Source: Desulfomonilia bacterium
GTDB lineage: Bacteria; Desulfobacterota; Desulfomonilia; UBA1062
Direction of reading: 5' to 3'
NCBI GenBank assembly: GCA_050014195.1
Contig: JBEKDT010000010.1
Coordinates: 64,001-128,000, forward strand
Length of the DNA: 64,000 nt
Under the pieces are notes generated by a model. The model was not told the origin of the DNA. It searched no databases and was given only the letters and a program-made list of their open reading frames with translations. Positions within the stretch are counted from its first letter, which is position 1. Every line of letters starts with the position of its first letter. Both the position numbers and the translations under genes were made by a program. Positions 1 to 64,000 of the stretch are shown one piece after another.

Positions 1-559
1 CTATGAGATAGCTGTATATAATAGGAAGTTCTCACTGGCAAGCAGCTTCGGAGGGTTCATCCAGGCAAATATAGAAGTGAATCAGGATCTTGTGGCATAT
101 GTCCTTGATTGTGCAAAAGGTTCCCATAGGCTGCTTGACTTGTATAGTGGGTCCGGTAACTTCGGCATTCCCCTGTCGTCTCATGCTGATGAGGTTCTCG
201 CAGTAGAACAAGATCCTGACCTGGTAAAGGCAGGAGCTGCTATTGTCCGGAAGAACGGATGTAGAAACATACGATTTTTAAATGAAGAGGCTGCGATAAC
301 CTTAAGATGGCTTGAACAGGAAGGAGTTACATTTGATGTCGTTGTCCTTGATCCTCCCAGAGAAGGGGCATGGGATGTCGTCCAGGTACTGTCAAAGATG
401 AAAATAGGTCGGATTGTGTATATATCCTGCAATCCATCAACATTAGCGAGGGATATTGCTGTCCTGATTCAAGAGGGATTCAGATTAAAGTCTATACGTT
501 TTTTTGATATGTTCCCCCAGACCTATCATATCGAATCGGTTTCAGTCCTTGAACGGTGA
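1..559 (+). CDS. rlmD: 23S rRNA (uracil-C5)-methyltransferase RlmD/TrmA family, 5'-truncated by window edge
   Basis: LDLYSGSGNF SAM motif, VVLDPPREG, YISCNPSTLARD, DMFPQTYHIE. Confidence 0.9.
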   Translation, partial: YEIAVYNRKFSLASSFGGFIQANIEVNQDLVAYVLDCAKGSHRLLDLYSGSGNFGIPLSSHADEVLAVEQDPDLVKAGAAIVRKNGCRNIRFLNEEAAITLRWLEQEGVTFDVVVLDPPREGAWDVVQVLSKMKIGRIVYISCNPSTLARDIAVLIQEGFRLKSIRFFDMFPQTYHIESVSVLER

Positions 560-638
560 TACATTCAGGTCTCAATAGTATAAAGGCAAAATGGTTTTTT
601 AAGCTAGACAAAGGATTACACAGGCTTGTATATGGTGC

Positions 639-1490
639 TTGATGATCGCAGGGGTCATATGCAAAGAGGATAACCCAGAAGCCCTTGCCCTTTCCGAGCG
701 GGTTGTCCGCTGGATGCAGGACAAAGGATTGGCCTGCCTTATTGAAAACCACATCGCTGATTATCTTAGGGTAAATCACACCGACAATGTGTGGACGCAT
801 TCCGAAATCCTTGTTGCCATAGGCGGTGACGGGACTTTTCTTAGGGCCATTCGTATGGCTGCCCCCAGGGAGATACCTGTTCTCGGCATCCATATGGGGT
901 ACCTCGGGTTTCTTACCGAAGTTACAGAAAACGAGGTTTTCCAAGCCCTTGATGCCCTGAAAAATGGCCAGTACATCAGGGATGAGCGTACTATGTTCGA
1001 AGTTACACTCATGAGGGCTGATGAAACAATCGCATCACAGCATGTACTTAACGATGTTGTCATCAACAAGGGTGCCCTGGCGCGCATCATCGATATTGAG
1101 GTATGGACCGACTCTACTTTCATCACCTGTTATCGGGCCGATGGTCTCATTATATCCACTCCTACCGGATCAACCGCATACGGCCTTGCCGCGGGTGGGC
1201 CCATTGTGCATCCCCAGGTAAGCGCCATCATTCTTAATCCCATATGCCCGCATGTGCTCTCCAATAGGAGCCTGGTGCTCCCTGATTTCCAGGAGGTGAT
1301 TATTGTAGTGAAGTCCGGCAAGGCCTCGGACAATATTTATCTCACACTCGACGGACAGAAAGGACACCCGCTCCAGGCAGGAGACCGTCTTCTTGTCAAG
1401 CGGGGTTCCAGGAAGGCTGTCATGTTGAGATTCCCGCAGAGTAATTATTTCGAGATTTTAAGAAACAAGCTTAAGTGGCAAGAGAGATGA
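639..1490 (+). CDS. nadK: NAD+ kinase
   Basis: GGDGT, LND, ADGLIISTPTGSTAY, PICPH motifs; precedes recN. Confidence 0.95.
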   Translation: MMIAGVICKEDNPEALALSERVVRWMQDKGLACLIENHIADYLRVNHTDNVWTHSEILVAIGGDGTFLRAIRMAAPREIPVLGIHMGYLGFLTEVTENEVFQALDALKNGQYIRDERTMFEVTLMRADETIASQHVLNDVVINKGALARIIDIEVWTDSTFITCYRADGLIISTPTGSTAYGLAAGGPIVHPQVSAIILNPICPHVLSNRSLVLPDFQEVIIVVKSGKASDNIYLTLDGQKGHPLQAGDRLLVKRGSRKAVMLRFPQSNYFEILRNKLKWQER

Positions 1491-3148
1491 TTGATTTTTT
1501 AAAAATCTCTTCCATGGCTATCTTTGATGAGATCGAAATAGATTTCACCCCGGGGCTCAATTGCATCACCGGCGAGACAGGGGCGGGAAAGTCCCTCATC
1601 CTGGATGCACTCACCCTGCTTATGGGCGCCAGGGCAGGGCGTGAACTGATCCGGCCCGGAAGCGAAAATACCATCATCGAGGCACTGTTTACTGTTGGCG
1701 GCAGGGAGATGGTCTTGCGAAGAGAGATTTATCCGACAGGAAGCAGCCGGTGTTACATCGATGGGAAGTTGACAACTGCTGCCGTGCTTGCTGAAGAGTC
1801 TTCCGGGCTTATTCATATCTATGGCCAACATGAATATCAGGACCTGTTGAACCCAAGGCAGCACATGAGGATACTGGAGGATTATGCAGGGATTAACAGG
1901 GATAAGGTTGAGGCAGCATATAAGGAATATGCCGAAGCAACTCAGATGTACGAAGAGCTCGAAAATCTGCTTGATTCCTTTGTGCAGGAACAGGATTACC
2001 TGAAACATTGTATCAAGGAATTGACTGCAGCCCGCATCGAAGAAGGCCTGGAAGAGAGGCTTGCCCAGGAACTCCAGACTGCGCAAAAGGCCTCTGAACT
2101 CAAGCAAACCGCCTTGGCCGCCCAGGAGATCATCTATACGGGTACCCCCTCAATCACTGACCTTACTGCAGAAGCACGTCATCAAATAAACCGTATTGTG
2201 ACCAATGACCCATCCATGGAGAGGCTGGTGCATTCCATGGACGAGATTATGGCTCAGCTTGAGGACATGCATGTGGAGCTCAGGAGCAGGATAGATGCCT
2301 ATGAACATGACCCACAGCGCATTGAAGACCTCGAAGAACAGCTCAACACCTTGCGTGAGCTTAAGAGGAAGCACCGCGCTGATGAGGGAGGTCTTTTAAG
2401 GTTAGCAAGTGAGATGCAACAGAAGCTCTCCATGCTAGATGAGTCAGGGAACAGTACCTCTGCAGCAAAAATAAAGGTAGAGGAAGCTCTCCAGAAATAC
2501 AATGACACGACAAAATCTTTCCTGGAAAAACGTTGGCGTGCGTCGAACAATCTGAGCAAAAAGATCAACATTAACCTTAAAGACCTCGGTATGCCGGGCA
2601 CTGATTTCAGAGTCAAGCAACTGAAGCTCGATGAAATACATAAGATTTTCCTTGAGCAGGAAGGCAGAGCGGTTTCACCCAATATCCTCCTTAAGGGAGA
2701 GTTCCTTATCTCTACGAATGTCGGCCAAAATATATTACCACTTGCCAAGATTGCATCCGGAGGAGAACTGAGCCGCATTATGCTTGCAATAAAGGCCCAA
2801 CAAAAGTCATCATCTGAGGCCACCATGATCTTTGATGAGATAGATGCAGGCATCAGCGGGCAGACTGCCATTGCCATCGCTCGCAAGCTCAAAGAGATTT
2901 CCGGGCATGCCCAAGCAATCGTGGTTACACACCTTCACCATGTCGCATCAGTGGCGGATTCGCATTTCGTGATCACCAAGACAGTAGAGGGCAGGACCAC
3001 ATCATCTACCCTCCAACGTGTGAGAAGCTCTGACAGGGTCATGGAACTCGCCCGCATGATGGGTGGCGACTCGCCGAGCTCAAGTGTGATAGAGCATGCC
3101 AAGGAGCTTGTCAGGTCGCACGAGGGACGATCGGCCTTGGAACATTAA
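1487..3148 (+). CDS. recN: DNA repair protein RecN
   Basis: Walker A TGETGAGKS, signature SGGELSRIML, FDEIDAGISG; ATG overlaps nadK stop. Confidence 0.95.
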   Translation: MIDFLKISSMAIFDEIEIDFTPGLNCITGETGAGKSLILDALTLLMGARAGRELIRPGSENTIIEALFTVGGREMVLRREIYPTGSSRCYIDGKLTTAAVLAEESSGLIHIYGQHEYQDLLNPRQHMRILEDYAGINRDKVEAAYKEYAEATQMYEELENLLDSFVQEQDYLKHCIKELTAARIEEGLEERLAQELQTAQKASELKQTALAAQEIIYTGTPSITDLTAEARHQINRIVTNDPSMERLVHSMDEIMAQLEDMHVELRSRIDAYEHDPQRIEDLEEQLNTLRELKRKHRADEGGLLRLASEMQQKLSMLDESGNSTSAAKIKVEEALQKYNDTTKSFLEKRWRASNNLSKKININLKDLGMPGTDFRVKQLKLDEIHKIFLEQEGRAVSPNILLKGEFLISTNVGQNILPLAKIASGGELSRIMLAIKAQQKSSSEATMIFDEIDAGISGQTAIAIARKLKEISGHAQAIVVTHLHHVASVADSHFVITKTVEGRTTSSTLQRVRSSDRVMELARMMGGDSPSSSVIEHAKELVRSHEGRSALEH

Positions 3149-3218
3149 AAAGGCTATTTATATTTGACTTTTCAGGTCCCTGGTGTTCTATGTAGGAAAA
3201 TTTATGGGATATTTTAGT

Positions 3219-3677
3219 ATGATACGAAAACCATCCATAGCCGAGGCAACCGAGATAAAAAGTCTCATTGAACCGTTCGTGAAGGAAGGCCTTATCCTCC
3301 CCAGATCGCTCCACTCCGTTTATACTACGATTAGAGATTTTTGGGTAAATACCGTAGAGGAGGAACCCTCAATTATCAATGGTTGCTGCGCACTTCACAT
3401 TTCATGGGCTGATCTTGCTGAAATACGAACCCTTGCGGTAAGGAGAGAATATCAAGGCAGAGGTGATGGTGTCGCCCTGGTGGAGGCCTGTCTCAAGGAA
3501 GCCAGGGACCTTGGGCTGAAGAAGGTGTTCACACTCACCTATGTGCCTGATTTCTTCAAAAAGAACGGATTTTACGAGGTAGACAAGGCAAAACTTCCAA
3601 ACAAGATCTGGGCCGACTGCATTCACTGCCAGTACTTCCCGGACTGCAGAGAGATTGCACTCATTTACGAACTTTAG
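3219..3677 (+). CDS. GNAT N-acetyltransferase (short ArgA-like)
   Basis: AEIRTLAV, YQGRGDG acetyl-CoA motif, C-terminal IWADCxxC; near argJ. Confidence 0.8.
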   Translation: MIRKPSIAEATEIKSLIEPFVKEGLILPRSLHSVYTTIRDFWVNTVEEEPSIINGCCALHISWADLAEIRTLAVRREYQGRGDGVALVEACLKEARDLGLKKVFTLTYVPDFFKKNGFYEVDKAKLPNKIWADCIHCQYFPDCREIALIYEL

Positions 3678-3685
3678 AGGTAAGC

Positions 3686-5011
3686 GTGAAACTAGCCGAG
3701 ACCATGGAAAGGGCAGCCGCCCTTCTCAAACATGAATCAATCAATGACTTTGAGATATTCGGTATCTTTTCTGATGCCATCCGGGCAGAATCGAAACATG
3801 GAGAAGTGGATTTTCTCAACCGTTCGTCCGAGAGCGGCATAAGTATCCGGGTGCTCATAGACAATGCTATCGGGTTCTCCTATGGTAAGGATGCAAATGA
3901 TTCCCTGATCGAGGCAGCCATCACCTCAGCCAGATATCAGTTCAAAGACGGGCATAACCGATTTCCCAGCCCTCGTGGCGGATATCCGAGTGCGGATTCA
4001 TTTGATCATGATATTGCCTCTCTGAGCCCGGAAGGGTGTATACAGAGGGCTATACATCTCGAGCAGTCCGCTCGGGATGCAGACCCGCGAGTGGAGAATG
4101 TCAGGAAGGCCTCATTTTCCAGATCATCCTCTGAGATCCGGATTATCAATTCCTACGGAATACAATCATCTTTTTTTGTAACTTCGATTGCAGCCTCCCT
4201 CATGGTCACGGTAAGACAGGACAGTGATGTGCAATCAGGCTATGATTTTGATTTCAGCCATTTTCTTGAAGGGTTCGATGTCGAGAGGGTGGGTAAGGCC
4301 GCTGTATTGCGAGCATCCGAGATACTAGGGGCGCGTCAGCTCAAGACTACAAAGATACCTGTGCTATTCGACAGAACAAGCACTGCAGAGATGATTGAAT
4401 TCATATCCGATGCATTTCTTGGAGAAAACGTGATCAAGGGCAAGTCAGCCCTCAAGGATAAGCTAGGAAAGAAATGCTTCTCCGATTGTATCAACATCTT
4501 TGACAATCCTTTGGACTCTCGAGCGGCAGACTCATGCCCCTTTGATGGAGAAGGGGTCACCTCCCTAAATACCGCTCTGGTAAAGGCAGGGACTGTTGTA
4601 GCATTTCTCTATGACACTTACTGGGCCTCTCTTGCCGGTACTCAATCCACGGGAAGCTCGGTACGCGGCGGGTACCGGTCATGGCCATCTCTCGGTATCC
4701 GGCACCTCTGTCTGGAGCCTTCCCCCGCGCCGATTTCCACATACCTTGCGGATCTGCCCCTGGTGCTGAAAGTAACCGATATCATGGGCATGCACACAGC
4801 AAATCCAGTCACCGGAGAACTGTCCGTCGGCATCAACGGGGTCCTGCTGGAAAAAGGGAGTCCGGTCTATCCCGTGCGTGAAGCAGCGTTATCGGGTAAT
4901 ATCTATGAAATGTTCTCCAGAGTATTGGCAGTAGGGGACGATCCAAGGAGTTTTGGGCATGTGCTCTGCCCATCAATACTTGTGGATGCACTTGACATAA
5001 GTTCCCAGTGA
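3686..5011 (+). CDS. TldD/PmbA family protein (PmbA-like)
   Basis: PFDGEGV, MGMHTANPVTGELS motifs. Confidence 0.9.
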   Translation: MKLAETMERAAALLKHESINDFEIFGIFSDAIRAESKHGEVDFLNRSSESGISIRVLIDNAIGFSYGKDANDSLIEAAITSARYQFKDGHNRFPSPRGGYPSADSFDHDIASLSPEGCIQRAIHLEQSARDADPRVENVRKASFSRSSSEIRIINSYGIQSSFFVTSIAASLMVTVRQDSDVQSGYDFDFSHFLEGFDVERVGKAAVLRASEILGARQLKTTKIPVLFDRTSTAEMIEFISDAFLGENVIKGKSALKDKLGKKCFSDCINIFDNPLDSRAADSCPFDGEGVTSLNTALVKAGTVVAFLYDTYWASLAGTQSTGSSVRGGYRSWPSLGIRHLCLEPSPAPISTYLADLPLVLKVTDIMGMHTANPVTGELSVGINGVLLEKGSPVYPVREAALSGNIYEMFSRVLAVGDDPRSFGHVLCPSILVDALDISSQ

Positions 5012-5121
5012 GTTGCTGGTATACCACTAGGAAAAAGATATCTGTTGAAATGAAACACCTGCTATTCTATGTATCAAGCCTGAATAAGAATTCTATTAAG
5101 TAGTCACAGGGACCGATTAAC

Positions 5122-7752
5122 ATGTTAGAATGGCTTATTAAGATATTCGGCAGTAAAAATGAGCGCGAGCTTAAGCAGTTAACCCCCCTTATAAATAAAA
5201 TAAACTCCCTTGAAGATGGGATGCATGCCAAGAGTGATTCCGAACTCAAGGCCATGACCCCGTATCTAAAAGAGAAGCTCAATGCCGGTGCGAGCCTCGA
5301 TGATATCCTCCCGGAAGCCTTTGCCGCTGTGCGTGAGGCATCCATCAGGACTCTCAATATGAGACCCTTTGATGTTCAGCTCCTTGGCGGCATTGTACTC
5401 CACGAAGGTAAGATATCGGAGATGAAAACCGGTGAGGGAAAGACCCTCGTGGCTACCATGCCCGTGTATCTGAATGCCCTTGCCGGAAGAGGGGCGCATG
5501 TGGTCACGGTGAATGACTACCTTGCCCGCAGGGACGCTGAGTGGATGGGGGCTATCTATCGCTTTATGGGGATGGAGGTGGGTGTTATAGTCCACGGGCT
5601 GGATGATTCTCAGCGCAAGAAGGGCTATAATGCCGACATCACCTATGGGACAAATAATGAGTTTGGTTTCGACTACCTGCGCGATAACATGAAATTCGCT
5701 TTCGATGACTACGTACAAAGAGATTTCTTCTTTGCAATTGTGGACGAGGTGGACTCCATTCTCATCGATGAGGCGAGAACCCCGCTCATCATCTCAGGTC
5801 CTGCCGAAGAGTCAACATCGAAATACTACGATGCGAATAATGCTATCATCGATCTTATCAGACAAAAGAACGCAGATGAGCTCTATGTCAAGGATGAGAA
5901 AGTCAACAGTATAATCCTTACGGAAGAAGGCATAGAGTTTATACAGAAACGTCTGGGCAAAGCTAATCTCTATGATCCTGGTGAATTCGAGACGGTCCAT
6001 CACCTCAACCAGGCATTAAAGGCACATCTGCTTTTCTCAAGGGATGTGCACTATGTGGTCAAAGACGGCGAAGTGGTCATCGTGGATGAGTTCACCGGAA
6101 GGCTCATGCCGGGCAGGCGCTATTCAGAAGGTCTCCACCAGGCCCTTGAGGCAAAAGAGGGGGTGAAGGTTGCCAATGAGAATCAGACACTTGCCTCCAT
6201 CACCTTCCAGAACTATTTCCGCATGTATGAAAAGCTCGCCGGTATGACAGGCACCGCAGAAACCGAGGCATTAGAATTCAAAAACATCTATGGGCTGGAC
6301 GTCATGGTGATCCCCACAAATATGGACATGATCAGGAAAGATAACTCTGATGTGATCTATAAGACGGAAAAAGAAAAGTACAATGCCGTCATAAGACAAA
6401 TAGCCGAGTGTTATGAAAAGGGTCAACCCGTGTTGGTGGGTACCAGTTCCATTGAGAACTCTGAAAAAGTTTCCAACCTGCTCAAGCGCAAAGGCGTGCC
6501 CCACAATGTCTTGAATGCCAAACAACACGATCGGGAGGCTGAGATCATTGCTCAGGCCGGCAGGAAGGGCGGTGTTACCATAGCTACCAACATGGCGGGT
6601 AGGGGTACCGATATAAAACTCGGAGGCAATCCTGAATACTTAGCAAGACAGCGTCTCAACCCGGACGATGAGGGCTATGGCGATATCTTCAATAAGTTCT
6701 CTGCCCAATGTGAAAAGGAACACCAGGAAGTGGTTGCCCAGGGCGGCCTTTTTATATTGGGAACTGAGAGGCATGAGAGCAGGCGTATTGACAACCAGCT
6801 CAGAGGAAGGTCGGGAAGGCAAGGAGACCCTGGTGAATCGCGGTTTTATCTCAGCCTGGAAGATAACCTCATGCGTATTTTCGGGTCCGAGCGTATTGGT
6901 GTAATCATGGACAAGCTTGGAGTCAAGGACGATGAGCCGATAGAGCATAACCTTATCTCCAAGAGCATAGAGAGCGCCCAGAAAAAGGTTGAGGGCAGAA
7001 ATTTTGAGATCCGCAAGCATCTCCTCGAATATGATGACGTAATGAACAAGCAAAGAGAGGTCGTATACTCACAGCGTCGCAGGATCCTTTCGGAAGAGAA
7101 TCTGAAAGGTCTTGTTGAGGAAATGATTGATGAGGTGTTGGAAGAGGGCATTGAGATCTTCATACCCAGGAAGGGATCGTCAGAACATTGGGACATGGAG
7201 GGGTTAAATAACTGGGTGAAGAACATCTTTGACCTAACACCCAATCTTGGCTCCGCAAAGGGAGTAAACAGAGACGATCTCTATAATTCCATACGAAGCC
7301 TGATTATGGATTACTATAATTTGCGTGAAAAGGAATTCACGCCTGAAGTGATGCGTATGGTGGAGCGTCATTTCCTTTTGTTGACACTTGATACACTGTG
7401 GAAAGACCACCTTTTGTCCATGGACCATCTCAAAGAAGGGATAGGATTACGCGGATATGGGCAGAAGAACCCCCTGAGGGAATACCAGAGGGAAGGTTTT
7501 GATATGTTTGTCTCCACATTATCCCGGGTAAGGGAACTTTCCCTGGAAAGAATTTTCAAAGTTCAGATCCAGCGACAGGAGGATGTGGAAAAAGTCTCTC
7601 AGCGTGAGCGCCGGCAGCGTGTTCAGATGGGCAGGGGGGTCGGCGAAAAGCCATCTACCGTGAAGAGGGGAGGCAAGAAGGTCGGAAGGAACGACCCTTG
7701 TCCCTGTGGATCAGGCAAAAAATATAAGCAATGCTGTGGTGTTGAAGCATGA
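5122..7752 (+). CDS. secA: Preprotein translocase ATPase SecA
   Basis: [23 protein letters not shown]-terminal [18 protein letters not shown]. Confidence 0.99.
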
Positions 7753-8897
7753 TCCCTAAGGGATTCACCTTCGCGGCAATAAGTGCTGGAATCAAGACGC
7801 CTGCTTTTACAGGACTCGATCTAGGGCTCATCAGCTGTTCAACCCTGGCTGTTGTTTCAGGTGTATTTACACAAAATATAGTTAAGGCGGCTCCTGTCAT
7901 CATCGGAATGGATCAGGCGAGGAGAGGGAATGCCAGGGCTGTCATCGCCAATGCAGGGAATGCAAATGCATGTACCGGCCAGCAGGGGTTGGACGATGCA
8001 CGTGCAATGATGGCAGCAGTAGCTTCTCGACTTGGGGTCATGGCTGACGAGGTGATTCCGATGTCCACCGGCACTATAGGCGTTATGATGCCAGTAGACA
8101 GGATTCTTCCCAGGATTCCTCAACTCGTGCAGGGTTTATCCTATGACGCAGATTGTTTTGCACGTTCTATTATGACGACCGATACATTCCCTAAAATTGT
8201 TTCAAAGCGGGCAGGGGAGGCCTGTGTATTGGGGTTTGCCAAAGGGGCAGGTATGATTGCACCGAATATGGCAACTACCTTGGCCGTGGTACTTACCGAT
8301 GCAATGATCGACAAGCATCAACTTGATAATATTATATATTCTGTCATAAATGAGACCTTCAACGCTATAACTATTGACGGTGATATGTCCACCAACGACA
8401 CCTTGATCGCACTGGCATCTGGTCTTGCACATGCTGATTTTGATAAGATCAGGCATGCAATTACTGAAGTGATAAAAGAACTGGCACTTATGATTGTGCG
8501 GGACGGCGAAGGCGCGACAAAATTCGTCACCATTATGGTGTCAGGGACAAACAATGATAACGATGCAAGGACCATAGCCATGACAGTAGCGAATTCTTTG
8601 CTCGTAAAGACTGCCCTTTTCGGCGCCGATCCAAACTGGGGACGTATCGTAGCAGCAGTAGGTTATTCTGGGGTTCCTGTAAGCCCGGAAAGAATATCAG
8701 TTCAAATACAGGGACTTAAAGTTGTAGATGATTGTGTACAGACCCCCGATTATACTGAAGAAGCCCTTCATCGCGCACTCGATGATAAAGAAATTACTAT
8801 TGATATTTCCGTTGGGACGGGCCCTGGTCGCTTCACAGCCTGGACTACTGATCTCTCATACCGCTATGTTGAGATCAATGCCCAGTACAGGACTTAA
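7749..8897 (+). CDS. argJ: Ornithine acetyltransferase ArgJ
   Basis: [38 protein letters not shown]. Confidence 0.97.
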
Positions 8898-9515
8898 AAT
8901 CTGATGATATAGGCCCCTGTAAACCAGTAAAAGATATGAACCTATAAATAAGACCGATAATATATGTTATGTTAAATAAGAGATAGAGATGTTTATCAGT
9001 GCACCCGATTTGATTGACTGACTATAATTAATCGGAAATAAAATTTGGGATTCTTACTTTGCCGACCACTGATCACAAAAAATGAATTACCATTGATGAA
9101 AACTTTGAAAGCGACAAAAGGGGGTAATAGAATCCCCTTGCCTTCCCTAAAATAATGCAATGCAGGGCAAATGGTGAAGGTATCCTTATGGATTGGCTCC
9201 AGGTAATGATTCAAAAGGTATATGAAGTCTGGTCAAGTAATCTAACCGGATTTTCCAGATTATCCCTACCTATGACCAGGTTGATATCCTATATCAGTTA
9301 AATCCGGTTCTCTTCTTACCTAAAGGGTGTTTTCTGATTTTGCTTGTTAATCTCCAAGAACCTCATACCGTTACTGCCGGCTTTGTGCTAAATTATGTCA
9401 AAAAGAAATAGCGACAAGGGGTAATAGGATAAGTAAGCACCTGTACTATTTTTTATTATTAGCCCCCTTCCCCTACGGAAATGCACATATGGGAGAAGGT
9501 TTACTGATGTGATGT

Positions 9516-10694
9516 ATGGAAATATATGACGTGATTATAGTAGGTTGTGGACCTGCCGGTGCTACGGCTGGACACATTTTAGGAAAATTGGGGTTGCATA
9601 CCCTACTCATTGATAAAAGTATATTCCCTCGAAGAAAACTATGCGGCGGAGGATTAACCCATAAGACACTCATGCTCTTGCAAAGGGTATTCAACGAAAA
9701 TGAAATATCTCTCAAAAAAAATGAAATTATTAACTATAAATCATATGATTATGATATTTATTTTAAAGATCAATTGTTGGTTCATGGGATTTCACATTTT
9801 CCTATTTGTTTTGTAGATAGATATGCATATGATTATTACCTGTTGGAAAAAGCGAGGTGCGCCGGTGTTACAGTACTTGAGGGAGAAAAGATAAAAAGCA
9901 TTGATCTAAACAACAACATATTATCGACATTGACAGGGAGGAATTTAAAGGCCCAGTTCATTATTGGCGCTGATGGTGCCCATAGTATTATAAGGAGTAA
10001 ACTGCCCGACAAATATTATCATAAAAACAACTGGGAATACAATCTATCCACAGCATTAGAGATTGTTATTCCTCGTTCAGAGATTCAACAAAACATAGAC
10101 CGCCCGGTCATCCATTTTGGTTACATTGACTGGGGATATTCCTGGATATTCCCCAATAAAGACGCAGTGATAATAGGTATAGGCGGTCTCAACAGGAAGA
10201 ATAGTAAAAGATTTGCTCAGTTATTTCATGAATATATCTCTGCCGTTACTCTATTTTATAAGATTAAAAACATTCAACATATCAAGATCCATGGCCATCC
10301 GGTTCCGAGCGGTAACTATTTGAAAAAGCCGATCTACCATAATGTTATGCTCGTGGGAGACGCTGCCGGGTTTTCAGATCCAATATCCGGAGAAGGTATC
10401 TATCAAGCTCAAAGAAGTGCAGAAATTGCAGCAATGAGCATATACAAATCATTGAAGACTAAAGCATCCCTGGATAAGACATATATAAATTTACTGCAAA
10501 GATATGTATTTCCTGATCTCTTGCATGCCAAAATTTTAAGATGGTTTGTTTTTACCGCTTTCAACAAGCTTGATATCAACCAAATAGGAATAATAATGAA
10601 ATATGGAGAAAAAAGGGCTCTAGACATTATCCATGGCCAGAGAACTTACAAATTCTTACGAAGAATAAATGGGTTACATGAGGGCATAATCTAA
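9516..10694 (+). CDS. Geranylgeranyl reductase family FAD-dependent oxidoreductase
   Basis: GCGPAG FAD motif, PRRKLCGG, GYSWIFP, GDAAGFSDPISGEGI; AT-rich. Confidence 0.85.
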   Translation: MEIYDVIIVGCGPAGATAGHILGKLGLHTLLIDKSIFPRRKLCGGGLTHKTLMLLQRVFNENEISLKKNEIINYKSYDYDIYFKDQLLVHGISHFPICFVDRYAYDYYLLEKARCAGVTVLEGEKIKSIDLNNNILSTLTGRNLKAQFIIGADGAHSIIRSKLPDKYYHKNNWEYNLSTALEIVIPRSEIQQNIDRPVIHFGYIDWGYSWIFPNKDAVIIGIGGLNRKNSKRFAQLFHEYISAVTLFYKIKNIQHIKIHGHPVPSGNYLKKPIYHNVMLVGDAAGFSDPISGEGIYQAQRSAEIAAMSIYKSLKTKASLDKTYINLLQRYVFPDLLHAKILRWFVFTAFNKLDINQIGIIMKYGEKRALDIIHGQRTYKFLRRINGLHEGII

Positions 10695-10909
10695 ATCAAA
10701 CCATCATCACATACAGGCGTGGCCTCACCACCGGCAAGACAGCCCTATCCTTCTGTCCGGCTTTCAAAGGACCTGGGCAAACCTTGTGAACGTAACTCAC
10801 AGCGTTGGCTTCAAGGTGCAAGATAGTGGTTTCGGCAATATAACCGGAGTCTGCATATCGCTTAACCGATTGAATTGCATAGTTAAAATACACAGTAAGG
10901 CAAATCAGA

Positions 10910-13078
10910 TCAAGGCGGCGGCTTGTCGTCGAATATACCCGACGGGTCTCCTGATGTGTTAGGCAGATGATTTTTAATAGTGATTGTCACCTGGGCCATT
11001 GTAGTCTTTCCCTCATCATCAGTCACCGTGATGGCGTACGTTGTTGTCTTTAAGGGGCTCACTTGAATGGAGCCGTTCACATCCACTGGTCCTATGTCCT
11101 GGTCGATAATTGCTCGCTGAGCATTACGTGAGTTCCAGGCCAGAGTAGATGCTTCGCCTGCATTGATAACATCGGGTGTGGCGGAGATGGATACCACGGG
11201 CCTTGGGTGAACCTCTATTGTGACACTGGCGCTTGTTGTGCCTCCTTTCCCTTGAATGGTGATCGTGTATGTTGTGGTTTTTTCCGGATAGACCGTCATT
11301 GATCCATACATATCCACCTGGCCGATGCCGTTGTCCAACATTGCGGAATCAGCATTCTCCGATGCCCAGGTAATTGTTGATGAATCGCCTTCTAGGATAT
11401 TGTCTGGATCTGCGGTAATGTTCACATGCAGCGGCTGTTCCACCGTGACGGTAACCGTGTCAGTGGCTGTGCCCATAGGCCCTTTGGCTGTAATGGTGTA
11501 GGAGGTGGTTGCTGAAGGCATCACCATCAAGGAACCATCCGGCATTACTGAGCCGATATCATGGTCAATGGTCACACTATCAACATTGAAGGAGGACCAG
11601 GAAAGTGTTGAAGAATCACTTATACCAATGGTGCTCGCAGAAGCGGTTATATTCACTGTGGGTGGTTGGTGCACAATGACTGTGACGGAATCGGTTGTTT
11701 TCACACATCGGCCGGCCGCTGTTATGGTAAAATTCGTGGTGGTTTCGGGATATACCATGAGTGTGCCTGATGCACCTACCTGGCCTACTCCATGATCGAT
11801 ACTGGTACCCTGATCTGCCTTCTGCGATGTCCAAATAAGTGAGCACGGCTCACCAGGCAGTACAGCCGATGGATTTACAGAGAGCTGCACCTTGGGCATG
11901 AGACACTTATGAACTTTTACCATTGCGGTGTCCGAGGCGATGCCGCCCCTGCCATCGGAAACCGTAAGGGTAACCCTGTACTTCCCGGGTTCTTTGTATG
12001 CATGGATGGGGAAAACACCATCGTCATGGGTGCCGTCACCGAAATCCCATTCATAAAGCAGTTGGGGACCATTAGGGCTATAGGAGGCAGAACCGTTAAA
12101 GGAGATATCCTCTCCTTCCTCAATGGAATACGGCCCACCTGCCTGGGCAACAGGAAATGTTGTGGGGGTTGTAAGATTGTCCACTTCTATGATTAATCTC
12201 TGGGAAGTATAAGATCCGTTTCTATCCTGAACCTTTACGCTGACTTCAAAATCCCCGGTTGAAGCAGGCACCCATTCGATGAGACCCGTCTGCGAATCGA
12301 TTCCCATGCCTGCAGGAGGATTGTCCAGGGAATACAGCAAGTCATCCCCCTTGATACTTGTTGCCAGAACATTATAGGTATATGGCAAACCTACCACTGC
12401 ATGGGTTATGGGTATGGAATAGATGACAGGTGGATAGTCCCACCTGGGCAGCCAGGTATAGGGGTGTGCACTTTTTACCTGGGAATACAACCACTGCCCA
12501 TTTGATAATGCAGCAACGACATACAGGTATGTGGCGTCGGTCACTGCAGTATCAGTAAAGGAAAGATCGGCTTGAGGCAGCTCAACGATTTTTTTGAAGC
12601 CTGAAGGATTACTTATAAAAGAGCGGTAGATGACATACTTCTGTGCGCCCTCCACCTTAGGCCAAGTTATAAACACCTTAGCACGTTTTGAATTCAGAGA
12701 AAGGGAGAAAGCAGGCTCAACCGCGATGTAGCATGTAAACGGTCCGGAGCGATTCTGGCTATCATAGGTAAATAAAGACACAGCATGAATTCCTTCAGGA
12801 AGGACAACATCTAGATTGGGGCCCGAGGCCGTAGGGAACGGGCCATGCCACTCATAAGAGACAGGTTCACCTTCAATGCCCTCAAACAGAGAGCTGTCCA
12901 AGGTCATATCATAACCCATAGGGGAGTTCTTAGAAAAGATAATTCTATCCTCACTCTTAGGCGGGCTGGCAGCTGATATCGACCCGATGGAGATAAAGGT
13001 CGCACCAATGAGTATGAGGATATAGCAACAAAATATTATGGCTGCAAACCCGAAGCCCGCCAATATATACAAAGGCAA
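10910..13078 (-). CDS. Secreted/surface protein with FN3-like, putative Ig, PKD and repeated Ig-like domains
   Basis: N-terminal hydrophobic segment, YEWDFGDG PKD motif, four ~78-aa repeats (..STLSW.S.NA....ID..IG.V...GS..V.P..TTTY.IT). Confidence 0.75.
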   Translation of the reverse strand: MPLYILAGFGFAAIIFCCYILILIGATFISIGSISAASPPKSEDRIIFSKNSPMGYDMTLDSSLFEGIEGEPVSYEWHGPFPTASGPNLDVVLPEGIHAVSLFTYDSQNRSGPFTCYIAVEPAFSLSLNSKRAKVFITWPKVEGAQKYVIYRSFISNPSGFKKIVELPQADLSFTDTAVTDATYLYVVAALSNGQWLYSQVKSAHPYTWLPRWDYPPVIYSIPITHAVVGLPYTYNVLATSIKGDDLLYSLDNPPAGMGIDSQTGLIEWVPASTGDFEVSVKVQDRNGSYTSQRLIIEVDNLTTPTTFPVAQAGGPYSIEEGEDISFNGSASYSPNGPQLLYEWDFGDGTHDDGVFPIHAYKEPGKYRVTLTVSDGRGGIASDTAMVKVHKCLMPKVQLSVNPSAVLPGEPCSLIWTSQKADQGTSIDHGVGQVGASGTLMVYPETTTNFTITAAGRCVKTTDSVTVIVHQPPTVNITASASTIGISDSSTLSWSSFNVDSVTIDHDIGSVMPDGSLMVMPSATTSYTITAKGPMGTATDTVTVTVEQPLHVNITADPDNILEGDSSTITWASENADSAMLDNGIGQVDMYGSMTVYPEKTTTYTITIQGKGGTTSASVTIEVHPRPVVSISATPDVINAGEASTLAWNSRNAQRAIIDQDIGPVDVNGSIQVSPLKTTTYAITVTDDEGKTTMAQVTITIKNHLPNTSGDPSGIFDDKPPP

Positions 13079-13359
13079 ACGCGGGATGCCTTGTTTATCG
13101 AGAATAACCTCCTCCAGTTCGCTTCAATGAAGCAAGAGAAACAAGCTAGTTTTATGCAATGCAAAAATCATACGAATCTATGGCCATTACAATTTCAATG
13201 ACTTATTCAGCAAGTGAGCTGAGGATATTCCTTTTTAAGAGAAATATTTTCATAGTCTTGGGAAAATTGGTTCCCTTATGATTTATGAGAACGCAAAGAA
13301 TTACTTTTCAAATTATTAATAATGAGTTATTGCACAGGCCGTAACCTGGTTGTGAAGAT

Positions 13360-14169
13360 ATGAAAATAAATAAAGAAAATATCATATTCATTATAGTGGC
13401 CTTTGGCATACTTTTCTTGCTTCCGGATATTTCCAAGTCGGCTCTTGAAGCTGCCTCAGGTGCTATAGATAAGCATAAAATATTGAGGATTGTGGTTGAT
13501 CCCGGTCATGGAGGGAAGGATCCAGGGGCAATCGGGCCAAAGGGAGAGAAGGAGAAAGATATCACATTGGCAGTAAGCAAGGAACTTGCTATGCGACTGC
13601 ATGAAGAAGGCTTTGAAGTCTTCCTTACACGAAAAGGGGATACCTTTATCCCCCTTGAAGAGCGTACAGCCTTTGCAAACAAAATGAAAGCAGGACTTTT
13701 CATATCTGTACATGTGAATGCAAACGATAAAGCGTCGTTGCAAGGAGTAGAAACATATTTTCTCAACCTGACAACCGATCCTTCTGCCATTAAGGTGGCA
13801 GATAGAGAGAATGCTATAGCCTCTAAATCGATCAGCGATCTTCAGTTCATAATCAAAGACCTGACGCTTAATGCAAAGATAAACGAATCATCCAAGTTTG
13901 CCACATCCATTCAGAAATCTATTATATCCTCTCTGGGGAAGTCAGGTCATACCTATAAAGATCATGGCGTAAAACAGGCGCCTTTTTATGTCCTTATGGG
14001 TGCACAAATGCCGGCAATCCTCATAGAGACCGGGTTCATCACAAATGCCAAAGAATGCAATCTCCTGCAGAAAAAATCTTATCAGAACAGTATCGTTAAT
14101 GGCATCATCAGCGGCATTAATGTATATGTTACAAAGTCGAACTATGCCTATAACAGCAGAAACTCTTGA
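13360..14169 (+). CDS. N-acetylmuramoyl-L-alanine amidase (Amidase_3)
   Basis: VVDPGHGGKDPGA, FISVHVNA, PAILIETGF; signal peptide. Confidence 0.92.
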   Translation: MKINKENIIFIIVAFGILFLLPDISKSALEAASGAIDKHKILRIVVDPGHGGKDPGAIGPKGEKEKDITLAVSKELAMRLHEEGFEVFLTRKGDTFIPLEERTAFANKMKAGLFISVHVNANDKASLQGVETYFLNLTTDPSAIKVADRENAIASKSISDLQFIIKDLTLNAKINESSKFATSIQKSIISSLGKSGHTYKDHGVKQAPFYVLMGAQMPAILIETGFITNAKECNLLQKKSYQNSIVNGIISGINVYVTKSNYAYNSRNS

Positions 14170-14241
14170 GAGAGAAAGGCTTCAAGTAGAACATCAGCTT
14201 TAGTATAATAACTGATTGAAATCGTTGATTAGGATAAAACT

Positions 14242-15012
14242 ATGCATAAAATCAAATTACCTACATTCATTGCAGCCCTTATACTTATATGCTCACTCTC
14301 CCTTGTTTGGTGTAATGAGGTACCTGCAGCAGATCAGAAGGTCTTTGTGCTCTGCTATCATTCATTTCTCGGCAACAAGCGATTTGCTGGTGATGTTTCA
14401 ATCCAAGAACTCGGGGCTCAAGTAGATTTTTTCCAGAATAAAGGCTTTCATTTTGTCTCGTTTGCAGACGTTATAAATGATGCGGTAACAGGATCACGCA
14501 ATCTCCTCATTGTAATTGATGATGGGAATGAAAGCGTTTACCATGCTTATAATGAAATATTCAGACCCCGGCATATCAGACCTATACTTGCCATCTATCC
14601 AAGCATCATAGGTAAGAAAAGCTTTGCCCTTACTTGGGAGCAACTAAAGGAACTTTCACAAGGGGGCTGCGATATTGCAGCCCATGGCTACTATCATCTC
14701 CACCTGAATCAAAAGCTCTATGACCAAGATCGGTCAGCCTTTACCAAGGAGATCTATCTCTCTAAAGAGGTCCTGGAAAAAAAGTTGAATAGAAAGGTTT
14801 CGATCTTTGTCTATCCCAATGGGGTTCGTTCTGACATCACGAAGAAAACATTAATGGAGGCAGGTTATACTTGTGCCTTTACCATCCAATGGGGTACCCT
14901 GCTCTCTCCGATAAAGATGAACAAAGATCCTTATGAGCTTCCCCGCTATATGATCTATCAAAACAATTGGGGTATGATTTCGAACTCAATCATAAAGGCA
15001 TCTGCAAAATAG
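14242..15012 (+). CDS. Polysaccharide deacetylase family protein
   Basis: VLCYH, IDDG, AHGYYH, FVYPNG; signal peptide. Confidence 0.85.
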   Translation: MHKIKLPTFIAALILICSLSLVWCNEVPAADQKVFVLCYHSFLGNKRFAGDVSIQELGAQVDFFQNKGFHFVSFADVINDAVTGSRNLLIVIDDGNESVYHAYNEIFRPRHIRPILAIYPSIIGKKSFALTWEQLKELSQGGCDIAAHGYYHLHLNQKLYDQDRSAFTKEIYLSKEVLEKKLNRKVSIFVYPNGVRSDITKKTLMEAGYTCAFTIQWGTLLSPIKMNKDPYELPRYMIYQNNWGMISNSIIKASAK

Positions 15013-15043
15013 AAACAGCATCAATAATGTTTCCTAAGCAGGG

Positions 15044-15625
15044 TTAGGATGGGTCATCTCTCACGATCTTTTTCCCCAATTCCTTTGCTGTTTTCATCAA
15101 TGCCTTATTTAATTTAATCTCCCCTACCCCCATGGTACTTCCATAGACCATTCCTACAATTTTTGATCCTGTAAACCCATAGGCATCCTGAAAAGTTCGA
15201 AGGGCATTGACACATCCTGAGTCAAAAGGGTCTTCCCCGCCATAGCTCATAGCAATAGCAATGCGTCTTCCAGTAAACGGATCATTTCCATAGGCGGGTA
15301 GTGCAAAACAACGGTCCATCCAGATCTTGGTCTGGGCTGACATATTAAACCAGTAGACTGGGCTGGCAATAACCCATGCATGTGCACTGAGCATGGTCTT
15401 GTAGATTCTCTGCATGTCGTCTTTTATGGAACAGCCCTTGCTGTTTGGTTTCTGGCATGCATAGCAGGATTTACAGGGGGCGATGTCAAGACCATGGAGA
15501 TAAACGGTCTCCACAATCGCACCTGACGATCTGGCCCCCTTGGCAATCTGTTCCGCCAATAGCGCGCTATTTCCGTTTTTTCTTGGACTGCCCAGCAGTA
15601 CCAGCACCTTCTTTATGTTCTTCAT
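15044..15625 (-). CDS. Flavodoxin family / iron-sulfur flavoprotein
   Basis: GSPRKNGNS, CxxCxxC..C cluster, ASPVYW; start moved to ATG after GAGGAGG. Confidence 0.85.
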   Translation of the reverse strand: MKNIKKVLVLLGSPRKNGNSALLAEQIAKGARSSGAIVETVYLHGLDIAPCKSCYACQKPNSKGCSIKDDMQRIYKTMLSAHAWVIASPVYWFNMSAQTKIWMDRCFALPAYGNDPFTGRRIAIAMSYGGEDPFDSGCVNALRTFQDAYGFTGSKIVGMVYGSTMGVGEIKLNKALMKTAKELGKKIVRDDPS

Positions 15626-15694
15626 TATGTATTCATCCTCCTCAAGAATTATTAGGTGTAGAGTAGGTCGAGGGTTAAAGGGAATCACCCATTT

Positions 15695-16099
15695 TTATTT
15701 TTTCTTATCCTTCAACATATCCGCAAGCTTGGTAAAAGGATTGTGGGTCATAGTATCGGTCTGCTCGTCGTTCTGCTCTACGTTTTCACCTTCGTAATCA
15801 TATCTCCCATGCTCGTTATCATGACAATAGACACACAGGTTCTCCCAGTTACTCCCATCCGGAGGATTGTTGTTATGATTGTGGTCCTTGTGATGTACAG
15901 TAAGTAGGTGAAGATTCTTGATCGAAAAATGCCGACCACAACGCGCGCATACCCATGGGTGAATCTTTAAGGACTGCTCCCTGTAGCCCTTCATGCGCTC
16001 TGCATTGGCCTCGCGGGCTTTTGCCACAATCTGTTCCATCTCTTCTTTTGTTAATTTGGTGGCCCTTGTTTTGCGGGGCTTTGAACTCTTGAAATCCAT
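15695..16099 (-). CDS. yajD: YajD family HNH nuclease
   Basis: YREQSLKIHPWVCARCGR, LTVHHKDHNH..NPPDGSNWENLCVYCHDNEH. Confidence 0.85.
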   Translation of the reverse strand: MDFKSSKPRKTRATKLTKEEMEQIVAKAREANAERMKGYREQSLKIHPWVCARCGRHFSIKNLHLLTVHHKDHNHNNNPPDGSNWENLCVYCHDNEHGRYDYEGENVEQNDEQTDTMTHNPFTKLADMLKDKKK

Positions 16100-16155
16100 A
16101 ATCAACTTCCCCCGAAGGTATTTTCCGTAAAAACCAAGCAGACTCTCGCTCTATT

Positions 16156-16557
16156 TTATGTCTGGGTAGTTTTTACATAAACACCTATCTTCCGGTCTTC
16201 CTCAACCGTATGCCATGCAAACCATTTTTCCAAGAATCTGATTACATCCTCGATAGTTCCTTTGTCATTTAAATAGCTCTGCATCCGGTGCAAATACTCA
16301 TCCAAGAGTGCTGCATGGGCCTGTTGCTGGCGATCTATTTCCGGATATTTGATGAGAAACATGATGTTTTCTTCACTGATAAAATGGTATTGGGCATATT
16401 TCTCTATTTCTGAAAGCAGTCGGATTGCAATCGCCTTTTTATTGTTATAATCATGTATGATGTTGAGCCGGTTGATCAGTTTCACAAATGCCTTGTGCTG
16501 GAGATCGATTTCATCTATCCCAGTCAAATATTCATCTTTCCATTCGACTTGATGCAT
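16156..16557 (-). CDS. Bacteriohemerythrin
   Basis: W...Y.TGIDEIDLQH, HFISEE, H...ED motifs. Confidence 0.9.
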   Translation of the reverse strand: MHQVEWKDEYLTGIDEIDLQHKAFVKLINRLNIIHDYNNKKAIAIRLLSEIEKYAQYHFISEENIMFLIKYPEIDRQQQAHAALLDEYLHRMQSYLNDKGTIEDVIRFLEKWFAWHTVEEDRKIGVYVKTTQT

Positions 16558-16769
16558 CTAGCTACCTCCCAACATTCTATACCCGTGCTGCACCATTGCG
16601 CCCGTCTTGGCATGACGCCAAAGCAAGCTAACAAAAGTCTTATTCTGTACCAAGTCTTATAGCTGATTCTCTTTCGTGAGATAGCTCAAAAAAGCTTAAT
16701 GTTTTTTCTGGCCTCCCAAAAGCTGCTAATGTATCCAAGCTCTCCTCTTAGAATACCTCGGTTCACTTC

Positions 16770-17324
16770 TTATCGGGAATAATAAACAGTTATACTCGAT
16801 TTTGCTAATGTATGCTGATGGAGATTAAAACCTACCATGGCCCCTGATGCATTTGCATCAAGTGGTAATTTCTCTATATCCAATGCATATACAGTGAACT
16901 GATACCGATGCGGCTTATCCCCTACCGGAGGGCATGCACCGCCGTAACCGGGTGTGCCATAATCCGTTCTGCTCTGGACACTACCCGCAGGTGCTAATCC
17001 TGATGCAGGATCACCGGCATTCTTGGATAACGAAGTGATATTTGCCGGAATATTAAAGATTATCCAATGCCACCACCCGCTTCCGGTTGGTGCATCAGGA
17101 TCATAAACAGTAACTGCCAAACTTTTAGTATTCTTTGGAGCCCCTTCCCATTGTAAAGCAGGTGATATATTCTTTCCTGTGCAGCCGAAACTGGAGAAAA
17201 CTTGCTCCATGCCAAGCCTTTTGCCTTGGTTGAGTTCAGGGCTTTTGAGTTTAAGATCTCCTGCAAAAGCGGTTGTTACAAAGGCACTTAATAAGAACAC
17301 CGCGACTATCGTATTCCCCTTCAT
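16770..17324 (-). CDS. YbhB/YbcL (PEBP/RKIP-like) periplasmic protein
   Basis: YDPDAPTGSGWWHW, YGGACPP, HRYQFTVYAL; signal peptide. Confidence 0.92.
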   Translation of the reverse strand: MKGNTIVAVFLLSAFVTTAFAGDLKLKSPELNQGKRLGMEQVFSSFGCTGKNISPALQWEGAPKNTKSLAVTVYDPDAPTGSGWWHWIIFNIPANITSLSKNAGDPASGLAPAGSVQSRTDYGTPGYGGACPPVGDKPHRYQFTVYALDIEKLPLDANASGAMVGFNLHQHTLAKSSITVYYSR

Positions 17325-17707
17325 TATTTTTTCCTCCTTTTGAAAGTATTTGACGACACTATTTCTTACTCTCTCTTAGATTAAGCAAAGAGGGGTTCAA
17401 GTCAACTGTGAGTACAGGGAGAAAAGCTGTCTAAAGCACAGGGGCACCTGCCCTACCCGTTTTCAAGATCCTCACACCGATCCGTTCATATGACGGTTCT
17501 CCCCTTGACGCAATCCTTCCCTTCGTCGTACTTTGGGTGAGGCGAACAGAGGTATTCTTGCTGGTATGCCCTGCATATTCCTGGAGATACATACATGAGC
17601 ACATCTGAAGATATAAAGCGCTACCGCAAAAACTTTTTTAGTCAATTACATTCGGGGTCGGACGGATCGTCGAGGTCAATCTAAGCTGATGATGCAGAGG
17701 GGGGTAC

Positions 17708-18202
17708 TTAGGAATGTTCCATACTCCTTGCTTGCGTAAAGGTGCCTATCATTACTAAAACAACGAAGACGATAGTCCTGAAAGTTTGATCGAGCTCCAA
17801 CTGGCCGACAATCGCACCCGTCCCGACAAGACTGGAGAGCAGGATGATCGCCCAATTCATGAGTAAGCCGGAAAACACTGCCCCGATTACTCCACCGATA
17901 AAGAAAAGGAGGATGTCTTTTTCCATAAAACCCAAAGAATGAGATAAAAATAAAATAAGGTATGCCCCTGAATAGAACCCTGCAAGAACGAATGCTAAGC
18001 GTTCTATAAGGATAGAAAGTAATGCACCGAACAGGCCTGCTACAAAACCACACAGCAGTATAACCCATTGCGGCTGATTGGCAAGAAGCACATGGGTAAT
18101 CTCCACACCCACAAGAAATCCTGCAATTGCGATAAAAAGCCAAAAAAGCCTCCGCCCGTAGATAAGCACGATGAGACCTAACAGCACGATCAGTAGTTGC
18201 AT
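17708..18202 (-). CDS. Membrane protein (DUF4203-like)
   Basis: Multiple glycine-rich TM helices, YGRRLFWLF motif. Confidence 0.65.
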   Translation of the reverse strand: MQLLIVLLGLIVLIYGRRLFWLFIAIAGFLVGVEITHVLLANQPQWVILLCGFVAGLFGALLSILIERLAFVLAGFYSGAYLILFLSHSLGFMEKDILLFFIGGVIGAVFSGLLMNWAIILLSSLVGTGAIVGQLELDQTFRTIVFVVLVMIGTFTQARSMEHS

Positions 18203-18505
18203 GATGTATTCGTTAATACCAGAAGCCTGGTCCTTTGCTCAAGGCTGATATCAGAAATGCCCCGCGACCTCATAATGAACGTCTCGTGAATAAATGAGAA
18301 ACCAAGTTCCATACATGAGGTAAATTAATTCCCATGTTTCCTGTAAGATAGACATACAAAAAATCTAAAAGAATGAAATCCTGTCATAAAATATTTGGCA
18401 CTTTTTTTGCCTATAAAAAATAGACTGCAGAGGAGAAATGTATCTCCTTGCAGATATGTATTTCTCTATGAATTCAATTGCAGTCACTTTAAGTTGAGGT
18501 TCTTC

Positions 18506-21496
18506 ATGGGGATAATCAGGTCATGGAAGACCTTACGGTCTTCTATTATTATAATAAGTATAATGGTCTGTTATGCCTTCTTATTCTCTGGGACAGGATT
18601 TGCCCAGGAATGGGAATGGCAGAACCCCCTTCCTCAGGGTAATAGTCTGAATGCCACATGGAGTTGTTCGAACAATGATGTTTTTGCCGTTGGATATAAT
18701 GGCACGATCCTTCACTATGACGGCAACACCTGGAGCACCATGCTCAGTGGGACCACCAATAATCTATGGTGTATCTGGGGTACTGCAAATAATGATCTCT
18801 TTGCAGTTGGATACAGTGGTACGATACTGCACTATGACGGCCATACCTGGAATAGCATGGCCAGCGGAACCACAAATTACCTATGGGGAGTCTGGGGCGT
18901 TTCCACCAAAGATGTCTATGCTGTTGGATATAATGGAACCATCCTTCATTATGACGGCATCAAATGGACCAACATGAACAGCGGAACCACTAACACCCTA
19001 AGGGGAATTTGGGGCTGTTCGAGCAACGATATATATGCTGTTGGATATAACGGTACGATCCTTCACTATGATGGCTCTGTATGGACCAGCATGTCTACGG
19101 GAGTGAGCAGAGATCTTTTGAGTGTCTGCGGCAGCTCGAGAACCGATGTCTATGCTGTCGGATATGATGGTGCAATGCTTCACTACAATGGTTCCTCTTG
19201 GAGCATCATGATCACAGGGACCCATAAGGATCTTCTAAGCATCTGGTGCAGTTCGGCAGCCAGTGTATATGTCGTCGGTGATGCAGGTTCAATCCTGCAC
19301 TATGATGGCAGCACCTGGATCTTGATGAATAGCGATAAGACATCTAATCTTTATGGTGTCCAGGGCACTTCTGATCACAGTATATTTGCCGTAGGGGCTG
19401 GAGGAACAATCTTGCGCTATGATGGCAGCATATGGGCCTCGATGACAAACGGCAAGAAGAATAACCTGTTGGCCATTTTGGGTAACTCAAAAACCGACAT
19501 CCTTACAGCTGGTTCCGAGGGTACTGTCTTGCGATATGACGGCAGTGCATGGAACTCCATGAACACAGGGATTAGCAGCACGATGAATTGTGTCTGGAGA
19601 AGCCCGGGCAACAATGTCTTTGCTGTTGGTTATAATGGTACTATCATGAACTTTAACGGAAGCACATGGACAACTATGCCCAGCGGGACTACCAACACCC
19701 TTATGGGTATCTGGGGAACCTCTGACAATAATGCCTTTATCGTCGGATATAATGGTACGATTCTGCATTATGACGGCAGCACCTGGAGCCCGATTAGCAG
19801 TGGAACAACCTTAAATCTCAATAGTATCTGGGGTACCTCAAGCAATGATATATTTGCAGTAGGAGAACAAGGCACGATTCTCCACTATGACGGCACCAAG
19901 TGGACCAGTATGTCTAAAGGAACAGCTATTAACCTGATGGAAATATGGGGAAGCTCATCATCCGATGTCTTTATTGTGGGGGACACAGGCACGATCAAGC
20001 ACTATGATGGTAGAACCTGGAGCCTAATGAACAGTGGGACATCCTCTCTCCTTAATGGTGTATGGGGCACATCAGGCAGTGATGTGTTTGCTGTAGGTGA
20101 GCTGGGCACAGTACTTCACTATGACGGCACTGCATGGAGTACGATGAGTAAGGGGACGAGTAATGCCCTTATCAAAGTCTGGGGCAGCTCGCCAAAAGAT
20201 GTCTTTGCTGTCGGTGATGCGGGGACCATCCTGCACTATAATTCAGAGACGCCTTCATCCCCGTCTTCTTCACCTTCTATTTCGGATATGGCCATTTCCA
20301 AAAATATCACAGACACAGTTGTTCCACCGGCTGTGATTTTAGCTGATCAACCAAAAGAACTGAATTCCTCCCCACAGAAAAGTCTTAAGGATGGTACGAC
20401 CGGCAACTCCCTTAAACAGGATCGTATATTAAGTAATCCTGTAACCAACGTTGCATCCTTATCCGTTACCGACCAGGCAGTGAATCATTCGAAAAAAATT
20501 GTTGCCGACAACTCGGTTGCACTGCCATACCAGGATTATTCAGACTATGACCCGACAACTTCCAGCCAATCAGTGAGTGATGCGGAAAAAATATCTGCGA
20601 GCACCTCGGTCGAGCAATTACCTAAGGTTAGTGCGGTTAATGACAAGGCAGTTGTCAACAAAACAGGAATTGAGAAAGAAAACCATTCAGACGGCACACA
20701 GATCTCGCAACTATCCATAGCTGAAGTTGGCGATGAAAAAACCATTGATAGTCAACGAGGAAATGACCCCAAAACCATATCAGCGAAAACCCAAGACGCA
20801 CAGTCATCCACGACTGAAGCAGGCTTTGATCAGACGGCCATAAGCAAACAACCTGTACCTGTGACAGAAAAAATAGCAACCAACACAATGGTCTCGCAGT
20901 CACCTATGGCTGAAGTTGGTGATGATAAAACTGTCGCCCCTCAACGAAGAAATGACACCAAAACCATAGCCGACAATACCCAAGTCACACAGTCTTCCAC
21001 GACTGAAGCAGGTTACGATCAGACAGCCATAAACACACCTGTACCTGTGATAGAAAAAATAGCTGCCGACACAATGGTCTCGCAGCCAAACCAAGCCAAT
21101 GTAGTAGTAAATGATCTGAAAATTATTGATGCTGACATCATCCAGCGCAATATCGCTCTTTCCAGCAGCAATCATGATATTCTTTTCTCTACACCATCCA
21201 ATCATCAGATAGACAAAGCACCAATAGTGGCTCCCATACTCTCTGGTAGTAGTCCGAAAGTACATCATGTTTTTGAATACGCGATAAATCCTGGTCCTAC
21301 AGGTACTGGACAAAAGAAAAATACCGCGCCAAATCTTGGAAGTAATAAAATTGAAGGTAATGAAAATGCTGGAAGTAGTTCAATGGCTGATTACATTTCA
21401 TATAATCATTTTCTCCAAGATATATCCCTCATTGTTCTTGCAGGTATTGTGTTTATTGGAATTTTGGGTTTTTACAGAAGACGCGAGAGCAACTGA
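18506..21496 (+). CDS. Surface protein: 14 x 39-aa beta-propeller-type repeats, S/T/Q-rich stalk, C-terminal TM anchor
   Basis: Repeat L..IWG.S..DVFAVG..GTILHYDG..W..M.SGT counted 14 times; signal peptide; ends in hydrophobic helix + RRR. Confidence 0.8.
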   Translation: MGIIRSWKTLRSSIIIISIMVCYAFLFSGTGFAQEWEWQNPLPQGNSLNATWSCSNNDVFAVGYNGTILHYDGNTWSTMLSGTTNNLWCIWGTANNDLFAVGYSGTILHYDGHTWNSMASGTTNYLWGVWGVSTKDVYAVGYNGTILHYDGIKWTNMNSGTTNTLRGIWGCSSNDIYAVGYNGTILHYDGSVWTSMSTGVSRDLLSVCGSSRTDVYAVGYDGAMLHYNGSSWSIMITGTHKDLLSIWCSSAASVYVVGDAGSILHYDGSTWILMNSDKTSNLYGVQGTSDHSIFAVGAGGTILRYDGSIWASMTNGKKNNLLAILGNSKTDILTAGSEGTVLRYDGSAWNSMNTGISSTMNCVWRSPGNNVFAVGYNGTIMNFNGSTWTTMPSGTTNTLMGIWGTSDNNAFIVGYNGTILHYDGSTWSPISSGTTLNLNSIWGTSSNDIFAVGEQGTILHYDGTKWTSMSKGTAINLMEIWGSSSSDVFIVGDTGTIKHYDGRTWSLMNSGTSSLLNGVWGTSGSDVFAVGELGTVLHYDGTAWSTMSKGTSNALIKVWGSSPKDVFAVGDAGTILHYNSETPSSPSSSPSISDMAISKNITDTVVPPAVILADQPKELNSSPQKSLKDGTTGNSLKQDRILSNPVTNVASLSVTDQAVNHSKKIVADNSVALPYQDYSDYDPTTSSQSVSDAEKISASTSVEQLPKVSAVNDKAVVNKTGIEKENHSDGTQISQLSIAEVGDEKTIDSQRGNDPKTISAKTQDAQSSTTEAGFDQTAISKQPVPVTEKIATNTMVSQSPMAEVGDDKTVAPQRRNDTKTIADNTQVTQSSTTEAGYDQTAINTPVPVIEKIAADTMVSQPNQANVVVNDLKIIDADIIQRNIALSSSNHDILFSTPSNHQIDKAPIVAPILSGSSPKVHHVFEYAINPGPTGTGQKKNTAPNLGSNKIEGNENAGSSSMADYISYNHFLQDISLIVLAGIVFIGILGFYRRRESN
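20704..21085 (+). repeat. Internal tandem duplication of ~63 codons in the stalk
   Basis: SQLSIAEVGDEKT...TMV followed by SQSPMAEVGDDKT...TMVSQ. Confidence 0.85.
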
Positions 21497-21542
21497 TTTC
21501 CTGAAAACTCAGTACAAATAACCTCATCCTGAATAGTTATCA

Positions 21543-21641
21543 AGTAACAATCATATTTATTATGTTACTCTTAAAACAACCTTGGTTTAATAAGTATTTT
21601 TCCCTTTACAAAATAGTAACAATATGATAAATAATGTTACT
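21543..21641. promoter_or_regulatory. Two palindromic operators AGTAACA-N13-TGTTACT
   Basis: Identical arms and spacer length at 21543-21569 and 21615-21641, directly upstream of HTH gene. Confidence 0.7.
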
Positions 21642-21661
21642 TAGTATAATGCCAAAAAATA

Positions 21662-22375
21662 ATGGAATGGACAAACAGGAAAAACATGTTGCTCCGGTTC
21701 TTTTTACAGCAACGACTTCATGAATATGGCAGGCAAGATAGGGAGTACAACAAGTATTCCTGGAAAAAATATACTGCCTGCCTTCTCATGATCACAAACT
21801 TAAGCCTCAAGGATATCGCCCGATATACCGGGGTTTCTTATGGCCTTTTAAGAAAGTGGAGAACAGAAACATTATTTAAGCAAATGATGAATAAAAACAA
21901 AGAAGAGTATCTTAACTTCTTTGATATGTTCATAACAGAGATGTTAAAGACTCCTTATCAGAGAGAGGATGTCATCTTATCTAACTGGAAAGAACTGAAG
22001 AGTTCACCTACACAAGATCCTGAAGTGTTTGGTATGGCAAAATTAGTGTTGAATGAACTGAATAATCAAAAAAGTTATGCAGTCCATAATACTCTAAAAA
22101 AATCTATGTTGAATCTGTTTCTGAAAAGATACAAAGATAATGAATATGTTGTGACGTTCTTCCGATACCCCATAATTGCTGATTTGATTACTGCAGAAAC
22201 TGTAAAAGAGGGTGACTGTGCATTGGTACCAGTTCTCCAGATGTATGTAGACTGGTGCCTTAATCGTATACCCGACGGGTTTGATGGATATTCTGAAAAA
22301 AAGGTGCTTTCATTCACCTTTATTAAAATGAAAGAGTATTTAGATATAGTAAGAAAAGAATCATATCCAAGTTAA
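21662..22375 (+). CDS. Hypothetical protein with N-terminal helix-turn-helix
   Basis: LSLKDIARYTGVSYGLLRKWR HTH pattern; AT-rich. Confidence 0.6.
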   Translation: MEWTNRKNMLLRFFLQQRLHEYGRQDREYNKYSWKKYTACLLMITNLSLKDIARYTGVSYGLLRKWRTETLFKQMMNKNKEEYLNFFDMFITEMLKTPYQREDVILSNWKELKSSPTQDPEVFGMAKLVLNELNNQKSYAVHNTLKKSMLNLFLKRYKDNEYVVTFFRYPIIADLITAETVKEGDCALVPVLQMYVDWCLNRIPDGFDGYSEKKVLSFTFIKMKEYLDIVRKESYPS

Positions 22376-22499
22376 TTAAATAAAATCTAACATGGTTTTC
22401 AGAAGAATATATATGAAATCGTTTCACCTGAAAAAGCTCGGCAAATGATTTCTATTAACTTGTCCCTGCCTGATCATTCATGTAAATATCCAAGCTACC

Positions 22500-24263
22500 A
22501 TGTGTCAGATCAAAATCTTATCCCAGGATCTCATCAACCAAATCGCTGCCGGGGAAGTCATCGAGCGGCCGGCATCGGTGGTAAAGGAACTCCTCGAGAA
22601 TGCCATAGATGCCGGGGCAGAAAGCATTTCCGTGGAAATGGAGGGCAACGGCCTGGGGCTTATCCGGGTATCCGATGATGGGGCCGGGATGGGCGAGGAG
22701 GAGCTGGAGCTTGCCATCCGGCGCCACGCCACGAGCAAGATCAGCACCGTGGATGACCTGTTTGCCATTCACACACTTGGTTTCCGTGGAGAGGCCTTGC
22801 CCAGCATTCTATCCGTGAGCAGGGCTGTGATATCCACCAGGCAGGCGGCATCACCCTATGGATATTCCGTAGATCTGGAAGCAGGTTCGATTTCAAGGCG
22901 CACCAAAAAGGGGATACCTCCCGGGACCATCGTTGAGGTGGCCGACCTGTTCTTCAACACCCCTGCACGCAGAAAGTTCCTTAAGACAGCTGCCACTGAG
23001 CAGAGGAATGTCATCGACGTGGTCTCCCGCTATGCCATGGCCTACCCGCACATACGCTTCGCACTTGAGGCCAATGGCAGGTCTATGCTGAACTTTCCGG
23101 CTTGTTCCAATCTGATTGACCGGGTATCAACCGTGCTCGGCACTAAGCAGACCGGCAATATCGTCCCGTTCAGGAGAGAGTTGCCGGGTATAACGGTTCA
23201 TGGGCTCATATCCTCACCAAGCGAGACGAGACAGAACAGGTCGGGTATTTATGCGTATGTGAACAATCGGTCCGTCAAAGATGTGCTGCTGGGTTCTGCA
23301 GTCATGGAAGGGTACAGCGGTCTGCTCATGAAGGGAAGATTCCCGGTGGCAGTACTCTTTGTGGATGTGGATCCTTCTGAGGTGGATGTAAACGTGCACC
23401 CGGCAAAGGCCGAGGTGAGGTTCAGGCATGCCTCTGCTACGTTCGGCATAGTGGCGAAGACCATCAAAGAGATGCTGGTGCCGGGGAGGAAGGTCGGGGC
23501 GGATTATCCCGGAATTGCCATGCCGTCCTCGGCCCCCCGCGATGACGGATCAGGATACACATCTCTTGAGGTCCGTGAAGGTATGTCGGTAGTGTACGGC
23601 CCCAAGGCCATGGCCCGGATGCAGGCCGGCAGGCTCTTTGACGAAACAGATCAACCCGATCAGGCCGGATTCTCCTATTCAGATAAGACCGTCATCGGCA
23701 TGCTCCATGCCACCTATGTCCTTCTGCAGGATGACTCAGCGCTCTACCTCTTGGACCAGCATGCAGCACATGAAAGGATTACTTTTGAGCGGCTCATGGC
23801 ACTGCACACTGCAGGTCCTTTAAACACCCAGCTTCTTCTAACCCCCCTCATCCTGGAACTGAGTTCGGCTGAATTCAATGCCTTTGAGGAGGCATTTGAG
23901 CAGATCATGGCCATCGGCATCGACTGCGAGCCATTCGGCGGCACAACAATAGCCATCAGGGCAGTGCCGCAACCTCTCAGTGAGGCTGACATCAAAGGCG
24001 CGGTATTCGGACTGATCCATGCGCTCATGGAAGGAGAACTCCACACCGACAAGGCATACAGCAACCGCTTCAGTTCAATGATCGCTACTGTTGCCTGTCA
24101 TGCGAGTGTTCGTGCAGGTAAGACCCTTACCGCTCCGGAAGCCGTGAACCTTCTGAAGGAACTCGACGAGGTAGGATCACCCATTACATGCCCGCACGGC
24201 AGACCCTTGTTCAGAAAAATCACCCTGGAGGAGATTGAGCGGTGCCTCGGCAGGAGGGCTTGA
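22500..24263 (+). CDS. mutL: DNA mismatch repair endonuclease MutL
   Basis: NQIAAGEVIERP, GFRGEAL, DQHAAHERITFE, ACH, CPHGRP. Confidence 0.98.
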   Translation: MCQIKILSQDLINQIAAGEVIERPASVVKELLENAIDAGAESISVEMEGNGLGLIRVSDDGAGMGEEELELAIRRHATSKISTVDDLFAIHTLGFRGEALPSILSVSRAVISTRQAASPYGYSVDLEAGSISRRTKKGIPPGTIVEVADLFFNTPARRKFLKTAATEQRNVIDVVSRYAMAYPHIRFALEANGRSMLNFPACSNLIDRVSTVLGTKQTGNIVPFRRELPGITVHGLISSPSETRQNRSGIYAYVNNRSVKDVLLGSAVMEGYSGLLMKGRFPVAVLFVDVDPSEVDVNVHPAKAEVRFRHASATFGIVAKTIKEMLVPGRKVGADYPGIAMPSSAPRDDGSGYTSLEVREGMSVVYGPKAMARMQAGRLFDETDQPDQAGFSYSDKTVIGMLHATYVLLQDDSALYLLDQHAAHERITFERLMALHTAGPLNTQLLLTPLILELSSAEFNAFEEAFEQIMAIGIDCEPFGGTTIAIRAVPQPLSEADIKGAVFGLIHALMEGELHTDKAYSNRFSSMIATVACHASVRAGKTLTAPEAVNLLKELDEVGSPITCPHGRPLFRKITLEEIERCLGRRA

Positions 24264-25171
24264 TCGTCATCACCGGCCCCACAGGCTCGGGCAAGACAGG
24301 TCTTGTGTTTGAACTTTCCCGACATCACCCCATCGAAGTGATCTCTGCCGATTCCATGCAGGTCTATTGTTACATGGACATCGCAACAGCCAAGCCCAGC
24401 CCGGAACAGCTCTCCGCCCTTCCCCACCACCTCATTGACATTGTCCGCCCCGACCAGGAGTTCCAGGCAGCGATGTTTGTCAAGATGGCCCATGACAAGA
24501 TTACCGAGGTGATGACCAGGGGGAAGATTCCGGTTATCGTTGGGGGTACCGGTCTCTACATCAAGGCCCTTATTTATGGCCTCGCGCCCGCTCCTGCCCG
24601 AGAAGAGCGGATCAGGAAGGTCTTAAGATCCATCATCGAAAAAAGAGGTATTGCATACCTTGTATCCATGCTGGAAAAGCTGGATCCTTTTGCGGCCTCT
24701 GTAATCAAGAAAAATGATGCGATACGCCTCATCCGAACTCTGGAGATCATCTTCCTGACCGGGCATAAAGCGAGCAACATCTATGCAAAACATGGATTTT
24801 TAAAACCACTGTTCGATGCAAGGATTGCCTGCATCATGCCCGAGCGTGACCAGCTCTTTAGAAACATCGACCAAAGGACTGTTAAGATGATTGATGAAGG
24901 CCTGCTTGATGAGACCAGAAGGCTTCTCGATATGGGTTACGGCACAGAGCTTCACTCCATGCAGACATTAGCATACAAGCATGCTGTTAGGCACATGAAT
25001 GGGGAGATAGATCTTGATGAGACCCTGCGTTTCATACAGCGTGACACAAGGCGATACGCCAAACGCCAGATAACGTGGATGAAGGCCAGGCCTGATCATA
25101 TCTTTCTCGATTCTTTGGATAAAGCATATGAAGCGGCATCTGTATGGCTGGATGAACAGGATAGGGCATGA
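24242..25171 (+). CDS. miaA: tRNA dimethylallyltransferase
   Basis: GPTGSGKT, ISADSMQVY, VGGTGLY, YAKRQITW; follows mutL. Confidence 0.97.
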   Translation: MPRQEGLIVITGPTGSGKTGLVFELSRHHPIEVISADSMQVYCYMDIATAKPSPEQLSALPHHLIDIVRPDQEFQAAMFVKMAHDKITEVMTRGKIPVIVGGTGLYIKALIYGLAPAPAREERIRKVLRSIIEKRGIAYLVSMLEKLDPFAASVIKKNDAIRLIRTLEIIFLTGHKASNIYAKHGFLKPLFDARIACIMPERDQLFRNIDQRTVKMIDEGLLDETRRLLDMGYGTELHSMQTLAYKHAVRHMNGEIDLDETLRFIQRDTRRYAKRQITWMKARPDHIFLDSLDKAYEAASVWLDEQDRA

Positions 25172-25301
25172 TGGTGTTCTAGGTATAGGTTTCTTTTGTA
25201 TCAACATATCCGATACCTCCACGGAAGAGAACATCTTCCACAAGGAAGCCAAAGCTGAAAGCTTGTAGCCTATTTGAATAAGCTTATGCTAAACAAGCCG
25301 T

Positions 25302-26069
25302 GTGTCACATACATCTAAAAGATTTTTAGAAAGGCGGCTGAGGAAGAAAGTAGGCCAAGCCATATACGACTACCGTATGATCGAGCACGGCAACAGGGTG
25401 CTTGTTGCCATCTCCGGCGGCATAGATTCCATTGTGATGATGAAGATCCTTGCAGCCCTGAAGGAGGCTGCACCGGTGGAGTGTGAGCTCATCCCAGTCC
25501 ACGTGAGGACAGGCTTTGAAAAGGATTTCGAACGGGTAGCGTACTGGATTGAAGACAACCTGGGTTATAAAGTCCTGATTCACGACAGTGAAATCTCCCA
25601 GATCATGGACATTGCGGCGGATCCTGAAAAGAGCGCCTGTGCCTTATGCTCAAGACTCAGACGCGGCATACTCTACAGCCTGGCCCAAGAGATGGGAGCC
25701 GCTTCCATAGCCCTAGGACATCACATGGATGACATTATCGAAACATTTTTTCTGCGCTGTTTTTATACGGGTCAGATCGGGGCAATGGCACCTGCACGGT
25801 ATTCGGACGACGGAAAGAACCGTATCATCAGGCCGCTCGCATACTGCCCCGCAGAGCTCATCAAGTCCTATTTCCTGCACCTGGATATCGCGCCTGTGAC
25901 TGTTGCATGCCCAATCAGATCCGACAGTAAGCGTGGCCTCATCCGGGACTATATAAAAAGGATTGAAAATGATATACCATACGTTAAATATTCAGTATTT
26001 GCATCATTGGGGAACATCGACATGAAGAGTTTGTGTGAGAAGGATAATACTCATGCGGATCGAGATTGA
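25302..26069 (+). CDS. ttcA: tRNA 2-thiocytidine synthetase TtcA family
   Basis: SGGIDS PP-loop, CALCSRLRRG, GHHMDD, IIRPL. Confidence 0.85.
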   Translation: MSHTSKRFLERRLRKKVGQAIYDYRMIEHGNRVLVAISGGIDSIVMMKILAALKEAAPVECELIPVHVRTGFEKDFERVAYWIEDNLGYKVLIHDSEISQIMDIAADPEKSACALCSRLRRGILYSLAQEMGAASIALGHHMDDIIETFFLRCFYTGQIGAMAPARYSDDGKNRIIRPLAYCPAELIKSYFLHLDIAPVTVACPIRSDSKRGLIRDYIKRIENDIPYVKYSVFASLGNIDMKSLCEKDNTHADRD

Positions 26070-26667
26070 TCCGTTCAGACCAAGACCAAGGGCTGTGTCC
26101 CAGGTGGCGGATATCTTGAAGGATGGCGGTATCATTGTGTACCCCACAGATACGGTCTATGGCCTAGGCTGCATGATCACCAATAAACAGGGTATAGAAA
26201 AGATCAATCTTATCAAGACCTCCAAGAAGCCCAAGAGCATCATGCTCTCGGATATCAAGGAGATCAGCCTTTATGCCAAAGTGAGCAACGAGGCCTTCCG
26301 GCTCATGCGGTTGCTGCTGCCCGGCCCATACACATTTATCCTGCCTGCCACACGGCTTGTGCCGAGGCTCTTACAAAGGGGCAGAAAGGCCGTCGGTGTC
26401 AGGATACCTGACCACTGGTTCTGCAAGGCCATTGTCGAGACGGTTGGTGAGCCCATCATAACCACGAGTATCCCGCTTTCTGATGAGCAGATTCATGTCG
26501 ACCCATTGGAGATCGAGTCGCAATTTGGCCATATGGTCGACATAATTGTGGACAGCGGGATCCTGCCCGATATACCCTCCACGATACTCTCGCTTGAAAC
26601 CGACACCCTGGAGATCATCAGGCGTGGACTCGGCACCACTGATATGTTCGAACCCCAGGAGAGGTAG
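26053..26667 (+). CDS. Sua5/YciO/YrdC family threonylcarbamoyl-AMP synthase-like
   Basis: YPTDTVYGLGC, LPGPYTFIL, VGVRIPD, PSTILSL. Confidence 0.9.
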   Translation: MRIEIDPFRPRPRAVSQVADILKDGGIIVYPTDTVYGLGCMITNKQGIEKINLIKTSKKPKSIMLSDIKEISLYAKVSNEAFRLMRLLLPGPYTFILPATRLVPRLLQRGRKAVGVRIPDHWFCKAIVETVGEPIITTSIPLSDEQIHVDPLEIESQFGHMVDIIVDSGILPDIPSTILSLETDTLEIIRRGLGTTDMFEPQER

Positions 26668-26673
26668 CCAATC

Positions 26674-28137
26674 GTGAAGAAGATGCTGATCAATGCCATA
26701 CACCCGGAAGAGATCAGGGTGGCTGTTGTAGATGAGGGCTTGCTCAAGGAGTTCTATATGGAGAGCGCCTTGAAGGAGCAGCTCAGGGGAAACATCTACA
26801 AGGGAAGGATCTCCAAGATCGAGCACAGCCTTAACGCGGTATTCGTGGATTACGGGCGCGAGAAGCACGGCCTGCTCTCAGTCGGGGACATCAACCCTTC
26901 CCTGATCCCTGATCTGAAGATCGAAAGGAATGTCATGTCATCGCTGCGTAATGGCATGGAAATACTTATCCAGGTGATACGCGAGGAAAAGGGTGCCAAG
27001 GGCGCTCTTCTCACCATGAATATATCCTTGCCCGGACGCTTCCTCGTGCTCCTGCCCCACCAGGGCCTGGCAGGGATCTCCAGAAAGATAGAAGACGAGA
27101 AACAGCGCAAGCGCCTCCGTGAGATCATAGAGCAGCTCAAGCCGCCTGAGAACATGGGCATCATTGTAAGGACAGCCGGTATGGACAAGACCAAGGCAGA
27201 GCTCTCCCGTGACATGACTTACCTTCAGCGGCTATGGAAGAGTATTGAGGAGCAATTCGGCAAGTCATCCTGCCCTAGTACTATCTACAAGGAAGGCGAT
27301 ATCATTATCCGTACCATACGGGACTACCTCACGACGGACACGACCGAGATCCTTATTGACGATGATGAAACCCTTAAGCGTTCAACGCTCTTCATGAAGA
27401 CCGTCATGCCCAGGCAGAAGAGGATAATCAAGCCCTACAAACAGAACAAGCCGCTCTTTACCAAATATGAGCTCGAACAGCAGATCGAGAACATCTTCAA
27501 CAAAAAGGTCAAGCTGAAGTCCGGCGGCACCATTATCATCGAACCTACCGAGGCAATGGTGGTCATCGACGTGAACTCGGGCCAGTCCACGAACAGCAAA
27601 TCCATTGAAGAGACCGCCTTTGAGACAAACAGAGAAGCTGCTTCAGAGATCGCCCGCCAGCTTATCCTGAGAGACTTGGGGGGGCTTGTTGTCATTGACT
27701 TTATCGACATGCGCTCCAAAGAAAACAACCGCGGCGTGGAGAAGGCCTTGCGTGATGCGCTGAAGAACGATCGGGCCCACTTGGTCATCGGCAAGATCTC
27801 CAAGTTCGGTATCCTGGAGCTCTCACGAGAGAGGCTATCACCGCCCCTGCTGGAAAAGAGTCATGTGAAATGCCCTGGCTGTGAAGGGGTCGGGCTTGTA
27901 AGATCGGTGGAATCTTCAACCTTCAAGGCCCTTAGGGAGATCCAGTTGTATCTCTCCAGGAACAAGGCGGCAAAGGTCATGGTGATGATGCCAAAGGAAG
28001 TTGGTTTGTACATACTCAATCAGCAGAAAAAGCACCTCATACGCCTCGAACAGGAATTCACTTCCGAGATCCTTGTGGTGATGAGCGACGCCCTTAAGAT
28101 CGGCCAAATCCAGATTGAACCTGTTGTATCCCCATGA
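26674..28137 (+). CDS. Rne/Rng family ribonuclease (RNase G-length)
   Basis: GNIYKG S1 domain, IDVNSG, DLGGLVVIDFIDM, CPGCEG zinc link. Confidence 0.95.
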   Translation: MKKMLINAIHPEEIRVAVVDEGLLKEFYMESALKEQLRGNIYKGRISKIEHSLNAVFVDYGREKHGLLSVGDINPSLIPDLKIERNVMSSLRNGMEILIQVIREEKGAKGALLTMNISLPGRFLVLLPHQGLAGISRKIEDEKQRKRLREIIEQLKPPENMGIIVRTAGMDKTKAELSRDMTYLQRLWKSIEEQFGKSSCPSTIYKEGDIIIRTIRDYLTTDTTEILIDDDETLKRSTLFMKTVMPRQKRIIKPYKQNKPLFTKYELEQQIENIFNKKVKLKSGGTIIIEPTEAMVVIDVNSGQSTNSKSIEETAFETNREAASEIARQLILRDLGGLVVIDFIDMRSKENNRGVEKALRDALKNDRAHLVIGKISKFGILELSRERLSPPLLEKSHVKCPGCEGVGLVRSVESSTFKALREIQLYLSRNKAAKVMVMMPKEVGLYILNQQKKHLIRLEQEFTSEILVVMSDALKIGQIQIEPVVSP

Positions 28138-28201
28138 AAGAAGGTCCGCCCCTTTGATGTTAAGCCTTTATTTATCAAAGGTATAATGTCTCTTCTTGTC
28201 T

Positions 28202-29194
28202 CTATGAAAACACATTCACCATGAATGCCGCGTAAAGCAGCCCGCCCACGAGAAGCACAAAGGGATTGATTTTATTAAAGATCGTAACCCACATAAGGAT
28301 AAACAGTGATGAGGCAAAGGCAAGCTCAGCCGAGAGCATTGTTTTACCGGTGAGGTTCCACGGGGTGAAAATAATGCCGAAGACCACTGGGAAGCAACTC
28401 TGGAAGACCATGGCTCCGGTGATATTCCCGAGTGCGAGTGTATCTTTCTGTTTACCGATCCAGATGACGGAGTTCATCTTCTCGGGCAGTTCTGTAGCAA
28501 TGGGCGTGATAATGATGGAAAGGATGAGTGGGGCCACACCGAGGGCAAGCGAAAGTTCCTCCACATATTTGATAAACAAATGGGAGCCCCAGATGATAAG
28601 TGCCAGACCCAGCAGGAGCTGCACCGAGATCCAGACAAGGTTTTCCGGGAGCCTGAGAAATCGCCTGAGGTAAAGCTCCTCTACCGTCTCATTGAGTCCC
28701 GCGTCCGAAGAGATGGTAACCTTGAGATAGAATAGATAGGAAAGCATCAGAACAACAGCTATGACAATACGTATGATTTGGTGGTGTATAAAGGTAGTGA
28801 GCACTGCCATGCCGTAGATGATAACGAAAAAGATCAGATCCTTGCGGATCAGAGAGGGGTCGGCATTCATGGTAATGGGCCGCTTTCCAAGGGCTGAATA
28901 AACAAGTACGGCAGACCCCGTGACAAAGAAGGCCAGCGTACCGAGCATAAATGGTGCGCCTGCTATTGCGCCGATCCCGATCTGATGTGAGTCCGGCGTA
29001 TTGGTAACGATGATGGCCATGATGGGGATGATGGTCTCGGGTAGGGCTGTGCCCACGGCTGCCAGGATACTTCCGACAATTCCCTGGTGGAGGTTGAGCT
29101 TCTCCCCTGCCTGTTCCACGGCATTGACGAATATGTAGCAAGACAACAAGATCAGCCCGAGACTTACTGCAGTCATAAAGATGCTGATTGTCAT
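28202..29194 (-). CDS. Sodium:calcium antiporter family
   Basis: Alpha repeats GTALPE and ATELPE. Confidence 0.88.
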   Translation of the reverse strand: MTISIFMTAVSLGLILLSCYIFVNAVEQAGEKLNLHQGIVGSILAAVGTALPETIIPIMAIIVTNTPDSHQIGIGAIAGAPFMLGTLAFFVTGSAVLVYSALGKRPITMNADPSLIRKDLIFFVIIYGMAVLTTFIHHQIIRIVIAVVLMLSYLFYLKVTISSDAGLNETVEELYLRRFLRLPENLVWISVQLLLGLALIIWGSHLFIKYVEELSLALGVAPLILSIIITPIATELPEKMNSVIWIGKQKDTLALGNITGAMVFQSCFPVVFGIIFTPWNLTGKTMLSAELAFASSLFILMWVTIFNKINPFVLLVGGLLYAAFMVNVFS

Positions 29195-29209
29195 GTATGA
29201 TTTTCTCCT

Positions 29210-30805
29210 TTAAAGGGCTAAAAGGTGTGCAGCCTTTTCATTGTCATCTCCCCTTAGTGCCCTGACAATCTCTCCATAGAGCTTTCCTGCATCCTCTCCC
29301 AGACCGCTCTTATCAAGGATCTTCCCATTCTTGTAGTCATACTCATAAAGCCCCAGACGCGGCTCATATGAGCCCCACTCGTAGTTGTCAGTCAAAGACC
29401 AGTAGCAGTATGCCTTCACCGGAATTCCCTCACCTATGGCCTGCATAACCTCCCGGATGCTCCATTGCAGGTATGGCCCCCTGCCCTGTCCGTCAACCCG
29501 TGGAATAGCTTTTCCCCCTTTTTTCTGGCAATGAGCAATAGTAGTCTCCAGTATATGGATGGGCAGTCCGAAGCTATTGTCATGGTGTGCCCTGAGGATT
29601 GTTCGGAAGTGTTCAGGATCGTGCCGCCATGCCCACCATTGAGGGCGGAACATGGGCTCGTTCGTGCCCAGTTTGGGGATTCGTATATAGGGAGAGCCGA
29701 TCACAAACGGGTCGTAGATGTCTAAGCCAATGGCATCGATTTTCTCTTTTCTGGTGGATGCATAAAGCACCTCAATAGTCCTTTTCATGGAGAGAGGATC
29801 GAAGAGCAATGAACAGAAAAAGCGATAGTTCATGAAATACAATCTCTGCCAAGAATACCTGCCCCAACGAAAGCAGGACAGGTCATCGAATCTTCGATTC
29901 CATGTGTTCCGGTGCATTGCCAGATAGTCCTTCAACACCCTTTTTTCAACCAGATTTGATGTGGCTCTGACAAGATCGAAGAAGGCCCGGTCAAATTCAT
30001 AGATTGCTGTACAGAAGGTGTTGAAGGTGACGGTCGGTCTTTGCCAACCTTGTTCTTCATAGAGATCGTGGATCTTGTCGTAGAGCAGGACATGGGTCAT
30101 GAGCATTGTGTCCATGGCTTTTCTCGCAGCACCGAATCCCCTTGTTTCATGGGGATGCTCTCCTACCATGTAGGTGAGAAGTGGCAGTATATTGGGCTCA
30201 TTCAGGGTGATCAGATGTGTGAGCGGCTTTTTGCCTGCTTTTAAGAGATGTTCATTGATCCTGCGAACAAGGCTGCTTGCATATTCTACAAACACACAGG
30301 CCATGCCTTCCTCAAGCCACAGGTCCGTTCCGCACCAGGCTGGATGCGTGAAGTGATGGAGCGTTACGATAGGTGTCATACCGGCATCCATGATTTTAGA
30401 GATAATGGATGCATAGTTTTCAATGGCGGTTTCGTTGATAGCCGGTAGTGGGCTCACCCGCTGGTGGAGAGATGGTTGAACCCGAGCCCATTCAATGCTC
30501 ATGCGGAATGCGTTAAGGCCGAGTGACTTGGCGAGAGCGATGTGTTCATCATGCCTGTCCCAGAAACGGCATGCATCACCGGTCGGCTCAACCTTTCCCG
30601 TGAGTTCCCATTGGGCAAAATTATTATGCGGGCAGTCGGGACTGTTATACCCACCCTCTGTTTGATAGCCCGAATTGGCAACACCAAAGAGGAAGTCTCT
30701 TGGAAGCTTTACCTTTGAGAATTGATTGTTGCAGGTACTATAAGCTTTTTTCTCACGAGGCTTTTCCACCAGGCATCTCCGCCTCAACGTGAAACAGGAC
30801 TCCAA
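29210..30805 (-). CDS. Family 1 glycoside hydrolase
   Basis: FLFGVANSGYQTEG, RMSIEWARV, TLHHF, TLNEP, YWSLTDNYEW; start uncertain. Confidence 0.85.
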   Translation of the reverse strand: MESCFTLRRRCLVEKPREKKAYSTCNNQFSKVKLPRDFLFGVANSGYQTEGGYNSPDCPHNNFAQWELTGKVEPTGDACRFWDRHDEHIALAKSLGLNAFRMSIEWARVQPSLHQRVSPLPAINETAIENYASIISKIMDAGMTPIVTLHHFTHPAWCGTDLWLEEGMACVFVEYASSLVRRINEHLLKAGKKPLTHLITLNEPNILPLLTYMVGEHPHETRGFGAARKAMDTMLMTHVLLYDKIHDLYEEQGWQRPTVTFNTFCTAIYEFDRAFFDLVRATSNLVEKRVLKDYLAMHRNTWNRRFDDLSCFRWGRYSWQRLYFMNYRFFCSLLFDPLSMKRTIEVLYASTRKEKIDAIGLDIYDPFVIGSPYIRIPKLGTNEPMFRPQWWAWRHDPEHFRTILRAHHDNSFGLPIHILETTIAHCQKKGGKAIPRVDGQGRGPYLQWSIREVMQAIGEGIPVKAYCYWSLTDNYEWGSYEPRLGLYEYDYKNGKILDKSGLGEDAGKLYGEIVRALRGDDNEKAAHLLAL

Positions 30806-30847
30806 GATAAATCATCACACATCCATGGTCATTTACCAGTGTACACC

Positions 30848-31567
30848 CTATAAAACTTTATCCTTTTTCTCCTTTTTCCCCTGTGCCTCGATTACCTCAT
30901 AGTTTCTTAAACTCATAACCATATCAATTATTGAACCAGGGAGGCTGTGAACTGCCTTGCCGGTAGATAAAGCCAGGCAGTAGGTCTGTGCCACCTTTTC
31001 CAAAAGCTCTGCATTGAGGAGCGCCTTATCGAGATTTTTACCAAGCGCTAGAATACCATGGTTCTGGATGATGTATGCATTGGCATTGTTTGATAGCTTA
31101 CCTTCGACATTCTTAACAAGATCCGCACTCCCGGAAAGTGCATAGGGGACGACTTCTACCATGTGGCCCAAAGAAAAAGAGACCTCATCGAAAAGGGCAG
31201 GAATAGGCTCATTGATAACGGCAAAAACGCTTCCGTAGATCTGGTGTGTGTGGACAATAGCATTAACGTCCGGGCGTGTCTTATAGATGATGCTGTGCAT
31301 CCCCGATTCCACGGACGGCGCCAGATTTCCCTTCCCCTCAATAATTGAAAGGTCGAAGCCCACCACACACATATCATCAGATGAAAGATCCTTGTACTTT
31401 GCTGATGACGGGGTGATGACCATGGAGTTTTCATCATCGTTTCGCACGGAGACGTTGCCTCCGGTGCCCCTTTGAGACCCGAAGTAACCGTGCTCTAAAA
31501 GCCAGATGCTTGTCTCAAGCACATTTTTTTTATTGGTATCATACTTAGACATCGGTATTTGATGCAC
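30848..31567 (-). CDS. Class II aldolase/adducin family (fuculose-phosphate aldolase-like)
   Basis: GGNVSVR, ITPS, PSVE..MH, VHTH, QNHG. Confidence 0.9.
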   Translation of the reverse strand: MHQIPMSKYDTNKKNVLETSIWLLEHGYFGSQRGTGGNVSVRNDDENSMVITPSSAKYKDLSSDDMCVVGFDLSIIEGKGNLAPSVESGMHSIIYKTRPDVNAIVHTHQIYGSVFAVINEPIPALFDEVSFSLGHMVEVVPYALSGSADLVKNVEGKLSNNANAYIIQNHGILALGKNLDKALLNAELLEKVAQTYCLALSTGKAVHSLPGSIIDMVMSLRNYEVIEAQGKKEKKDKVL

Positions 31568-31581
31568 TCCTTTATATGTAA

Positions 31582-32808
31582 TCAGACACTATTGTTTACT
31601 TTCTTCCGATCAATCTCAGTCAACAGGAGAACGAGAACCAATGCAACACCAAAGAGAGAAGAAAGTAATGTCATGTTGAAGAATATTACAAAGATTATTC
31701 CGGTGATTTGACCACTCAACATTAAAATACCGTTGGAGGTGGCTTCCGGTACCGGATGGGTCTTTTCAACTGCATAGGTCAGCCCGATCGGAAGTGCTGA
31801 AACGAGGAAGAAGCCGAAGATAAAACTGCTCATACCGAGCAACCAGATGCTGGTTGAATACTGCAGCAGCAGAGTAAGGGGAATGGACAAACCAATAGCC
31901 AGCACCAGGAACAGCTTTCTTCTATGGTATTTATCCGAAAGGGCCGAGAGGATTACCGCGCCGAATATGCCTCCGACCACCAAGAGACCTCCCATTATGC
32001 CCGGAACAATAGTTGAATCGATGCCCAGTGCCCGGTCTTTGAATAAAAAATCAATCTTTGTCATAATGGCATTAAACGCACCCAGCCCTATGAAAAAACT
32101 CCCCAGGAGCAAAAGAAAATCCTTGTTCGTGAAAATTGATTTCAGCCCGACGGTCATGGATACCTTTTTTTCTGCTGCTATGGGATTAGGAGGCAGCTTC
32201 GGCTTGTCCCTGATAAAGATGAGAAATAGGATCAACCCGGCAAGGGCGATCAATCCGTATATATTGAGGATGACATCTATCCCCTGTTTTATGGTGCCGA
32301 CCTGCCGGAAATGCGAGAGAATGATATCGGGGGCGAACATGGCTATGACCAGTCCGACGAATAAGGCCATTGTCAACAATCCCGATGCCAGCACCCCTTC
32401 CTTTTCCGGAAACCAATTCGACGCCACCTTGGTGAATGAATTCAGTACGAAGGGCTGGCCGATGGAACATCCCACAGTGAAAACAAAGAGCCAGGTGTAA
32501 TTGGGTGAGAATATTCTTAAGAACCCGCACAGATCAAGAAAAATGACACCAATACCCGTGCCCCATTTCAGTCCGTACTTATCGATGCACCAGGCGGACG
32601 GAATAGTCAGGGGGATCATCACCACCATGAACAGTACGGATAAAAAATCTATATAGTCTACATTTCCCCGCGTATACACTGCAGCCACGTCCCTTGATAT
32701 CGGGGCGAAGGTCAGCCACAGGATCTGTGTTATCGCCACATTGAACATGAAAACCACGAGCACTACCCAGCGGTAGGAAGATATCGGTGCAGCTGTGTTT
32801 TGTTCCAT
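31582..32808 (-). CDS. MFS transporter (FLVCR/SLC49-like), paralog 1
   Basis: YRWVVL...QILWLTFAPI start, GQPF...ASNWFP, AVEKTHPVPEATSNG. Confidence 0.85.
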   Translation of the reverse strand: MEQNTAAPISSYRWVVLVVFMFNVAITQILWLTFAPISRDVAAVYTRGNVDYIDFLSVLFMVVMIPLTIPSAWCIDKYGLKWGTGIGVIFLDLCGFLRIFSPNYTWLFVFTVGCSIGQPFVLNSFTKVASNWFPEKEGVLASGLLTMALFVGLVIAMFAPDIILSHFRQVGTIKQGIDVILNIYGLIALAGLILFLIFIRDKPKLPPNPIAAEKKVSMTVGLKSIFTNKDFLLLLGSFFIGLGAFNAIMTKIDFLFKDRALGIDSTIVPGIMGGLLVVGGIFGAVILSALSDKYHRRKLFLVLAIGLSIPLTLLLQYSTSIWLLGMSSFIFGFFLVSALPIGLTYAVEKTHPVPEATSNGILMLSGQITGIIFVIFFNMTLLSSLFGVALVLVLLLTEIDRKKVNNSV

Positions 32809-33109
32809 GGTAACCCTCCGGAATATTCAATACACCTGTCATTAAACCCACTCATCCGGCCAATCAAGAAACTCGATATGAACCATGAATACTTTCTATT
32901 ACAAAGGATTATGAACAGTATCTGTCAGGATCATGGTAAATGAATACCGAGATGAGCCATGGTTATGCATGGCCCATCCCTCTTTGTGGATTTCGGTTTT
33001 AAGGAACATGGAAATTTTTCCAAAATTCCCTTTCAGCCAAGAGGGATCTCCCCATGCATGGATCTTTATACGGGTACTGTACACCCCTACCCTTCAATGA
33101 CTATCTCCG

Positions 33110-34201
33110 TTAAAATTTTACAACGGCCGAGAGCCAGACCCACTCACCCTCGAGGCGGTCCTTCATAGAATATTCGTGTAATAATTTGGCAATGAGATTC
33201 ACGTCCTTGCCCCCGATGTTCGGTGTCCACATGATGGCGGGGCCCACTGCCGCGCCTTGGCTCCTGTATCCACCGGGTGTGGCGAGTCCCATTGCTTTAT
33301 TGATTGTATTGATCTCATCAAGGACCGGGCTTTTATCATCGTTCATTTGCTTATAGTAATAGCCCACAATTCCGAGTCCGAAATGCTCGGAAAGATACTG
33401 CGCAAGGGTGTAATCGACATGAAACTCATTGCCTGTCGTGTAGTCTGAAGCCTGATTCTTGGTGTTGATCATATATCCTGCCATGAACGATACTTCATGC
33501 CCCCCTTTCTGATCGAGCCAGGTAAACCCGACAACCTCATCATAGGAAAAGTAGTTTCTGCCCATATTGTTCGACTTGTTGACATCATATCGGCCCGTAG
33601 TGAGGACGAGGTTCTGGGCTGCAAGAAAATGTAAGTCTTTGACATCCCATACAATCCCTACCGGCACGAACTGGACATCCCCAAGGCCTGTGGTAGTGAC
33701 GTTATCCTTTCCAACAATGCCAAGAGCCGGAGCAGCTGGAATGTAGGCCTCTGTATTTAGTTTTGCATCGATACCTATAGGAATGTTGATATTCGAGAAG
33801 TAGCGTCCGCCGAGGATATTGAGATTTGAGGAATATAATATTTGGACAAGATCGAACCATACCTTCGCGTCCAGTTTAGCATATAAAGCCACAGGACCAT
33901 TTTCGGTAGATTGGACAGCTGCAGGATAATTCTTAAGTGTTCCATCCGTGTAGACGATGTTTTCCCTGAAATACAATCCCGGAGGATAATAATTCATCGC
34001 AAAGTCCCCCTGGGCTCCGGGGGTATAACTGCTTGTGCCGCCTTCGCTGCCATATGCGGGTTTATTCAGCGGTATGAAAAGCATGAACGTGATGAGGAGA
34101 CCCGTGCATGCAAACAAAATGAATCTTGCCTTTTGATTGTGATTCATTACTTGAGCATGATCCGATGTACCCTTTTTCTCTCTCCGTTCTTGCCTATCCA
34201 T
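33110..34201 (-). CDS. Outer-membrane transporter, SphA / MetA-pathway-of-phenol-degradation family
   Basis: EGG.SSY.PG after signal, GLGD, TGRYD....N.GRNY, Y.TGNEFH.DY, GYYYKQ..DD, terminal F. Confidence 0.8.
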   Translation of the reverse strand: MDRQERREKKGTSDHAQVMNHNQKARFILFACTGLLITFMLFIPLNKPAYGSEGGTSSYTPGAQGDFAMNYYPPGLYFRENIVYTDGTLKNYPAAVQSTENGPVALYAKLDAKVWFDLVQILYSSNLNILGGRYFSNINIPIGIDAKLNTEAYIPAAPALGIVGKDNVTTTGLGDVQFVPVGIVWDVKDLHFLAAQNLVLTTGRYDVNKSNNMGRNYFSYDEVVGFTWLDQKGGHEVSFMAGYMINTKNQASDYTTGNEFHVDYTLAQYLSEHFGLGIVGYYYKQMNDDKSPVLDEINTINKAMGLATPGGYRSQGAAVGPAIMWTPNIGGKDVNLIAKLLHEYSMKDRLEGEWVWLSAVVKF

Positions 34202-34369
34202 GAAATTTCCCCCCTTCATACTAAGATAAGTGCTTTTCTTGTTCTTAATAGTATGTCCGCAGTATTTCTTTACAGGGATGTGCATTACAGTTTAAACCCC
34301 ATAACCTCATGAAATATAAGCCCCTCCTATTAAATGATACACTATCGGTTAAGAATGAATAGAGCCATT

Positions 34370-34405
34370 CAGGCCAAAATATATGAGAAATCAGGCCAAA
34401 TTGAT
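34370..34405. promoter_or_regulatory. Direct-repeat site, putative AraC-family binding site
   Basis: CAGGCCAAAATATATGAGAAATCAGGCCAAATTGAT, closely similar to 40152-40186. Confidence 0.6.
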
Positions 34406-34503
34406 TACACCCGTTTCCTGATAATCTCACCATATACATGATGAAAAATTACAATCGTAGAAAGGAATGTCAAGATGACGCCCTTTAGAATTAAAAAAAA
34501 GTT

Positions 34504-35589
34504 CTATTGTTTTTCACCCAAGGAAAATCCGGATAACAGCATCGCAAGCATCCTCCCCACTTCAGAGAGAATCCGGGCGGTAATCTTGTCCAGAAAGGCC
34601 AGAGCAGGAAGATGAGACTCATTGAAGATTACCCGGCCTGCATCTGCCGAGCACATCTTTGTCTGGGTAGCTGCATCCACATGGCTGTTCTTATCCATGT
34701 GCCTGAAGACATCAATAAGCTCCTGGCCGAATTGGTTGAGAAAAAAATTAAATATCGGGTTCAACAGGCTTTGAGCGCCACGAATATAATCATCCAGCTC
34801 GGAGGTTACATCACAACCGGATCCAAGCCCATCACGGGCACCGTGTAATAGTGCTTGCTTGAAGGCTGGAAAACCCTCGCGAAACCGGTGTTCGACATAA
34901 ACCTCATAACCCTGATGAGCAGAAGAGACGATTTGAGCCAGATTTTGAAATGAGAACAGGTTCTTTATCAGCAGCCATGCGGGCGCCGCCTTGACATGGA
35001 GGGGGTTGCCCAGGTCGGCCAGATAGTGCGTGCAGCGCGAAAGATATCTCCAGCCCCAGTAGTCGTTGCCGGTCTCGAATGCCCTCTTGGCCAGATTCAT
35101 ATGAAACAGGAATGACTCGGGCGCCATGCCGAATCTCTTGCCCAGCATTTGAAACTGCATGTGTCTCCAGCCATGTGAGCCGCCGGTGAGTTTCTGGTGT
35201 TTATGGAGATTAAGATCGCAGTCCGGGTGCAGGTCCGGTTCGGTGCTGTAGATGACCAGTATCTTCCAAGGCTCGATGCTTATGTGAGTCGGAGGTTCAG
35301 TGCTGTATTCACCATTTCGCTGGTCATAATCAAAAGTCGTGAACGGGTCTAATTTCCTGACATCCCTAAAAAGTTCTTTATAGAGATCGATGTGCCTCGG
35401 GCCCATGGGCCAGATCCCCTCATGAAGACCGGGGTTCGGTCTTACGGGAACGGGCGGCAGCTCCATGAGCCTTTCCAGCGCATGTACGGTGAAATACGTG
35501 ATGTATTCATGGGAAAACCATGGCGCCCAGGCAGAAGGCAACCGCGGGTCGTCATGTAAATAGTATTTCAGAGATTCTGCTAAAACCAC
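34504..35589 (-). CDS. Zinc-dependent phospholipase C / P1 nuclease fold protein
   Basis: W.....H N-terminal motif, GWRH, HYLADLGNPLH, HQGYE zinc ligands; start uncertain. Confidence 0.7.
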   Translation of the reverse strand: MVLAESLKYYLHDDPRLPSAWAPWFSHEYITYFTVHALERLMELPPVPVRPNPGLHEGIWPMGPRHIDLYKELFRDVRKLDPFTTFDYDQRNGEYSTEPPTHISIEPWKILVIYSTEPDLHPDCDLNLHKHQKLTGGSHGWRHMQFQMLGKRFGMAPESFLFHMNLAKRAFETGNDYWGWRYLSRCTHYLADLGNPLHVKAAPAWLLIKNLFSFQNLAQIVSSAHQGYEVYVEHRFREGFPAFKQALLHGARDGLGSGCDVTSELDDYIRGAQSLLNPIFNFFLNQFGQELIDVFRHMDKNSHVDAATQTKMCSADAGRVIFNESHLPALAFLDKITARILSEVGRMLAMLLSGFSLGEKQ

Positions 35590-35621
35590 CCGGCTCAGTG
35601 CCCCCTTGCCCTGCCCCTCCC

Positions 35622-35682
35622 TCCCTGATTCGGGGGCGGAGGGGAATTAACACGAAGCCAGGATTCATTCATCATGAATCCT
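35622..35682. terminator. Intergenic hairpins after the RLP gene
   Basis: CAGGATTCAT-N4-ATGAATCCTG palindrome plus GC-rich CCCCTCC...GGAGGGG stem. Confidence 0.45.
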
Positions 35683-35716
35683 GACTCCTCGTATTCTTGA
35701 TCCCGATTTTCTTGTC

Positions 35717-37024
35717 TCAGATCTTGAACTCGGTCTTTTTCTTCCAGGTACCGAGTGCAACCCCCAGCTCCTCGTGCTCCTGGGAATATTGATCCAGCGG
35801 AATGCCTTTGAGCACGGCATCGATGGCCTGGCGGAAGGCTTTCGTGCCTGCGGTCGGCCCCTGAGGATGGGCATGAATGCCGCCGCCTGAGCCGATCATG
35901 ATATCCCGGCCCAGCGCATTAATGATATCAGGCACGTTTGCAGGTGTTATTCCGCCGGACGGCATGGGCAGGGTCTGCTTTAATTTGCCGAACGGATAGG
36001 TCAGGTTGCGGCAGGTAGCCATAAAGCGATCGTGCATGTAGATGCCCTTGCCTCCTTGGGAGAAGGGCAGCACGATCGCGTCCGCGCCGCACAGACGCGG
36101 GATTTTGCCGAAGATGATGGGCGAAGAGATGCCCTGGTAGGGCGACATGAAGTACGCACCTGCCAGGTCCATGTGGGCCAGTATGGGAACGTTGATGGCC
36201 GGGTCTTCGGCCAGGCCGCGCATGGCTTCCGGCCCCACGGCAAGATAGTTCACCATCATGGCGTTCGCCCCTGCATCGATGCAGCGTTTTGCCAGGTCGA
36301 ACATGCGCGGCAGGCGGTCCGTGACGTTTACCGTATAGAGGGTATGCTCGCCTGTGGCTTCATACACCTGTTTTTCAACCGCCATGTAGTGCTTCACCCG
36401 TTCGACCGCATCGTTGTAGCGCATATTAGCGATCAGCTCATCGTCTTTGATCACGTCGCATCCACCCATGGCAACGTCCTTAAACAGCCTTACCCCGACC
36501 TCCAGGGGGTAGCCGCTGCACGGCTTGATCATGTTGTTCAAGAGCGGCCGCTCCTTTTTGATACCCAGGGCCTTGTACCATCCGTCGATGCCGAAGGCCG
36601 GCCCCTGGTATTGATCCAACGTTGTTCTGGGCATTCTGAGGTCCAAGAGCTTGAAATTGGGTACCATGGAAATGTTGCCGATGGTGGCGGTCAGGAGCAT
36701 GGGCAGCTGATCTTCCACATTGGCCGAAGGGAAAGCGATCTGGAGGATATACTCCCGGTATTTGATATCATCCGGCAGGCCGTATTCATAGAAAGGCGAT
36801 TCAAAAACACCGATGACCTTGGCCACATGTTTGGCGCGGACTTCCGGCGTTTCGCCGGGAACCGGCACCCAGGTACCCGTGGTCTGCTCGATGGCAAGAA
36901 TCTGGCCCATGAGCGCCATGTCCATGTTCTTATCGGCCCGAATCCAATACGTGGCGACCACGTGGTTTTCCATATCAATGCCCTCTGGCAGTGCTATGGG
37001 CTTGTCTGCAAAGGCATCTATCAT
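35717..37024 (-). CDS. RuBisCO-like protein (form IV)
   Basis: AIEQTTGTW, IKP, GGCDVIKDDE carbamylation motif, PSGGI, GGGIHAHPQG; no small subunit or PRK in window. Confidence 0.92.
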   Translation of the reverse strand: MIDAFADKPIALPEGIDMENHVVATYWIRADKNMDMALMGQILAIEQTTGTWVPVPGETPEVRAKHVAKVIGVFESPFYEYGLPDDIKYREYILQIAFPSANVEDQLPMLLTATIGNISMVPNFKLLDLRMPRTTLDQYQGPAFGIDGWYKALGIKKERPLLNNMIKPCSGYPLEVGVRLFKDVAMGGCDVIKDDELIANMRYNDAVERVKHYMAVEKQVYEATGEHTLYTVNVTDRLPRMFDLAKRCIDAGANAMMVNYLAVGPEAMRGLAEDPAINVPILAHMDLAGAYFMSPYQGISSPIIFGKIPRLCGADAIVLPFSQGGKGIYMHDRFMATCRNLTYPFGKLKQTLPMPSGGITPANVPDIINALGRDIMIGSGGGIHAHPQGPTAGTKAFRQAIDAVLKGIPLDQYSQEHEELGVALGTWKKKTEFKI

Positions 37025-37057
37025 GGCTCTATCCTCCTTAAAGATGTATTTATCTTA

Positions 37058-38467
37058 TTAACCCTTGGGAATCAGGGAGAGCACATAATCCCAGATTTCC
37101 AGGGTCCTGTTCAACGACTCATCATCGTGCTGCATGCATGTGTACATGCGTGTTCCTGCAAGGGTGCACAATCCGTGTGCCATAGTGACGACCTGGTAGT
37201 CATCCGCGACCTGCTTGCGTGTAAGGATCTGCATGAACGCATCCGGAGCGGAGAGGTCCATAGAGAAAAACGCGGTGGTTACATAATGCATGATCGGTCC
37301 GAAATTGTAGACGAAGAACCCCAGGTCGGCCCGTGTGGCAAACAGATCATTCAATGCCTTGGTGAGCCTGTTCGCATAGTCGGTTGCCTTTTTCACGGCA
37401 TCATATTCGACCATGAGCTTCAGGGCATGGTAGCATGCGGCCGTGGAGATGGGGTTGGCTGCCAATGTGCCTCCGATGTAGATCTTTTCGCCCAGACCGC
37501 CGTGACACACGGCCATAACGTCCTTGCGGCCGGCCACAGCGCCTGCCGAAGGGTAACCGTGGGCAATGATCTTACCCAAAACAGTCAGGTCCGGCATGAT
37601 GCCGAATAACTTCTGGGCGCCTCCCATATCTACCCTGAACCCGGTCACTACTTCGTCAAAAATAAGAAGCGACCCATACTGGTCGCACAGCTCGCGGATG
37701 CGGCGGTTCCAGTCCGGATGGACCGGGTGCGCGCCGGATTCTCCGCCGATGGGCTCCACCATGATTCCGGCAACCCCGCCCTTGTCCTTATTGTCTTCAA
37801 AGGCCTTTTCCAATGCCTCAAAGTTATTGGGTGGTACATCGACAAGGTGAGCATAGCTTTCATTCGTGATGCCACGGGAGTTTAAAGACCCGGTTCCGGG
37901 GATGTGCAGGGAGTACACCATCTGATCGGACCAGCCGTGGTAGCTCCCTGAGATCTTGATGATCTTGAGTTTCCCGGTGAAGGCCCGGGCTATGCGGATG
38001 GCAGCCATGTCCGCCTCTGTGCCTGACTGGAGAAAACGGACCATCTCAACAGCGGGCATGTGTTTGATGATCTCCTCGGCGGCCAGGAGCTCATATTCCG
38101 AGGTCAGTCCCGTAGACGGCCCCTTTTCCCGGATGATCTGAATGATCTTTTCATCCAGCGGGTCGAAGCTGTGTCCCAGGATAATGGGCGCCCCGGACAT
38201 GAGATAGTCTATGTAGGCGTTGCCGTCCACATCCCACACATAGTAGCCTTTGGCCCTGTCCATGGCCAGAGGAAAGGGTTTGTTCTGGCTCAGGTTATGC
38301 TCGACCCCGCCGGGGATGATCCCCTGGGCCTTTTCAAAGATCTTAAGCGACTTCTTGTTCCGCTCGGTGTAGAGCTTGCGTTCCGCAGCCAGTTTGTCGT
38401 CCGGGATCGGGTGCGCCGGTTTTGATAGGATCTCGTTTCTCCGAGATATGATCTCTTGATATTCCAT
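37058..38467 (-). CDS. Class III PLP aminotransferase (HemL/GSA-like)
   Basis: DVDGNAYID, SGTEA, SYHG, LLIFDEVVTGFR, LGK PLP lysine. Confidence 0.88.
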   Translation of the reverse strand: MEYQEIISRRNEILSKPAHPIPDDKLAAERKLYTERNKKSLKIFEKAQGIIPGGVEHNLSQNKPFPLAMDRAKGYYVWDVDGNAYIDYLMSGAPIILGHSFDPLDEKIIQIIREKGPSTGLTSEYELLAAEEIIKHMPAVEMVRFLQSGTEADMAAIRIARAFTGKLKIIKISGSYHGWSDQMVYSLHIPGTGSLNSRGITNESYAHLVDVPPNNFEALEKAFEDNKDKGGVAGIMVEPIGGESGAHPVHPDWNRRIRELCDQYGSLLIFDEVVTGFRVDMGGAQKLFGIMPDLTVLGKIIAHGYPSAGAVAGRKDVMAVCHGGLGEKIYIGGTLAANPISTAACYHALKLMVEYDAVKKATDYANRLTKALNDLFATRADLGFFVYNFGPIMHYVTTAFFSMDLSAPDAFMQILTRKQVADDYQVVTMAHGLCTLAGTRMYTCMQHDDESLNRTLEIWDYVLSLIPKG

Positions 38468-38489
38468 GGGAACACTGTCCTCCTATTTT

Positions 38490-40103
38490 TCATTGTCCCT
38501 GCGGCGGCAGGGAACATATGGTGGGTGCATTTTTATTCATTCGCGAACAGATCTTTTTGTGGAGCTTATACAGGTTCAGGAACTCGTCGAATATCTCGCT
38601 GTAGATTTTCGTGTTATCCGGATTGGGCTGGTATTCGGCCTTGATCCCGATGCGATCCGGGATTTCTTCCACCGTGATATACTTCAATGCAATTGCGGCA
38701 AGAAAGGCTGCACCGCGTGCATTTGCATAGATGGGGCCCTTGACCTGCCGGATGGGCCTGTTAAGGACATCGGCCATAATCTGCGACCAGACATCCGAAT
38801 TGGCGCCGCCGCCGATGAAATTGAGGTGCGTAAAAGGCCTTCCCATAAACTTTTCTACCGGGTCAAGCAGCCACCTCTGGTTGAATGCCACGCCTTCGAA
38901 TACGGCCCGGGCAATGTCTTCCCTGGTGTTTTCCAGGGACAGGTTGAAGAAGGAAGACCTGATGTGGCAGTCTTCAACAGGCGTGCGTTCTCCGTACAGC
39001 CAGGGGGTGAAGATGACATTGTTGGAGCCCGGCGGGACCCGCGAAACAATCTTGTCAAGAAACTTGAAGATGTCGGGGGTGTTTTCCTCAACCATGAGCT
39101 CGTCTTTGTGATACAGGATATTGTCCCTCAGCCAGGTAAGACACTTGCCTGCACACTCCTGCTCGGTGAGAATAAGGTATCGTCCGGGGATGGGGCTTGG
39201 GAATGAGCCGAAGGAGTGGAACAGATCGGTCTTTTTAAAAGGCACATGGGCCGAGATCCAGGAAGAGGTGCCGATGTAGATATGGCCCTCGAAATCTCTC
39301 ACCGCGCCCGAGCCCACGCACGCCGACGGCACGTCCGGGGTGCCGCCTATGACGGGTGTATCGGGCTTCAAGCCCAGCTCCGAAGCCACTTCTTTCTTTA
39401 CCGGCCCGAGTATGTCCACGGCCCGTATCAGGTCAGGAAGCTTTGCCCGATCGATCCGGGCCATCTTCAAAAGCCTGTCATGATAAACCACATGGGAGGG
39501 GTCGCGATTGTCCGTTACCCAGTGGAGCAGGATCGAATCGTAGGTGGCTGCAAACCTGCCCGTCAGACGCAGATTGATGTAATCCTTGGGTTCAAGAAAT
39601 TTATATGTCCTGGCATAGACATCAGGGTAGTCCCTCTTCAGCCAGAGTATGTGTGCAAGAGGGTCCTTGCCTGACGCGGCAGGTGCACCCCCTGTCAGCC
39701 GGAGCCAGTGCATGAGTTTCAGCAAGGGATAGCCCTCGAACTTGATGGGGCCTTTTAGTATATCCTTCAATGCATCAGAGCCCCTGCAGTCCATCCAGAT
39801 GATGGCGTTCATCAGGTTCCTGCCGTCCCGGTCCACCGGAACGGTGCCCGACCACTGGGTGGTGACGCTCACTGCGACAATGTCTTCAGCCGGCACCAGA
39901 CCCTTCACAAGCACTTTTTTCGAGGTGGACATAATGGCGTTCCACCAGCCTTCCGGGTCCTGCTCCGCACCTCCGCCGGGAAGCAGGATGACCTTGGTAT
40001 CCTGGAACTCGCTGTCCAGCACCTCACCATATACCGAGATCAGGGCGGTCTTGGGGCCGGATGTGCCCAGGTCGATGGCCAGTATGTATTTGTCTTTGCC
40101 CAT
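38490..40103 (-). CDS. FGGY family carbohydrate kinase (xylulokinase-like)
   Basis: AIDLGTSGPK, EQDP, IIWMD.R, YIGTS, PWLYGERTP, GGGANS. Confidence 0.92.
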   Translation of the reverse strand: MGKDKYILAIDLGTSGPKTALISVYGEVLDSEFQDTKVILLPGGGAEQDPEGWWNAIMSTSKKVLVKGLVPAEDIVAVSVTTQWSGTVPVDRDGRNLMNAIIWMDCRGSDALKDILKGPIKFEGYPLLKLMHWLRLTGGAPAASGKDPLAHILWLKRDYPDVYARTYKFLEPKDYINLRLTGRFAATYDSILLHWVTDNRDPSHVVYHDRLLKMARIDRAKLPDLIRAVDILGPVKKEVASELGLKPDTPVIGGTPDVPSACVGSGAVRDFEGHIYIGTSSWISAHVPFKKTDLFHSFGSFPSPIPGRYLILTEQECAGKCLTWLRDNILYHKDELMVEENTPDIFKFLDKIVSRVPPGSNNVIFTPWLYGERTPVEDCHIRSSFFNLSLENTREDIARAVFEGVAFNQRWLLDPVEKFMGRPFTHLNFIGGGANSDVWSQIMADVLNRPIRQVKGPIYANARGAAFLAAIALKYITVEEIPDRIGIKAEYQPNPDNTKIYSEIFDEFLNLYKLHKKICSRMNKNAPTICSLPPQGQ

Positions 40104-40151
40104 TTTAATTTATATCTTTGCCATGACCGTTAAACAAAGAATAGTGCCGGT

Positions 40152-40186
40152 CAGGTCAAAAAAGTGATAAATCTGGCCAAAAGGAT
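40152..40186. promoter_or_regulatory. Direct-repeat site, putative AraC-family binding site
   Basis: CAGGTCAAAAAAGTGATAAATCTGGCCAAAAGGAT between kinase and divergent araC. Confidence 0.6.
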
Positions 40187-40273
40187 AGTGTTATGATATA
40201 GGGGATACAATTGATTTTGTGAGATAGAATACATTCCGGGTAAATGACTTCACATCGGGGGGGCGATCTGGCC

Positions 40274-41281
40274 ATGGATAGGATACCTTCCTACAGTGCG
40301 AAATGGCTGGTGCATCAGCTTGTCATACGGGGTGTCCCCTTAGACCGGATCCTGAGAGGCACGGACCTGTCCGAGGCCTGGATGAAAGATGAGAATGCGC
40401 TCATCGCACAGGCCGACTATCTGAAGATCGTGGGCAATGCCTTTGATGAAACAAAAGATCCCGCCCTGGCGCTTCATCTGGGCCAGAAGCCGAACCTGGG
40501 AGAGCTCGGCATATGGGGATATGCCATCATCAGCAGCCCGACCCTGGGGGAGGCCAATGAGGTAACCCTGCAGTTCTGGGAGCTGAACGGTTCCCTGGTT
40601 ACGCTGTCCTACAGGAAGGAAAACGATTGTTCCACGTGGGAGATCCGCCCGGCCTTTCCCATGGATAGCCCCCGCGCATGGATTTTTGCCGTGGAAGAGC
40701 TTCTTGCAACCTTTTTTTCCGGTTCCGATTTCATATCGGATCAGGAATTTCCGATCACCGAGATCTGCCTGTCCTACCCAGACCCCGGCCATGGCGACCT
40801 TTACCGGGAGATGTTCAAGTGCCCCATACATTTCAACAAGGACGTGGACCTCTTCCGCATCTGCTTTCCCTTCGAGGATGTCCCCACATCCATGGGCAAC
40901 CCCCATCTGGCCGCCATATGCAAGCAGCAGTGCCAGGAGCTCATGGCAAAGCTCAAGGGGTCTGACGAGCTGATAGGCGCCATCCGGGATGCAATCATCG
41001 CTTCCCTGGGCCAGTTCCCGCGCCTGCCGGAGATCGCTGCACACCTGGCCATGAGCCCGCGGACCCTCCGCAGACGCCTTCTGGAAAGAAATACCACCTA
41101 CCAGCATATCCTCGATGAGATTCGTTCGGAATTGGCAAAAGAATATATCGTGACCACCAGTCTCAGCGTTGACCAGATCGCCAGCCGCATCGGGTTTTCC
41201 GAGGCCACTACGCTGCGGCGCGCCTTTAAGAAATGGACCGGCCTGAATATCAAAGAGTTCAGGCGGATGGAAGTACAATAA
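40274..41281 (+). CDS. AraC family regulator (OruR/SphR-type N-terminal domain)
   Basis: LGIWGYAIISSPTLGEA, MSPRTLRRRL, IGFSEATTLRRAFKKWTG. Confidence 0.92.
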   Translation: MDRIPSYSAKWLVHQLVIRGVPLDRILRGTDLSEAWMKDENALIAQADYLKIVGNAFDETKDPALALHLGQKPNLGELGIWGYAIISSPTLGEANEVTLQFWELNGSLVTLSYRKENDCSTWEIRPAFPMDSPRAWIFAVEELLATFFSGSDFISDQEFPITEICLSYPDPGHGDLYREMFKCPIHFNKDVDLFRICFPFEDVPTSMGNPHLAAICKQQCQELMAKLKGSDELIGAIRDAIIASLGQFPRLPEIAAHLAMSPRTLRRRLLERNTTYQHILDEIRSELAKEYIVTTSLSVDQIASRIGFSEATTLRRAFKKWTGLNIKEFRRMEVQ

Positions 41282-41294
41282 AGAATAGAGGTGA

Positions 41295-41316
41295 ATGGTG
41301 AGCTGCATAGGATATG
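41295..41316. repeat. Degenerate copy of tRNA-Val 3' end (att-like)
   Basis: ATGGTGAGCTGCATAGGATATG vs ATGGTGGGCCGCATAGGATTTG at 51787 (19/22). Confidence 0.65.
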
Positions 41317-41606
41317 GGCCTTCTATTTTGAAGAGTGTGTCAATGTGAATTCAATAAGTTATGTCTCAAAAAACCTGTTGGCAAGTTGTTGGCAAATCAC
41401 TGGAAAACAACTGGAGATCTCAATATGAAACATATGAAGGATATGATGAAAATTGGACTAATAGTTAATCGAAGTAATTAACGGTTTGGCAGCTATATTA
41501 AATCTGACAAATATTACCAGAAGTGTAGAAAAGTTAAAGTGAAGCAAGATCCAATGAAATCAGATATTCTACAATATTCCTTAATATATTGTAATTATTG
41601 ATACTT

Positions 41607-43058
41607 CTACGTTTTGGATATCTTCTCCGCACCATAAAAATAACTATATCCTGACTTTATAGAAGCCAATGTTGGCCTCACTATTCTATATTCTAATAAC
41701 TCTTCTTTATTTTCAACTGTAGCCATTATACTAATAGTTTCATTAAGAGCTAATAGATCATCACTAAGAAATCCAATATCATTTTTTCCCTGATCAACTA
41801 TAAATATTCCATGATCTCCAATATTCAATCGTTTATTTACCTTTTCTCTTTTACTTCTTCTCTTATCAGACATAATATAAGAGAATTCTCTTTGATCTTC
41901 TACTCCAACAATATTAGTCAAATAAATATAGTTCTTAAGATTCTCTGGAGAGATTATATGATTATTTTCTAGTGATGAAATAACTTGATTTAATCTATCA
42001 CCTTCTTCGGTTAGAAATTGATCACGTATTGATTTTACTTGAGGGTTCTCAATATTGTTATGTATCAAGTCTATTAGCAAATTTGGCTGCATTTCAATTC
42101 TGCGGTAAAGTATACTGTTTAAATATTGTATCAATAACAATGCAGTAAGTATTTTTGCATCAAAATAGGGGATAGATATAGTTGATGCTAATTCATTGTT
42201 AAAAGTAAGAATATTAATAAATCTCTTAATGTCCCTAGGGTTATCTCCAAGTCCTTTTACTAATAAATCTCTGCAGTGTTTTAATTCTTCAGAAAGCATA
42301 GGATCTATGAAGATTTCCATAGATTGAGGTGCTATAGGTGGTATATTAAAAGGAAGTTGAACAATTTTATCAAGATATTGAGATTCACTTAGATCAATAT
42401 CTTTGTAATGATATTTGATGCTTTTTTCAAGTTCTGGGCGATCAACACCCAAAAAATATACACAGTTAGGTAAATTTAAATATAATTTCAACGATTCTAA
42501 TAGACTTAATATTTGTGGAGGCAAACAACGATCTAAGTCGTCAATAAAAAAAACTAACCTCTTTTTTGGTTCACCCTGAGCTTTATTTATGAGTTTTTCG
42601 AAATGTTTCCTCAACCGAACACGTGCTTCACGTACTTGGAAGCGTTCTTCTTCAAAACGTTTACCTAGATCATCTATATCTTGTGCACTCATAAGGGTGG
42701 TTGCCTTTAATAGAATAGAACTGAAAGCACTAGCAATTACTATAAGTAACTTTTTTTCCTCTTCATCCATGTTAAAAGTGTCAACTACAGTATGGAGTAA
42801 AGCAAGAACAGGATTTTCATCAAATTGATGTTGCCATGGATCAAACCAAACAGACTTAGTACTAGGTGAATTTAATTGCTGTTCGATGAGTTTCATAAGT
42901 GAAGTTTTACCAATTCCCCAACTCCCGTAAAGACCTATTACTATTGGAGTTTCACATTTTTCAGCCATACGTGCAAACGCCTTAGCATACTGGTTTCTAT
43001 TTAGATTATCAGTATTTGTTGCCTCATCATTTCGAATTATTGCTTCAAAAGATTTCAT
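41607..43058 (-). CDS. KAP family P-loop NTPase with PilZ-like C-terminus
   Basis: GLYGSWGIGKTS, WFDPW, VFFIDDLDRC, YLDKIVQLPF, NPRDIKRFIN; tail DKRRSKR. Confidence 0.85.
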   Translation of the reverse strand: MKSFEAIIRNDEATNTDNLNRNQYAKAFARMAEKCETPIVIGLYGSWGIGKTSLMKLIEQQLNSPSTKSVWFDPWQHQFDENPVLALLHTVVDTFNMDEEEKKLLIVIASAFSSILLKATTLMSAQDIDDLGKRFEEERFQVREARVRLRKHFEKLINKAQGEPKKRLVFFIDDLDRCLPPQILSLLESLKLYLNLPNCVYFLGVDRPELEKSIKYHYKDIDLSESQYLDKIVQLPFNIPPIAPQSMEIFIDPMLSEELKHCRDLLVKGLGDNPRDIKRFINILTFNNELASTISIPYFDAKILTALLLIQYLNSILYRRIEMQPNLLIDLIHNNIENPQVKSIRDQFLTEEGDRLNQVISSLENNHIISPENLKNYIYLTNIVGVEDQREFSYIMSDKRRSKREKVNKRLNIGDHGIFIVDQGKNDIGFLSDDLLALNETISIMATVENKEELLEYRIVRPTLASIKSGYSYFYGAEKISKT

Positions 43059-43323
43059 TTATTGAATCCCCTTTTCTCATTACATGGTAATTTATCAATT
43101 ATAACTAACCATTTATAATTCTCCTCGTAACATAAGAACCATCTCGATTTAATGTTTTCTCAGTCATCTTGATTGCATAGATTCAACAGTGGATCACCCG
43201 TCAGTTAGACCATCTTTTACGATCTTCTATCCTACACTATTTACAGAAGAACAATTGCATTATATCTAGATATCAGGTGCAAGGCAATATGCTATTATAA
43301 AACTTAGACAATAACTTTTGTGC

Positions 43324-43431
43324 GAGACTGTTGAAAAACCTCAAAAATCGGTTTTTATATTTTTTAACTGATTGATTTTTCATCACATAAAAATGTCGAA
43401 AACTTATGGTGGGGGCTTTTTCAACAGACTC
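43324..43431. mobile_element. MITE-like IS remnant, 108 bp
   Basis: TIRs GAGACTGTTGAAAAA / TTTTTCAACAGACTC (14/15), flanked by TGC on both sides. Confidence 0.55.
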
Positions 43432-43500
43432 TGCCATTAGATACGTTTGGGATAAAAGTCGACTCATACAGAGGTTTATACCTAAGATCTCTAGTTAATT

Positions 43501-43534
43501 AAAAAAATATAGACGGAGGAATCGAACTCCCGTA
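43501..43534 (-). terminator. Probable intrinsic terminator of the RT gene (T-arm-like loop)
   Basis: Minus strand ACGGGAG-TTCGATTC-CTCCGT followed by T-run. Confidence 0.5.
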
Positions 43535-43598
43535 CTACATGACCTAGCCTAGTTTTACAGGCGCATTACACATCTTTTACACAATTAATTTAATATCA

Positions 43599-44909
43599 TT
43601 AATCTTTTATAATCTTATTTATAATAGGTTTTAATTTAATATCAGATAAAAGATGAACCCCTAATAGTCTTCTCTTGTTTACATTGTCAGTTGAATATTT
43701 ACTGTTTATAAGTTTGTTATAATCTATAATATATTCTCTTAAGAGCTTATCAATTTTATTATCAATATGTTCCAGTAATTGAGTATCATTACAAAAATAA
43801 TATTGGTTACCCCATCCGAATACAATATTATCTACCATACTTAGTGTCTCTGCGAATGACCTTTTATCCTTTAATTTACATTTTATGGGAGTTTTCATGG
43901 ATTCTAAGCTATTATTAAAATTATTTTTAACTTTCTCTATAAGTCTAAAGCATGACTTTCTATCAGGCCTAATTAATCCTTTTAAAACTTCACAGCCAAG
44001 AAATTTTAGACCATTAGCAGTATAACCAAAATCTGATTTAGCTTTATCACTTAAAGGATCATATGCTCTTAAATTTAGTTGTTTTAAAATCTCTTGTGCA
44101 CTCTTAAAAGCGGTAAATACCTTACTTCTTGATTTACCTAAAATTAAAAAATCATCTATGTACCTTAAACATCTTATTCCACGATCATTCATTCTTATGT
44201 CGAACTCGTTAAGAAGAATATTCCCTAAGAGGGGAGATAAACAACAACCTTGGGCTACTCCTATATCAAATATTGGGAATAGGTGCTTATATTTTCCAAG
44301 TATATTTAAATTTGACAATTCCACATCGGTAGCTTTTATAAGTAAGTCATTGAATATTGGATCATCAATTTCATCCTTAATTTTTGATAAAACTATTTCT
44401 CTTGGAATATTTCTGAAAAATTCTTGTATGTCAGAACGGATATAATATTGTGCTCCATTAAGAATTGTTTCATATGTGACTCTTATTGCTTCAGGAACTC
44501 CTTGATCTTCTATACCTCCGAAACTTGAATCATTAATAAAATATTTTTGTATGTTAGAGTCTTCTTGGAGGACATCTAGAATACTTCTTTGTACAATCCT
44601 ATTTTTTACTGAAGCCTTGACTATTGGTCTAAAATTTTGATTTGGTTTTGGTAATAATATTCCATCTGATTTATCGAACTTAAATATCTGATCACGGAGT
44701 TGGCGGGATATCCTAGAAATATGCCGTTCGGAATCATTACTGAAATTTTTTATAATATTTCTGGTTTTTTCTGATTTTGATTTTAAACCGCTCTCCAATA
44801 CTATCTTCCAGGCCTGTCGCAATCTAAGAATACTTCTAACTTTCTTGTTTGAGTTATTAATAATATCTCCTCTTTGCTGAGCCACGTTGGCAAACCCAAT
44901 CTCAGCCAT
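43599..44909 (-). CDS. Reverse transcriptase, group II intron-like (G2L4-like), YIDD active site
   Basis: RPI, RIVQR, SFGG, SDIQEFF, GVAQGCCLSPLLGNILL, RYIDD, FLG, thumb GWGNQY; start uncertain. Confidence 0.88.
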   Translation of the reverse strand: MAEIGFANVAQQRGDIINNSNKKVRSILRLRQAWKIVLESGLKSKSEKTRNIIKNFSNDSERHISRISRQLRDQIFKFDKSDGILLPKPNQNFRPIVKASVKNRIVQRSILDVLQEDSNIQKYFINDSSFGGIEDQGVPEAIRVTYETILNGAQYYIRSDIQEFFRNIPREIVLSKIKDEIDDPIFNDLLIKATDVELSNLNILGKYKHLFPIFDIGVAQGCCLSPLLGNILLNEFDIRMNDRGIRCLRYIDDFLILGKSRSKVFTAFKSAQEILKQLNLRAYDPLSDKAKSDFGYTANGLKFLGCEVLKGLIRPDRKSCFRLIEKVKNNFNNSLESMKTPIKCKLKDKRSFAETLSMVDNIVFGWGNQYYFCNDTQLLEHIDNKIDKLLREYIIDYNKLINSKYSTDNVNKRRLLGVHLLSDIKLKPIINKIIKD

Positions 44910-45062
44910 TTGAAGAGCATGTCATTCTGTGGGGGTTTCAGTGTCTGACCCGACCCAGCCGACAGTATTGTTGTCGGTGCATCTTTGAGCTTGAGCAGCG
45001 CCATAGGATGGCCCATTCAGTAAAGATGCCAGAATGAACGATGGTACACATATAGTGCCCAT
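44862..45062 (-). ncRNA. Putative structured RT-associated leader/ncRNA
   Basis: GC-rich patch in AT-rich DNA with nested stems TCATTCTG/CAGAATGA, GCATCTTT/AAAGATGC, GCCAT/ATGGC, CCGACA/TGTCGG, GCTGAG/CTCAGC. Confidence 0.65.
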
Positions 45063-45096
45063 AAGAACACTATATACTACATATAGTAAAAATCAA
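45043..45096 (-). promoter_or_regulatory. Sigma70-like promoter (TTGATT-N16-TATAGT) overlapped by tandem NrdR-box-like sites
   Basis: -35 at 45096-45091, -10 at 45074-45069; ATACTACATATAGTAA (45074) and GGTACACATATAGTGC (45043), 31 bp apart. Confidence 0.55.
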
Positions 45097-45222
45097 GTTA
45101 AATTATATCGAATAAATTTCATATAATAGAAGCCTAATTTAAATATGGGAAAAATAGACTAAGATTTCAGTGGAATATTAAAATACTAGCGAAGACAGGC
45201 AGGCACCGAAGTCAGAGTCAAG

Positions 45223-45341
45223 GCGGTCACTGGTAGGTTCCCTGGATCTCGATCAGGGCTAAGGCTTTCAGTCCCGGAACGGAGTTTCACGTAGTGCAGG
45301 GCCGAAGCCTCCCTAAGCGAGATAGCGGGGCCAGTGACAGC
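45223..45341. other. GC-rich multi-branched structured element of unknown type
   Basis: Closing stem GTCACTGG/CCAGTGAC enclosing CCCTG/CAGGG, AGGCTT/AAGCCT and CCC/GGG stems. Confidence 0.45.
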
Positions 45342-45345
45342 ATAG

Positions 45346-45630
45346 AAATCGGGGGACACCATACTAGTTTTGTTGTTTCCTGGGTCTGCCGCCCTTGAGA
45401 GAAGCCAACCTTTCAATTACTTATCTTCCAATAAAAACTAGTAATGAACCTGGGATTCAAACCAAATCTGGGGACACCATACTAGTTTTGTTATTTTCTA
45501 GGTCTACAGCACTTGAGGAGGGCTAACCTTTTCAATAACTTATTTCCCAATCTGACAATAATGCATCATTTTCCTATGGTCGTCCAGTAGGTTCATATCT
45601 AAAATAATAGTTTGGTATCTCCGGATTTCC
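45346..45630. repeat. Two ~88-bp direct repeats plus an inverted partial copy (REP-like GGGGACACCATACT motif)
   Basis: Copies at 45346-45432 and 45464-45551; inverted degenerate copy 45601-45630. Confidence 0.75.
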
Positions 45631-45777
45631 ACGATCATTATTTTCTCCTGTTAACTGTAGAGTGGGACGAGAGCAACGAAATCCACCAAGGCATTATAAT
45701 ACATAGGGAAAAAATGAAGGCAGATCTCATCAAATGAAATGACAATGTGTGTAGAGTTCTTTGAAATCAGCAGAGTT

Positions 45778-46089
45778 CTAAATAACCTTCTTGTTGCGAC
45801 TCCCATCACGTTTACGGAAATGATGTTCCGCCCTGTCCAAGGGCGTCCAGATCAGTCACCTGGTATGGATTTGGTTCTCTTTTGAACGGAACAGGTTAGG
45901 AATCGCAGTGAGTTCGCATCCTGGATTTCCCATGAGTCCTCCGATGAGAAACGAAGCACCCAAAATTGCCAGAGCCCCCGTGCCTATAACTGTAAGGGTG
46001 TCCACACCGACAGCCCAGATCAGCACAAAGGTCCCAACCCCAAAAAGCACGCGTGATACTCGTCCGAACAACAACGGTTCAAGCTTCAT
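45778..46089 (-). CDS. Small membrane protein (DUF6410-like), probable selenoprotein with UGA at 45856-45858
   Basis: Two TM helices, PGCELTAIPNL..IHTR-UGA-LIWTPLD; frame stays open to TAG at 45778; SECIS-like hairpin 10 nt after UGA. Confidence 0.65.
45821..45854 (-). promoter_or_regulatory. Bacterial SECIS-like hairpin
   Basis: TGAT-CTGGA-CGCCCT-TGGAC-AGGGCG-GAAC-ATCA immediately 3' of in-frame TGA. Confidence 0.6.
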
Positions 46090-46322
46090 CCTGTTCTCCT
46101 ACCCTTATATAAATGACCAGACTGTGACTTGTCCACCTAATGTGTCTAAAAACTTCATGAACCCGGGATTCATGTCATGAGGATAAGAAATATCAACACT
46201 GCCGCTACAAAGATAACAACCGGACTAAATATCTTTATCAGTATCCTGAGATCATCCATTTACAAAAGCCCCGCCCTTTCAGTTGTTCCGCTGGAGGTAT
46301 CCTGACAGATCCTTTTTTTATC

Positions 46323-47546
46323 TCATGCCTGCTGAAGATGCACAGGGACTTTGATATCATGGAGCAACAGCGCCAGGATGAAGGCGACCCCAAAGAGTAT
46401 GGTAATCGCGGTCATGTTGAAGAGGAACACGATGGGCAGACCGCTTATCTGGCCGCTCAGCATCAAAATCCCGTTTGAGGTAGCCTCCGGTACCGGATGG
46501 GTCTTTTCCACCGCATAGGTCAGCCCGACCGGCATGGCCGAGATGAGGAAGAAACCGAAGACAAAACCGCACAGGCCTAAAAGAACAATCGAGGAGAGAT
46601 ACTGCAGGAAAAGGGAAAGCGGCACCGCCATACCGGCCGCCATGATCAGGAAGATCCTCCTTTTGTGGTACTTGTCGGACAGTGCAGACAGGATTACCGC
46701 CCCGCACATGCCCCCGATCACGATCAGCCCGCCGACTATGCCCGGGGCGAGGGCCGAGTCGATGTCAAGCGGCCGGTTTTTGAATATGTAATCGATCTTG
46801 GTCAGGATGGCATTAAACGCGCCTACGCCAATGAAAAAGAGTCCCAAGAGGAAGAGAAAGTCGCGGTTTCTGAAAAGCGCTTTCAATCCGATGGTCATGG
46901 TGACCTTTTTCTCGGCTGCGATTGCGTTGGGCGGCAGCTTTGGTTTGTCCTTCACCAATACGAGATACAGGATCATGCCGATCAGGGCGGGGATGCCGTA
47001 CAGATACAGGACGGCATCGATCCCCTGCCTGATCGCGCCGATATTCCGGTAATGCGCGAGGATAAAATCGGTGGCGAACATGACGATCGTGAAGCCGATG
47101 AACAGGGACATGGTCAACAATCCCGATGCCAGGGCCTCTTCATTTTCCGGGAACCAGTTCGATGCCAGTTTGGTAAAGGCATTGAGCACGAACGGTTGAG
47201 CGATGGCACATCCGATCATGCAGGCGAGGAGCCAGCCGTAACTTGGTGCGAAGATACGGAGAAAGCCGCACAGGCCCACCAGGACAACGCCGATCCCTGC
47301 CCCCTTCTTCAGCCCGATGTTGTCGATGCACCAGGCGGCGGGGAGGCAGAAGGGGATCCAAGCGAGCATGGCCAGTATGGCAAGCAAATCAATGGCGTCG
47401 ATATTTCCGTGGGTATAGACGGCAGCAGCATCCCTGGCAATAGGAGCGAAGGTCATCCACATGATCTGGGACATGGCTATGTTCAGCATGAAAACTCCCA
47501 ATACGACCCAGCGGTAAGGGGATACGGATGAATGGATATTTTGCAT
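46323..47546 (-). CDS. MFS transporter (FLVCR/SLC49-like), paralog 2
   Basis: Co-linear and highly similar to 31582-32808 (shared AVEKTHPVPEATSNGILMLSGQI). Confidence 0.85.
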   Translation of the reverse strand: MQNIHSSVSPYRWVVLGVFMLNIAMSQIMWMTFAPIARDAAAVYTHGNIDAIDLLAILAMLAWIPFCLPAAWCIDNIGLKKGAGIGVVLVGLCGFLRIFAPSYGWLLACMIGCAIAQPFVLNAFTKLASNWFPENEEALASGLLTMSLFIGFTIVMFATDFILAHYRNIGAIRQGIDAVLYLYGIPALIGMILYLVLVKDKPKLPPNAIAAEKKVTMTIGLKALFRNRDFLFLLGLFFIGVGAFNAILTKIDYIFKNRPLDIDSALAPGIVGGLIVIGGMCGAVILSALSDKYHKRRIFLIMAAGMAVPLSLFLQYLSSIVLLGLCGFVFGFFLISAMPVGLTYAVEKTHPVPEATSNGILMLSGQISGLPIVFLFNMTAITILFGVAFILALLLHDIKVPVHLQQA

Positions 47547-47659
47547 AAAACCTCCTCTTGAAAATAACGGGCGTAAAGCTGCTCCGAATAAGGACGACAG
47601 ATGCTGAGGTCAAAAGCTGCACCAGTGCAAGTAAAACCGAGGCGGCAATAATCAGGCCT

Positions 47660-48070
47660 TTACGCCACGGGTTTTAAGCCTATCAGCACGGCAATAGCAA
47701 CGCCAAAGCCGACACACCAGATGTTGATAAAAGCATTTAATACCAGGTCAAGCTTGGAGGTCATATATATGCCGTTTTGAATATTGAAGCTGAAGTCCAA
47801 CAACCCCAAGAATACCAGTGCGCCGGCCGCTACCAGCGACAGCCTGCTGCCCAATGGATTATGTAACAGAAGCAGTATGCCGGCTATTAGCAGTAGTATG
47901 GCCAGCAATCCATCCGGCAGCGGGAAGGAGTGCTCATAGGCATAATAGCATTGCGGAGGATTTTCCGGCGCAAGGCCTATGGTAAAAAAGCCTATCCAGA
48001 ACAGTATGATCCCGATGCCTGTCAGCAGCTCAAGTACGGCAATTGTTTTCAGTCCTTCTATTTCAATCAT
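47660..48070 (-). CDS. Hypothetical 4-TM membrane protein
   Basis: Hydrophobic helices, YYAYEHSFPLPD motif. Confidence 0.7.
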   Translation of the reverse strand: MIEIEGLKTIAVLELLTGIGIILFWIGFFTIGLAPENPPQCYYAYEHSFPLPDGLLAILLLIAGILLLLHNPLGSRLSLVAAGALVFLGLLDFSFNIQNGIYMTSKLDLVLNAFINIWCVGFGVAIAVLIGLKPVA

Positions 48071-48121
48071 TTCAGCACCTCTTCAGCATGATTGTTTTGT
48101 TTAAAAAGTCATACATCGCCC

Positions 48122-48937
48122 CTACCTTTTCTGCGTTTTATTTATGGACGAGTCCATGACCATATCAATTATAAAAGGCATATGCCTCTTCAAGAAATAG
48201 GTGAGCTTACCGTCAAATCCCGGAATTATCATGAAGGTTTTTTTCCTGATGCCGTCAATAAGCTCTTTTGCAACCGCATCGCTGCTCATGACCTTGGCGC
48301 TTGCAGAGATGGCCTTGGTTTCTGCAGGCTTTGTGAGGTTTTCAGTGGCAAAGCCCGGTGTATCGGTATCGGGCGGGCAAAGCACCTGAACGAAGATGTT
48401 GTATTTTTTCAGCTCGCTCTTGAGGCTTTCCGAAAATCCCACGATGGCGAATTTCGAAGCCGCATAATCGCAGTAACCGAAAACACCCAGAAAGCCCACC
48501 ATAGAAGAAACATTGACGATCACGCCGCCTTTAACCTTCATGTGCGGTACAAGAACCGAACAGGTATTCCATATGCCGTAGAGGTTTGTCTTCATGGTGT
48601 CATCGAACTGCTGGTAGGTGATATCCATAAAATATCGCGGATAGGCCCTGCCCGCACAGTTAATCAACACATCAGGTACCCCGAATTCGGCCAGTGCCGA
48701 TGAAAGCACGGTTTCGACGCTGTCCCTTTTAGAGACATCCATGGATCTGCCGGCAAACTTCTGTTCCGCGTTTGCGCCGCAGGACTGTATTTGCTTTAAG
48801 GCTTCATCCAGAACCTGCTGCCGCCTGCTGAAGATAATTACACCGGCTCCCCTGGTCGCCATTAATTTCGCGGTCGCCAAGCCGATACCGGATGAACCAC
48901 CGGTTATGTAAACTAATTTGTCCTTGAAATCTTTCAT
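48122..48937 (-). CDS. SDR oxidoreductase, 3-ketodihydrosphingosine reductase-like
   Basis: TGGSSGIG, NCAG, YAASK, PPDTDTPGFATENLTKP.ET motif. Confidence 0.8.
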   Translation of the reverse strand: MKDFKDKLVYITGGSSGIGLATAKLMATRGAGVIIFSRRQQVLDEALKQIQSCGANAEQKFAGRSMDVSKRDSVETVLSSALAEFGVPDVLINCAGRAYPRYFMDITYQQFDDTMKTNLYGIWNTCSVLVPHMKVKGGVIVNVSSMVGFLGVFGYCDYAASKFAIVGFSESLKSELKKYNIFVQVLCPPDTDTPGFATENLTKPAETKAISASAKVMSSDAVAKELIDGIRKKTFMIIPGFDGKLTYFLKRHMPFIIDMVMDSSINKTQKR

Positions 48938-48950
48938 TTCCTTCTCCCCC

Positions 48951-49958
48951 TTACTTCTGCTTGAGCGAAGCGACATCAAGCGTCTTCAGCCATTCCATGG
49001 TTTGCCGGAACCCTTCCCGGTAGGTGATGCGGGGCTTCCAGCCCAACTCCCGTTCAGCCTTGTCAATGGAGAACCTGAATCTCGAACCCAGGTTAGTAAC
49101 AGTATAGGTAGTGAGCAAAGGACGCTTCAGGATGCGGAACAGCTTCCATATGAATTCCATCACCCTGGCCGCGGCCATGGCCGACCAATAGGGGATGTAG
49201 GTCTTGATGGGCGGCACACCCAGCGCTTCGGCTATTCCCGTGCAGAATTCCTCCAGGGTTGTCGACTCGCCGTCGTGCACGAGGTAGCCATTGCCGACAG
49301 CCCTTTCATCCTCAGAGATCAGCATCAGCAGGTCGACCAGGTTATCGATATAGGTGGGCCACACGATGGCGCCCTTACGCCAGAAGATCAGTTCCTTCTT
49401 GATAATTGCATCGGCAAGCAGCGGCACAAAGGTCTGGTCGCCCTCGCCGAATACCCACAGCGGGTAGACCATGGCCAGCGGCAATCCCTGCTCCTCGTGG
49501 TACCTGCGCATGACCTTCTCGGCATCTATCTTGGAATCAGCATAGGGTTCGCCCCAGTATTGCAGCGGCAAACTTTCATCCATCACCTTCGACTCGTCCG
49601 TGCCGAACACGTCGCAGGTGCTGATATCCACCAGGCGGGACACCTTCGCGTCAACGGCCGCCCGGCAAATATTCTCAGCGCCGCCCACCGTGACCTCCCA
49701 GAACAGCTTCTTGGGCGCCCAGTCGGTAACTACCGCCGCAGTATGGAAGATGATATCCATGTCCCCTACCGCGCGCCTGACCGCTTCGTAATCGCGGATG
49801 TCGCCGTTGACGACCTCCACACCCTGCCCTTTCAACCAGGCCTCACCGGCATCGCCCGGCAGCACCAGCGCGCGAACCCTGTTGCCCTTTGCCAGGTTCG
49901 CTTTTACTACATGCCGTCCGATGAATCCTGTAGCTCCGGTTATTAAAACCCTTTTCAT
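48951..49958 (-). CDS. NAD-dependent epimerase/dehydratase (3-beta-HSD-like extended SDR)
   Basis: TGATGFIG, FHTAA, YADSK, KAERELGWKP. Confidence 0.88.
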   Translation of the reverse strand: MKRVLITGATGFIGRHVVKANLAKGNRVRALVLPGDAGEAWLKGQGVEVVNGDIRDYEAVRRAVGDMDIIFHTAAVVTDWAPKKLFWEVTVGGAENICRAAVDAKVSRLVDISTCDVFGTDESKVMDESLPLQYWGEPYADSKIDAEKVMRRYHEEQGLPLAMVYPLWVFGEGDQTFVPLLADAIIKKELIFWRKGAIVWPTYIDNLVDLLMLISEDERAVGNGYLVHDGESTTLEEFCTGIAEALGVPPIKTYIPYWSAMAAARVMEFIWKLFRILKRPLLTTYTVTNLGSRFRFSIDKAERELGWKPRITYREGFRQTMEWLKTLDVASLKQK

Positions 49959-50110
49959 GTCTCAACCTCTCACTGTTATGATTGCGCCCATATTATATTT
50001 ATATCAATGTACTGCTAAAAAACAAATTATGCTCATTCATGCGCATATATATTACTGTAAATCTCTGAATGGTTTTACTGAAAGGAAGAGTTGAATATTA
50101 CAGGAGAAAC

Positions 50111-50134
50111 ATGGTCGGCCGCATAGGATTTGAA
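50111..50134. repeat. Copy of tRNA-Val 3' end (att-like)
   Basis: ATGGTCGGCCGCATAGGATTTGAA vs ATGGTGGGCCGCATAGGATTTGAA at 51787 (23/24). Confidence 0.85.
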
Positions 50135-50222
50135 GTATCGCTTACCCGCACCAGGCCTGAATCTTAGGGCTGCTCGTGAATGACCTGTGAATGAGTGATA
50201 GGATTCAGTAAAAGACATAACT

Positions 50223-50265
50223 CCGCCTCTGAAGTTTGATGCGGAACACCAAACTTCAGAGGCGG
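50223..50265 (-). terminator. 16-bp perfect inverted repeat downstream of HMG-CoA reductase gene
   Basis: CCGCCTCTGAAGTTTG-N11-CAAACTTCAGAGGCGG. Confidence 0.65.
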
Positions 50266-50285
50266 GCTTTGGGTATGTTGTTACA

Positions 50286-51449
50286 TTAAAAGTTGCGACC
50301 GTATTGTTCGTGGGCTGAAACCCAATGTTTTCCAATTATTGCGCTCATAAGAGAGAGTTCACCGCATAAAGCTGTTGCAGCGATAATTTCCGCCAGTTTT
50401 TTAGCTTTATCTTTCCCGACACAGCCGATAATTTTACGACATTCAGTCTGGGTCGGAAGACCAGTACCCCCTCCAAATGTTCCTGCAATAAGTGACGGAA
50501 TTGTAAGAGAGTAATAGTAGCTACCATCAGGGAGCAGGTCTGCATAAAGTAAAGCGGCTGATGATTCAGCAACATTGGCGACATCCATCCCGCACGCTAT
50601 AAACATTGCAGTAATGCCATTCGCGGAGTGTTGACCGTTATTATTTGAACCTGCGAGGATCGCTCCGGTATTGGCTATATTTCTCATTCGCATTAAATAA
50701 TTAGGGGGCATGGTACTCATGTTGGTGATTGCTTCGGCCGGGATTGTAACCTCGGCGATAACCCTTTTACCCCTTGTGTGGAGAGAGTTCATGAATGAGT
50801 GTTTTTTATCAGTATCAATATTCCCGGAGAGCATATAATCTTTTATGTCGGGATAAATACTCTTCATCCATTCACAGACGGCAAAGGTGGCTTTCCCTAC
50901 CATATTCTGCCCGGCAGCGTCCCCTGTTAAATAGTTAAAGCGGGTATAGATCAATTTTCCTACAGCATACTGCTCGATATTTCTCATCGTGCAAAAGGGG
51001 TCGGTACCCTCCGCCTTTGCCTTAATCTCCGCAAAGTTAGTTTTCAGCCACTGTCCGAACTTTTGCGCCTCTCTAGCGCTCGCAAAAACGAAAACCGGGG
51101 CTCGATTCATACACTCATCAACAATTGTTGTGGTTACCCCTCCGCTAAGGTGACAGAGCCTCATCCCGCGATTATAACTTGCAACAAGCGTCCCTTCCGT
51201 TGTCGCCAGAGGTACATAAAATTCTCCATACGCATATTGACCATTTATTTTTAGAGGGCCGGCCAATCCCACGGGGATCTGGGCGACACCGATAAAATTT
51301 TCAAGGTTATTTTTTAGAATCTGCGGATCAAAGGAATAATGAGAAAGATGTTCAATTTCAACGCCGGTCTCCTGTTTAATAAATGCTCGTCTTTCTGCTG
51401 CCATTTCATTTGTGTAATTATTCTCTTTTGATCTTGGTATGTTAGCCAT
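50286..51449 (-). CDS. Hydroxymethylglutaryl-CoA reductase, class I-like
   Basis: ENFIG, PLATTEGTLVAS.NRG, GDAAGQNMV, DKK, GMDVA, GTFGGGT, GELSL, C-terminal His. Confidence 0.88.
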   Translation of the reverse strand: MANIPRSKENNYTNEMAAERRAFIKQETGVEIEHLSHYSFDPQILKNNLENFIGVAQIPVGLAGPLKINGQYAYGEFYVPLATTEGTLVASYNRGMRLCHLSGGVTTTIVDECMNRAPVFVFASAREAQKFGQWLKTNFAEIKAKAEGTDPFCTMRNIEQYAVGKLIYTRFNYLTGDAAGQNMVGKATFAVCEWMKSIYPDIKDYMLSGNIDTDKKHSFMNSLHTRGKRVIAEVTIPAEAITNMSTMPPNYLMRMRNIANTGAILAGSNNNGQHSANGITAMFIACGMDVANVAESSAALLYADLLPDGSYYYSLTIPSLIAGTFGGGTGLPTQTECRKIIGCVGKDKAKKLAEIIAATALCGELSLMSAIIGKHWVSAHEQYGRNF

Positions 51450-51482
51450 CGTACACTCCTTTCATGGTGAATTTAATTTATT

Positions 51483-51504
51483 TTCACATATTATAAAATG
51501 TGAA
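51483..51504. promoter_or_regulatory. Palindrome TTCACAT-N8-ATGTGAA upstream of HMGR gene
   Basis: Perfect arms; ATGTGAA half-site recurs near 51704 and 51735. Confidence 0.4.
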
Positions 51505-51787
51505 TATTCATTATTAACTTATAAACATATAATATATTAACTATTTTATCAAGAAAAATTGCGGCGTATTTGCCGATATTTGCAGTAGAACTCCTCTAAT
51601 TAAATTAAGATATTTTAATTTAGACTTAGCAAGTTACATACCAAAGAGCTTTATTGAAAAGAATAATAAACATATAAGGTTACATGAGGCCTGAAATCAC
51701 ATAATGTGAATAAAAGGTAATAAATTTCCATAATATGTGAAATATTATTCAGTTAACCATCATATGAATGTTATATCATTGAAAAGA

Positions 51788-51862
51788 TGGTGGGCCGCAT
51801 AGGATTTGAACCTATGACTTCTACCGTGTGAAGGTAGCGCTCTCCCCCTGAGCTAGCGGCCC
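51788..51862 (-). tRNA. tRNA-Val(CAC)
   Basis: GGGCCGCTAGCTCAGGGGGAGAGCGCTACCTT-CAC-ACGGTAGAAGTCATAGGTTCAAATCCTATGCGGCCCACCA cloverleaf with CCA. Confidence 0.97.
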
Positions 51863-51989
51863 GAGCCAATGCGAAAATCTATACCGTCCACCCCAAAAGG
51901 TGTCAAGCAGAATATCCTGCTGATTAAGAATGATTTATTGTTGGGATCAATCAAAATAATATGTAATTACATTAATCTAACCGTATGAG

Positions 51990-53594
51990 TCAGGGGCCCG
52001 GGACACGCAGAAGGCAAAGGTCATTCGTTTGTTTTACAATTGCGAGCAAGGGCATCATTTTACGCAAGTTAGGGATGTTATCCTTGTCGGTAAGGCAGTA
52101 AATATTCTTATCCGTTTTCATGGAGGCGGCCAGCTCATCGGCCGTGATGACAACACCTTTTCCTAAGTTGTGTTTGATGCCGAATTCAAGTTCACCCACG
52201 CTCTCGACGAGTCCGACCTGCCTTTGTGAGTAGAAACTTGAGCTCTGGCAGTACCCCCTGTACGCATAAAGTTTTGCAGATGAAGGCAAATCCTGAACAA
52301 GAGATTTTGTGGAACGCAGTGAATCCCACCTAGGGGCAAAGGTGATAGCCAGGATCATAATGGCCATTCCCATCATGGCAAGACCAAGGGCATTATCATA
52401 TTTTCTGCCAAGCCAGATCCCTATGACCGTAGCAAAGATAAGGATTGCACCGGCCATTGTCCCGATAGGGATAAGCGGTATGGCGCCTTCTGATGAAATG
52501 TGCACTATCCCATGCGATTGCAAGACAGGGAAGAGGACCAGAATTACACCCATGCATAACCAGAGAATGCCTGTGAGGTTGAGCGGCAAGCCTCCTTTTT
52601 TTGGAGATCCTTTGCATGCATATCCCAGCATAAGGGACAGCGGCGGAAAACAGGGAAGCACATAGGTGGCGAGCTTTGAATGCGATGGTGTGAAGAAGAG
52701 AAAGATGAGGGAAAACCATACGACAATATAGAGTACCTCTTTCGGCATTTTATTCTTCCATATCTCCTTGACGGCAGAAGGCAGCAGGAATGTCCACGGG
52801 AGCGCGCCACCCAGGATCACCGGCACAAAGTAGAAGAATGGCTGGTAACGTTCAGAGGAGGAGGTGTATCTCTCCAGGTTTTGATTTATGAAAAAGAATG
52901 AGAAGAAGTCGGGGTTTTTGATGCTTACGAGGATAAACCAGGGAGATGCAATGGCAAGCAGCAGCAAGATGCCTGAGACCGGCCTCGATTCCCTGATGAG
53001 GGAGAATTGCCTTGAAAGGAGTATGTATATGCAAATGGACCCGAGGGGCAGGATGACCCCGATGGGACCTTTGGTCAGGGTTGCAAGGGCCATGGAAGCC
53101 CAGGAGAGAAGGATGTAGAGAGTATTCTTTTCTTTATGGCCGAGCCAGAAAAACACGAGGGCAGAGGTGATGAATAAGGCAAGCGGCATATTGATATCCA
53201 CCGCACTTGCAAGGAAGAAGTATTCAAGAGATGTAATGAGGCTTAGGGCTGCAACCAGACCGGCCCTTCTTCCCCACAATTTCCAGGCCATGAGCCCGAC
53301 AAGGGCAACCCCTCCGAGGGCCGAAACAAGGGGGATTACGTGAGCCGAGCCTTCAGAAACACCGAATATCTTGAAGCTGAGGGCTTCGAGCCACATGAAA
53401 AGCATGGGTTTCTCAAAATACAGGAGGAAATTGAGATGGGGGGTGACCCAGTCGTGGAGCGCCAATATCTCACGGGCCATCTCGGCATACCTGCCTTCAT
53501 CAGGGTCCCACAGGGCCCGGCCGCTTAAGCTTAAGGAAAGGATGGCTGCAGAGGCTATCAGCATCCACGTAAGGTATCTCTCATGATGGTTCAT
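51990..53594 (-). CDS. ArnT-like glycosyltransferase family 39/83
   Basis: DPDEGRYAEMARE, YFEKP, LTKGP, LPW, SKLATYVLP; multi-TM. Confidence 0.88.
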   Translation of the reverse strand: MNHHERYLTWMLIASAAILSLSLSGRALWDPDEGRYAEMAREILALHDWVTPHLNFLLYFEKPMLFMWLEALSFKIFGVSEGSAHVIPLVSALGGVALVGLMAWKLWGRRAGLVAALSLITSLEYFFLASAVDINMPLALFITSALVFFWLGHKEKNTLYILLSWASMALATLTKGPIGVILPLGSICIYILLSRQFSLIRESRPVSGILLLLAIASPWFILVSIKNPDFFSFFFINQNLERYTSSSERYQPFFYFVPVILGGALPWTFLLPSAVKEIWKNKMPKEVLYIVVWFSLIFLFFTPSHSKLATYVLPCFPPLSLMLGYACKGSPKKGGLPLNLTGILWLCMGVILVLFPVLQSHGIVHISSEGAIPLIPIGTMAGAILIFATVIGIWLGRKYDNALGLAMMGMAIMILAITFAPRWDSLRSTKSLVQDLPSSAKLYAYRGYCQSSSFYSQRQVGLVESVGELEFGIKHNLGKGVVITADELAASMKTDKNIYCLTDKDNIPNLRKMMPLLAIVKQTNDLCLLRVPGP

Positions 53595-53670
53595 ATGCAG
53601 TTAATGATATAGTTTGGTGGGATTATAAAAGTCAAACCGGATCTTCACGTGCGGTTTGTCGGCAAGCCGA

Positions 53671-55602
53671 TTATTCCAAGGGAATGGAAAAATAGAAAAC
53701 CGACCCTTGCCCGAGTTTGGATTTCAGCCAGATGTCCCCACCCATCACGGCCAGCGCTTTTTTCACTATGGCAAGGCCGATGCCCGTTCCTTCCACATGG
53801 TCGTTCGATGCCCGGTAAAAGATTTCAAAAATATTACTCGTATGTTCATCTGATATCCCGGAGCCGTTGTCCTTTACGGAAAAGACATGCATCTTGGCCT
53901 GTGGCTGATATCCGATGAAGATTTGAAGCTTCCTGCCTGACTGGGCATATTTGATGGCATTCGAGATGAGGTTGCTGAATACCTGAATCACCCTGATCTT
54001 GTCCGCCTTGATCTTGGGCATTTCATTCTCGATGACGATTGTGCCTTTCTTCTCATCAAGCTGATCGGCTACTTCCATTATGATGTCGTCGATGATCTCC
54101 TGAATGAAAAACTCCTCTTTCTTGAGCTTCAGATTCTCGACGGCAGAGAGTGTGAGGAGATTCGTGACAAAAGACTCCATGTGCCTGCCGCTTTCATGTA
54201 TTGCCTCGATGTACTGGTTCTCTTTGTCGGATAGTTTTTTGGCTGCCGATTTGATGAACCGCTCACAGAAACCGTTTATGGCGATAATCGGATTTTTAAG
54301 GTCGTGAGATACGGTGGAAACGAGCGTCCTGAGTTCCTCATTGCGCTGCCGTATGAGGTTAAGGGCATCCTGGAGCTCATTGGTGGTCTTTGATATCTCC
54401 TGAAACAAGAGGATGTTCTCAATGACCGTGCCCATGTGGACCCCAATGGTGATGAGCAGTCTCTCATCCTCGGGTGATATGATACGCTGGCCGAAGGAGC
54501 CGATGTTCATGGCGCCGATGAGGCGTGTCCTTGACTGGAGGGGGATTGATGCAAATGATCGTATACCTTGTTTCCTGAATGCAGTTGAGCTGATGCGCGG
54601 ATCTAAAGATGCATTCTCAATAATTATGGGGGTACCGCTTTGGGCAACCCTGCCCGCAATACCTTCACCAATCTTGAGCTCTTTAACGGTCTGTATGACC
54701 TCATCTGCGATGCCGTGGGCATATGCACACCTTAAAACCTTTTTCTTCTCATCAAGAAGATAGATAAGCCCCGCCTCGATGTTCATGATCTGCAGGACCT
54801 GGTCAAGAGTGTTCTGAAGAACCTCATCGAGATCAATGGACGAGGAGAGCGTCGTGGATATGGTGTTGATGGCAGACAGATCCTGGTTCTGCCGGAGCAG
54901 CCTCTTCTGCAGGAGCATCTTTTCCGTTACATCCCGGAGCATGGCAATAGAGGTGCCCGGTCTGTCCTCGATGAAGTGAAAGTTGCCCTCCAGTATCTTC
55001 TGACCCTTCGTGGTGTTTATTACTATTTGAGTAAAAAATTGCTTGGCATATTTTTTTCGTAAATTTGCCAGATCATTTCTGCCTTTATCATCCACAAGGT
55101 CGAAGATCGATTTGCCGAGGATATCATCCTGTCCCGTCTCAATTATGTTTGTGAATGCAGGGTTGGCAAAGGTTATGAACCCATGGTTCATAATAATGAT
55201 AGCGTCGGGTGCATCTTCGATGAGTTTGCCGTATCTCCCATCGCGTGCGAGGCTTCCGCTTACGAAATCACCCAGGAGCACAAAGAGTGAATTCAGCCTA
55301 TACCCTGTTATGTTGATAAATCCCGATACCTTGACCCGAGGAGAACTAAGCGTTTCTACGATCAATGAGAAGGGTTTATTCGTCTCGATGAGCCCTTTAA
55401 GCCTATTTTCAAGCCTATCGTCTACAAGAAATTTATGGATGAGCTCATAGAGCGATTTACCTACAAAGGGAAGTTCGGACTGTTCAATATTAGTTTCAAG
55501 GAGCTTGTTGATGTATATGACCGTTCCGCTCGAGTCGAATGCGCACACGGTAAAAGGTGCAGCATCGAAAACGGCCTTAACCTGCTCGAAATGCTTATTC
55601 AT
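53671..55602 (-). CDS. PAS/GAF sensor histidine kinase
   Basis: PAS and GAF domains, SHDLKNP H-box, NLISNAIKY, DNGSG, GTGIGL. Confidence 0.92.
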   Translation of the reverse strand: MNKHFEQVKAVFDAAPFTVCAFDSSGTVIYINKLLETNIEQSELPFVGKSLYELIHKFLVDDRLENRLKGLIETNKPFSLIVETLSSPRVKVSGFINITGYRLNSLFVLLGDFVSGSLARDGRYGKLIEDAPDAIIIMNHGFITFANPAFTNIIETGQDDILGKSIFDLVDDKGRNDLANLRKKYAKQFFTQIVINTTKGQKILEGNFHFIEDRPGTSIAMLRDVTEKMLLQKRLLRQNQDLSAINTISTTLSSSIDLDEVLQNTLDQVLQIMNIEAGLIYLLDEKKKVLRCAYAHGIADEVIQTVKELKIGEGIAGRVAQSGTPIIIENASLDPRISSTAFRKQGIRSFASIPLQSRTRLIGAMNIGSFGQRIISPEDERLLITIGVHMGTVIENILLFQEISKTTNELQDALNLIRQRNEELRTLVSTVSHDLKNPIIAINGFCERFIKSAAKKLSDKENQYIEAIHESGRHMESFVTNLLTLSAVENLKLKKEEFFIQEIIDDIIMEVADQLDEKKGTIVIENEMPKIKADKIRVIQVFSNLISNAIKYAQSGRKLQIFIGYQPQAKMHVFSVKDNGSGISDEHTSNIFEIFYRASNDHVEGTGIGLAIVKKALAVMGGDIWLKSKLGQGSVFYFSIPLE

Positions 55603-55608
55603 GCCTTT

Positions 55609-56229
55609 TTAGTCGATCTCGATATATTCTCTGGGGTTTAAGACCCGGACGTCACACGAGCATAACTTCGCAAACTTCTCGGCATCTTTCCTTGTACCCG
55701 CCACCTCTCCATAATGAATCGGGATGGCATAGGTGGTTTTCATGTCTTTCAAGGCTTCACTCGCCTCACGTGCGTCCATGGTAAAGGTTCCTCCCACTGA
55801 AATAAGAACGACATCCACGGCTATACCCTTCATCTCGGGTATCCTGTCCGTATCACCTGAATGGTAAATTGTTTTGCCGTCGATGGTTACTATATAACCT
55901 ACCCACCCTTTTGCCTTAGGGTGAAAGGCCTTTTCCAGATTATAGGCAGGTATGGCCCGTATGGATACACCCTTGATGGAAAGTGATGTGCCGGGTGTAA
56001 TTAAGTCCGTCACAACAGGTGCGGACATTGGGGCTACAACATGTGTGTCGGCATCCGATATGATCTTCACATCTTCTTCAGAGTAATGGTCGTAATGATC
56101 ATGCGTGAGCAGCACGATATCCGCGCGCCCAGGAGACTTCCCGATCTTCCAGGGATCAATGTAGACGGTGGCGGAAGCTCCTGTTATCTTGATACCGGCA
56201 TGGCCTAGCCATGTAATGCGTACCGTCAT
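55609..56229 (-). CDS. MBL-fold metallo-hydrolase
   Basis: WLGHA, THDHYDH, HSGDT, PIHYG. Confidence 0.9.
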   Translation of the reverse strand: MTVRITWLGHAGIKITGASATVYIDPWKIGKSPGRADIVLLTHDHYDHYSEEDVKIISDADTHVVAPMSAPVVTDLITPGTSLSIKGVSIRAIPAYNLEKAFHPKAKGWVGYIVTIDGKTIYHSGDTDRIPEMKGIAVDVVLISVGGTFTMDAREASEALKDMKTTYAIPIHYGEVAGTRKDAEKFAKLCSCDVRVLNPREYIEID

Positions 56230-56358
56230 GGAGCACCTCCTGAGAAGCATGGAACAATTAAAAATCGTTATGCACTATCCTTATTGTAATAATACAAAAG
56301 CCCGGTATCCGTTTCAATGGGTATTTCCGGGAAATATGCGGCAATTCATGCGTCACTC

Positions 56359-56754
56359 TCAAAACGCCCCTAGCTGGCATGGTGTGATCTTTATGTTCAG
56401 TGCATCGGCTGCATTGCCTGCCTCCGCACGGATAATTCCGGTTGTATCTGCAATTTCCCAGAGCCTTGCACAGGAGATCCTGCCCTCACCGGAATCTTTT
56501 TTGATAAGATCAAGCACGTCCTGGCTTACTTCCACTTTCCTGCCGGTTATCTTGTAGGCAGACTTCCCCTTCCTGCCGTAACCGAATAGGCCGAGCTGGC
56601 ATTGGTACAACCGTACTCCCGTTTCAGTTGCAAACCTACCGACTTCAAGGGGGTCAAGTTTGAGATAGGCAGCTATATAGTGCGCCACAGCGCAGGGAAG
56701 CTTGTCCCTTTCGGGATATATCTCCATCATTTCTTTGATTGTCCGGGACGTCAT
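56359..56754 (-). CDS. Conserved hypothetical protein with duplicated C..A / CQLG.F module
   Basis: LPCAVA...CQLGLF and ISCARL...CQLGAF halves. Confidence 0.7.
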   Translation of the reverse strand: MTSRTIKEMMEIYPERDKLPCAVAHYIAAYLKLDPLEVGRFATETGVRLYQCQLGLFGYGRKGKSAYKITGRKVEVSQDVLDLIKKDSGEGRISCARLWEIADTTGIIRAEAGNAADALNIKITPCQLGAF

Positions 56755-56771
56755 AGTTATCCTCCTTAGAT

Positions 56772-58898
56772 CTAAATTACCATAAGCGCATCCGCTACGA
56801 AAGGCTTGCCGTCTACTATGATAATAGGGTTCAGGTCGATCTCCTTGATCTGAGGAAATTGAGCGGCTACATGCCCCAAGGCAATAAGTATGTCTGCAAC
56901 GGCTTCTTTATCAACAGGTTTCATGCCGCGATACGCACCTAAGGCCTTGTTGGCGGAGATACCATCAAGCATCTCAAATGCATCGCTCCTGGTCAAAGGC
57001 GCAAGGCGGAGAGATATGTCGTCAATGGCCTCTGCAAATACACCGCCCAGGCCGAACAATACGCATGGTGGAAAACCCGCGTGACGGCTTATGCCTGCTA
57101 TAAACTCGCGGTCGCCCTTGAGCATTTCTGCCACGAGGAGCATCGAGTCATGGTCTTTTGCCCTGAGGGTATGATATGCCTCTATGAGTTCATGCTCATT
57201 TTTCAGATTGAGCCTAACCATTCCGAACTCGGTCTTGTGGGTGATCTTTGAAGAGCAGACCTTGAGCACTACCGGATAGCCGTTTTTTTCAGCATTTGCC
57301 TTCACCTCATCAAGGTTATAGGCAAGGGCCTCTTTGGCAGTGGGTACCCCATATGCACGAAGTATCCCCTTTGCCAAAAACTCATCGATTCCGGTCTCAA
57401 CGGATTGTTGCATCAATCGTAAGGCCTCATCAGGGGCCGTGTCGTTTACGGGGGGCCTTTCAATGGGCCTGTTCCTGAATAGCAGATATGTATAAAAAGC
57501 GCTCATGGCCCTGGCAGCCTTTTCGGGTGCATCAAAGGTAGGGATGCCTTTTGTGTGGAAGGTTTGGATACAGTTGTCCTCCCTGCCGAAGAAGGAGGAG
57601 ATAAGGAGAGGCTTGCCATAACGCTCGGGCATGGCTACAAGCTCATCCATGCTTAGTTTTCTCATGCCTATCACTTTTTCTTTTGACACGTTCACAAACC
57701 TGCTGACAGCAGGGTAAAGAAGCTCCATGAATGCCGTGTCCACAATTCCGTGGATAATTATTCCATCCACCTCGTCAGACTCAAAGAGCAACCTTGGGAT
57801 CTCTTCGGTAAGGGCCTTCATGTCCACATGAAATGTGAGATCGACCGGATTGTGGGCGCTTGCTTGCGAGGGCAGGAATTGTGAGACTTTTTCCTGTAGT
57901 ATGGGGGAAAATTCTCTCACCTCAAGCCCCAGTCGATCGCAGGTGTTGGCAATCCCTGTTCCGGGGCCGCCGGAATTTGTCAGCACGGCAATGCGCCTGC
58001 CTTTAATCCTCGGCTGGGAGGCAAGAGCCCAGCCCACCTTGTACACCTCCTCAATGCTCTCCACGCCGATTACGCCGGCCTGTTCAAACAATGCCGTATA
58101 GAGGTGATCGGGACCGGAGAGGGCACCGGTGTGACTCGATCCCGACCGTGCGCCCGCCTCTGTCCCTCCGACATACTGGGCCACTATCGGTTTAATCCGG
58201 CTCACACGGGTTGCGACCTCAAGGAAACGGGAGGCGTCTTTGATCCCCTCGATGTACAATCCAATGGCCCTGGTGGTTTCATCCTGCCCCAGATATTCGA
58301 TACAGTCGATGATGTCGATGTCCGCCTCGTTCCCCACGCTGATGGCCTTGCTCATCACAATGCCGTTCTTATGCAGATAAGAGACCACTTGTGCGATATA
58401 CGTACCGCTCTGGGATGCAAGGCCGAGCTTCCCATTATAGTCCTGGATGGGGCCTACCGTGATGTTCAAAGGCAGATGGGTGTTTACTATCCCGAGGCAG
58501 TTGGGGCCAAGAAAACGGATGCCGTAGTGTTTTGCTTTTTCTATCAGGACCTTCTCAAGGGCCCCGCCCTCTTCTCCTGTCTCCTTGAAGCCTGCACTGA
58601 CAATGATCATATGTCTCGTACCAAGCTTGCCGAAATCTTCAACCATATCAGGGACGAGCCGGGTTGGGACTACGAGCACTGCAACATCAGGGGCATAAGG
58701 GAGATCCGCTATTGTCTGATAAGCCTTCTTGCCCAGCACGACTTTTTCTTTTGGATGGATCGGCAGGACCTCACCTGGAAAACCATTCGTGATGAGATTC
58801 AGGCATTGAATCGTGCCCATGGTTGTAAAGTTGTTGCTTGCGCCGGCAATGGCTATGGATGCGGGGTTCATGAGGTTTTCAATGGGGTTGCCTGCCAT
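56772..58898 (-). CDS. Acetate/acyl-CoA ligase (ADP-forming) family, fused alpha-beta
   Basis: P.SIAIAGAS, LGPNCLG, SQSG, SHTGAL, HNPVD, HKTE, EIDLNP; start at ATG after AGGAGG. Confidence 0.9.
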   Translation of the reverse strand: MAGNPIENLMNPASIAIAGASNNFTTMGTIQCLNLITNGFPGEVLPIHPKEKVVLGKKAYQTIADLPYAPDVAVLVVPTRLVPDMVEDFGKLGTRHMIIVSAGFKETGEEGGALEKVLIEKAKHYGIRFLGPNCLGIVNTHLPLNITVGPIQDYNGKLGLASQSGTYIAQVVSYLHKNGIVMSKAISVGNEADIDIIDCIEYLGQDETTRAIGLYIEGIKDASRFLEVATRVSRIKPIVAQYVGGTEAGARSGSSHTGALSGPDHLYTALFEQAGVIGVESIEEVYKVGWALASQPRIKGRRIAVLTNSGGPGTGIANTCDRLGLEVREFSPILQEKVSQFLPSQASAHNPVDLTFHVDMKALTEEIPRLLFESDEVDGIIIHGIVDTAFMELLYPAVSRFVNVSKEKVIGMRKLSMDELVAMPERYGKPLLISSFFGREDNCIQTFHTKGIPTFDAPEKAARAMSAFYTYLLFRNRPIERPPVNDTAPDEALRLMQQSVETGIDEFLAKGILRAYGVPTAKEALAYNLDEVKANAEKNGYPVVLKVCSSKITHKTEFGMVRLNLKNEHELIEAYHTLRAKDHDSMLLVAEMLKGDREFIAGISRHAGFPPCVLFGLGGVFAEAIDDISLRLAPLTRSDAFEMLDGISANKALGAYRGMKPVDKEAVADILIALGHVAAQFPQIKEIDLNPIIIVDGKPFVADALMVI

Positions 58899-59131
58899 GT
58901 ATCCTCCTATTTTATTATGAGAGAATTCAGTAGGTGTCTCAGCGGTATTGTATATGTCATTCACTGAAATACCATAAAATTGCGGATAAAATCCAGCTAA
59001 CATCTGCGCAATGTGCATGTTCACTTTTAAGAAAATATTCAACAATATTCCCAAACGCCCCTTTAGCAATGGCCATTCATGCCGATGAGAGATTTGTCGG
59101 CAACAATGCTTGACGAATAAGAAGGGCACAC

Positions 59132-59851
59132 ATGGGCTTTGAATCGAGCATGACAATAAATTCTCCCCAGATGCGTAAGTTTGTAAGCGTGTTTATCCTC
59201 TCTCTCATTGGATTTTTCTCCATCATGGGGATCTTCAGTTATATCGATCCCTACCCTCTTAAGGACTGGATTCATCTGAGAATTATGATCAAGAATATTG
59301 GGGTATCCGGAGCCCTGCTCTTCGTTTTCTGTGTGGCCATAATGCCTCTGGCCGCCCCTTTAAGCCTGCTTATCATGGCAGGGTCATCGGCATATGGGGC
59401 ACCTTTGGGCATGGCTCTTTCATATGTCGGATGCCTGATAAATGCAAATCTTGCATTCTTTATCGTGAAGACACTCGGCGTGGAAGAAGGCTGGGGGCAC
59501 GGCAAGAAGACACACCGGGTCAAGAGCGCTATCCAAAAAAACGGTTATGTCCTTGTCCTCATGCTCCAAATGATGACTATTATCCCTTTTACCGCAATAA
59601 ACTCGGCCGCTGCAGCCTCCGGTGTGTGCTGGCGTGATTTCATGAAGGCCACCATCTTCGGTATTGTGCCGAGCATAACCCTATTTTCATTGATCGGGCA
59701 CATGGTCCTTGCACACTTCTTTACTCCGCGGTTCTATTTTTCATTCATCTGTGCGGTGGTATTCGTTATCATCTTTATCACGCTCATAAAGAAGAATGCC
59801 CAGATGAGAAACAAAACTCTCAATGAGGCTTTGGAAGAAGAGGCCCTCTGA
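59132..59851 (+). CDS. TVP38/TMEM64 (VTT/DedA) membrane protein
   Basis: Hydrophobic pattern, IPFTAIN, F..ATIFGIVP; start uncertain. Confidence 0.75.
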   Translation: MGFESSMTINSPQMRKFVSVFILSLIGFFSIMGIFSYIDPYPLKDWIHLRIMIKNIGVSGALLFVFCVAIMPLAAPLSLLIMAGSSAYGAPLGMALSYVGCLINANLAFFIVKTLGVEEGWGHGKKTHRVKSAIQKNGYVLVLMLQMMTIIPFTAINSAAAASGVCWRDFMKATIFGIVPSITLFSLIGHMVLAHFFTPRFYFSFICAVVFVIIFITLIKKNAQMRNKTLNEALEEEAL

Positions 59852-60448
59852 AAAATCAGGAAAGTAGTCTAACACCCCTTTGGCGGAATTCTTAAAGGTG
59901 TCCCCAAAGACCCGCTCCGACAACTCCTGATCCACCCGCAATGGGATTACGCCCTGCATGAGAAGAAAACCTTCTTTTTTGGCAAGTGCCAGGCCCATGA
60001 TCTTGTTTTCTCCTATCACGAGCTCTGCGGGTGATGGCCTGGAAAAACATATCGGTGAGAATGCATGGCGGCCGCCTTTTACCTCTGTCTCGATACCGCA
60101 GCCTCGGAATGTGCTTTTCATTACATGCGAGATGTTTCTGGAACACTCCAATATGCCCCCGGAAAGGGCCCCGATTTGAGGTGTGCTGATGCTGAAAGTA
60201 ATGTCGTCAAAATGGAGCACGGCCCCCCCGCCGGTGGGCCGCCGAATGATAGGGATACCAAGGGATGGGTCGTTAACGGCAAAGGATTTCTGGTGAAAGC
60301 CGGTCGTCAGGGCAGGTTCAGTCCAGTTGTAAAAACGTAAACTACCTGAAATAGATCCGAGTCTGACTGCATCGAAGAGATCGAGGTCTTTTTTCATGGT
60401 AAGACCGGGAGGGCACCTCCCATCGGAGCGGAGTTGCCATGTGATCAT
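59741..60448 (-). CDS. Lipoate-protein ligase / octanoyltransferase family
   Basis: M..D..L, LRFYNW, RRPTGGGAVLH, CF, KI.G. Confidence 0.82.
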   Translation of the reverse strand: MITWQLRSDGRCPPGLTMKKDLDLFDAVRLGSISGSLRFYNWTEPALTTGFHQKSFAVNDPSLGIPIIRRPTGGGAVLHFDDITFSISTPQIGALSGGILECSRNISHVMKSTFRGCGIETEVKGGRHAFSPICFSRPSPAELVIGENKIMGLALAKKEGFLLMQGVIPLRVDQELSERVFGDTFKNSAKGVLDYFPDFSEGLFFQSLIESFVSHLGILLYERDKDDNEYHRTDE

Positions 60449-60858
60449 AGCTCCTCAATGATGAAGAGCTGGTCTCCGTATCCCACCCGATCGCCGTCCT
60501 GCTTGAGGATAGCAGCCACGGTCCCGTCTACATGCGATTCGATTTCGTTCATGAGCTTCATGGCCTCGATCACGCACAGGACCTGGTTCTTGGCCACCCG
60601 GTCACCTACCTGTACATACGAGGATGTTTCCGGGGACGGGGATCTGTAGAACGTTCCCACCAGAGGCGAAGTCACAGTAACGGTGTGCTTTTCCTTCATG
60701 CTTATGCTGGTGCGGTCGTTATCATGAGGTCTTGAAGGGGCCGATTCATACTGGCTGGATCTCCGGATGATGTGAATACGCTCCGGTGTCCAGTCGAGTT
60801 CCACCACATCGGTGTCCTTGATGAGCTCAATAAGATCCTTGACGGTTTTTAAATTCAT
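60445..60858 (-). CDS. accB: Acetyl-CoA carboxylase biotin carboxyl carrier protein
   Basis: SPLVGTFYRSP, IEAMKLMNEI. Confidence 0.95.
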   Translation of the reverse strand: MNLKTVKDLIELIKDTDVVELDWTPERIHIIRRSSQYESAPSRPHDNDRTSISMKEKHTVTVTSPLVGTFYRSPSPETSSYVQVGDRVAKNQVLCVIEAMKLMNEIESHVDGTVAAILKQDGDRVGYGDQLFIIEEL

Positions 60859-61422
60859 TCAGCTCACTCTTTCGATATAGTACCCTGTCCTGGTGTCAAC
60901 CTTGACCACCTCGCCCGTACTGACAAACAGGGGGACCTGAATGGTGATGCCGGTTTCAAGCTTGGCAGGCTTTGAGCCGCCGGATGCAGTGTTGCCTTTC
61001 AGGCCGGGGTCGGTCTCGATAATCTTGAGATTGAGGAACATAGGCAGCTCAACACCTATTGCCTTACCATTGTGCAGGAGAACATCCACCTCCACGTTCT
61101 CTTTGATGTAGCCCAGTGCATCCCCTATCTGGTCTTTGGTGAGCGTCATCTGATCATAGGTCTGCGTGTCCATGAAACAATATCCTGTTTCGTCCTGGTA
61201 CAGGAACGACATCTTCTTTTCTTCCAGATCCGGGACATCCACCTTATCGCCCGACCGGAATGTTTTATCAAGGACATTACCGGTTATCAGGCTCTTCATC
61301 TTCGTCCGCACGAAGGCCCCGCCCTTGCCGGGCTTCACGTGCTGGAAATCGACGATGGTAAAGGGCTCTCCTTCTAACTCGATCTTCAAGTTCTTCCTGA
61401 ACTGTGCTGTTGAATACTGCAT
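60859..61422 (-). CDS. efp: Elongation factor P
   Basis: HVKPGKGGAFVR, KPAKLETG, VDTRTG.Y. Confidence 0.98.
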   Translation of the reverse strand: MQYSTAQFRKNLKIELEGEPFTIVDFQHVKPGKGGAFVRTKMKSLITGNVLDKTFRSGDKVDVPDLEEKKMSFLYQDETGYCFMDTQTYDQMTLTKDQIGDALGYIKENVEVDVLLHNGKAIGVELPMFLNLKIIETDPGLKGNTASGGSKPAKLETGITIQVPLFVSTGEVVKVDTRTGYYIERVS

Positions 61423-61434
61423 GCAACCTCACCT

Positions 61435-62496
61435 CTAGCTGAAAGTTCTGATGGTTTCCTTATCAAGATTTGTAAGGCGCTTGCAAGAATTATCTGTTAC
61501 AAACACCATGTCTTCAAGCCTTATACCGAATTGATCGGGGATATATACTCCGGGTTCTATGGTAATGACCATGCCTTCCACCAGTATATCCTCAGACAGG
61601 GGCGAAACAGCGGGTGACTCATGAACCTCCATGCCCACCCCATGTCCCAGCCCATGGCCGAAAAAGGCTCCAAGCCCGTGAGTTCCAAGATAGTCACGGG
61701 CTATCTTGTCGATATCCGAGGCCTTCACGCCGGAGGCTAAAGCCTTTATGGAGCGATCCTGTGCTTCTTTCACCCGTAAATACATATCTTGAAAGGAACC
61801 GCCCGGATTACCCGTTGTCACGGTGACGGTCTGGTCCGAGCAATACCCCTTGTAGATGCATCCGAAATCGACAACCACTGCTTCATTCTTGCTTATTACC
61901 TTATCCGACGCGGCTCCATGAGGCATGGCAGAGCGTGGGCCTGATGCAACAATGAGCTCGAATGAGGCTGCACTTGCACCGCGGCTCCTCATTTCCCATT
62001 CAAGATCAAGTGCCACATCCTGCTCGCGCCGTCCTATAAGTCCCCTGGAAAGTACTGCCTTAAGCGACTCTTCAGATATATGTGCCGCCTCTTTTATCAT
62101 ATCGACTTCATCGATGTCTTTAATAGCGCGCAGTGTTTTGAGCTGACCTCCCAGGGGGGTCATTTCAATGCCCTTGAAGATGTCTTTCATTTTCATGAAG
62201 CTGTCGAGGTCCAGTATGTTCGATTCGATCCCTAAAGACTTGACACCTTCATCCTGAAGCACGGCATATATGCCTTCATCGCGTTTGGTAATCTCATGGA
62301 CCTCGGCATGAGTCTCCTGCCGGGCCTGGAGGGTGTTGCGGGAGTCTACAAAGAGAAAGTCCTTGTCTTCCGTAAAGACATATACGGCATCCGAGCCGGA
62401 ATATCGGCTTAAATACGTAATGCTGGGCCGGGACAGCAACAAGATGGCTTCCAGGCCCTTGAGAAAGTGACGTGCTCTACTGAGCCTTCTTTCCAT
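61435..62496 (-). CDS. Xaa-Pro peptidase (M24 family)
   Basis: PHG, DFG....Y.SD.T, HGLGHGVGMEVHE, TIEPG.Y, GIRLED. Confidence 0.92.
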   Translation of the reverse strand: MERRLSRARHFLKGLEAILLLSRPSITYLSRYSGSDAVYVFTEDKDFLFVDSRNTLQARQETHAEVHEITKRDEGIYAVLQDEGVKSLGIESNILDLDSFMKMKDIFKGIEMTPLGGQLKTLRAIKDIDEVDMIKEAAHISEESLKAVLSRGLIGRREQDVALDLEWEMRSRGASAASFELIVASGPRSAMPHGAASDKVISKNEAVVVDFGCIYKGYCSDQTVTVTTGNPGGSFQDMYLRVKEAQDRSIKALASGVKASDIDKIARDYLGTHGLGAFFGHGLGHGVGMEVHESPAVSPLSEDILVEGMVITIEPGVYIPDQFGIRLEDMVFVTDNSCKRLTNLDKETIRTFS

Positions 62497-62923
62497 ACAG
62501 CTCCCATACGGCCTCAACAGCAAGCTCATAGCCCAGAGGACCGAACCCTGAAATGGTTCCAGCCGCAACGTCTGAGAAATAATTGACCTGACGGAAGGGC
62601 TCACGGGCAGACACCTTGCTCAGGTGCACCTCGATGAAAGGGAGGCCGACAGCAAGCAGGGCATCCCTTAAAGCTATTGATGTGTGGGTGTATCCGCCCG
62701 GGTTGATGATAAATGCAGTGATACCCAGGGATGGGGCTTTATGGATTGTGTCGATGAGATCGCCTTCATGGTTCGTTTGGTAGAAATCCACTTCGGCACC
62801 AATGGTGAAGGCCTTACGTCTCACGATACCTTCGATATCATCAAGGCTCGTAGTGCCGTAGATGGATGTCTCTCTGGAACCAAGCAGGTTCAGATTGGGG
62901 CCGTTGATTACCATGATCTTCAT
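62477..62923 (-). CDS. aroQ: Type II 3-dehydroquinate dehydratase
   Basis: NGPNLNLLG.RE..IYG, INPGGYTHTS, EVHLS. Confidence 0.96.
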   Translation of the reverse strand: MKIMVINGPNLNLLGSRETSIYGTTSLDDIEGIVRRKAFTIGAEVDFYQTNHEGDLIDTIHKAPSLGITAFIINPGGYTHTSIALRDALLAVGLPFIEVHLSKVSAREPFRQVNYFSDVAAGTISGFGPLGYELAVEAVWELYGKKAQ

Positions 62924-63450
62924 TTTTTTAACCTCTCAAGCCAGCCTTGCAGGGTCTTCATAATAAAGAGGTCCTGGGTATCGCTGGCTTCCTGTCGAAC
63001 CAGATCATCAAGTCCGTTCATTTCTTTAACCTGGCCGTAGATATCGAGGGCCTGCTCGTAATGACCTTGCTGTGCATATACCTTAGCGAGCTCAAGAGAT
63101 GGCTCATTTACAAGCACTTCATGAGCCTCAGGTTTTTCCAGCAAATCGCGTGCCTCATCATCTTCGGGATAGAATGTAAGGTATTTCTGGAGGCAGGCCT
63201 TTGCCTGGGCATCATCATCACGCTGATGGTAGATGAGTCCCAGATAATAAAAAGACTTCATCAAGCCCTGGGCTAGACCTGCAATCTTTTCCAAGACATC
63301 AAGGGCCTCGCCATACCTGCCGATCTTGTACAGGGATATTCCGAGCAGAAGACGGTCTTCAGGGTTTTTGCGAGATTTGGTTGCCCGGACAACGTCCAGG
63401 AACCTTCCCTCATCAAAGGCCTTCTTCACATTCTCTGACGAAACGGCCAT
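62920..63450 (-). CDS. Tetratricopeptide repeat protein
   Basis: TPR-like helices, LAKVYAQQGHYEQAL; between aroB and aroQ. Confidence 0.75.
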   Translation of the reverse strand: MAVSSENVKKAFDEGRFLDVVRATKSRKNPEDRLLLGISLYKIGRYGEALDVLEKIAGLAQGLMKSFYYLGLIYHQRDDDAQAKACLQKYLTFYPEDDEARDLLEKPEAHEVLVNEPSLELAKVYAQQGHYEQALDIYGQVKEMNGLDDLVRQEASDTQDLFIMKTLQGWLERLKK

Positions 63451-64000
63451 AAGCACCTAATATTTGAGAACTAGTAAGCTTTTTAACGGTAGCATCACCA
63501 ATGGCAGGAGTCAACACAAAGTAGAGGCCATCCTTGACACCCTTTTTATCCGTGACGAGTGCACTGCTGATCTCATCTAGTTGAGGATACGGAAAATCAT
63601 GAAGGGTATATGCCCATTTATTTATGAGCCGGAAGATTCGTTCCATATCCTTAGCGTTGATGAGTCCAAGCTCGCGTGACAGCCAGGATGCAAAAAACAT
63701 CCCGGCGGCCACTGCCCTGCCATGGCTTACTTCAAAGTTGCGGGCAAGCTCGATTGCATGGCCCAGGGTATGGCCGAAGTTCAGAATCCTCCGCAGACCA
63801 CCCTCCCGTTCATCCTTGCTCACAACAAAGGCCTTATCACGTGCACACAAATTCACAATTTTCTCATAATCAAGCTCATTCGCATTTTCTAGCTCGTCGA
63901 AGAGGTCCTTATCCATGATAATGCCGTACTTAATGACCTCGGCCATGGCTTCTTTTATGTGGAGCGGTTCAAGTGTACTAAGGAAGTCAATGTCGCTGAG
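63413..64000 (-). CDS. aroB: 3-dehydroquinate synthase, 5'-truncated by window edge
   Basis: AEVIKYG, DERE.GLR.ILNFGHTLGHAIE, HG.AVA.G, DKK. Confidence 0.95.
   Translation of the reverse strand, partial: LSDIDFLSTLEPLHIKEAMAEVIKYGIIMDKDLFDELENANELDYEKIVNLCARDKAFVVSKDEREGGLRRILNFGHTLGHAIELARNFEVSHGRAVAAGMFFASWLSRELGLINAKDMERIFRLINKWAYTLHDFPYPQLDEISSALVTDKKGVKDGLYFVLTPAIGDATVKKLTSSQILGAYGRFVRECEEGL

What the first reader, a model, noticed from the sequence alone, without database searches (positions are those of the whole stretch)
43599..45062. Stand-alone YIDD reverse transcriptase with a ~200-nt structured upstream RNA: candidate RT-ncRNA system
Seen: intact RT0-7 plus thumb with YIDD. There is no retron NAxxH/VTG motif, no DGR TR/VR, no intron domain V and no cas genes. 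Between the promoter and the ORF lies a GC-rich patch folding into a 5' hairpin, a multi-way junction closed by 45037-45030/44929-44922 (arms 45029-45022/44986-44979 with inner GCCAT hairpin, 44977-44959, 44951-44933) and a 3' hairpin 44917-44870. Known: G2L4 RTs carry YIDD and were described as DNA-repair polymerases, whereas retrons, DRT2 and DRT9 use a co-transcribed upstream ncRNA as template. Inference: this G2L-type RT has a dedicated ncRNA template or scaffold, and its island context suggests anti-phage cDNA synthesis.
Basis: partly seen in the sequence, partly recalled or inferred. Interest (0 to 1): 0.85.

Follow-up and report, generated by a model that had tools for sequence, protein, structure and literature searches.

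The report
G2L4 reverse transcriptase with structured leader
This is a group-II-intron-like (G2L4) reverse transcriptase gene whose leader is one copy of a folded RNA element found upstream of nearly all its relatives, so this "DNA-repair" enzyme probably has an RNA partner nobody has yet described.

Summary
Window 43599-44909 (-) encodes an intact YIDD reverse transcriptase.

The RT belongs to the G2L4 family. Its best solved relatives are the two G2L4 RT structures, at E 7.5e-71 over the full length.

The junction is one copy of the "long direct repeat" (LDR) that Park et al. 2022 noted upstream of Pseudomonas G2L4 genes. A covariance model built here finds it only upstream of the RT:
- 54 matches in 61 sources, all on the RT strand.
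- One match in the window's own 4.2-Mb genome.
- Both copies in a P. aeruginosa locus.

Covariation is strong: 79.6% of cells paired against 61.9% shuffled, and 40 of 43 pairs changed on both sides. Rfam holds no such family.

33 of 57 relatives carry two near-identical copies around a conserved spacer. The window has one copy and no spacer.

No protein neighbour is conserved, so the adjacent KAP NTPase is not part of the unit.

Most likely the leader is a cis-encoded RNA ligand or regulator of the RT. Use as a template and anti-phage function are untested, and context does not support them.

The parts
45069..45096 (-). Sigma-70-like promoter candidate TTGATT-16-TATAGT for the leader plus RT transcript
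   Evidence: 9 of 12 consensus match. This alone is weak in an AT-rich region (27 sites found against 21.2 expected). Relatives support it by analogy: a -35/-10 pair ends 2-9 nt before the distal LDR in 24 of 37 loci, and matches of >=9/12 occur in 13 of 37 loci against 4 of 99 control windows. In the window the -10 ends 30 nt before the element.
45050..45075 (-).
   Evidence: It pairs in the MFE fold and has no counterpart in relatives.
44920..45038 (-). LDR element: a four-way-junction RNA with closing stem P1 (45037-45030/44929-44922), long arm P2 (45029-45022/44986-44979, with inner GGGCC..GGCGC hairpin), hairpin P3 (44977-44959) and arm P4 (about 44957-44931). Single ('solo') copy.
   Evidence: Covariance model R1 scores 102.5 bits, E 5e-20. 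It is the only match in the own genome. Fold z is -3.69. Covariation across 54 copies is given.
44876..44906 (-). Start-proximal hairpin (HP): a 6-bp stem (GCUGAG/CUCAGC) with a conserved loop of about 19 nt, directly before the Shine-Dalgarno-like GAGGAG (44872-44867)
   Evidence: On MAFFT alignment A7 of 49 loci, which was not fitted to a model, 72.6% of cells pair against 64.5% shuffled (0 of 500) and 16-52% when slid. Pair 87/110 is GC in 19 and AU in 16.
43599..44909 (-). G2L4-family reverse transcriptase ORF (YIDD at residues 250-253); the true start is uncertain (ATG 44909, GTG 44885, or ATT 44864/44861 after the SD-like site)
   Evidence: The collection's called product P0001 is 399 aa against the 436-aa ORF. 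By my reading of the sequence it starts at the TTG of codon 38, which would remove the invariant A33 and W34. The nearest relatives L002, L008 and L038 have no in-frame ATG/GTG/TTG but carry AGAGG followed by ATC.
43501..43533 (-). Terminator-like hairpin (ACGGGAG..CCUCCGU) followed, after 5 nt, by a run of seven T, downstream of the RT stop
   Evidence: Read from the sequence. The terminator scan did not report it, so it carries low weight.

Best explanation
The locus is a horizontally acquired, free-standing G2L4-family reverse transcriptase gene. Its transcript begins about 25 nt before a roughly 120-nt four-way-junction RNA, which is one copy of the family's 'LDR' element. A conserved hairpin follows and abuts the ribosome-binding region, then comes the RT ORF.

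Most relatives have two near-identical LDR copies around a conserved spacer. I read the window's single copy as the product of recombination between two such copies. That would fuse the upstream promoter and one LDR directly to the hairpin and the RT, and would delete the spacer.

I take the LDR and hairpin to act as RNA in cis, as the RT's own RNA ligand. The RT keeps the group-II-intron maturase-type thumb. It probably binds this leader much as intron-encoded proteins bind domain IVa at their own start codon. Binding would set RT translation and/or hold the enzyme as an RNP until it is needed.

Shown here: the family assignment, the conservation of the element, its covariation, its strand, its exclusive linkage to the RT, and the promoter position. 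Inferred: RNA binding by the RT, the regulatory outcome, and the recombination origin. Nothing indicates that the RNA is copied into cDNA.
For: Family:
- The best solved relatives are the two G2L4 RT structures (242.6 and 241.4 bits, E about 1e-70, end to end). The next hit is a group II intron RT at 61.5 bits.
- YIDD is conserved. There are no extra domains.

Element:
- Model R1 (12 seed sequences, 43 bp) finds 54 matches in 61 sources. All lie on the RT strand within about 720 nt upstream of the RT. It finds one match in the own genome, where 150 of 791 candidates were scored.
- In a P. aeruginosa G2L4 locus its two best matches coincide with the two 137-nt, 99%-identical repeats spaced 376 nt apart. 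These repeats fit Park et al.'s LDR description.

Structure:
- 79.6% of 2163 cells pair against 61.9% shuffled (0 of 500) and 39-46% when slid.
- 40 of 43 pairs changed on both sides.
- The covariation score is 0.452 against 0.188.
- With one copy per locus (33 loci), 1022 of 1292 cells pair.
- 10 of 13 divergent LDRs outside the model fold on their own into a closing stem plus three arms.

RNA on the sense strand:
- GU+UG cells number 243 against 100 AC+CA.
- The promoter -10 ends 2-9 nt before the distal copy in 24 of 37 loci.
- No terminator-like site lies between the element and the ORF.

Other points:
- The hairpin sits next to the start region.
- No protein partner is conserved.
- Solo copies with promoter and hairpin but no spacer motif also occur in L005, L011, L013, L041 and L044.
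- Copy number runs from 1 to about 3 (L019), as expected from recombination between repeats.
- Simon and Zimmerly 2008 noted a conserved maturase motif in G2L4 despite no known RNA (passage).
- Park et al. report that co-expressing the LDRs changed survival without changing protein level (passage).
Against: - There is no expression data. All 24 runs holding the stretch are DNA metagenome contigs, so the transcript ends, the abundance of the leader and any processing are unknown.
- No binding evidence was obtainable with these tools.
- Park et al. state that LDR co-expression did not affect protein level in E. coli. That argues against simple translational autoregulation and favours an effect on activity.
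- Alignment A4 was fitted to the model and holds both copies of many loci. This inflates the cell counts, though not the count of pairs.
- Hairpin support is only moderate: 33 of 500 shuffles reach the number of pairs with a change on both sides.
- The window's promoter is only a 9-of-12 match and lies farther from the element than in relatives.
- The residues aligned with the two RT3a arginines (Pa R190/R191) are G and K in the window. This subclade may therefore differ mechanistically from the studied enzyme.
Confidence: 0.55

Rival explanations
1. One reading: the leader is an ncRNA template, primer or scaffold from which the RT makes cDNA as an anti-phage response, as in retrons, DRT2, DRT9 and DRT10.
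For: - A structured, covarying RNA lies immediately upstream of a free-standing RT. That is the arrangement of UG2/UG28/UG17 systems (passages).
- The RNA diverges fast in sequence while keeping its fold, as reported for UG2 ncRNAs. R1 reaches only 21.8 bits in Pseudomonas.
- The locus lies in an AT-rich strain-specific island. The RT was found in 0 of 18 same-family genomes. A KAP NTPase with QatA/PifA/PDC-S20 similarity sits beside it.
- Some relatives sit beside RM, IetS, PD-T7 or DarT-NADAR genes, or a TIR protein.
Against: - No effector or other partner is conserved.
- The KAP gene is not linked in relatives.
- No phage record holds a homolog.
- The studied member acts in DNA repair by microhomology-mediated end joining on DNA substrates.
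- No repeat, template-like motif or second copy of leader sequence exists in the genome.
- The RT fails the DRT10 criteria: no SLATT, and YIDD where the DRT10 paper's catalytic mutant is named RT-YVAA.
Confidence: 0.17
2. The junction is a riboswitch-like or other trans-factor-binding leader. It would sense a small molecule, an ion or a host protein rather than the RT, and gate RT expression through the downstream hairpin.
For: - It is in the 5' UTR, with a closing P1 helix formed by its two ends, a multi-way junction with conserved junction nucleotides, and a hairpin next to the ribosome-binding region.
- G2L4 activities depend on Mn2+ (passages), which would make an ion or stress input sensible.
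Against: - Sequence conservation is low for an aptamer: mean column identity is 37% over 30 copies.
- The element is tied to one gene family only.
- No Rfam riboswitch model matches, even at E<=10 with permissive filters.
- Two identical copies separated by an internal promoter is not a known tandem-riboswitch layout.
Confidence: 0.15
3. The repeats act as DNA, as recombination or mobility sites of a small mobile cassette, and the RNA fold is incidental.
For: - The direct repeats are near-identical and vary in copy number from 1 to about 3.
- Park et al. found the loci in different genomic places near tyrosine recombinases.
- Recombinase or integrase genes flank a few relatives.
- The distribution is strain-specific.
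Against: - Compensatory changes keep the pairing on one strand, with 2.4 times more G-U than A-C cells.
- A promoter sits at the 5' edge.
- Orientation and distance to the RT start are fixed in all 54 matches.
- The repeats lie on one side of the gene and do not flank it.
- No recombinase family is present in more than 2 of 87 neighbours.
Confidence: 0.08

Closest known systems
Pseudomonas aeruginosa G2L4 RT with upstream long direct repeats (Park et al. 2022, bioRxiv 10.1101/2022.03.14.484287; structures 9d5x/9d4s)
   Same: - Full-length RT similarity (E 7.5e-71) and YIDD, with no D/En domains.
- A low-GC, horizontally acquired setting (paper passage).
- The same upstream element: R1 hits both 137-nt repeats of a P. 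aeruginosa locus, and promoter, spacer motifs and start-proximal hairpin are all recognisable there.
   Different: - The window has one LDR copy and lacks the spacer, which in relatives holds a stem domain, an internal promoter and the GCAAAAACGUGCC motif.
- RT identity is only about 36-40%.
- The RT3a arginine pair R190/R191 of the solved enzyme aligns with G and K.
- The paper describes the LDRs as 'palindromic' DNA repeats conserved among Pseudomonas strains. It gives no RNA structure or covariation in the passages and section I read.
Group II intron-encoded protein binding to intron domain IVa (recalled from general knowledge of Ll.LtrB LtrA, not from a call)
   Same: - The RT is a close relative of intron RTs and keeps the maturase-type thumb.
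- A conserved hairpin sits at or just before the RT's own translation start. This is where DIVa lies and where LtrA represses its own translation.
   Different: - There is no intron. No domain V or any group II model matches.
- The main element is a four-way junction upstream of the hairpin, with no detectable similarity to intron domains.
ncRNA-dependent defence RTs: retrons, DRT2 (UG2), DRT9 (UG28), DRT10 (UG17)
   Same: A structured, family-specific RNA is encoded directly upstream and co-oriented with a compact RT. The RT gives a secondary PADLOC match to RT_UG17 at 123 bits.
   Different: - No effector is present: DRT10 needs SLATT, and retrons need an effector plus msr/msd.
- The scores are far below the family cut-offs: Drt2 24.5 against 390, retron St85 44.5 against 235.
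- No evidence of cDNA synthesis or of a defence phenotype exists for G2L4.

Membership tests
G2L4 reverse transcriptases | YIDD instead of YADD at the RT5 active site (Toro and Nisa-Martinez 2014, passage) | tested here: met
   Residues Y250 I251 D252 D253. Y, D and D are invariant and I is at least 90% conserved in 21 homologs.
G2L4 reverse transcriptases | Closest relatives are G2L4 RTs over the whole RT plus thumb, with no DNA-binding or endonuclease domains | tested here: met
   9d5x scores 242.6 bits, with query residues 22-425 aligned to 6-410 of 411. The next family, group II intron RT, scores 61.5 bits.
G2L4 reverse transcriptases | Free-standing, with no intron ribozyme around the ORF | tested here: met
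   No Rfam match in 40000-48000 at E<=1, nor in 44850-45100 at E<=10 beyond noise. NCBIfam group_II_RT_mat scores 144 bits, below its cut-off of 300.
G2L4 reverse transcriptases | Upstream LDR element (two copies in about 70% of cases, per Park et al.) | tested here: met
   One copy is present at 102.5 bits. The pair and the spacer are absent. Solo copies also occur in at least 5 relatives.
G2L4 reverse transcriptases | RT3a 'knot' residues reported as conserved (acidic D182; R190/R191; passage) | tested here: inconclusive
   E197 aligns with D182. G and K align with R190/R191, and the insertion is 2 residues shorter. The loop alignment is uncertain.
G2L4 reverse transcriptases | Function in double-strand-break repair by microhomology-mediated end joining | not testable with these tools
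   Known only from experiments on the P. aeruginosa enzyme.
DRT10 / UG17 | Tripartite module: ncRNA, SLATT effector and RT | tested here: not met
   No SLATT is present. The neighbours are a KAP NTPase and a 64-aa ORF without a Pfam match. The RT_UG17 profile gives only 123 bits.
Retron | Retron-type RT with msr/msd | tested here: not met
   retron_St85_RT scores 44.5 bits against a cut-off of 235. There is no Rfam retron RNA match.
Diversity-generating retroelement | Template and variable repeat pair near the RT | tested here: not met
   No long repeat pair exists in 41200-45950 other than two 68-nt repeats upstream that are unrelated to any ORF.
Mobile group II intron | Ribozyme domains (D5/D6, D1-D4) flanking the ORF | tested here: not met
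   No Rfam match.

The most novel reading that the evidence does not exclude
G2L4 RTs are not protein-only repair polymerases. They would be ribonucleoproteins whose partner is the four-way-junction 'LDR' RNA at the 5' end of their own transcript, together with the start-proximal hairpin.

Under this reading the RNA gates the enzyme, or is used as primer or template, in response to DNA damage or infection. The two-copy form with its spacer and internal promoter, and the one-copy form seen in this window, would be two regulatory states that interconvert by recombination between the copies.
Probability: 0.25. Interest if true: 0.8.

Novelty: new variant of a known kind. Interest (0 to 1): 0.58.

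Why it matters
G2L4 is the one bacterial group-II-intron-like RT with a worked-out cellular role, and it is presented as a domesticated, RNA-free DNA-repair polymerase. Its upstream repeats were noted in 2022 but left unexplained.

- They are a strand-specific, covarying RNA fold.
- They are conserved from Pseudomonas to genomes labelled Nitrospira, Acidobacteriota, delta-proteobacterial, Bdellovibrionales and others.
- They start at the transcript's 5' end.
- They occur nowhere else in the window's own genome.

That gives the long-noted conservation of the maturase motif a candidate RNA target. It also makes 'what do the LDRs do' directly testable.

The window itself is a natural minimal version: one LDR, one hairpin and the RT. 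This makes it a convenient construct for such tests. The element is absent from Rfam 15.

Tried and rejected
- KAP NTPase as a partner. tblastn of the window's KAP protein against 60 loci hit only L019, at 25% identity and about 3 kb upstream. Rejected.
- A conserved small protein in the spacer. An ORF carrying a 'CKNVP' motif is present in 32 motif sites, but the peptides run from 12 to 93 aa with unrelated tails. I read the motif as a nucleotide-level signal.
- Raw MAFFT plus RNAalifold on 30 LDR copies recovered only 4 pairs. A structure-guided model was needed.
Divergent copies were therefore judged only by single-sequence folds.
- Pseudoknot screen between the hairpin loop and LDR columns. 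It gave only two weak 4-bp runs of G/C-rich columns. Not claimed.
- Rfam, five searches. Nothing beyond noise.
- Expression. No RNA holder is listed among the 24 runs, all of which are peat or wetland metagenome DNA contigs.
- Phage records. No RT homolog at E<=1e-30.
- Literature. Searches for G2L4 (20 papers) and for G2L4 with ncRNA terms (a badly chosen min_terms setting) turned up no description of a G2L4 RNA structure. I read only abstracts, passages and one section. Figures, and the supplements of Park et al. (their Figures 1C and S2 show the LDRs), were not available and may hold more. The published journal version of that preprint was not seen.
- The T-arm-like sequence at about 43530 is read as a terminator-like hairpin, not a tRNA remnant. 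ARAGORN finds only tRNA-Val at 51788-51862.
Full report
**1. What is at the coordinates**

The minus-strand ORF 43599..44909 (436 aa) is a reverse transcriptase.
- Pfam RVT_1 matches at E 6.4e-21.
- NCBIfam's group II intron RT/maturase model matches residues 50-394 at 144 bits, below its cut-off of 300. The retron, Drt2, Drt3a and Drt4 models score far below their cut-offs.
- Against all solved structures, the two best hits are the two 'Group II intron-like 4 reverse transcriptase' entries 9d5x and 9d4s. They score 242.6 and 241.4 bits (E about 1e-70), with query residues 22-425 aligned to 6-410 of 411. The next hit is a group II intron RT at 61.5 bits.
- YIDD is at residues 250-253 and is conserved in an alignment of 21 homologs.
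- In PADLOC the best matches are a generic RT model (148 bits) and RT_UG17 (123 bits). UG17/DRT10 systems need a SLATT effector, and the paper's catalytic mutant is named RT-YVAA (passages). Neither feature applies here.

**2. The leader**

- Region 44860-45075 (-) folds at -74.4 kcal/mol, z -3.47, with 0 of 200 shuffles as good.
- The junction alone (44918-45040) folds at -43.4 kcal/mol, z -3.69.
It has no counterpart in relatives.

**3. Relatives**

The protein has 850 database homologs at E<=1e-3, with the best 120 at about 45-66% identity. A scan of one genome per species returned 60 loci, of which 57 (L002-L058) are clear relatives.

The neighbouring KAP NTPase is not linked to them. I took the largest ORF on each side of every locus:
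- No Pfam family occurs in more than 2 of 47 downstream or 2 of 40 upstream neighbours.
- No PADLOC family occurs in more than one.
- The neighbours mix housekeeping genes (SHMT, HisG, GyrB) with mobile and defence genes (integrases, resolvases, restriction-modification, IetS, PD-T7-5, a DarT1-associated NADAR).

The only conserved unit is the RT with its upstream region.

The RT was not found in 14 genomes of the same genus or in 4 more of the same family. The locus lies in a 29-33% GC stretch within a roughly 55% GC genome. Both facts fit horizontal acquisition.

**4. The upstream element is the 'LDR'**

Of the 57 relatives, 33 carry two long direct repeats. The aligned lengths are 97-506 nt at 85.6-100% identity, mostly 97% or more. 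The period is 321-454 nt, and the proximal copy ends 72-126 nt before RT residue 30.

The other 24 break down as follows:
- 5 had less than 300 nt of upstream sequence.
- 4 begin inside the RT.
- 3 had less than 650 nt of upstream sequence.
- 3 contain N.
- 2 are broken RT genes.
- 7 with clean upstream sequence have no pair: L005, L011, L013, L021, L033, L041 and L044.

This matches what Park et al. 2022 wrote for Pseudomonas: two 'palindromic' LDRs of about 140 bp with a spacer of about 240 bp in roughly 70% of cases. They also reported LDR co-expression modulating survival in E. coli without changing protein level (passages and section 5).

A P. aeruginosa plasmid record with a homolog at 35.9% identity has two 137-nt repeats, 99% identical and spaced 376 nt apart.

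**5. The LDR is a conserved RNA fold**

Single-sequence folds of 12 copies all give a closing stem plus three arms. I derived a 43-bp consensus from them and built covariance model R1.

R1 finds 54 matches in 61 sources, all on the RT strand and all upstream of the RT.
- The matches include copies not in the seed and single copies in L005, L011, L013, L041 and L044.
- The window copy scores 102.5 bits.
- In the window's whole genome R1 hits only this place.
- In the P. aeruginosa locus its two best hits are exactly the two repeats, at 21.8 and 12.7 bits.

On the 54 aligned copies:
- 79.6% of 2163 cells pair, against 61.9% in shuffles (0 of 500) and 39-46% when partners are slid.
- 40 of 43 pairs show changes on both sides.
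- The covariation score is 0.452 against 0.188.

With one copy per locus, 1022 of 1292 cells pair. G-U cells outnumber A-C cells 243 to 100, which points to the RT-sense strand.

Two caveats apply. The alignment is model-fitted, and it contains both copies of many loci.

Ten of 13 more divergent LDRs that R1 missed or barely matched fold on their own into the same topology. Rfam 15 has no matching family at any threshold tried.

**6. Transcription and translation signals**

*Promoter.*
- A sigma-70-like -35/-10 pair ends 2-9 nt before the distal LDR in 24 of 37 loci.
- Matches of 9 or more out of 12 occur in 13 of 37 loci, against 4 of 99 control windows.
- The RNA therefore starts at the element.
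- In the window the best promoter ends 30 nt upstream.

*Hairpin.*
- Between the proximal LDR and the ORF lies a short hairpin with a conserved loop.
- On an unfitted alignment of 49 loci its 6-bp stem pairs in 72.6% of cells, against 64.5% shuffled (0 of 500). One pair switches between GC (19) and AU (16).
- Most relatives have an ATG 6-35 nt after the hairpin with no evident Shine-Dalgarno sequence.

*Start codon.*
- The window and its nearest relatives L002, L008 and L038 instead have AGAGG after the hairpin.
- L002 and L008 then have an ATC, and the window an in-frame ATT.
- None of the three relatives has an in-frame canonical start.
- The window's start codon is therefore uncertain: ATG 44909, GTG 44885 or ATT 44864/44861.

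*Downstream.*
- A terminator-like hairpin with a T-run follows the RT stop.
- The KAP gene has its own promoter match at 43287-43259.

**7. What the window lacks**

In two-copy loci the spacer is itself conserved. It holds:
- a long stem starting right after LDR1 and enclosing GACCGG..GGACGGUC and UUUAUUU motifs;
- an internal TTGACA-16-TAnnnT promoter, scoring 9 or more out of 12 in 15 of 26 spacers, with the best hit starting 93-117 nt after LDR1 in 17 of 26;
- a GGAGG;
- a GCAAAAACGUGCC motif followed by a hairpin.

None of this is in the window.

The window has a promoter upstream of the LDR and the hairpin downstream of it. That is the product expected from recombination between two LDR copies. 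L019 appears to have three copies. I therefore read the window as a 'solo-LDR' G2L4 locus.

**8. Mechanism**

The evidence shows an RNA element dedicated to this RT family. It does not show what the element does.

I favour an RT-binding leader that regulates or partners the enzyme, for four reasons:
- Its position abuts the translation start.
- The maturase-type thumb is retained in a family with no known RNA.
- Sequence diverges fast while the fold is retained, which is more typical of protein-partner RNAs than of metabolite aptamers.
- Park et al. report an LDR effect on survival.

The template/defence reading, a riboswitch-like reading and a DNA-site reading remain open and are scored as rivals. 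No expression data exist for this metagenome-derived genome.

**9. Verdict**

The locus is a new variant of a known kind: G2L4 RT with LDR, here in single copy.

Noticed in passing
window 41607-43058 (-): A stand-alone KAP-family P-loop NTPase (483 aa) in the same AT-rich island. It has partial similarity to QatA, PDC-S20 and PifA defence proteins. It has its own promoter match at 43287-43259 and is not linked to the RT in relatives.
   Followed up: partly
window 45186-45350 and 45346-45531: A GC-richer long palindrome of about 165 nt lies just upstream of the RT promoter (fold z -2.65 on the minus strand and -1.88 on the plus strand). Next to it are two 68-nt direct repeats, 82% identical and spaced 118 nt. 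A core of about 27-32 nt from these repeats recurs at two other places in the genome (contigs C22 and C4). Nature unknown.
   Followed up: partly
L007 3605-3828; L067 2547-2779; 26 spacers: The spacer between the two LDR copies of relatives is itself conserved. It holds a stem domain with GACCGG..GGACGGUC and UUUAUUU motifs, an internal sigma-70-like promoter whose spacer holds CAAAAACG, a GGAGG, and a second GCAAAAACGUGCC motif about 45 nt further on. This suggests a second transcription start and repeated operator-like sites.
   Followed up: partly
homolog proteins P0005, P0015, P0017, P0029, P0054, P0082, P0090, P0119: 8 of 21 aligned database homologs carry N-terminal extensions with conserved 'EPPQ' and 'AEPRL' peptides. 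These are translations of the LDR 3' end (..GAGCCCCCACAG..) and of the start-proximal hairpin. They are probably gene-calling artefacts and not real protein sequence.
   Followed up: partly
L002 about 3971-4001, L008, L038, and window 44859-44873: The window's nearest relatives have no in-frame ATG/GTG/TTG before the conserved N-terminus. After the hairpin all three have an AGAGG, followed by an ATC in L002 and L008, which suggests non-canonical start codons in this subclade. By my reading the collection's 399-aa product for the window (P0001) starts at the TTG of codon 38, which would remove invariant residues A33 and W34.
   Followed up: partly
L019 3039-3920: A 506-nt self-overlap with period 376 implies about three LDR copies with two spacers, so copy number varies from 1 to 3 among loci.
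   Followed up: no
L055 about 3553-4740: A decaying locus. The distal LDR is intact (80.4 bits). The proximal copy is largely replaced by a G/A-rich low-complexity run that keeps only the CCCCCACAGGAUG end. The RT match there is fragmentary, starting at query residue 77 in an open frame of only about 210 aa.
   Followed up: no
L021, L022, L031, L036, L042 upstream regions: A variant leader type that R1 does not detect. It shares motifs such as UGAUGGYGGCCACUGC and GAGCUUC..GAAGCAAGAG and also folds into several arms. It probably needs its own model.
   Followed up: no
L067 (P. aeruginosa plasmid NZ_CP131792.1) 2726-2920: An annotated 64-aa 'hypothetical protein' CDS starts at the spacer's ATGCAAAAACGTGCC motif and runs through the whole proximal LDR. 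Given the non-conserved peptides elsewhere, it is probably not a real gene. A recombinase and a TIR-domain protein lie just downstream of the RT.
   Followed up: no
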